Notes: generated by a model not told the origin, from the letters alone. Shown: positions 1 to 34,782, counted from the stretch's first letter. The stretch is 34,782 nucleotides of DNA from Octopus bimaculoides (GCF_001194135.2 NC_068988.1:79219839-79254620); one strand, 5' to 3'. Made by a program: numbers and translations.

Positions 1-486
1 ATATATATATTCTGTCACGAACAGTTCGTATGGAATCACATTTCTGTTCTCGTGAAGACTGTTCAGAAACCTTATCGTATCGTTTATTCCAGTATAAAAA
101 TTGCAGAAGTGAATGAGAAGACTTCAGGTCTTAAAAAAGATTATCAAGCTTAGAGATGCAATTTATTTTTTAAAATTCACCAACTATGAATAAGATCTTC
201 CGATTCATGAAGGCTACAAAATGAGTTAACAACAAAAATATTTCGCTTGTTTTGAACTTGGTTTTCCTTTCTTTGCATTTTCTTTCTTTTCTCTCCTAGT
301 ATATAAGGGATAGTATATACCACTCTTTATCATAATTTTCCAGTTTAACATGAACACTTCGTCAGCTTAAATAAATAATAAAGATTCGTACATGCATGTT
401 TAGGCATTTATGTATATATTCATATATACATATGCGCTCCTTCATATACAGACACTCAAATATATACACATATATATGCTTGTGAA

Positions 487-818
487 GGCGCATGGCTCAG
501 TGGTTAGAGTGTCGAGCTTACGATCGTGAGGTTGTGAGTTCCAATCCCGAACCGGGCTGCGTGCTATGTTCTTGAGCAAGACACTTTATTTCACGTTGCT
601 CCAGTTCACTCAGCTGTAGAAATGAGTTGCGACGTCACAGGTGCCAAGCTGTATCGGTCTTTGCCTTTCCCTTGGATAACACTGGTGGCGTGGAGAGGGG
701 AGGCCGGTATGCATGGGCGACTGCTGGTCTTCCATAAAACAACCTTTCCCGGACTTGTGCCTAGGAGGGTAACTTTCTAGGAGCAATCCCATGGTCAGTC
801 ATGACCGAAGAGGGTCTC
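487..818 (+). mobile_element. tRNA-derived SINE with CORE-like central segment
   Basis: Box A TGGCTCAGTGG (493-503) and box B-like GTTCCAATCCC (538-548), then CTTGAGCAAGACACTT resembling the CORE-SINE motif CCTTGGGCAAGTCACTT; GC-richer than its flanks. Confidence 0.8.
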
Positions 819-880
819 AGCATATGCTTACACACACGCGCGCGCACGTAAATAAATATGTATAAATAAGAGTGTGCATT

Positions 881-1758
881 TCCATCTATGTATCATACTA
901 AATGTACATACAGACTGTTAGAAGGTATAATGCTATGGAATTGTGTAAGATAAAATCTTCTCATAAAATTGTTTTAAAGGTACGATATATATCGGAGCAA
1001 GACGAACACGGAACTGCAGTGACGCGCGAAACTGATAGATACGTCTTAACTTTGTCGAAGCTTGTAAATATCGCATACCCGACTATCACCCTCTTAAACA
1101 AAATTCGTACTGTGATATAATAAGCAACAGTGAATAAAACAGCTATAAAAATATACTTGGTATACGCAGCTGAAATAGCATTGAATTAAAATCGCTACCT
1201 CTAAATCATATTAAATGTATAGAGGCGCTCCAAGGACATGATGCTGTGGAATTGCCTTAGATAAAATCTCTTCATAGACTTTTTTTTAGTTAAAAACACT
1301 TATGTATCGGAGTGAGACAAATATCGCAGTGACTTGCGATAATGACGGACGTGTTTTGCTTTCTTGAGACTTGTCAATGATGTGCACCCTACTGTCACTA
1401 GCTGATACAAAATTCGTGCCTCGATGCATACGAAACAGCGAATTCCTTGGTATTGTAGAAGTTTGCCAGGCTGTAGAAAATCTCAGCAACACCAGTGAAT
1501 GTTTAACCCACTGTTTCCTACATAAGGAAGCATACATTTCGTTGAAACAGGTAACAATCGACTGCACGGCAAAGACAAGTCTCAAGAAAGATGAAACGCA
1601 TTCGTCGTTCCCATGATTCACTGCAACGACGATGTTCATCTTGCTCCGATATATATTGTGCCTTTAGCACAAGTCTATGTAGAGATTTTATTTCAAACAA
1701 ATCCCGAGCATCATGCCTTCGAATGGTCTGCATATATTTAATATGATACACCGATGGC
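881..1758. repeat. Three diverged copies of a ~220-250 bp unit: two direct (~881-1130, ~1195-1430), one inverted (~1545-1758)
   Basis: Shared anchors by eye: ATCATA(C/T)TAAAT, (G/A)ATAAAATCT, TATCGGAG, GCAGTGA; CTTTCTTGAGACTTGTC in copies 2 and 3; CAAAATTCGT in copies 1 and 2. Confidence 0.75.
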
Positions 1759-1874
1759 AACAGTGTAACAACAGCAGTAGTTTACTATTGCTCGGTATTC
1801 CAGAATTTCCAATTTAACTGATTAATAGTTTAGTCTTTCTGTCTGACACTACGTGGAGCTAAGAACATTAGTAA

Positions 1875-2123
1875 AGTACTGCTGCTGCTGCAGCTGCTGC
1901 TGTTGCCACTGGTGCAACTGCTGCTGCTTCTGTTGTTGATGCTGTTGCTGCTGATACTGCTGAAGTTGTTTCATTTGTCGGCAATAACAATTGATTGTGT
2001 CTGTATATGTTTCTTTGCTTGATGTTCTATCGATCTGTTTTCTACGTCAATTTATTTGCCATTCTTTAACTCTGCTTCAGTCTGCCTGTCTGCCTGCTTG
2101 TCTCTCTGCCCGTTTGTCTGTCT

Positions 2124-2165
<42 letters not shown>

Positions 2166-2980
2166 CTCTTTCTCTTTCTTCACTTGCAGTATTAACACAC
2201 CCCTTTCCTACAAGCTACACCCACCCGCTTTTTGTTCTCATATTTAAATCCTTTTTGCTTTTAATCTCTAGCACTACGACTACCAACAACAACAACGATT
2301 ATAACAAAAATCAGTCTCTCGTAGTATCGTTATTACCACTACTGCTTTCACTAATAGCAACACTAGAATGACCACTGCCACTACTATTATCAATAATGAT
2401 TTTTTAAATATATATTTTAAGTATTCTTCCATTGTTTTCTCTTTTCCAATTTTCTTTTTAAGTTTTTCAATAGTTTCTTCCTATTATATTCTACATACCA
2501 GCACCAGCAGCCCCATTCTCTTCACCATCATCTCATCCGTTGTTGCCGCCGTCAGTACAACCAATATATGCGAACAACCACCTTACCATTCCACTACCAA
2601 AAACCCGCCCAACAACCAGCCCCATCCCCATTCATGATCATCTTCCTCCCCTATCTATGCCACCATCATCATTATCATCATCATCATCATAGCTTACCTC
2701 TCCTTCACCATTATCGCATCAGGCTCGATGACGCCATAATCATTATCGTCACACTACCACCACTGCCACAAATTACTACTCCCAAACTACCACAACCATT
2801 AACACTATCACAACTACTACCACCGTCACCACTGCCACAATAGTTCTACCCGCCATTACTGTCACCGATGCTACATCAAAAACTAAGGACTACTACTAAA
2901 AACAATATCACTGAATCTGTTTACAGCAAAATTATTATAATGCCATCGTAAATACACTACTACTGCTGTTGCTGCTGCTG

Positions 2981-3050
<70 letters not shown>

Positions 3051-3600
3051 GACTACTACTACTACTGTTAGCATTGTCAATATTACTACTATCAGTATAG
3101 CCAGTAAATATCGCTATCGCTATATCTTCCCACAATTAATATCACACACAAACTACCACTACTAACAAACACCATTACCATTACTGCCTTCAACACTGCT
3201 GCCATCATTACAACCCTCGCTACCATTATCATCAATTACAATAGTAATAACACCGTCACTTCCATCGTCATATTCCTATTTCCATCTCAAACGCCAATGC
3301 TCATGTCTGCTACTACCACCACCACCACCACCGTCATCACTATCACCATAACCAACGATATTTACTCCTGCGATATATGGCAAACACTGTAACACCGCTG
3401 TCAGCACAACAACCGTTAGTATAACCTCCATTCCACCAGTACTTCACTAATTCCATAAATGTTACTAACACCATAACAACTATCTTATCAACATCAACGT
3501 CACAGCTTCGATACAACGCATGCACCGTCAACAATACTTGCACCACGGCACCTATCGTGATTGCTGACACAACACCAACAACCATATCTCCCAATCACTC
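1875..3600. repeat. Low-complexity tract: (GCT)n, (CT)n, (CAT/CAC)n, (CTA)n
   Basis: Directly visible; pure (CT)n ~2126-2162 and (CTA)n ~2982-3066. Confidence 0.95.
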
Positions 3601-3605
3601 TAGAT

Positions 3606-3949
3606 GAGTGGTTCTCAAACAGAACGTCGCTGATTTTTAAAACTCATAAGTTATGATTTCAGTGAATTCACGTTTATGTTCAATCATCTTAAAGAACTAT
3701 TATTTATTAATTTTATTGTTTGCGAAGATGAATAATGAAATGGAGCAAACAATCGTTTTCTACATTTTTCTGAATTTTGAACTTTAAGCAGTGATATTCT
3801 TTTTTAAAAAGTGTCCATTCGAATTGGCCCAGTACTTGTTTATTTAACTCAAGAATGTTGAGAAGCACTGAACTATAAAAAGAAATACACAAAAAAATAT
3901 CAGCTACGACATTATTTCTAAAATGCTGGGATTGGATGTTCGGCTCCAT
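3606..3949 (-). mobile_element. Possible hAT (Charlie-like) DNA transposon relic, 3' end
   Basis: GAGTGGTTCTCAAAC at 3606-3620 resembles Charlie-type TIRs (CAGTGGTTCTCAAAC). The minus ORF segment LNILELNKQVLGQ...KNVENDCLLHF weakly recalls the hAT motif LNELNLxLQG...HFPTL. Confidence 0.35.
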
Positions 3950-4844
3950 TTATAAGTGCAAGGGAACAACAGCTGTCGTTTTCCAACAAATTTAAACTTA
4001 CCAACGTGCGTTACAGTCACCAGCAGAATTTAATGACGTTTAGGAGTGATTTGAAAGGCATTTGAAAATATGCTCAGAGTAGACAGCAAAGAGACTCCAA
4101 CATAAGCTCTCGAGGATGTCTCCATATAATTGCTCAACCATCTGGACTAACAGCAAACTTTCCACCAATTACCCCTTACTATCTTGAAAAATGACATTCT
4201 GTATAATGTTAAAAAAAGAAATGGAAAGGTCACAACTGAAATGCATTGGTTTTCTTGAAGAAGGCCGTGAAGTCTAAATAACAGCAATACCTATCATAAG
4301 CAATATCATTATACCCACTCCTCTGCAACAACCAACACATTGCACATAAATCCACCCTAACTTCAGACTATTTTATCAGTGTGGCATCTTACAGTAGTTT
4401 TACTTCCTCCGCCTCTCTCTCTCACTCTCTCTTTCTATCTAACTCCATCCGTTTATTTTTAATATCTACCTCTCATTTTTTCTTTCTCCTTCTTCCATCT
4501 CGCGTTTCTTTTCTCTCACCTTTTCTACCTCTGTTTTTCTCTCGCTCTCTTTTTCCAAGTCTCACCCTTTCGTCTCTATTTTGTCTGTAGGGAAGTCTTT
4601 TTACCACCATTTTGGTGGGAGGAAGGCCGAACCATTATCTGCTCATCCCTGCTACTCATCACTAGCACACCTACAGATGTAGGCACAGACGCACAGTTTG
4701 TACCAGCTTTCTTCCCAACCATTAAGTAAACCGTCTCCCCACTCCATACTTGAAAAATTACTGGTCAGCATATGCATAACGAGAAAGTCCCGTCAACACG
4801 TTTGCTATGAGAAGAAACAAATGAAGCACAATAAAAAATAAACA

Positions 4845-4975
4845 CGTACACATACACACACGCACACAAACACACACAGTGTCACAGACACAGGCACAAG
4901 CACATATACATATTCATACACACACACACACATACATACACACACATACACACACACACACACACACATACACGC

Positions 4976-5007
<32 letters not shown>

Positions 5008-5026
5008 GCAAAAATGTGTGTGTGTG

Positions 5027-5058
<32 letters not shown>
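4845..5058. repeat. (CA)n / (TA)n / (TG)n compound microsatellite
   Basis: Directly visible. Confidence 0.95.
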
Positions 5059-5758
5059 ATTGTAACAGAATAAATAAGGCAATGATATGATACTAAATAA
5101 GTGATTATCAGAACAAGTATTGAAAATCGCGAGATAAATAATCAACAGAATATCTAAATAACTAAATCAATTACAGAATAACACGCTAATTAAACAAAGA
5201 AGACAATGAAAGTGAAACTAAATGGTTGACAGAATATCAGAACCAGATAATGAGGGAATGACAGAATGACTCAATAATTATCTGAATATGAAAATAAGCA
5301 AATAAATAAGAGAATTTCAGAATATCTGAATAAATAATAAGGAATGAAAATAGCAAAATCAATAAGGAAATACTAGAAAAATTGCTAAATAAGTGACAGC
5401 ATACCAGAATAACAAATACAAAATAATGTCCAATTACATCGTGAGAGATTTTAGTCATTTATTAATATACTAAAACTGTTAAATGCATCTTTCATATTTT
5501 TTGCATATTTTCGTCATTACTGAACCACACCCTGTTCGCTGAAACAGTTTAGCAGTGAAACTAGGTGATTGACCAGATCACAGAACGAGGAAAATATTGA
5601 CACCTCACAGGATAACTGAAATGTGAATATAACAGCTTTTGTGTGATTTTAAAGGGCTGAAATTATTTTTCCACTTTGTAATTACGTAAGTTTCAACATA
5701 GTCTCAGGTCGAAACAACTACAATTTTGAAATGAAAATATATATATACATATATATAT

Positions 5759-6363
5759 AATGAGAAGCAAGTTACGCAAGTCAATTTACACAGAATATTA
5801 AATACATTTAATAAAAAAATGTACATTTGTATGGATATAAAATAATCCGATTTACAGAATATAAATGATATCAGGTGTTAAATGGGTCGAGTTTTACGAG
5901 TCCAACAGCTATTTCTTGGGATGGGGGTCTGCAATAATGATAGTTACTTGGATCCATTAAGGGATAACACAGCCTCCGTCTTCAGGAGAGAATTTTACAT
6001 TTGAGAAGTTGACAGGCCGGAGGTTAAAGTTGGAATGATTTTGTGGAGAACGAAGTGTGTTAAGAAGGGGAGTTAGGAGTGTTTAAATAGAGAGTAGTGG
6101 GGGGAGAAGAAAACAGATTTCAAGGTTAGGGTTAATGATGAGCCTAATGATAGTAGTAGAGGTGGAAGGTGGGAGGAAGGGAAAAGGTTGGTTTAGGTAG
6201 TATGTGAGTGATCACCTTTGTGATAGCTTGTATGAAGAGTTAAAGGTTGAGATAGTGAAAAGGGCTTGTTATTAATTAGGGGGAAGACGGAGGCGGTGTT
6301 ATCCGATAATGGATCCAAGTAACTATCCTATAAACTATAAACCTTTTGCTTGGCTGAGTGCTA
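5759..6363 (-). repeat. Left inverted terminal repeat of the PLE
   Basis: AATGAGAAGCAAGTTA...GGCTGAGTGCTA pairs with TAGCACTCAGCC (9177) ...TAACTTGCTTCTCATT (9770). Confidence 0.9.
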
Positions 6364-6607
6364 TCTATAGATAACACTCATGGATAAGCAATTCTTGAGC
6401 TTGTCTACAAAAAATATCTTGATCCCACCATGTGATATATTCTTAGAACTCCTACTACGGCAGACTAATGATTTCAAAACTCAGATGAGGTGAAAGCTCA
6501 ACACTTTGACCTCAAACCTAATCATTCCAAACATTCTAATGAAAAGGACAGTTTCAACCTGAAGTCCCAGGAAAACCTACCCGCAAACCCTATATTGGTT
6601 AATTCCT

Positions 6608-8088
6608 GCTCAGGTCACCGACCTTGTGGACCTATTCCTGCTCTCCCAAATTGAATAATACATCCCCAACCTCTCCAGCAGACTATGCAGGGATGACGCA
6701 CTCCTTTCAGCACCTGGATTATCTCGGCCGTCAGTGGAATGCACCAAGAAATCCGTACACAAATTCTTTAAAAACTACAACCTAAGTATTTCATTCGAAA
6801 TTGACACTATGATGGCCAATTTCTTAGACGTTACTCTCGACTTAAACAGAAATCTATATCACCCTTTCCATAAACCCAACAAATCTTTACAATACATAAA
6901 CGTCCTCTCTAATCACCCTAAACTTATCCTTAGTAGCGTAGTCACTGGCGTATCTATCAGAATCTCTAAATTATCCGCTAACGAAGAAATTAATACTTAC
7001 GCCCCATTTTATAATCAGACCCTCCAAATAATCAGCTTCCGCGAAAAAATCTACTGTATCCCCAACACTATGCTTAAAATTAAACTAGCACATTTCTTCC
7101 TCAATACTAACCTTGAATCTACGGACACTATTTCCACTCTACACCAATCCAACAACTCCACAAAGAAATTCGACCGCACCACTTGTCACCCCGAGCCTAT
7201 AACAACTACAAGCCCCTCTCCCACTTCTGATCAGCCCACTACAACCACACACTCTAAACAATCTAAAGCCAAGAAACGTGAAATATTATGGTTTTACCAA
7301 ACTTCTCTCTCCAAGTTAAAACTCTACCTAAACTCTTCTTTAAAATTCTAAAATCTAATTTTCCACCACAGCATAAATACTATCCCGTCTTTAACAAATC
7401 ATCTGTGAAAATTTCTTATTCCACCACACCTAATTTAAGATCCATTATCGCCTGCTCGAACAAACGCAAACTCTAGCACCAGTCCTCTGAACACCTAAAC
7501 TCTCACACTGTACCCCAAGTTAGCTCACATACTAGCAATAAAACAATCCTTGATAACTCACCTCAGCTGACTAATACTAAACTCAAGCCAACGTCCCACA
7601 ATCCTACCTATGCGACAACAAATAACACATCCAATACAAATACAAATTACACTTTAGGTTTTCTCCCACTAACAACAAACCAGCCTGGCTCAACCTCACT
7701 AGTTGTAAACCCCAATCACGGAGCAGGTAGAAAAACTTGCAACTTTCACACCTCTAAGCTATGCCTCCTTGCAGGCTCCTCTCTGCGTAAAAATGTGATC
7801 TACAATTGCTGTGTTATAACACCCCGCTCCCACCAAGCAAAGATATATATCGGCGGCACCGTAGATTTCAAACGCCACTACTGTGCACACATGAACTCTT
7901 TCATTAATCCAAGCTCTAAACTATCTACCTCCTTAGGAACGTACATACACAACCTCAAATCGCAAAATATTCCATACAGCCTATCCTGGTCCTTAGTAAG
8001 TGAAGCTTCCCCATACAAAGCAAATGTTGGTAAGTGTAAGTTATGCCTAAAAGAATCGTTAACCATTCTTCGCCTCATTTCTCAATAG
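6608..8088 (+). pseudogene. Penelope-type reverse transcriptase C-terminal half and GIY-YIG endonuclease, disrupted
   Basis: AQVTDLVDLFLLSQIE* then CRDD at 6686-6697 (the catalytic YRDD position), NFLDVTLDL...KPN...SNHP, KISYSTTPNLRSII, and VIY...YIG...HMNSF...ST-L...CKLCLKE. Stops and frameshifts present. Confidence 0.9.
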
Positions 8089-8619
8089 ATTCTCTGATGT
8101 TATTTTTTTTTTTGTAAACACAGCTACTACTCAACTTTCACGCACTTCGCTAAATTTATATAATCCTATAATAAGTTTCCATACTCAAAAAACTTTAATC
8201 TAAAACAACCTTGCAATCTACTACTTAATAAATACTAACCCCCACATCTTATTCCTTCCCATACACATAGCTCAAATTTCTTCCAAATCTTCAAATCCAC
8301 CACTTCCCACTTTCCTGTTAGCCTTTCCTCAGCAACACACATCTCAAATTTCTTCCAAACCTTCAAATCAACCACCTCCATTTTCTTTTTAAAACCCCAT
8401 CTTCCCCAACCTTAAACAGTACTTAACAAAACACCACTCCTTTGAAAACTAGTCAATCTACCTCTACCCCCTTAGTGCCTACACATCTCTATTCAATTTC
8501 ATACTCATCCCTTTAACACAACAGCCACCTCCATTACCAACTCACTTCTTTTGTCCCACTAACAACTACTTTTGACCACCTCTTCACCACACACCTTAGC
8601 TATTGAACTATCAAATCAT

Positions 8620-9006
8620 TTGTTGTTGTTGGCACTCCGTCGCTTACAACGTCAAGGGTTCCTGTTGATCCGATCAACGGAACAGCCTGCTCATGAAATT
8701 AACGTGTAAGTGGCTGAGCACTCCACAGACACGTGTAACCTTAACGTAGTTCTCAGGGATATTCAGCGTGACACAGAGTGACAAGGCTGACCCTTTGAAT
8801 TACAGGCACAACAGAAACAGGAAGTAAGAGAGAGAGAAAGTTGTGGTGAAAGAGTACAGCAGGGTTCGCCACCATCCCGTGGCTGAGCCTCGTAGAGCTT
8901 TAGGTGTTTTCGCTCAATAAACACTCACAACGCCCGGTATGCGAATCGAAACCGCGATCCTATGACCGCGAGTCCGCTGCCCTAACCACTGGGCCATTGC
9001 GCCTCC
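8620..9006 (-). mobile_element. tRNA-derived SINE inserted in the PLE 3' region, with 13-bp TSD
   Basis: Minus strand GGAGGCGCAATGGCCCAGTGGTTAGGG (box A) ...GGTTTCGATTC (box B), (CAA)n tail; ACTATCAAATCAT at 8607-8619 and 9007-9019. Homologous to 19470-19817. Confidence 0.9.
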
Positions 9007-9176
9007 ACTATCAAATCATATAGAATAAATAACAAGCCATTTTCACTATCTAAACCTTTAACTCATAGAAACTATCACAAAGGTCATCACTCACATATTA
9101 CCTAAACCACACTCACCACTTTCTGCCCATCTTCCATCTCTACCACTATCACTAGACTCACTATCACTAGAATCAC

Positions 9177-9770
9177 TAGCACTCAGCCGAGCAAAAGGTA
9201 TATAGTTTATAGGATAGTTACTTGGATCCATTATCGGATAACACAGACTCTGTCTTCCCCCAATTAATAACAACTCCTTTTCACTATCTCAACCTTTAAC
9301 TCTATAGCCTTCATACAAACTATCTCAAAGGTCATCACTCACATACTACCTAAGCCACACTTTCCTCTTCCTCCCGCCTTCCATCTCTACTACTATCATT
9401 AGACTCATTATTAACCCTAACCTTGAAATCAATTTTCTCCCCTCACTACTCTCTAAACACTCCTAATTCCCCTTCGTTCTCCACAAAATCATTCCGTCTT
9501 TAACCTCCGGCCTGTCAACTTCTCAAATGTAAAATTCTCCAATGTAAAATTCTCTCCTGAAGACGGAGACTGTGTTATCCATTAATGGATCCAAGTAACT
9601 ATCATTATTGCGGACCACCAAGTCCCAGAAACAGCTGTTGGACTCGTAAAACTCGATTCATTTAACACCTGATAACACTTATATTCTGTAAGCTGGATTA
9701 TTTTATATCCATACACATTTATTTAATATTCTGCATAAATCAATTCAATTTGCCTAACTTGCTTCTCATT
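9177..9770 (+). repeat. Right terminal repeat of the PLE
   Basis: Reverse complement of 5759-6363. Confidence 0.9.
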
Positions 9771-9802
9771 ACATTTACTAACTTGCTTCTAATTACATTT
9801 AC

Positions 9803-10001
9803 TGTGTGTGAGTGTATGCATGTGTGTGTGTGTATGTGTGTATGCGTGTGTGTGTGTGTGTGTGTGTATGTGTGTGTGTGAGTTCTTTGAATCTTTTGAT
9901 CCCTACTAAGTATCTTCTATACGGAGAATCTCTGGATCTCGTCTGTAGACTCTCTAACTCTCGCCCTCTTTCTCTTTCTTTCTCTTTCTCTGTCTGTCTG
10001 A

Positions 10002-10095
<94 letters not shown>

Positions 10096-10102
10096 ATATA
10101 TA
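9803..10102. repeat. (TG)n, (CT)n and (TA)n microsatellites
   Basis: Directly visible. Confidence 0.95.
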
Positions 10103-10732
10103 TATATATATATAATCGCGAAGACAGCTATACGCAATATAAAACCAAAAAGGAAATATTCCACCTTTCTGCAGTCGATCACAATATAAGAAGCCATTTC
10201 TATACTGATATACTGACAGCCGGAAGAGCTCAAGCTTACTTTCTTGTACCAAAAATATCGTAATATTATCACGTATTTAATCTTGTAGGATGGTATTCTC
10301 TGAAAGCTACGTAAATCCCATCATATATAACTTACCGCCCATTTTCTTTCTCCAACAGGTTTTTTTGTCTCATTTACTTTTCCTGCGATGAGGTATGTAA
10401 ATCAAGAGTAGCATAAGGCAAAACAAAAGCTACTGCTGAAGTAGAAGGAACACATGATACCCCAGCAGAAGAGCCAAGTTGTACATTGATATTACAAGGT
10501 TACAAGGTAATGCACTTATTTCTGGGTGACAGGGAAACAATAAAGTCATGAGAAATTTACTGTTGGCTTGCTTCCCTACGGCCGTTAAAATATAACAGCT
10601 GTAAACTTGTTAGCATAATCAATTCCTAGGAGAAAGCATTATCGCATATAGTGTGATGATTGATTTACCAAACTAAACTTTGGTTACATTATTTACATTT
10701 GACGGATAGTTGTCCTCATCTTGTTTGTTGTT

Positions 10733-10778
10733 AACACAACGTTTCGGCTGATATAACCTCCAACCTCTATCAGGTCTC
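10733..10778 (-). ncRNA. Degenerate minimal type I hammerhead ribozyme motif
   Basis: Minus: GAGAC CUGAUAG A GGUUGG...UCAGCC GAAA CG UU GUGUU. The core is mutated (CUGAUAG instead of CUGAUGA); homologous to 14567-14612. Confidence 0.5.
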
Positions 10779-10809
10779 TTGAGGAAATTTCAGACCTGGG
10801 TATTTTCGA

Positions 10810-10867
<58 letters not shown>

Positions 10868-10870
<3 letters not shown>

Positions 10871-10944
10871 CAGGTCACTGCCTGAAATCGTTCTCGGAAT
10901 CTTGGCGTTAGTAGCCTGCGCTCTTAACCACTACGCCATATGCC
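10868..10944 (-). promoter_or_regulatory. tRNA-like head (Pol III type 2 promoter), left unit
   Basis: Minus: GGCATATGGCGTAGTGGTTAAGAGCGC... with box A TGGCGTAGTGG and degenerate box B GAGAACGATTTC; runs directly into (TAA)n. Confidence 0.65.
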
Positions 10945-10950
10945 CACGGA

Positions 10951-10992
10951 CATATGGCGTAGTGGTCAGGAGCGCGGGCTACTAACGCCAAG
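10951..10992 (+). promoter_or_regulatory. tRNA-like head, right unit (cut by assembly gap)
   Basis: CATATGGCGTAGTGGTCAGGAGCGCGGGCTACTAACGCCAAG; 39/42 identical to the reverse complement of 10901-10942. Confidence 0.65.
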
Positions 10993-11829
10993 NNNNNNNN
11001 NNNNNNNNNNNNNNNNNNNNNNNNNNNNNNNNNNNNNNNNNNNNNNNNNNNNNNNNNNNNNNNNNNNNNNNNNNNNNNNNNNNNNNNNNNNNNNNNNNNN
11101 NNNNNNNNNNNNNNNNNNNNNNNNNNNNNNNNNNNNNNNNNNNNNNNNNNNNNNNNNNNNNNNNNNNNNNNNNNNNNNNNNNNNNNNNNNNNNNNNNNNN
11201 NNNNNNNNNNNNNNNNNNNNNNNNNNNNNNNNNNNNNNNNNNNNNNNNNNNNNNNNNNNNNNNNNNNNNNNNNNNNNNNNNNNNNNNNNNNNNNNNNNNN
11301 NNNNNNNNNNNNNNNNNNNNNNNNNNNNNNNNNNNNNNNNNNNNNNNNNNNNNNNNNNNNNNNNNNNNNNNNNNNNNNNNNNNNNNNNNNNNNNNNNNNN
11401 NNNNNNNNNNNNNNNNNNNNNNNNNNNNNNNNNNNNNNNNNNNNNNNNNNNNNNNNNNNNNNNNNNNNNNNNNNNNNNNNNNNNNNNNNNNNNNNNNNNN
11501 NNNNNNNNNNNNNNNNNNNNNNNNNNNNNNNNNNNNNNNNNNNNNNNNNNNNNNNNNNNNNNNNNNNNNNNNNNNNNNNNNNNNNNNNNNNNNNNNNNNN
11601 NNNNNNNNNNNNNNNNNNNNNNNNNNNNNNNNNNNNNNNNNNNNNNNNNNNNNNNNNNNNNNNNNNNNNNNNNNNNNNNNNNNNNNNNNNNNNNNNNNNN
11701 NNNNNNNNNNNNNNNNNNNNNNNNNNNNNNNNNNNNNNNNNNNNNNNNNNNNNNNNNNNNNNNNNNNNNNNNNNNNNNNNNNNNNNNNNNNNNNNNNNNN
11801 NNNNNNNNNNNNNNNNNNNNNNNNNNNNN

Positions 11830-11860
11830 TGTACAAATGCAAAACAAAAGTCAAACATAA

Positions 11861-11946
<86 letters not shown>
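11830..11946 (+). mobile_element. 3' end and (TAA)n tail of an R4/Dong-type non-LTR element
   Basis: TGTACAAATGCAAAACAAAAGTCAAACATAAAA(TAA)n is identical to the 3' end at ~14455-14490. Confidence 0.75.
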
Positions 11947-11949
<3 letters not shown>

Positions 11950-11991
11950 TGAGGAGGAGGAGGATGATGATGATAATAATAATTATAATCA

Positions 11992-13890
11992 CTACTACAG
12001 ACAGTACATGGATTTACCAAAGAAATAGATATGAAATTTGGCTTAGAAAAATTGGTCAAAGCAACCTTGAAAAGAGGAAAAACTAGTTAAGAGTAGCGAC
12101 ATCACACTAGATAAAGCCAATGAAATAAGAGAATTAGACCAAAGCCAGCCATACAAATATTTAGGAATCAATGAACTAGATAGGATACAACACACACAAA
12201 TGAAAGAGAAGATAAGAAAAAGATACAATAGACGAGTTAGATCAATACTAAAAACAGAGCTCAATCCTAAAAACAAGATAATAGGTATTAACACTTTAGC
12301 CGTCCCAGTTATAAGTTACAGCTACAATATCCTTAACTGGGCACTAAATGAACTAACCAAAATAGACGGGAAAACAAGAAAAATAATGACCCGATGTAGA
12401 ATGCACCACCCAAAATCTGACGTAGAAAGGCTATAAATACAACGTATAGAAGGTGGCAGGGGTCTTATACAGCTTGAAAACTATTATAAAATAACCACCA
12501 CAGGACAGCAAAAATACCTGCTTCAGAAGCAAGGAAAACTAATACAAATAGCCACAAAACACGAGCAAAACAAGAAACTGTTTTCAGTATTTAAGGAAGC
12601 TGACAAATACAAACAAGAATTCATACTACCTAACAAATATGAAGAAGAAGAAGAAGAAGAAGAAGAAGAAGAAGAAGAAGAAGAAGAANNNNNNNNNNNN
12701 NNNNNNNNNNNNNNNNNNNNNNNNNNNNNNNNNNNNNNNNNNNNNNNNNNNNNNNNNNNNNNNNNNNNNNNNNNNNNNNNNNNNNNNNNNNNNNNNNNNN
12801 NNNNNNNNNNNNNNNNNNNNNNNNNNNNNNNNNNNNNNNNNNNNNNNNNNNNNNNNNNNNNNNNNNNNNNNNNNNNNNNNNNNNNNNNNNNNNNNNNNNN
12901 NNNNNNNNNNNNNNNNNNNNNNNNNNNNNNNNNNNNNNNNNNNNNNNNNNNNNNNNNNNNNNNNNNNNNNNNNNNNNNNNNNNNNNNNNNNNNNNNNNNN
13001 NNNNNNNNNNNNNNNNNNNNNNNNNNNNNNNNNNNNNNNNNNNNNNNNNNNNNNNNNNNNNNNNNNNNNNNNNNNNNNNNNNNNNNNNNNNNNNNNNNNN
13101 NNNNNNNNNNNNNNNNNNNNNNNNNNNNNNNNNNNNNNNNNNNNNNNNNNNNNNNNNNNNNNNNNNNNNNNNNNNNNNNNNNNNAAAATCCCAGCAATGG
13201 CTGAGAAGCTCAGGACTCAAAGCAGAGACTGAAGGATTTTTAATTGCATCACAAGACCAAAGCCTCCCCACCAGAAATTACCAAAAACATATAATGAAAA
13301 GAAACATAACAAGTAACTGCAGAATATGTGGCGATGGACAAGAAACAATAAATCATATTATCTCTGGCTGCCCAGTCCTGGCTAAGAAGGAATATATTCA
13401 CAGACACGACAGAGCTGGGACCTATATACACTGGAAGCTATGCCAACACTATGGAATAACAACAGAAAAAAGATGGTGTAGGAACACGCCAGAAAAGGTC
13501 ACAGAAAGCGGGAAAGCAACCATACTCTGGGATATGCTAATACACACAGATAGAGAAATTAAGGCCAATAGGGCAGATACACTTGTCAGAGATCATGAAA
13601 AAAAAATGCTTTCTAATCGAATGTGGAATCTAAAGACAGAAACAATTCCTATCATAGTGGTCGCATTAGGTATGATAAAAAATATTCAGACAAATACATG
13701 ACAAAAACACCAGGACTTACAAATATATATAATATACAGAAAATTGCAATACTGGGCACTGCACACATCCTACGCAAAACACTTTCAATACAGTAACCAT
13801 AAGAGCATCACAGCAAACCACAACACATACCCATGGCACATAGAGCTGCGCTCGGTAGGGAAGTGAAAGCACGTTATAAAAATAAAACTA

Positions 13891-13893
<3 letters not shown>
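11992..13893 (+). mobile_element. 5'-truncated R4/Dong-clade (restriction-like endonuclease) non-LTR retrotransposon
   Basis: RT C-terminus DMKFGLEK, YKYLG, GGRGL; after the gap ETEGFLIASQDQ, CCHC knuckle CRICG...HIISGC, RHD and NRAD (mutated NRPD endonuclease motif); ends ILGTAHILRKTLSIQ* (stop 13794-13796), then 3' UTR and (TAA)n. Confidence 0.9.
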
Positions 13894-13971
<78 letters not shown>

Positions 13972-13974
<3 letters not shown>

Positions 13975-14485
13975 CTGAGCAAATATAAAGATCTTGAAAT
14001 AGAAATTAGCAAAATGTGGAATCTGAAGACGAAAACAATACCTATTGTCATNNNNNNNNNNNNNNNNNNNNNNNNNNNNNNNNNNNNNNNNNNNNNNNNN
14101 NNNNNNNNNNNNNNNNNNNNNNNNNNNNNNNNNNNNNNNNNNNNNNNNNNNNNNNNNNNNNNNNNNNNNNNNNNNNNNNNNNNNNNNNNNNNNNNNNNNN
14201 NNNNNNNNNNNNNNNNNNNNNNNNNNNNNNNNNNNNNNNNNNNNNNNNNNNNNNNNNNNNNNNNNNNNNNNNNNNNNNNNNNNNNNNNNNNNNNNNNNNN
14301 NNNNNNNNNNNNNNNNNNNNNNNNNNNNNNNNNNNNNNNNNNNNNNNNNNNNNNNNNNNTACAAATCCAAATATATGGTACCCTAGGCATAACACCTACA
14401 TGAACTTCTAACTTGTTGTCTCTTGAGGTCTCTGGGTGAGACTTGGATCCAACTTGTACAAATGCAAAACAAAAGTCAAACATAA

Positions 14486-14486
<1 letters not shown>
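13972..14486 (+). mobile_element. Further short R4/Dong copy with a different 3' UTR
   Basis: KLSKYKDLEIEISKMWNLKTKTIPIV before the gap; after the gap GTLGITPT* and a 3' UTR ending CAAAAGTCAAACATAAAA(TAA)n. Continuity across the gap is assumed. Confidence 0.75.
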
Positions 14487-14519
<33 letters not shown>

Positions 14520-14566
14520 TCGAAAAACACTTTAGGAATGAGAACCCAGGTTCGAAATTTCCCCAA

Positions 14567-14612
14567 GACACCTGATGAAGGCTGAAGGGTATATCCGCCG
14601 AAACGTTGTGTT
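14567..14612 (+). ncRNA. Minimal type I hammerhead ribozyme (PLE-type)
   Basis: GACAC CUGAUGA A GGCUGA-loop-UCCGCC GAAA CG UU GUGUU. Stem I is GACAC/GUGUU; stem II has 5 of 6 pairs; stem III is the palindrome ACGU; predicted cleavage after GUU (14607). Confidence 0.7.
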
Positions 14613-16121
14613 AACAACAAACAGGATGAGGACAAATATCCGTCAAATGTAAATAATGTAAATAATATACATAATTCCTCACACCTTAAATATAGAACTG
14701 TATACACTTTGGTTGTCAGTCTTCAAATGGCAACGATTACGTTAGCGACAGTTGTATCTAACGAATGGCAGAGCAATTAGAGAAGTAAATTCTTTGTTAG
14801 TACCAGAACAAGCAATAAAATGAAACGTAGCGACATAAACAAAGGTTTAATATATTCAGCATTCAATAGTAAGATGAATTTTACTACGTGTCTGTTGAAA
14901 TTCTTGCACTATATGACTTAGGTCTGACAAGAGCAGACACATTAATTTAAAACTTTCGGTCAACAAAAGTTAATTAAGCCTTACATTAGATAGCCTTGTA
15001 ATTGAACTGAATCTACAATTGAACTAGCAGCTTGTTTTAGTTTTGTTTTTGCTGTTTTAACTTTTATCAACGAGTTACAAATAATTTAGATGAATTTTAA
15101 CAATTAAGTGATTTGTGTTCAAATATCTTTGAACTAATGGTTTCTTTTTAATTAGTTAGGTCGTATTGATGTGAATCTCCTTAATGGCTTGTTTTTTTCA
15201 TCTATTTACATTTTTTATGAATAATTTACCATACGTGTATAATTCAAATATGCATTCCTCGTTAAAGTTTTTCCATCAAGATATTATATCCGCAATTATG
15301 GTACTGACCAGTAAAGAACTCTGTCGTGTGTTTTCATACTTTAGCACTTCAATATAATCTACTTCTAAAACTACTTTAGTCATACGGAAATCAATTTAAC
15401 ATGGACAATTTAACAGAAGGGTTTTCAATTACTTTTGGAAAAATTGTGCATTTTATTCTTTGAAACAAGTCATTGAATATCTGAAGGTGAAAATAACCTG
15501 AATGAAATAGAAATCCCTCTTTATACTACTTTGCAACTTCACTTCTATCATTTCACGCCTTAAGTTTTCATTGTATCACTTTACGTTTTCAGTTACCCTT
15601 CTACAATTTCATATCATCAATTCTCTGTATACCACTTTACATTCGCAACCGCTTTACGTTCTCAGTTTTCTTTACATTGTCTTCAAGTCATCCATTCTTA
15701 CACGGATTTATGCTTTCAGCTCCTTTTTACACCACTTTATATTTGTACCGATGCTAGAATTATTACAGAATCAGTTGACAAAATGCCTTATCATGTTTGG
15801 TTGCACCTCTTTATTCCGAAGCCAATTTTGCTTTTCATCTTCCCAACGTCGATCAAATAAAGTTGTGGTCAAAAACTGAAGGTGATTAAATCGATTTTTA
15901 ATATTGAGTTTCATTAGGCTTAGTATTTCATGGGCCCTTGAGTTTGTATGGGACTCTCCGATTTATCCAAGTTGCATTTTCACTCTTTTTGGGGACATTT
16001 CCTTGCTGACATTTATGTAGGTTTTTGCTTCGCCTTACTTTACAGGATTTGAACACACGTTGCGTTCATCTTTGTACTGGCCCAGCGTCTTGGGTCATTG
16101 TGACTAATATAAGAGTACACT

Positions 16122-16264
16122 ATTGTTGTTTATTATTATTATCATTATTATTATTATTATTATTGCTGTTGTTGTTGTTGTTGTTGTCGTTGTTGTTGTT
16201 CTTCTTCTTCTTCTTCGTCTTCTTATCATCATCATCATCATCATTATCATCATCATCATCATCA

Positions 16265-16341
<77 letters not shown>
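16122..16341. repeat. Compound (TTA)/(TTG)/(TTC)/(TCA) microsatellite
   Basis: Directly visible. Confidence 0.95.
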
Positions 16342-16485
16342 GAGGCGGCGAGATAGCAGAATTGTTAGCACGCTGGACGAAATGTTTAGCGGTATTTCGC
16401 CTGTCACTACGTTCTGAGTTCAAATTCCGCCGAGGTCGATTTTACCTTTCATCCTTTCGGAGTCGATAAATTATAAAGGATTATT
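16342..16485 (+). mobile_element. SINE (third family), internally deleted copy
   Basis: GGCGGCGAG...GTTCTGAGTTCAAATTCCGCCGAGGTCGA (box B-like); homologous to 27597-27812 and 27861-28047; AAAGGATTATT tail. Confidence 0.8.
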
Positions 16486-16512
16486 ATCATTATTGTTGTT
16501 GTTGTTCGACAG

Positions 16513-17088
16513 TACGAAGAGCGCAATGTGATTGCAATAGATATTTTACTGGTTTGAACGATACTTCGACAACTTGCCTGTCTTTGTCGAGTTCAAAATG
16601 AAAAGTAATGCATAGAAATTTGAACGAGAGCAACCAGCGTTCCCACGTTGACTGAATGACATCATCAGTCTTCAATTTTCAAGTCTACAACTGGCAAAAA
16701 GAAAAAGAAAGAAAAAGTGAGAAAAAAAAAGAAAAAGAAGAATATTTAACCAAACAGTTTTGTGTAATTATGAAATTCCCCTGTCATTTTGTTCATCTCT
16801 TCAGAGCGTGATGTTAACAACTCACAAACGTATTTTTCCTCACACATTTTGAGGACTGAGTGTGTAATACATTCAGAATATTTTCTGAGAATATGCGCTT
16901 TCAAGTCTTATTTTTCTTTTTCAAAATTACAGGCGTTTGAAGTAAAATATTCGGCAGGTTCAATTAGAATTTCTATAATTTTGACTTTTTATGTATCACT
17001 TTTCATTTTGACTTCGACAAAGACAGGCAAGTTGTCGAAATATTCAAACCAATAAAATATTTATTGCAATTGCATCGCAATCTTCGTA
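16513..17088. mobile_element. MITE-like foldback element with ~95-bp inverted arms and TA termini (Tc1/mariner-like)
   Basis: TACGAAGA...TTCGACAACTTGCCTGTCTTTGTCGAG..CAAAATGAAAAGT (~16513-16603) versus ACTTTTCATTTTG..TCGACAAAGACAGGCAAGTTGTCGAA...TCTTCGTA (~16998-17088). Confidence 0.7.
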
Positions 17089-17124
17089 CACTTTGTTTAC
17101 CTTTCTGAAGAGTTACGTCACTCC

Positions 17125-17188
<64 letters not shown>

Positions 17189-17235
17189 TTCTATTAGATT
17201 AAAAAATGTTTGTATAATACAAAATATAAAAGAAA

Positions 17236-17308
<73 letters not shown>
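17125..17308. repeat. (TAA)n and (TTA)n tracts in inverted arrangement
   Basis: (TAA)n ~17125-17188 and (TTA)n ~17238-17308. Confidence 0.95.
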
Positions 17309-17309
<1 letters not shown>

Positions 17310-18899
17310 GTTATATGCTCTAGTCTGTCTAAAGTCGATCTTATATGCTCTGGTTTATATAACTTCAGAAAGTTGAACTATGAACTTTAATGCTTCCTTT
17401 TTTTTTTCTTTCTTTCCTTCTCCTTATTTTTTAACTCTCTTCCTCTGTGTTGTCCTCTTATTANNNNNNNNNNNNNNNNNNNNNNNNNNNNNNNNNNNNN
17501 NNNNNNNNNNNNNNNNNNNNNNNNNNNNNNNNNNNNNNNNNNNNNNNNNNNNNNNNNNNNNNNNNNNNNNNNNNNNNNNNNNNNNNNNNNNNNNNNNNNN
17601 NNNNNNNNNNNNNNNNNNNNNNNNNNNNNNNNNNNNNNNNNNNNNNNNNNNNNNNNNNNNNNNNNNNNNNNNNNNNNNNNNNNNNNNNNNNNNNNNNNNN
17701 NNNNNNNNNNNNNNNNNNNNNNNNNNNNNNNNNNNNNNNNNNNNNNNNNNNNNNNNNNNNNNNNNNNNNNNNNNNNNNNNNNNNNNNNNNNNNNNNNNNN
17801 NNNNNNNNNNNNNNNNNNNNNNNNNNNNNNNNNNNNNNNNNNNNNNNNNNNNNNNNNNNNNNNNNNNNNNNNNNNNNNNNNNNNNNNNNNNNNNNNNNNN
17901 NNNNNNNNNNNNNNNNNNNNNNNNNNNNNNNNNNNNNNNNNNNNNNNNNNNNNNNNNNNNNNNNNNNNNNNNNNNNNNNNNNNNNNNNNNNNNNNNNNNN
18001 NNNNNNNNNNNNNNNNNNNNNNNNNNNNNNNNNNNNNNNNNNNNNNNNNNNNNNNNNNNNNNNNNNNNNNNNNNNNNNNNNNNNNNNNNNNNNNNNNNNN
18101 NNNNNNNATATATAATAATATTAGGGACAAAATCCAAAATTACAGGTAAAAACTCAATTAAAATCAATTTATAAAAAATCAAAATTAAATTGAGCTTTAT
18201 AGATAAAATATATATAAAATATATAGTTTTAGGGAAAATAACCAAGTTTCAAGATCTCATCAATGAAAATCCACTATCACATATAGAAAAATTAACAATT
18301 AAAGGCACAATAAATGAGTATAATATAAAACAAAGTAAATATCATAAGATAAATATAATAAAATGACTACACGTGTTTCATAACTAATTTTCAAATAGAA
18401 AGGAAATTTAAATCGATTAAAATCAATTAAAATCAATTGAAATTATCTAAAATAAATTCTATTCAAAAATATAGCTAATCTTCAGGTCAATATTTAAAAT
18501 AAATAAATATATATATCTCAACCAACAATAAGTACCAAATGAATTTATATGAAATACTCATTTATAAAGATAGAAAAATTATTAAAAATATCAAAATATC
18601 AAAATCATAAACATTCAATAATCATCCCTTCATCCATTATAATATATGCTAACATGTATATTATATACAAAAACCAGCTTACATAAATTATCATTGTTTT
18701 AAATTATCATTGTTTTAAATACAATTTGAACGAAGTTTAAGTTTAGAATAATAATGAAGATAAAATTAGTACATATTTAACCGGTGTAATAGTTAAAGCT
18801 ATACTATTCAAAACTAAAAACGTTTATTTAATTATCATTAAAAATCAATTGAATAATAGAAAAATACAAGAATATTAATTTCTATAAACGTAAAAATAA

Positions 18900-19388
18900 A
18901 AATATGTTAGGAAAGGAACTTGCTGGAGATATTGCTAAACAAGAACATGACAAACAATCTTATAATTCCGCTAACATTTCTCAACCAAACAAGAAGACGA
19001 TCTTCAACCTCATTTGAGATTCCTCAGCCAAAGCAAAAAGGAAGATGTTCTTTGTGTAGCCCCGAAATAGATCAGGAAAATTTGTACTACATGAAAGAAT
19101 TGTAATATCTATGTTTGCCAAGAACATTCCAATGTTGTCAGCATTCACTGCCATGAAGAGCTGTAATTCTGTATTTCTGCAATTTTTTAAAATTTATACT
19201 ATATTCTGTAAGCTGTATTTTTTTTTTTATCAAAATGTGTGAGAAACAGTAATTCTTCATTCTCTTGATAGCATATATAATGTAGCTAAGAAATAGTGGT
19301 AGTTTGAATAAAATTTAATTAAAAGAAAAATATTGGTAAAAAGTTGGTAATTAGTGACATACATTTTCTGTGGTAGACCAAGGGTTAA
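18900..19388 (+). mobile_element. piggyBac transposon 3' relic (cysteine-rich C-terminal domain and terminus)
   Basis: MLGKELAG, then GRCSLCS..ID, frameshift, KICTT*KNCNIYVCQEHS..., the piggyBac C-terminal Cys-rich pattern; downstream terminus GGG-TTAA at 19382-19388. Confidence 0.7.
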
Positions 19389-19469
19389 CATGCGTTTAAC
19401 TCGTTATAATGTTGGTAGACATATTTCCCGATAGTTTCTGAATGTTTGTCACTTGTTACTACCTATGCT

Positions 19470-19817
19470 AGTGGAGGCGCAATGGCCCAGTGGTTAGGGC
19501 AGTGGACTCGCGGTCATAGGATCGCGGTTTCGATTCCCAGACCGGGCGTTGTGAGTGTTTATTGAGCGAAAACACCTAAAGCTCCACGAGGCTCTGGCAA
19601 CTTTCTCTCACTCTTACTTCCTGTTTCTGTTGTACCTGTATTTCTAAAGGCCAGCCTTGTCACACTGTGTCACGCTGAATATCCCCGAGAGCTACGTTTA
19701 GGGTACACGTGTCTGTGGAGTACTCAGCCACTTGCACGTTAATTTCACGAGCAGGCTGTTCTGTTGATCGGATCAACTGGAACCCTCGACGTCGTAAGCG
19801 ATGGAGTGCCAACAACA
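19470..19817 (+). mobile_element. tRNA-derived SINE, same family as 8620-9006, with 12-bp TSD
   Basis: Box A TGGCCCAGTGG, box B GGTTTCGATTCC, (CAA)n tail; ACTACCTATGCT at 19458-19469 and 19818-19829. Confidence 0.9.
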
Positions 19818-20519
19818 ACTACCTATGCTGCTGATATAGCTAGGTTTTATTTGTTTATTGTTTTGAATTATACTGTGCAGGAAAACGGCCAATTATTGTA
19901 CCGGACTTACTGCTACACGCAATACATATGTTAGCTGATAGATGTAATTACCATTCGTGATTTTTCTTTACGTTGTTTGCAATTTCCATTTTGATTATAC
20001 TTATTCGATCAACACTAGTTAGTAAGATTATTAAAAATTATTCTATTATTCCCGTTTTAGTGATCCTTCTTAATGCATACGTTTAATCAGCAAATATTTA
20101 TATTACATGTTTTTTTTTATTAAACATTGGTTTCAGTTTAATTATATTTTAATTTTATTTATTATGCACGAGCTTAATGTTTGTTTATCCTTTTATCGTA
20201 GTAAATTTCAGGTAATCAACTTGGATCCTGCTTTTTTGTCTTTTACATTGATTGTAATTCTAATTATGTAAGTTTCGTTCTCGTTTTATTTAATTCTATT
20301 TACGTAGTAACAAACAGATTTAATAAGTATAGCTTCTGTCAGCATATTCCTCATAATTTTCATTTCATTTATTTATCGCTATTTAGCATACTGAGTTTTA
20401 GATATTTATGACGTTGGGTTCTCGGTGTATTGGATCAGATATTATCCATTAAGCACGTGAAAGTAAATTCGTGTAACACACTCACATATACACATGCGTG
20501 CATGCATACATACATGCAA

Positions 20520-20530
20520 ACAGACAGAAC

Positions 20531-20574
<44 letters not shown>

Positions 20575-20617
20575 GACAGACAGACAGACAGATAGATAGA
20601 CGGATAGATAGATAGAC

Positions 20618-20676
<59 letters not shown>
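20520..20676. repeat. (CA)n / (GACA)n / (GATA)n microsatellite
   Basis: Directly visible; another (GATA)n lies at ~21195-21250. Confidence 0.95.
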
Positions 20677-21195
20677 ACAGTTAATGAGCAACTGTGGATT
20701 TAATTTTTTTATAATATATAGATTATTATTCCTGGGCTATTCCCCATCAGTGTGCCTTCAATGATAATGGATTATTTTCTGCACTCGCTACCCGGAAACA
20801 AGTTATTTTCACGTATCGAGAGCAGAAAATTATCTTTTGTTTTATGAATTTTTTACGTTAGCGTTTGGAGGTTGGAATTAATACAAAATGTAAGCAGTAT
20901 AATTATGGAGTAAATAGAATTATTTACATGGTAGTTCCACTGTGCTACTTCCATTCATCAATTATTAAAAATTCTTAAGGGAGAAATTCCTTTCTTTTGT
21001 TTTTCTATTTGCTTGTTGGCTATGTAATCCAAGAACAAGGATTGCCTGTCATACATATTTTACATCTTAATATAATGTTCATCAATTCACATGTTTATCA
21101 CATAATGATGCACATAACATATCAGTATCATTAAACAGGGTGCATACATGTAGCCTATAAGTGTGTGCATAAATTTATACACGTACCGTTTAAAG

Positions 21196-21249
<54 letters not shown>

Positions 21250-24215
21250 TAGAGTCAACAGGCGGGGTCCAGAGACCCTCAGTATAGAAGACACGTAGCA
21301 GTGCTCAAATGATTTGAACTTACACTCCGAAATCTTTATCAAGGACCAAGTCTGCGTGGTCAGGAATGGTTATAAAAACTGATATGAAGACAGTGATGCA
21401 GATAACCACGATTAGGCTTGTTATATAGAATAGATATATACACACATATGCACATGTAGATATATGTAGGGATATATAAAAAGACAAATGAAAATATTCA
21501 GAAAATATTCAAAATGAAAATATTCAGATGAACACTCATGTATAAACAAATAGTATATCTATATATATACATACATATTCAATTAGTGGTTAAATTAGCC
21601 TCATTCAGGGATGGTATCATCCTTAGATTCACTATTATTAACCAACCCCACTAACTACTACCTAACTAAAAAAACTATTAACATTAATATCTACTTCTGT
21701 TACAATTCTATTACACATAAGTTTAACATAGTACTATAATAATTCATTCTATTAGTTAACATATTGTACGCACAATGGATAATTTTCTACCAATATTTTA
21801 CCTTACACAATTGTTACCATTTATATCGGTTATATGTCTGTACTTATACATTTCATTTCATTTCATCCACTTAAAGCATTCATGCTTATATGTATGCATA
21901 TTCAGATAAACATAGCATTGAATAATATTTGGTAATATTTGTATCTGTTATTATCCGCTCCGCATAACTATTTTTATTAATAATATTAACGCGTTTTTAA
22001 ATGCAAAATAATACATGATATGCATTCACATTTTTACATTTATATATGTATTTTTTATATATTCACTTTTCCATATCTTTAGATATATTTTCTTTTTGAT
22101 TATTTCATTTTAATTATTTTTTATATTATTATACTACACCCCCCACTAAAAATATACCTAGTATCATTTTATAGTAATCACCCCTAACCTATTATAACCA
22201 TCATGAGCAACCTTCTGAAAATATCGGAACAAGCATAATTGCTATATGTATAATACTAGAATTTACTATAAGACTTTGAGTAGTCATACTTTGTAACACC
22301 TACGTAAAAATTTCATTATTATTCACCCAACTACATTCACTTAACCATATTAACACATTATTAATAACAAAATAATGACTGATATGCACTCACATTCTTA
22401 TATTTATTTATTCATTTCTGATTTTATTTTTATTTTATATTTTTTTATCTATACATGTTATACTTTTACCGTTTCATTTTAATATAATTACATGTGTGTA
22501 TGTACATGTATATGCATATGACTGTGTGTGGATATGTTGCTGGAACGAACATATGAGTGCTTATGTGTGTGTGTACTTGTATATGCACACTACAGTATTT
22601 ATAGGTACAAATATATATTGATATATGTACAAATTTTAAATGAAGGTGGTTTTATACTTGCAAACGTGTGTGTATAGCTGTTGCCAGTGCAGACATACTT
22701 GGCACATTTCTGCGTACTAGTGTACCGGGACATATGTAGAGATGTATGTCCAGTTAGATTTTTATGTGAATATTTTTTGTGTAATATAATCTCTGTACTT
22801 TAATAAACATATATTTGGATGTGAATGAATGTATATTTATACTTATATATGTATGTTTTTAGATGAGTATATATTCTTTTATATATACACTCAAATGTGT
22901 GTGTGAATATTTGAGAATGTATGTAAATGTAAATATATAGGTATACACTAGTATATATGCGCATGGTTAAGCACGCGTAATTATATATTGATGCGTAGTG
23001 TGTATGTGTACACGCACACACACACACATATATATATATTTATATGTGTGCGTGCGTGTGTGTGTGTGTATTAAAACTTGTCTAAACGTATTTAATAGTA
23101 CCATAAATGTATATCAATTGCTTTAATATTATTTAATTATTTTACTTTTGATTACATTGATAACTTAATTATATATATACTCCTTACTCTTTATATATAT
23201 ACTAGTATATATATATATATATATATATNNNNNNNNNNNNNNNNNNNNNNNNNNNNNNNNNNNNNNNNNNNNNNNNNNNNNNNNNNNNNNNNNNNNNNNN
23301 NNNNNNNNNNNNNNNNNNNNNNNNNNNNNNNNNNNNNNNNNNNNNNNNNNNNNNNNNNNNNNNNNNNNNNNNNNNNNNNNNNNNNNNNNNNNNNNNNNNN
23401 NNNNNNNNNNNNNNNNNNNNNNNNNNNNNNNNNNNNNNNNNNNNNNNNNNNNNNNNNNNNNNNNNNNNNNNNNNNNNNNNNNNNNNNNNNNNNNNNNNNN
23501 NNNNNNNNNNNNNNNNNNNNNNNNNNNNNNNNNNNNNNNNNNNNNNNNNNNNNNNNNNNNNNNNNNNNNNNNNNNNNNNNNNNNNNNNNNNNNNNNNNNN
23601 NNNNNNNNNNNNNNNNNNNNNNNNNNNNNNNNNNNNNNNNNNNNNNNNNNNNNNNNNNNNNNNNTATATATATACATATATATTACTTATTAATTATTCA
23701 ATTACTTAATTTGTTTTTGATTTTGACAATCAAATCTATGCTAAGTTATAAGTACATGAATATATAAACATATATATATTTCTTTTAAATTTCTCTATGT
23801 AAATAAATATAACATAATAAATATTTGATAATTATCTCCACTTTTACATTAACTAGACTTGTTATTGATGATATAAGTCCCCATATTTCTTTAAGCCAGT
23901 TCATTTATGACAAGATAAGAGTCCATCTTCTAGAAATGAAGTATCTTAATTTTCCGTTAGACCAATTTAAATTATATAGAAACGCTATCTTTTTTAAATA
24001 ATTACACCTTATTAACTAATCAAATTATATTGACCTTATGTGATCTATACCAACTTCGTTTTTAGGGTTGGGTGTATAACATTTTGAGTGTGTATGTATA
24101 TATCATTTGTATATATTTATATGTTTATCTGAATGTGCATACATATAAGCATGAATGCTTTAAGTGGATGAAATGAAATAAAATGTATAAGTACAGACAT
24201 ATATATATATGTACA

Positions 24216-24258
<43 letters not shown>

Positions 24259-25425
24259 CTGCGTGTGGTGTATCCCTTTGCGTATATTCATGTACATACA
24301 TGTGTACATTCATGTATGCATTTGTGAAAATGCTAGTATGTATTTATGAAGTAATACATACGTAAACATTGAATACTGATCAAGGATTTTTTGCATATAT
24401 TGTATCTACATGTGTATTTATATACATAAGTATAATACACATATGTGCGATGATATATTCTGTATATATGACGATATATAGTGATGTGCATAATGATGCA
24501 TGTAAATAAATAGGAATGTTCCTGTATATNNNNNNNNNNNNNNNNNNNNNNNNNNNNNNNNNNNNNNNNNNNNNNNNNNNNNNNNNNNNNNNNNNNNNNN
24601 NNNNNNNNNNNNNNNNNNNNNNNNNNNNNNNNNNNNNNNNNNNNNNNNNNNNNNNNNNNNNNNNNNNNNNNNNNNNNNNNNNNNNNNNNNNNNNNNNNNN
24701 NNNNNNNNNNNNNNNNNNNNNNNNNNNNNNNNNNNNNNNNNNNNNNNNNNNNNNNNNNNNNNNNNNNNNNNNNNNNNNNNNNNNNNNNNNNNNNNNNNNN
24801 NNNNNNNNNNNNNNNNNNNNNNNNNNNNNNNNNNNNNNNNNNNNNNNNNNNNNNNNNNNNNNNNNNNNNNNNNNNNNNNNNNNNNNNNNNNNNNNNNNNN
24901 NNNNNNNNNNNNNNNNNNNNNNNNNNNNNNNNNNNNNNNNNNNNNNNNNNNNNNNNNNNNNNNNNNNNNNNNNNNNNNNNNNNNNNNNNNNNNNNNNNNN
25001 NNNNNNNNNNNNNNNNNNNNNNNNNNNNNNNNNNNNNNNNNNNNNNNNNNNNNNNNNNNNNNNNNNNNNNNNNNNNNNNNNNNNNNNNNNNNNNNNNNNN
25101 NNNNNNNNNNNNNNNNNNNNNNNNNNNNNNNNNNNNNNNNNNNNNNNNNNNNNNNNNNNNNNNNNNNNNNNNNNNNNNNNNNNNNNNNNNNNNNNNNNNN
25201 NNNNNNNNNNNNNNNNNNNNNNNNNNNNNNNNNNNNNNNNNNNNNNNNNNNNNNNNNNNNNNNNNNNNNNNNNNNNNNNNNNNNNNNNNNNNNNNNNNNN
25301 NNNNNNNNNNNNNNNNNNNNNNNNNNNNNNNNNNNNNNNNNNAAATATGTGACATATTTTTACAGATAAATTCCTCTATTTACATAATATCGAGGTCTCT
25401 TTCTTTCTTTTGTTGTCCTTCCTAT

Positions 25426-25464
<39 letters not shown>

Positions 25465-26570
25465 CACACTGTATTAACAGACGAATGTTAGACCGGTGTT
25501 AATATATGTTTGTGTATTAATTTTATATATGTTTTCCTCAATTTTATAAACAACCTACAATAGCATTTCATATATCTCCTGTTTCATGTGATACCCTTCT
25601 TCATTGTAATTTACAATTTAATCTCTAATTATTTACCCATTATTACCCTAATTATATTTACATATTAACTCTTACCCACTAACACAACCTGTAATCTCCT
25701 ATCTCAAGCATATACCACTATTAGCCATAAATGTTATTATTCAGTCTGCTGTGATGATTCTAAAATACAACACATAAAAATCCTAAGGGTATATCTTTTA
25801 TCTACCCCTGTGATGAGATTTTGCCCAAAATAATGATTTTAATAACATTTATTCAATCTTTATTGGGTTTAATTGAAATAGCTCTAAGGGACTATGTTTG
25901 ATTTTTGCTGATAATAAATTTTTAGCAAATGCTATATCTCCGTTTTCTTGTTTTTCACTTGAATGTATATATATATATATATATNNNNNNNNNNNNNNNN
26001 NNNNNNNNNNNNNNNNNNNNNNNNNNNNNNNNNNNNNNNNNNNNNNNNNNNNNNNNNNNNNNNNNNNNNNNNNNNNNNNNNNNNNNNNNNNNNNNNNNNN
26101 NNNNNNNNNNNNNNNNNNNNNNNNNNNNNNNNNNNNNNNNNNNNNNNNNNNNNNNNNNNNNNNNNNNNNNNNNNNNNNNNNNNNNNNNNNNNNNNNNNNN
26201 NNNNNNNNNNNNNNNNNNNNNNNNNNNNNNNNNNNNNNNNNNNNNNNNNNNNNNNNNNNNNNNNNNNNNNNNNNNNNNNNNNNNNNNNNNNNNNNNNNNN
26301 NNNNNNNNNNNNNNNNNNNNNNNNNNNNNNNNNNNNNNNNNNNNNNNNNNNNNNNNNNNNNNNNNNNNNNNNNNNNNNNNNNNNNNNNNNNNNNNNNNNN
26401 NNNNNNNNNNNNNNNNNNNNNNNNNNNNNNNNNNNNNNNNNNNNNNNNNNNNNNNNNNNNNNNNNNNNNNNNNNNNNNNNNNNNNNNNNNNNNNNNNNNN
26501 NNNNNNNNNNNNNNNNNNNNNNNNNNNNNNNNNNNNNNNNNNNNNNNNNNNNNNNNNNNNNNNNNNNNNN

Positions 26571-26735
26571 GGGACAGTACTTAACCACGTCGAAGTGTGT
26601 ATCAATGGATCGAAAAGTTTAAAAGTGGCCGGACAAGCACGACGCTCGAAGAGGGGGCAGGACGCCGGTCACCCTCCGCCACCGACGAGAAGATTCAGCA
26701 AGCTCGAGATATGGTAGTGGTGAATCGGTTCACCA
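26571..26735 (+). pseudogene. mariner-type transposase N-terminal HTH fragment
   Basis: GDST*PRRSVYQWIEKFKSGRTS...GR.PSATDEKIQQARDMVVVNR matches the mariner motif WxxxFxxGRxSxxDxxRSGRP. Confidence 0.8.
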
Positions 26736-27596
26736 TTACCCTCTTTCGGAACATTGCTCTTTGTTCTTCTTTAGTGTACTCTGCTAGCGGAGAGGCCACG
26801 TTTACACTGTCAAGCCAGAACAAAAATTGGCGCGATCAGGCTCAAACTTCGATCACGTGACCACAATAGTACCAACTATAAGCACGCATGCGCAGAAAGT
26901 AGTGTGACGATAATAAACTTCTGAATTTTAAATTTGTATATGGCTTTACTATATTTTCAACACTCGGATTTTAAGCGAACTATAAATTTTATGGACATAC
27001 AATATTTTATATATTTTAGTATTGCTTTTAAAAAGCAAGTAGGACTGTATTTTTGTACATTCTTAATATTTTCTTAACATATTTATATATATTTATATCA
27101 ACATATTTTTAATGTACTTTGATATATTTTGAAAAGTTTATATATCTATATATTGTTAGCACATGATTTGTTGCATATAATGATTTCACAAAAGAATATA
27201 TTTTGGTAACCTATATTTTGTTTCTCTTCATTATTTCTACTGTTTTTCTGTAGCTCAAATACTCTGTATACTTCGATGCACTATATATAGAAATAATCCT
27301 ATCTCTAATATATATATATATGTACGTATGTATGTATTCATGTGCACATGTACACACAAACAGACGCGCACACATACACATGCACGCGCACACATAACAC
27401 ATATACATACATTACCTATGTATATATGTATTTTGAACTAATAAATTAACTATTTTATTGTGTCTGAGGAGAATCCTTTTCATGACTCTCCCCAGACACA
27501 ACAGAATATGCTTCAACACACGAACTCACATAAAGAATCTTGCAAACCAAATCCTAAAACAAAATTAGCTATTATTGCTATTATTATTATTGTTTA

Positions 27597-27812
27597 AAGC
27601 GGCGAGCTGGCAGAGTCGTTAGCCCGCTGGACGAAATGCTTAATGGTGCTTTGCCCGTCGCTACGTTCTGAGTTCAAATTCCGCCGAGGTTGACGTTGCT
27701 TTCCATCCTTTTCGGAGGTCGATAAAATTAGTACCAGTTGCGCACTGGAGTTGATGTAATCGACTGTATGCCTTCCCCCAAACTTGAGGCCTTGTGCTTC
27801 CAGTAGAAAGGA
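27597..27812 (+). mobile_element. SINE (third family), near full length
   Basis: GCGGCGAGCTGGCAGA...GAGTTCAAATTCCGCCGAGG...GTCGATAAAATTAGTACCAG...AGAAAGGATTATT. Confidence 0.85.
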
Positions 27813-27860
27813 TTATTATTATTAGTAGTAGTAGTAATAGTTGTAGTAGTAGTATCGTTT

Positions 27861-28047
27861 AAGACGCTGAGCTAGCAGAGTCGTTAGCACGCTGGATGAA
27901 ATGCTTACCGGTATTTCGCCCGTCACTACGTTCTGAGTTCAAATTCCGCCGAGGTCGATGAAATAAGTACCAGCTGAACACTGGGGTCGATGTAATCGAC
28001 TGATCCCCTCCCCCAAAATTGCTGCCATTGGGGCAAAATTTGAAACC
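27861..28047 (+). mobile_element. SINE (third family), tandem neighbour with internal deletion
   Basis: Same head and box B; lacks the CCTTTCATCCTTTCGG segment; different tail (TTTGAAACCATTATT). Confidence 0.8.
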
Positions 28048-28609
28048 ATTATTATCGTTGATGTTGTTGCTATTGTTGTGGTCGTCGCTGCTGCTGTTGT
28101 TTCTCTTATCATCATCATCATTTATTCTGCTTCGATATAGTAGTGATGTGCTCGGTGTTACATTATGCTATTATGCTTACTGCTGGAGATCGCAACACAC
28201 AACCACTAAACCTCAAACTTTTATGAAGAAAGAACAGTCGAAAGCTGTGCCAAAACTAAACAGAAACGCTGTTTCAATATTCCTTTTAACATCGAATGCA
28301 AGATTTCAGTCCTCGAGTAGAAGTGTAAATGTTGTTGACCAGGATTTTTTAAGACCTTTCTATTTCAGGAAGTTTTTGTTTATCAGTAATTCCAATAAAC
28401 GTAACTATTCATATAAGTAAGAGTAGTTGGTTTTTTTTTTTTTATGTCCCGACTTTCATCAGAAACAGTTTGAGTTTAGATGCAGTGGAAAGGTTCTTCA
28501 ATAGTAGTTTTCAATTAGTTTTATGCTCTATATATTTTTCAGATGTTTCTATCACATCAGTTCAATCATATACATACATAAATACATACATACATACATA
28601 CATGCATGC

Positions 28610-28657
<48 letters not shown>

Positions 28658-29211
28658 NNNNNNNNNNTTCAATAGTAGTTTTCAATTAGTTTTATGCTCT
28701 ATATATTTTTCAGATGTTTCTATCACATCAGTTCAATCATATACATACATATATTTGTGGGTGTGTGTATGTATATATATATGAATATAGATATATATGG
28801 ATGGATGTTTTTATGCCAATAGAGTAGCGGTATTTATACACGCACACACATACACATACACATGGACACACGTACACATGCACGCGCACGCATATTTTAG
28901 TTCGTTAATGTAAGACACTTCGCTATATATACTCGGTTTCGCTTGGCATGTTGTTGCCAGCAGGTTGTTAGCTATATTCGCAGGGGATGAATACAATTTC
29001 CGGGTTATAACCGGTTAATGGGTCTGGCTATAGTTCATAGTGAATACATGAGATAGAGTAAAATAATAATAAAAATTTTGATAGAAAATGAAAAATGGTA
29101 AAGGATAAGAATTAAAAGATTAAATGATGTAAGATAAGTATACACTTGTTGACATAAACACATATATAGACGTACATGGACACACCACACCCCACGCTTA
29201 GGCTCAGTATG

Positions 29212-29975
29212 TTATTTGAAACAAGACATCCAATGCGATGCATTCTGCACTGGAGATTGCAGCACAACCCCATGAATATATCGTACGTTAATCATTCAAC
29301 TTAGAGTACTACATACATAAATAAGAAATCAACCAAGGGTCGAGTAATCTACCTAATAACCCCCAACCATGGGTGGCGGTTCCTCAATGGACGCGATAAA
29401 GAAACGATGATAATATTCCTCTAGCTGATAATAGTTACAACACGATGGACACTAAAACCAATTGGGGAAAAAATGATAACACTAAGAGAGTTAGCAACAG
29501 AACCAGACCTAAAACGGGGGTGAAAACAACGGGCAGTACACACCAAGATATGACAAACTATAACAATTGCACATACTAGGATAAAACAAAATGTCCACTG
29601 CAGAACCTCTGTACGAGTCGCAATGTAATATACAAATGCACTGTGTACACCAGAGTGAGCCCGTATGTGTACATAGGTGCATCAGCAGATATTTTCAAGA
29701 ATCGCTATAGAAGCCTCATCACCTACTTCAAAAGTGTCAAGAGACATTCGACATCACTGGAAGATTTAATCTGGAAATTGAAAGACGAGAAGATTAAATA
29801 TGACTTGACTTGGTCAATAATAAAGCATACTAATCCATATAACACTCTTTCCAAAAAGTGCCAACTATATTCCGAGGAATCCTTATGCATAATGTTGACC
29901 AAGAATAGGATTGTTGCTTGTTGACAGATTTTCGGAGCGATTGATAAGATGTTTGCATACGAACAAATATACATT
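29212..29975 (+). pseudogene. Second Penelope-like remnant: linker and GIY-YIG endonuclease
   Basis: NISYV (cf. KISYS), NCTY*DKTKCPLQNLCTSRNVIYKCTV...YIGAS..FKNRY...HSTSL..LIWKLK....Y.LTWSII....PY......CQL..EE; colinear with 7740-8088. Confidence 0.85.
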
Positions 29976-30703
29976 TTCACAACACAATAGGAACGGTTTA
30001 TCATAATTACAGATCTGATCATCAATTACAGATTGCTTGACAGTTAGATAACCTAAGCTCTCCATAAGTGAAAACATCCTGCAATACACTTTATAAACAT
30101 ACACCACGGAATTACTTAAAAGGCCTGCTGTACTGTTTAAAGTGAACATTACACCTTCTCGCACACTGTCCTGCATATACATATGTTTGTCCTACAGTTT
30201 TGATTTCGGTGCGACGAAAAATACCAACATGTGCTGCAATATGTGCAGCAACATTGAATAAAAGTCACCACCCTAAAGTGTGTTTCGTGTGTTATATGTT
30301 ATATATTTTACGGTATATTGTATATTGCATGTTATAAACTGTAGAATTTTGAATTCCATTAACTCACATAAACCGACCATACAATTATAGACTGTTTATA
30401 CAAGCAGTATTAACTTACTATGTAACTCTTACTTATACAATATGCATTGAAATTAATGTCGAATTATCTATGTAAGCTGGAAGTGTTTGTGTGTCCGACT
30501 TACCTACGAAGCTTGTATGGAAATCAATATGCCACTAGACACATATCTGCCTTCCAGAAAGAAGTACTGGCGTATGTACATACGTTATAGCTATGTACAT
30601 GCATGTGTATGTGTGTGTGGAGGATTGCATTTTTTTATATATCTCGGGATGTACATATACAGGTACACACACAAACATAGATGTTTATGTGTGTACCTGT
30701 ATA

Positions 30704-30750
<47 letters not shown>

Positions 30751-31656
30751 NNNNNNNNNNNNNNNNNNNNNNNNNNNNNNNNNNNNNNNNNNNNNNNNNN
30801 NNNNNNNNNNNNNNNNNNNNNNNNNNNNNNNNNNNNNNNNNNNNNNNNNNNNNNNNNNNNNNNNNNNNNNNNNNNNNNNNNNNNNNNNNNNNNNNNNNNN
30901 NNNNNNNNNNNNNNNNNNNNNNNNNNNNNNNNNNNNNNNNNNNNNNNNNNNNNNNNNNNNNNNNNNNNNNNNNNNNNNNNNNNNNNNNNNNNNNNNNNNN
31001 NNNNNNNNNNNNNNNNNNNNNNNNNNNNNNNNNNNNNNNNNNNNNNNNNNNNNNNNNNNNNNNNNNNNNNNNNNNNNNNNNNNNNNNNNNNNNNNNNNNN
31101 NNNNNNNNNNNNNNNNNNNNNNNNNNNNNNNNNNNNNNNNNNNNNNNNNNNNNNNNNNNNNNNNNNNNNNNNNNNNNNNNNNNNNNNNNNNNNNNNNNNN
31201 NNNNNNNNNNNNNNNNNNNNNNNNNNNNNNNNNNNNNNNNNNNNNNNNNNNNNNNNNNNNNNNNNNNNNNNNNNNNNNNNNNNNNNNNNNNNNNNNNNNN
31301 NNNNNNNNNNNNNNNNNNNNNNNNNNNNNNNNNNNNNNNNNNNNNNNNNNNNNNNNNNNNNNNNNNNNNNNNNNNNNNNNNNNNNNNNNNNNNNNNNNNN
31401 NNNNNNNNNNNNNNNNNNNNNNNNNNNNNNNNNNNNNNNNNNNNNNNNNNNNNNNNNNNNNNNNNNNNNNNNNNNNNNNNNNNNNNNNNNNNNNNNNNNN
31501 NNNNNNNNNNNNNNNNNNNNNNNNNNNNNNNNNNNNNNNNNNNNNNNNNNNNNNNNNNNNNNNNNNNNNNNNNNNNNNNNNNNNNNNNNNNNNNNNNNNN
31601 NNNNNNNNNNNNNNNNNNNNNNNNNNNNNNNNNNNNNNNNNNNNNNNNNNNNNNNN

Positions 31657-31770
31657 TTCTTTCAGTTTCAGTCTACAAATCCACTCACAAGGCTTTGGTC
31701 GGCCCGAGGCTATAGTAGAAGACACTTGCCCAAGGTGCCACGCAGTGGGACTGAACCCGGAACCATGTGG
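31657..31770 (-). mobile_element. CORE-type tRNA SINE fragment
   Basis: Minus: CCACATGGTTCCGGGTTCAGTCCC (box B-like) then CCTTGGGCAAGTGTCTT (CORE-like); cut by the gap on one side and by a palindrome on the other. Confidence 0.8.
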
Positions 31771-31771
31771 T

Positions 31772-31871
31772 TAGTGGTGATCAAAAGCGTGAACCATGCA
31801 GGCGAGTTTAGTAATATATATATATACATTACTAAACTTGCCTGCACGGTTCATGCCTTCGATCGCCACTA
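31772..31871. mobile_element. 100-bp palindromic MITE-like element with TA ends
   Basis: 44-bp arms at 31772-31815 and 31828-31871, 38/44 matching, around an (AT)n spacer. Confidence 0.65.
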
Positions 31872-32282
31872 AGATTGCTAGTTACTAGTAATAATTCTAT
31901 ATACATATATAAATTAGCCACTTACTTCGTTTCGAAATGTGTTTTGAGCCTTCGCACGAACAAGTATGGTGAGTCGAATAACTTTTAAATTTTAGCTTTG
32001 TTTACAGTAGACTTTGCTGAAGAAGGACAAGCGACCCCTTTTCCGATTTTCACGAAGGTAAGACCCATAATTTTTATTCGCCGCCCGCCTTTCACCATGC
32101 TTGTTTGAAGTGAGCTCTATATAATTTAGAGGTTCGTTTGACTCTTATTTCTAACGAACTTGGTGCTTTACAGCACCATTATTATAATATATTATATATA
32201 TGAATAAAAAACGAATGAAAACGGACAGCATGAGGACGTGCACAAGAAATGTATTAGCTTAACGCTTGGTGAAAGGAGAGAG

Positions 32283-32316
32283 TTTGACGTTTCGAGCATA
32301 GCACTTCGTCGGAAAA
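32283..32316 (-). ncRNA. Minimal hammerhead-like motif downstream of the third PLE
   Basis: Minus: UUUU CCGACGA A GUGC-UAU-GCUC GAAA CG UC AAA. Core has U4C, stem II has one mismatch, stem III is ACGU, cleavage triplet GUC. Confidence 0.5.
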
Positions 32317-32843
32317 GTGAAAAGGGAAAATTGCGAAGAAGGAAAAGAAATCGCCAATGGCACACGAGTAGTTACATATATATATATATATATGAAACTT
32401 ACTGGGAGGCAATGCGTGGTGTTCGATCATATAATAATATAAATTATATATAATTATATGCATATATCCATACATATATGTACATACCAACATCTATATG
32501 TATACATACAAGCATATATGAGTACAGGACATCACAAAAAACGTTAAACACAATGAGAAACGAAAACATAAAGACGAAGACAGAAAACGAACTGTCTCCC
32601 CTTTTATTCCAAACATTCAGTTTTGGAGAGAATTTTTTGAGGAAATGTAATTCTGCATGAAAAAGCATTAGTATGATATTTAAAAATTAATATATATATA
32701 TATATATATACGCAAAGCTAGAATACCCCAATGCAACAAATATATATACCTGAACATTTGTAGAGGTGAGCCACATTTGGAATAGAAAATACAAATTCTC
32801 CGCATTATCTTCAAACATTCAATTTTGGAGAGAATCCCTTGAA

Positions 32844-32890
<47 letters not shown>

Positions 32891-33114
32891 CGTGCGTGTG
32901 TGTATATGCGTTGAAAAACAAAATAACACTTCTTTCAATTTCATGTTTTTGCATTAGAGAACATTAGTATAACACTTACAAGCTACAAAAACACGCAAAG
33001 CTCAGGGCATCTCAATGCCACACATATGCACTTGAATATTTACAGAGATGAATATCATGTCTCCGATATTTGTGTTATATTTAGAATACAAAATGTACTG
33101 TAACCGCTTTTCTT

Positions 33115-33968
33115 TCAAACATTCAGTTTTGGAGAGAATTTTTTGACGAAATGTAGTTCCATTACTTTTCGGTATTGCGGATCGTCCCGTGCACATTTGT
33201 AAAAGGGAAAAATTTTGAATTTTCTGTCGCTGCATATGTCCAGATGGCTATTTAATGGAATCTTGCGTAATTCCTCTTGTCAGATATGTTTTCCTGTGGA
33301 TTCTTGCACGTTGTTTCGCCAATGTAACTTCTTTGCAGTTTGGGCAGGTAATGCAGTATAGGGAGTTTTGCGTTTTGCATTTCATATCTGCATTTATTTT
33401 CAAAAGGGATCCGCTCTTGAATTTTATGTGGGAACCACTTTCCAAGTATTTGAAGTTGTTGTTGTTGTTGTTGTTGCATGTTCCACATCTATCTCCACAT
33501 TCTTTTACTAAGAATCATGATTCATTCTCTGATTTGAATTTTGCCCTTGTGAGGTGTATTTTAAGATTTTTTGGTTGGTATCTACTATTCCGTAAGGTGA
33601 TTATTACAATCAGATTTTTTCATATTGGGGCTTTGTAGGAATATAGGTAAGTTCGATTTTATGGGGTGAAAGACGTTGGCTATTCCAGGACTGTGTGTGT
33701 GTGTTAAGGAACGGAATCGTGTTTTCCTTAGATTTTACCTTAGGTGTCCGTAGTTGGATGATGTTCAGTTTCATCGCCTTTTTAATTCCCTCATTATTTA
33801 ATCCTTAGGGTTATTTCTGCATTGTGAGGAAGTCTTTGAATTCGTTGAGACGGATTTCATGTATTTTGGGGTCAGTCGCTATAGCACAGATGCATCTTGC
33901 CATGCTGTATGGGGTGTTTCGAGATGGATGACAAGAGTAGAAATTTAAACATTGGTGTGTGTCAGTTG
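33115..33968 (-). pseudogene. Third Penelope-like remnant: RT thumb and GIY-YIG endonuclease
   Basis: TDTHQCLNFYSCHP..NTPYSMARCIC, SRYQPKNLKIHLTRAKF, KECGDRCGTC, LYCITCPNCKE/SYIGET, KFKIFPFYK...MELHFVKKFSPKLNV* (stop 33115-33117); many stops and frameshifts. Confidence 0.9.
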
Positions 33969-34345
33969 CTCAAACGTCGGAGACAGAGAAATTGGGAGTA
34001 GGGGATGGCCTGTATGGTGTGGAAGAAGTGAGAGGAGGAAAATGAGAGGTAGAGGTGAGAGTCAGTAGGACTGAAGAAGGGAGAAGTGGTGAGAGAGTGG
34101 GCGAGGGGACCAATAGAAGGTGAGAGAGACGTCAAGAAAGCTGACGGAAGCAACGGAGATGACAGGGGTGAACTCAAGAGAAAGATGAAAGGTGGAAACG
34201 AAAGGGATAAAGTTGGTGAGTTGTTCACGGGATAGGGATGTAGCACTATTCGGTCCCGAGAATTATTGTGAGAAGATTTGGGCCTCGACATAACCGACTA
34301 ATAAGTTGGCAAAGTGGGGACCGTTCTCGTGGCTACAATAGTTGG
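33962..34345 (-). pseudogene. Fourth Penelope-like remnant: RT core to thumb, different family
   Basis: GPHFANLLVGYVEAQIFSQ*FSGP-NSATSLSREQLTNFI..V.TFH.SLEFT.VIS..SVSFLDVSL, frameshift, PTDSHLYLSFSSSH...IPYSQFLCLRRLSN. Confidence 0.85.
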
Positions 34346-34495
34346 GTTTGAGAATTTTGGAAAGAAAACAGATGGTGGATGATGATGAGTTTGGCAGCAG
34401 TAAGAAGGGCTGAAGATGAGAAGAGGTCACGGATGGTTTATATATACATACATACATACATATATATATATATACCTATATATATATATATAAAT

Positions 34496-34782
34496 AAAGT
34501 GAAGTGTATTGCCACTTAAGTGTGGCTGACCCCTAGGGGTGGATGTTACTGTTGCTTTAGCCCCAGGAGGACATCTCCTCCAGCTGGCTTATCGACACAC
34601 TACTGTGTCCTGTTTGTTTTGCCAAGGGAAGTTACCCCTCTCATCTTGATCGTAGCACGAACGGACCCGGGTTTCAGGGTTATTTCCCTTCGTCAGCGTT
34701 CGATAGCTACCGACCTTCGATGAGAGGTATAAATTCTTGGCAACCTTATGTATATTTTTCCAGTGAAATTCTTCACTGATAT
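34496..34782 (-). mobile_element. Highly structured HHR-bearing element (PLE pLTR or retrozyme-like); may extend past the window end
   Basis: GC-richer block with a long rod 34619-34743 and several hairpins; its minus-strand 3' end runs into (TA)n. Confidence 0.6.
34652..34710 (-). ncRNA. Type I hammerhead ribozyme with intact core
   Basis: Minus: GUAGC UAU CGAACG CUGACGA AGGG-AAAUAA-CCCU GAAA CCCGGG UC CGUUCG U GCUAC. All core nucleotides present; 6-bp plus 5-bp stem I, 4-bp stem II, palindromic stem III ACCCGGGU. Confidence 0.85.

What the first reader, a model, noticed from the sequence alone, without database searches (positions are those of the whole stretch)
10677..14714. Head-to-head element of tRNA-like promoter, (TAA)n and hammerhead ribozyme, inserted as one unit with a 9-bp TSD
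Seen: reading outward from ~10946, the minus unit is tRNA-like head (10944-10868), (TAA)n, CATCGAAAA, hammerhead motif, AAATGTAAATAATGTAA. The plus unit starts with the same head (10951-10992) and, after gaps and R4 insertions, resumes (TAA)n, CATCGAAAA, hammerhead, AAATGTAAATAATGTAA plus a ~45-bp extension. ACTTTGGTT flanks both outer ends (10677-10685, 14706-14714). No T4 Pol III terminator lies between head and ribozyme in the left unit. Established: minimal HHRs mark Penelope pLTRs, PLE insertions often have inverted asymmetric ends, and SINEs normally borrow LINE tails. Inference: a non-autonomous Pol III-transcribed, ribozyme-processed retroelement mobilised by a Penelope RT/GIY-YIG rather than by a LINE. 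I do not know of a description of this family, but cannot search.
Basis: partly seen in the sequence, partly recalled or inferred. Interest (0 to 1): 0.9.

Follow-up and report, generated by a model that had tools for sequence, protein, structure and literature searches.

The report
Octopus SINE mobilised by Penelope-like elements
A short non-coding mobile element of octopus genomes joins a tRNA-like promoter head, a (TAA)n repeat and a Penelope-type tail with a hammerhead ribozyme motif, and its insertions look like the work of a Penelope-like retrotransposon rather than a LINE, which I did not find described.

Summary
The window, probably from an octopus, carries two copies of a roughly 260-330 nt unit made of a tRNA-like head, (TAA)n and a hammerhead (HHR) tail. 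The copies are joined 5'-to-5' with 2 nt between them, point outward, and are flanked by ACTTTGGTT on both sides. The right copy is interrupted by three assembly gaps and by (TAA)n-targeting R4/Dong-like LINE fragments.

The decisive evidence is an independent locus without gaps in Octopus sinensis (L002), with an orthologue in O. vulgaris (L003). It has the same architecture: head-(CAA/TAA)n-tail in one line, an inverted 5'-truncated copy abutting the head, an R4 fragment nested in the repeat, and a 10-bp duplication AACAGGAAAA.

At both loci one arm ends about 41-46 nt short of the other. Head-to-head arms, an optional one-sided "tail" and 9-10 bp duplications are published signatures of Penelope-like element (PLE) integration. 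The HHR matches the PLE minimal, dimer-dependent type.

Pol III transcription, ribozyme cleavage and the autonomous PLE partner are inferred, not shown. Only three independent loci were seen, one of them only as a translated tail fragment. The closest known relatives are the schistosome Sm-alpha elements and the animal retrozymes. I rate it a new variant of a known kind.

The parts
10677..10685 (.). Left target-site duplication ACTTTGGTT
   Evidence: It is one of only two occurrences in the window and abuts the end of the left arm.
10686..10811 (-). Left arm: PLE-type 3' module in the short-end form, ending ...AAATGTAAATAATGT. It carries a decayed hammerhead motif at about 10733-10780 (core CTGATAG). 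The equivalent cleavage position lies between 10738 and 10737.
   Evidence: It is about 90% identical to the right arm. It lacks the 16-nt block and the last 44-46 nt.
10812..10868 (-). Internal (TAA)19 microsatellite of the left unit
   Evidence: TRF result. The microsatellite occupies the same position in all four units.
10869..10945 (-). Left tRNA-like head, full length (GGGCATATGGCGTAGTGG...). The A box TGGCGTAGTGG fits the consensus exactly. The B box is decayed (GAGAACGATTTC).
10946..10947 (.). Two-nucleotide filler (AC) between the two 5' ends
   Evidence: with coordinates rechecked.
10948..10992 (+). Right tRNA-like head (GGACATATGGCGTAGTGG...), cut off by assembly gap 1
   Evidence: It is 41/45 identical to the left head.
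11830..11947 (+). 3' end of an unassigned (TAA)n-tailed element (11830-11862) followed by (TAA)n. It is nested in the microsatellite of the right unit.
   Evidence: The 63 nt are identical to 14455-14517 (D19). This may be a redundant contig end.
11989..13893 (+). R4/Dong-like LINE copy 1. It is 5'-truncated, has stops and frameshifts, and spans gap 2 (RT C-terminus, CCHC finger, nuclease-like region). It is a secondary insertion into (TAA)n.
   Evidence: tblastn against P0057 gives 75-90% identity in colinear pieces. Pfam finds RVT_1 and zf-RVT on P0057.
13972..14487 (+). R4-like fragment 2 (13972-14049, last RT/EN residues) and, after gap 3, the 3' end of a (TAA)n-tailed element (14360-14487). 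The link across the gap is unproven.
14482..14517 (+). (TAA)n directly upstream of the right tail
14518..14705 (+). Right arm: PLE-type 3' module in the long-end form.
- Minimal type I hammerhead motif at 14567-14612.
- Helix I: GACAC pairs with GUGUU.
- Core: CUGAUGA at 14572-14578, followed by a bulged A.
- Helix II: GGC...GCC.
- GAAA at 14600-14603, then the palindromic insert CG.
- Predicted cleavage after U14607.
- The 'tail' extension is about 14660-14705.
   Evidence: The long 3' end ...GAACTGTAT is shared with L002 and with the copy inside P0052.
14706..14714 (.). Right target-site duplication ACTTTGGTT

Best explanation
The region is one insertion of a composite, non-coding retroelement of octopus genomes.

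**The unit (about 330 nt when complete)**
1. A tRNA-derived head with Pol III A and B boxes at the positions they occupy in a tRNA.
2. An internal (TAA)n/(CAA)n microsatellite.
3. A 3' module of about 190 nt of the kind found at the ends of Penelope-like elements. It holds a minimal, dimer-dependent type I hammerhead motif. About 50 and 100 nt downstream of that motif lie two alternative 3' termini.

**Proposed mechanism (inferred)**
- Each head drives Pol III transcription through the unit and into the flank. No T4 terminator lies inside the unit.
- A PLE RT/GIY-YIG protein supplied in trans binds the 3' module and nicks both target strands 9-10 bp apart.
- It starts reverse transcription at one of two internal sites on each strand. 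One arm therefore carries the 41-46 nt 'tail' and the other does not.
- The two cDNAs run to the RNA 5' ends, or stop early, and are joined head to head.
- The result is a pair of outward-pointing units flanked by a target-site duplication.
- Afterwards, the internal (TAA)n attracted (TAA)n-specific R4/Dong LINE insertions.

**Shown:** the anatomy, its recurrence at a second locus, the duplications, the asymmetric ends and the motif.
**Inferred:** Pol III transcription, the PLE enzyme, and any role for the ribozyme.
For: **Unit structure and symmetry in the window**

**Independent locus without gaps, L002 (O. sinensis), and its orthologue L003 (O. vulgaris)**
- It was found through an exonised tail copy.
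- The head is at 9836-9911, (CAA/TAA)n follows, and the tail is at 9980-10160.
- An inverted head, 5'-truncated at position 27, abuts it at the palindrome GCCCGCGGGC.
- The inverted tail is at 5989-6097.
- The duplication AACAGGAAAA lies at 5979-5988 and 10161-10170.

**Features shared by the loci**
- Three of four units start at the same nucleotide, seven bases before the A box, as in a tRNA.
- In L002 the B box reads AGTTCGATTCC, which is 10 of 11 consensus positions.
- At both loci the inverted arm ends in AAATGTAAATAA(TGT). The other arm continues 41-46 nt to ...GAACTGTAT.
- A third copy, inside O. bimaculoides protein P0052, shares the long end.
- No isolated heads or tails turned up in about 118 kb.

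**Agreement with published PLE behaviour**
- PLE insertions are head-to-head inverted copies with a one-sided extension of 30-40 bp and TSDs of 8-10 bp (PMC8557442; PMC3846280).
- PLE protein cleaves and extends both strands and starts reverse transcription at two internal sites that bound the 'tail' (PMC11167929).

**Hammerhead motif**
- It has the features of PLE minimal HHRs: a 5-bp helix I, a bulged base 5' of a 6-bp helix II, and a 2-nt palindromic helix III (PMC4209133).
- RNAalifold recovers helix II.

**Contrast with ordinary SINEs**
Ordinary octopus SINEs in the same window are single copies with 12-bp TSDs and (CAA)n tails.
Against: - No PLE RT/EN gene, and no PLE sharing the tail, was found in the window, L002 or L003. 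No octopus genome could be searched by DNA.
- Only three independent loci were seen. One of those is known only as a translated fragment. Copy number and the frequency of the dimer form are unknown.
- Rfam reports neither a hammerhead nor a tRNA, and ARAGORN finds no tRNA.
- The HHR core is mutated in one arm and deleted in another. No compensatory changes support the helices.
- Arms within a locus are no more alike than arms from different loci (84-90%). Co-insertion therefore rests on the duplications and the symmetry.
- The right unit of the window crosses three gaps.
Confidence: 0.75

Rival explanations
1. The unit is not a separate SINE family. It is the terminal (pLTR/3' UTR) part of an autonomous octopus PLE that happens to contain a tRNA-like segment. 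What we see are solo, 5'-truncated inverted ends of that PLE, or a sub-genomic transcript of it.
For: - Solo inverted pLTR pairs are common for PLEs (PMC3846280; PMC4209133).
- No genome-wide data were available to exclude longer copies.
Against: - Three of four units share exactly the same 5' end at the tRNA-like +1 position. Random 5' truncation would not give that.
- No unit continues upstream into coding sequence.
- No PLE ORF lies nearby.
Confidence: 0.1
2. Two unrelated families are nested by chance. One would be a Dong/R4-dependent tRNA SINE (head plus a (TAA)n tail). It would have inserted into (TAA)n tracts lying next to old PLE fragments.
For: - (TAA)n directly follows the head.
- R4/Dong-like LINEs that target (TAA)n are present and nested at both loci.
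- This may well be how the composite originally arose.
Against: - The duplications of unique sequence flank the whole head-to-head structure at two loci.
- The polarity of the microsatellite flips at the head junction.
- The heads abut 5'-to-5' with only 0-2 nt between them and no target (TAA)n there.
- No head+(TAA)n copy without a tail was found.
- The tail has no similarity to the R4 3' ends.
Confidence: 0.08
3. It is a DNA transposon or foldback element, for example a Mutator-like element, with long terminal inverted repeats and 9-10 bp duplications.
For: - The arms are inverted and the TSDs are 9-10 bp.
- Mutator families exist in octopus (PMC13282606).
Against: - The two termini are not inverted copies of each other. 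One end is ACATTATTTACA... and the other is ...GAACTGTATAC.
- The same asymmetry occurs at both loci.
- The inner junction varies: full length at one locus, truncated at position 27 at the other. That is typical of reverse transcription.
- The arms carry Pol III boxes and a PLE-type HHR.
Confidence: 0.04
4. It is an assembly artefact: a palindromic mis-join or a redundant contig in a gapped short-read scaffold.
For: - Three gaps fall in the region.
- 11830-11892 is identical to 14455-14517. The interior order may therefore be partly arbitrary.
Against: - The head-to-head junction and the whole left unit lie in one uninterrupted stretch.
- The arms differ at about 10% of positions.
- The same architecture is present in two assemblies of other species that show no gaps here.
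Confidence: 0.02

Closest known systems
Sm-alpha / Sj-alpha SINE-like elements of schistosomes (Ferbeyre et al. 1998; Laha et al. 2000; summarised in PMC6765202)
   Same: These are short non-coding retroposons that combine a Pol III promoter with a type I hammerhead ribozyme.
   Different: - Their ribozyme is the canonical, fast-cleaving HHR with loop-loop contacts. It is not the minimal PLE type.
- They are described as tandem or satellite-like arrays.
- The sources I could read report no PLE insertion signatures (inverted pairs, one-sided tail).
- I could not compare sequences.
Penelope-like elements and their non-autonomous derivatives (solo or inverted pLTRs, sequences mobilised in trans in Adineta vaga, MRC1 of Chlamydomonas; PMC3846280, PMC8557442)
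   Same: - Head-to-head inverted copies with the 3' ends pointing outward.
- An optional extension of 30-40 bp at one end only.
- TSDs of 8-10 bp.
- A minimal HHR close to the terminus.
- A palindrome at the inverted junction.
- An association with (AAT)n/(AAC)n repeats.
   Different: - There is no RT/GIY-YIG ORF.
- The 5' part is a tRNA-derived head with Pol III boxes, not a Pol II pLTR promoter.
- The 5' end is defined.
Animal non-LTR retrozymes (PMC7229834; bioRxiv 10.64898/2026.07.22.740005)
   Same: They are non-coding, HHR-bearing elements thought to depend on PLE enzymes.
   Different: - Retrozymes are head-to-tail tandem repeats processed into circular RNAs.
- No tandem array is present here.
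- Retrozymes have no tRNA-like head.
Conventional tRNA-derived SINEs, including the ordinary octopus SINE copies in this window (8622-9013, 19466-19819)
   Same: They share a tRNA-derived head with A and B boxes, a short length and the lack of an ORF.
   Different: - Ordinary SINEs end in a LINE-derived tail or a simple repeat.
- They insert as single copies. In this window they have 12-bp TSDs and a (CAA)n tail.
- In the element studied here the simple repeat is internal, the 3' end is a PLE module, and insertions are inverted pairs.

Membership tests
PLE-type insertion (non-autonomous PLE derivative) | Inverted head-to-head copies with the 3' ends outward, the upstream copy often 5'-truncated | tested here: met
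   - Window: both units are full length, with 2 nt between them.
- L002: the inverted head is truncated at position 27 and the junction is the palindrome GCCCGCGGGC.
PLE-type insertion (non-autonomous PLE derivative) | Optional 30-40 bp 'tail' extension at only one end of the insertion | tested here: met
   One arm is 44-46 nt shorter in the window and about 41 nt shorter in L002. This is slightly longer than the published range.
PLE-type insertion (non-autonomous PLE derivative) | Short target-site duplication (8-10 bp in Adineta vaga PLEs) | tested here: met
   9 bp ACTTTGGTT and 10 bp AACAGGAAAA.
PLE-type insertion (non-autonomous PLE derivative) | 3' module similar in sequence to an autonomous PLE (RT + GIY-YIG) of the same genome | not testable with these tools
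   No octopus genome could be searched by DNA. No PLE ORF lies in the window, L002 or L003.
Minimal type I hammerhead ribozyme (PLE type) | Conserved core C3-U4-G5-A6-N7-G8-A9 and G12-A13-A14, pair A15.1-U16.1, cleavage site H17 | tested here: inconclusive
   - Intact in the window's right arm and in the right arm of L002 (U7 changed to A, which is allowed).
- G8/A9 are swapped in the window's left arm.
- The core is deleted in the left arm of L002.
Minimal type I hammerhead ribozyme (PLE type) | Helix I of 4-5 bp, long helix II with an unpaired base at its 5' end, and helix III reduced to a short palindrome (acts as a dimer) | tested here: met
   - Helix I is GACAC/GUGUU.
- A bulged A precedes helix II, which reads GGCUGG/UCAGCC in L002.
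- The palindrome is ACGU.
- See, and the criteria in PMC4209133. No compensatory changes were seen.
Minimal type I hammerhead ribozyme (PLE type) | Match to curated Rfam hammerhead models | tested here: not met
   No hit even at E<=10. I expect this for variants without a real helix III.
Minimal type I hammerhead ribozyme (PLE type) | Self-cleavage | not testable with these tools
   This needs an in vitro assay with dimeric constructs.
SINE (tRNA-derived, LINE-dependent) | Internal Pol III promoter (A and B boxes) in a head derived from a small RNA gene | tested here: met
   - The A box TGGCGTAGTGG fits the consensus exactly, at tRNA positions 8-18.
- The B box AGTTCGATTCC in L002 lies within 1 nt of its tRNA position.
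- The tRNA covariance model and ARAGORN do not recognise the head.
SINE (tRNA-derived, LINE-dependent) | 3' end is a LINE-derived tail or a simple repeat, and insertion is a single copy made by a LINE RT | tested here: not met
   - The 3' end is a unique sequence, ...GAACTGTAT.
- The tail has no similarity to the R4 3' ends.
- Both complete insertions examined are inverted pairs.
Non-LTR retrozyme | Head-to-tail tandem repeats of an HHR-bearing monomer | tested here: not met
   TRF finds only microsatellites. The two HHR motifs lie on opposite strands.
Dong/R4-dependent SINE | (TAA)n at the 3' end and insertion into (TAA)n targets | tested here: not met
   (TAA)n is internal and the outer flanks are unique sequence.
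TIR DNA transposon (Mutator-like or foldback) | Termini that are inverted repeats of each other right up to the TSD | tested here: not met
   The termini differ at both loci.

The most novel reading that the evidence does not exclude
This may be the first recognised true SINE family that is mobilised by Penelope-like elements instead of LINEs. A true SINE here means a tRNA-type Pol III head with a defined 5' end.
- The PLE enzyme starts reverse transcription inside the RNA. That would define the element's 3' end on read-through Pol III transcripts that have no terminator.
- Priming on both DNA strands would make head-to-head double insertions. This may be helped by pairing of two template RNAs through the palindromic hammerhead helix III.
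- Such elements could account for part of the very large 'unclassified SINE' fraction of octopus genomes.
Probability: 0.4. Interest if true: 0.8.

Novelty: new variant of a known kind. Interest (0 to 1): 0.68.

Why it matters
- SINEs are defined by their dependence on LINE reverse transcriptases. A tRNA-headed SINE that uses the PLE machinery would widen that definition.
- It would give PLEs, a poorly understood retroelement class, a short natural template of about 330 nt. Its two 3' termini, defined 5' end and dimer junctions can be read directly from genomes.
- It offers a compact substrate for the in vitro PLE integration assay.
- It could also be used to ask what minimal hammerheads do.
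- Octopus genomes are dominated by SINEs, and hundreds of those families are unclassified. Recognising PLE-dependent ones would improve annotation.
- One copy has already been recruited as an alternative first coding exon of an O. sinensis gene.

Tried and rejected
- **RNA models.** Rfam scans of the whole window, the right tail and the L002 unit gave no hammerhead or tRNA hit. The microRNA hits are (AC)n/(AT)n artefacts. ARAGORN found no tRNA.
- **Folding.** Single-sequence folding of the HHR region prefers a competing hairpin, GUUGU/ACAAC, and does not return the hammerhead fold.
- **Protein searches.**
  - A search with the antisense tail peptide gave one weak hit, P0052. Its locus is not on record.
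  - The six-frame query gave only P0053. P0053 itself is not on record, but other members of its cluster led to L002 and L003.
- **Contig look-ups.**
  - The look-up of a window ORF found nothing.
  - P0002 gave only a 1.1-kb contig.
  - P0040 led to a locus that is not octopus and has no copies.
- **Collection scan.** The metagenome scan for the conserved tail block returned nothing.
- **Empty sites.** Joining the flanks found no paralogous empty site.
- **PLE genes.** No PLE ORFs lie in the window or in L002.
- **Arm identities.** Identities between arms within and between loci do not discriminate between the models.
- **Explanations rejected.** Twin priming, because the inverted part duplicates the direct part rather than preceding it. 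Also a LINE-borrowed tail, a TIR transposon and an assembly fold-back.


Full report
**1. Observation**

- On the minus strand, a tRNA-like head (10945-10869) is followed by (TAA)19 (10868-10812), CATCGAAAA, and a tail that ends at 10686.
- Two nucleotides (AC, 10946-10947) separate its 5' end from a second head on the plus strand (10948-10992). That head runs into gap 1.
- On the right, (TAA)n (14482-14517) precedes CATCGAAAA and a 188-nt tail (14518-14705).
- The tail arms are about 90% identical (I14). The heads are 41/45 identical.
- Each diagnostic 22-mer occurs exactly twice in the window and never in shuffles.
- ACTTTGGTT occurs only at 10677-10685 and 14706-14714, abutting both outer ends.

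Corrections:
- Only the right arm has an intact hammerhead core (CTGATGA...GAAAC). The left arm reads CTGATAG.
- The left arm lacks a 16-nt block and the last 44-46 nt.
- The right (TAA)n is preceded by the 3' end of another (TAA)n-tailed element, not by the head.

**2. Gaps and interior**

The window has nine N runs.

- The interior, 11989-14487, consists of fragments of an RT/REL-endonuclease LINE. All are in plus orientation and each is followed by (TAA)n.
- The closest proteins are P0001 and P0057 (73-90% identical; Pfam RVT_1 and zf-RVT).
- Octopus genomes are reported to hold active Dong-R4 families (PMC8967140, PMC13282606).
- Gap 2 lies inside one LINE copy. Its two sides are colinear with P0057 residues 209-398 and 452-646, so about 159 nt are missing where 496 N are written.
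- Gaps 1 and 3 cannot be bridged.
- The 63 nt at 11830-11892 are identical to 14455-14517, so the interior order may be partly arbitrary.
- None of this affects the left unit, which has no gaps, or the loci described next.

**3. Which organism, and a second locus**

No tool searches eukaryotic genomes by DNA, so I translated the element in all frames and searched the protein collection.

- The antisense tail hit an Octopus bimaculoides gene model, P0052.
- The sense tail hit the N-terminus of Octopus sinensis LOC115224785 isoform X2, P0053.
- Members of that protein's cluster gave 47 kb of O. sinensis DNA (L002) and the orthologous 36 kb of O. vulgaris DNA (L003). Neither contains any N.

L002 was chosen only because it contained a tail. 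It shows the whole architecture again:

- A full head at 9836-9911, about 70 nt of (CAA/TAA)n, then CATCGAAAA and a tail at 9980-10160.
- Directly upstream of that head, an inverted head truncated at position 27 (9786-9835). It is joined at the perfect palindrome GCCCGCGGGC and is followed leftwards by (TTA/TTG)n.
- Then nested repeats, including a 5'-truncated R4 copy in the same orientation as that arm.
- Finally the inverted tail at 5989-6097.
- AACAGGAAAA abuts both outer ends (5979-5988 and 10161-10170).

Profile searches found no other head or tail in the window, L002 or L003. The head, the microsatellite and the tail are therefore one transposed unit, and the head-to-head pair with a duplication recurs.

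**4. The asymmetric ends**

- At both loci the inverted arm stops inside AAATGTAAATAA(TGT).
- The other arm continues 41-46 nt to ...TAGAACTGTAT.
- The copy inside P0052 also reaches this long end and then diverges.
The short end is a second, recurrent terminus.

**5. What it works like**

These are published hallmarks of Penelope-like elements.

- Craig et al. describe an inverted 5'-truncated copy adjacent to the 5' end, and a 30-40 bp "tail" often present at one end only (PMC8557442).
- Arkhipova et al. report inverted pLTRs with TSDs of 8, 9 and 10 bp. They also report a 31-bp tail on one inverted arm, palindromes at head-to-head junctions, trans-mobilisation of unrelated sequence by pLTRs, and capture of (AAT)n/(AAC)n tracts (PMC3846280).
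- Frangieh et al. showed in vitro that a PLE protein cleaves and extends both DNA strands. It starts reverse transcription at two adjacent internal sites, and the sequence between those sites is the tail (PMC11167929).

The octopus element fits every one of these points.

The hammerhead motif also matches the PLE minimal type (PMC4209133):
- helix I of 5 bp;
- an unpaired base 5' of a long helix II (GGCUGG/UCAGCC in L002, recovered by RNAalifold);
- helix III reduced to the 2-nt palindromic insert CG, so that only a dimer could form it.

Cleavage would fall after GUU at 14607.

**6. The head**

- The A box TGGCGTAGTGG fits TRGCNNAGTGG exactly, at tRNA positions 8-18.
- The L002 copy has AGTTCGATTCC within 1 nt of the tRNA position of the B box.
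- A D-arm can be drawn, but the rest of the cloverleaf is gone. Neither ARAGORN nor the Rfam tRNA model accepts it.
- Three of four units start at the same G, seven bases before the A box. That indicates a defined transcription start rather than random truncation.

**7. Mechanism**

The steps are marked as shown or inferred under Best explanation. In outline:
- Pol III reads from the head through the unit into the flank. The first T4 run lies about 95-175 nt beyond the element in the window.
- A PLE RT/EN supplied in trans binds the 3' module and nicks both strands 9-10 bp apart.
- It primes at the long site on one strand and at the short site on the other.
- The two cDNAs are joined at their 3' ends, with a 2-nt filler in the window and a palindrome in L002.

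The role of the hammerhead is open. Cleavage would cut the promoter off the 3' module, and it was dispensable for PLE insertion in vitro. The motif may be a passenger, part of the protein-binding fold, or a device for pairing two RNAs. The similarity of P0052's copy stops within about 2 nt of the predicted cleavage site. That is a lead, but it could simply be an exon edge.

**8. Rivals**

- A chance nesting of an R4-dependent SINE next to PLE debris fails on the duplications, the polarity flip of the microsatellite and the 5'-to-5' abutment. It may still describe how the composite first arose.
- A TIR transposon fails because the termini are not inverted repeats of each other.
- An assembly artefact fails on the roughly 10% arm divergence and on the two other assemblies.
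- I cannot exclude that the unit is the terminal part, or a sub-genomic transcript, of an autonomous PLE.

**9. Novelty**

- Known relatives are the schistosome Sm-alpha/Sj-alpha elements (Pol III promoter plus canonical HHR; PMC6765202), animal retrozymes and non-autonomous PLE derivatives.
- Eight literature searches found no tRNA-headed SINE attributed to PLE machinery. A 2026 O. vulgaris repeat annotation lists 893 "unclassified SINE" families and active Penelope families, but draws no such link.
- Repbase and Dfam could not be consulted.

I rate it a new variant of a known kind. The evidence rests on three loci and on no enzyme.

Noticed in passing
L002 10001-10111 (O. sinensis CM016884.1): The sense strand of the element's 3' module, including the hammerhead motif, forms the first coding exon of LOC115224785 isoform X2 (MRTQVRNFPKTPEEGWRVYQPKRCVNNKHDEDNYPSI). 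A GTAAGT splice donor has arisen in the AAATGTAAAT region. The element has therefore been recruited as an alternative first exon.
   Followed up: partly
window 8622-9013 (-) and 19466-19819 (+); L002 38843-39035: These are copies of an ordinary octopus tRNA-derived SINE, with head GGCGCAATGGCCCAGTGGTTAGGG... and a (CAA)n tail. The two window copies are single insertions with 12-bp TSDs (CTATCAAATCAT and AGCATAGGTAGT). Together they explain the long inverted repeat I1/I2.
   Followed up: partly
window 11830-11892 and 14455-14517: A 63-nt stretch (TGTACAAATGCAAAACAAAAGTCAAACATAAAA + (TAA)n) is 100% identical at both places. The first copy starts right at a gap edge. It is either two copies of an unassigned (TAA)n-tailed element or a redundant contig end.
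   Followed up: partly
window 11989-14051; L002 6213-6415: At both loci, R4/Dong-like LINE fragments sit inside the element's internal (TAA)n, in the same orientation as the arm that hosts them. The element's microsatellite seems to act as a landing pad for (TAA)n-specific LINEs.
   Followed up: partly
P0052 (UniRef A0A0L8H9T6, O. bimaculoides): This gene model contains an antisense copy of the tail. The copy reaches the long 3' end, and its similarity stops within about 2 nt of the predicted hammerhead cleavage site. That could be a retroposed cleavage product or just an exon boundary. The DNA could not be fetched.
   Followed up: partly
L002 6415-6800 and 7581-7960; 7330-7578 and 9505-9751: Two unclassified repeat families are duplicated inside the L002 insertion. 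One starts ACTAGCAGTATCGCCCGGCGTTGCTCGGG. The other ends ...GGCAGATAAAATCTGCCTTTTATAATA next to the (TTA)n.
   Followed up: no
window 6096-6237, 9024-9160 and 9259-9475: Another short repeat family has copies in opposite orientations at 83-87% identity (I3).
   Followed up: no
window 4938-5059, 23004-23071 and elsewhere: Every Rfam microRNA or snoRNA match below its gathering score lies on (AC)n/(AT)n low-complexity sequence and is an artefact. The window is very rich in microsatellites: (AC)n, (AG)n, (GATA)n, (TAA)n and (GAA)n.
   Followed up: yes
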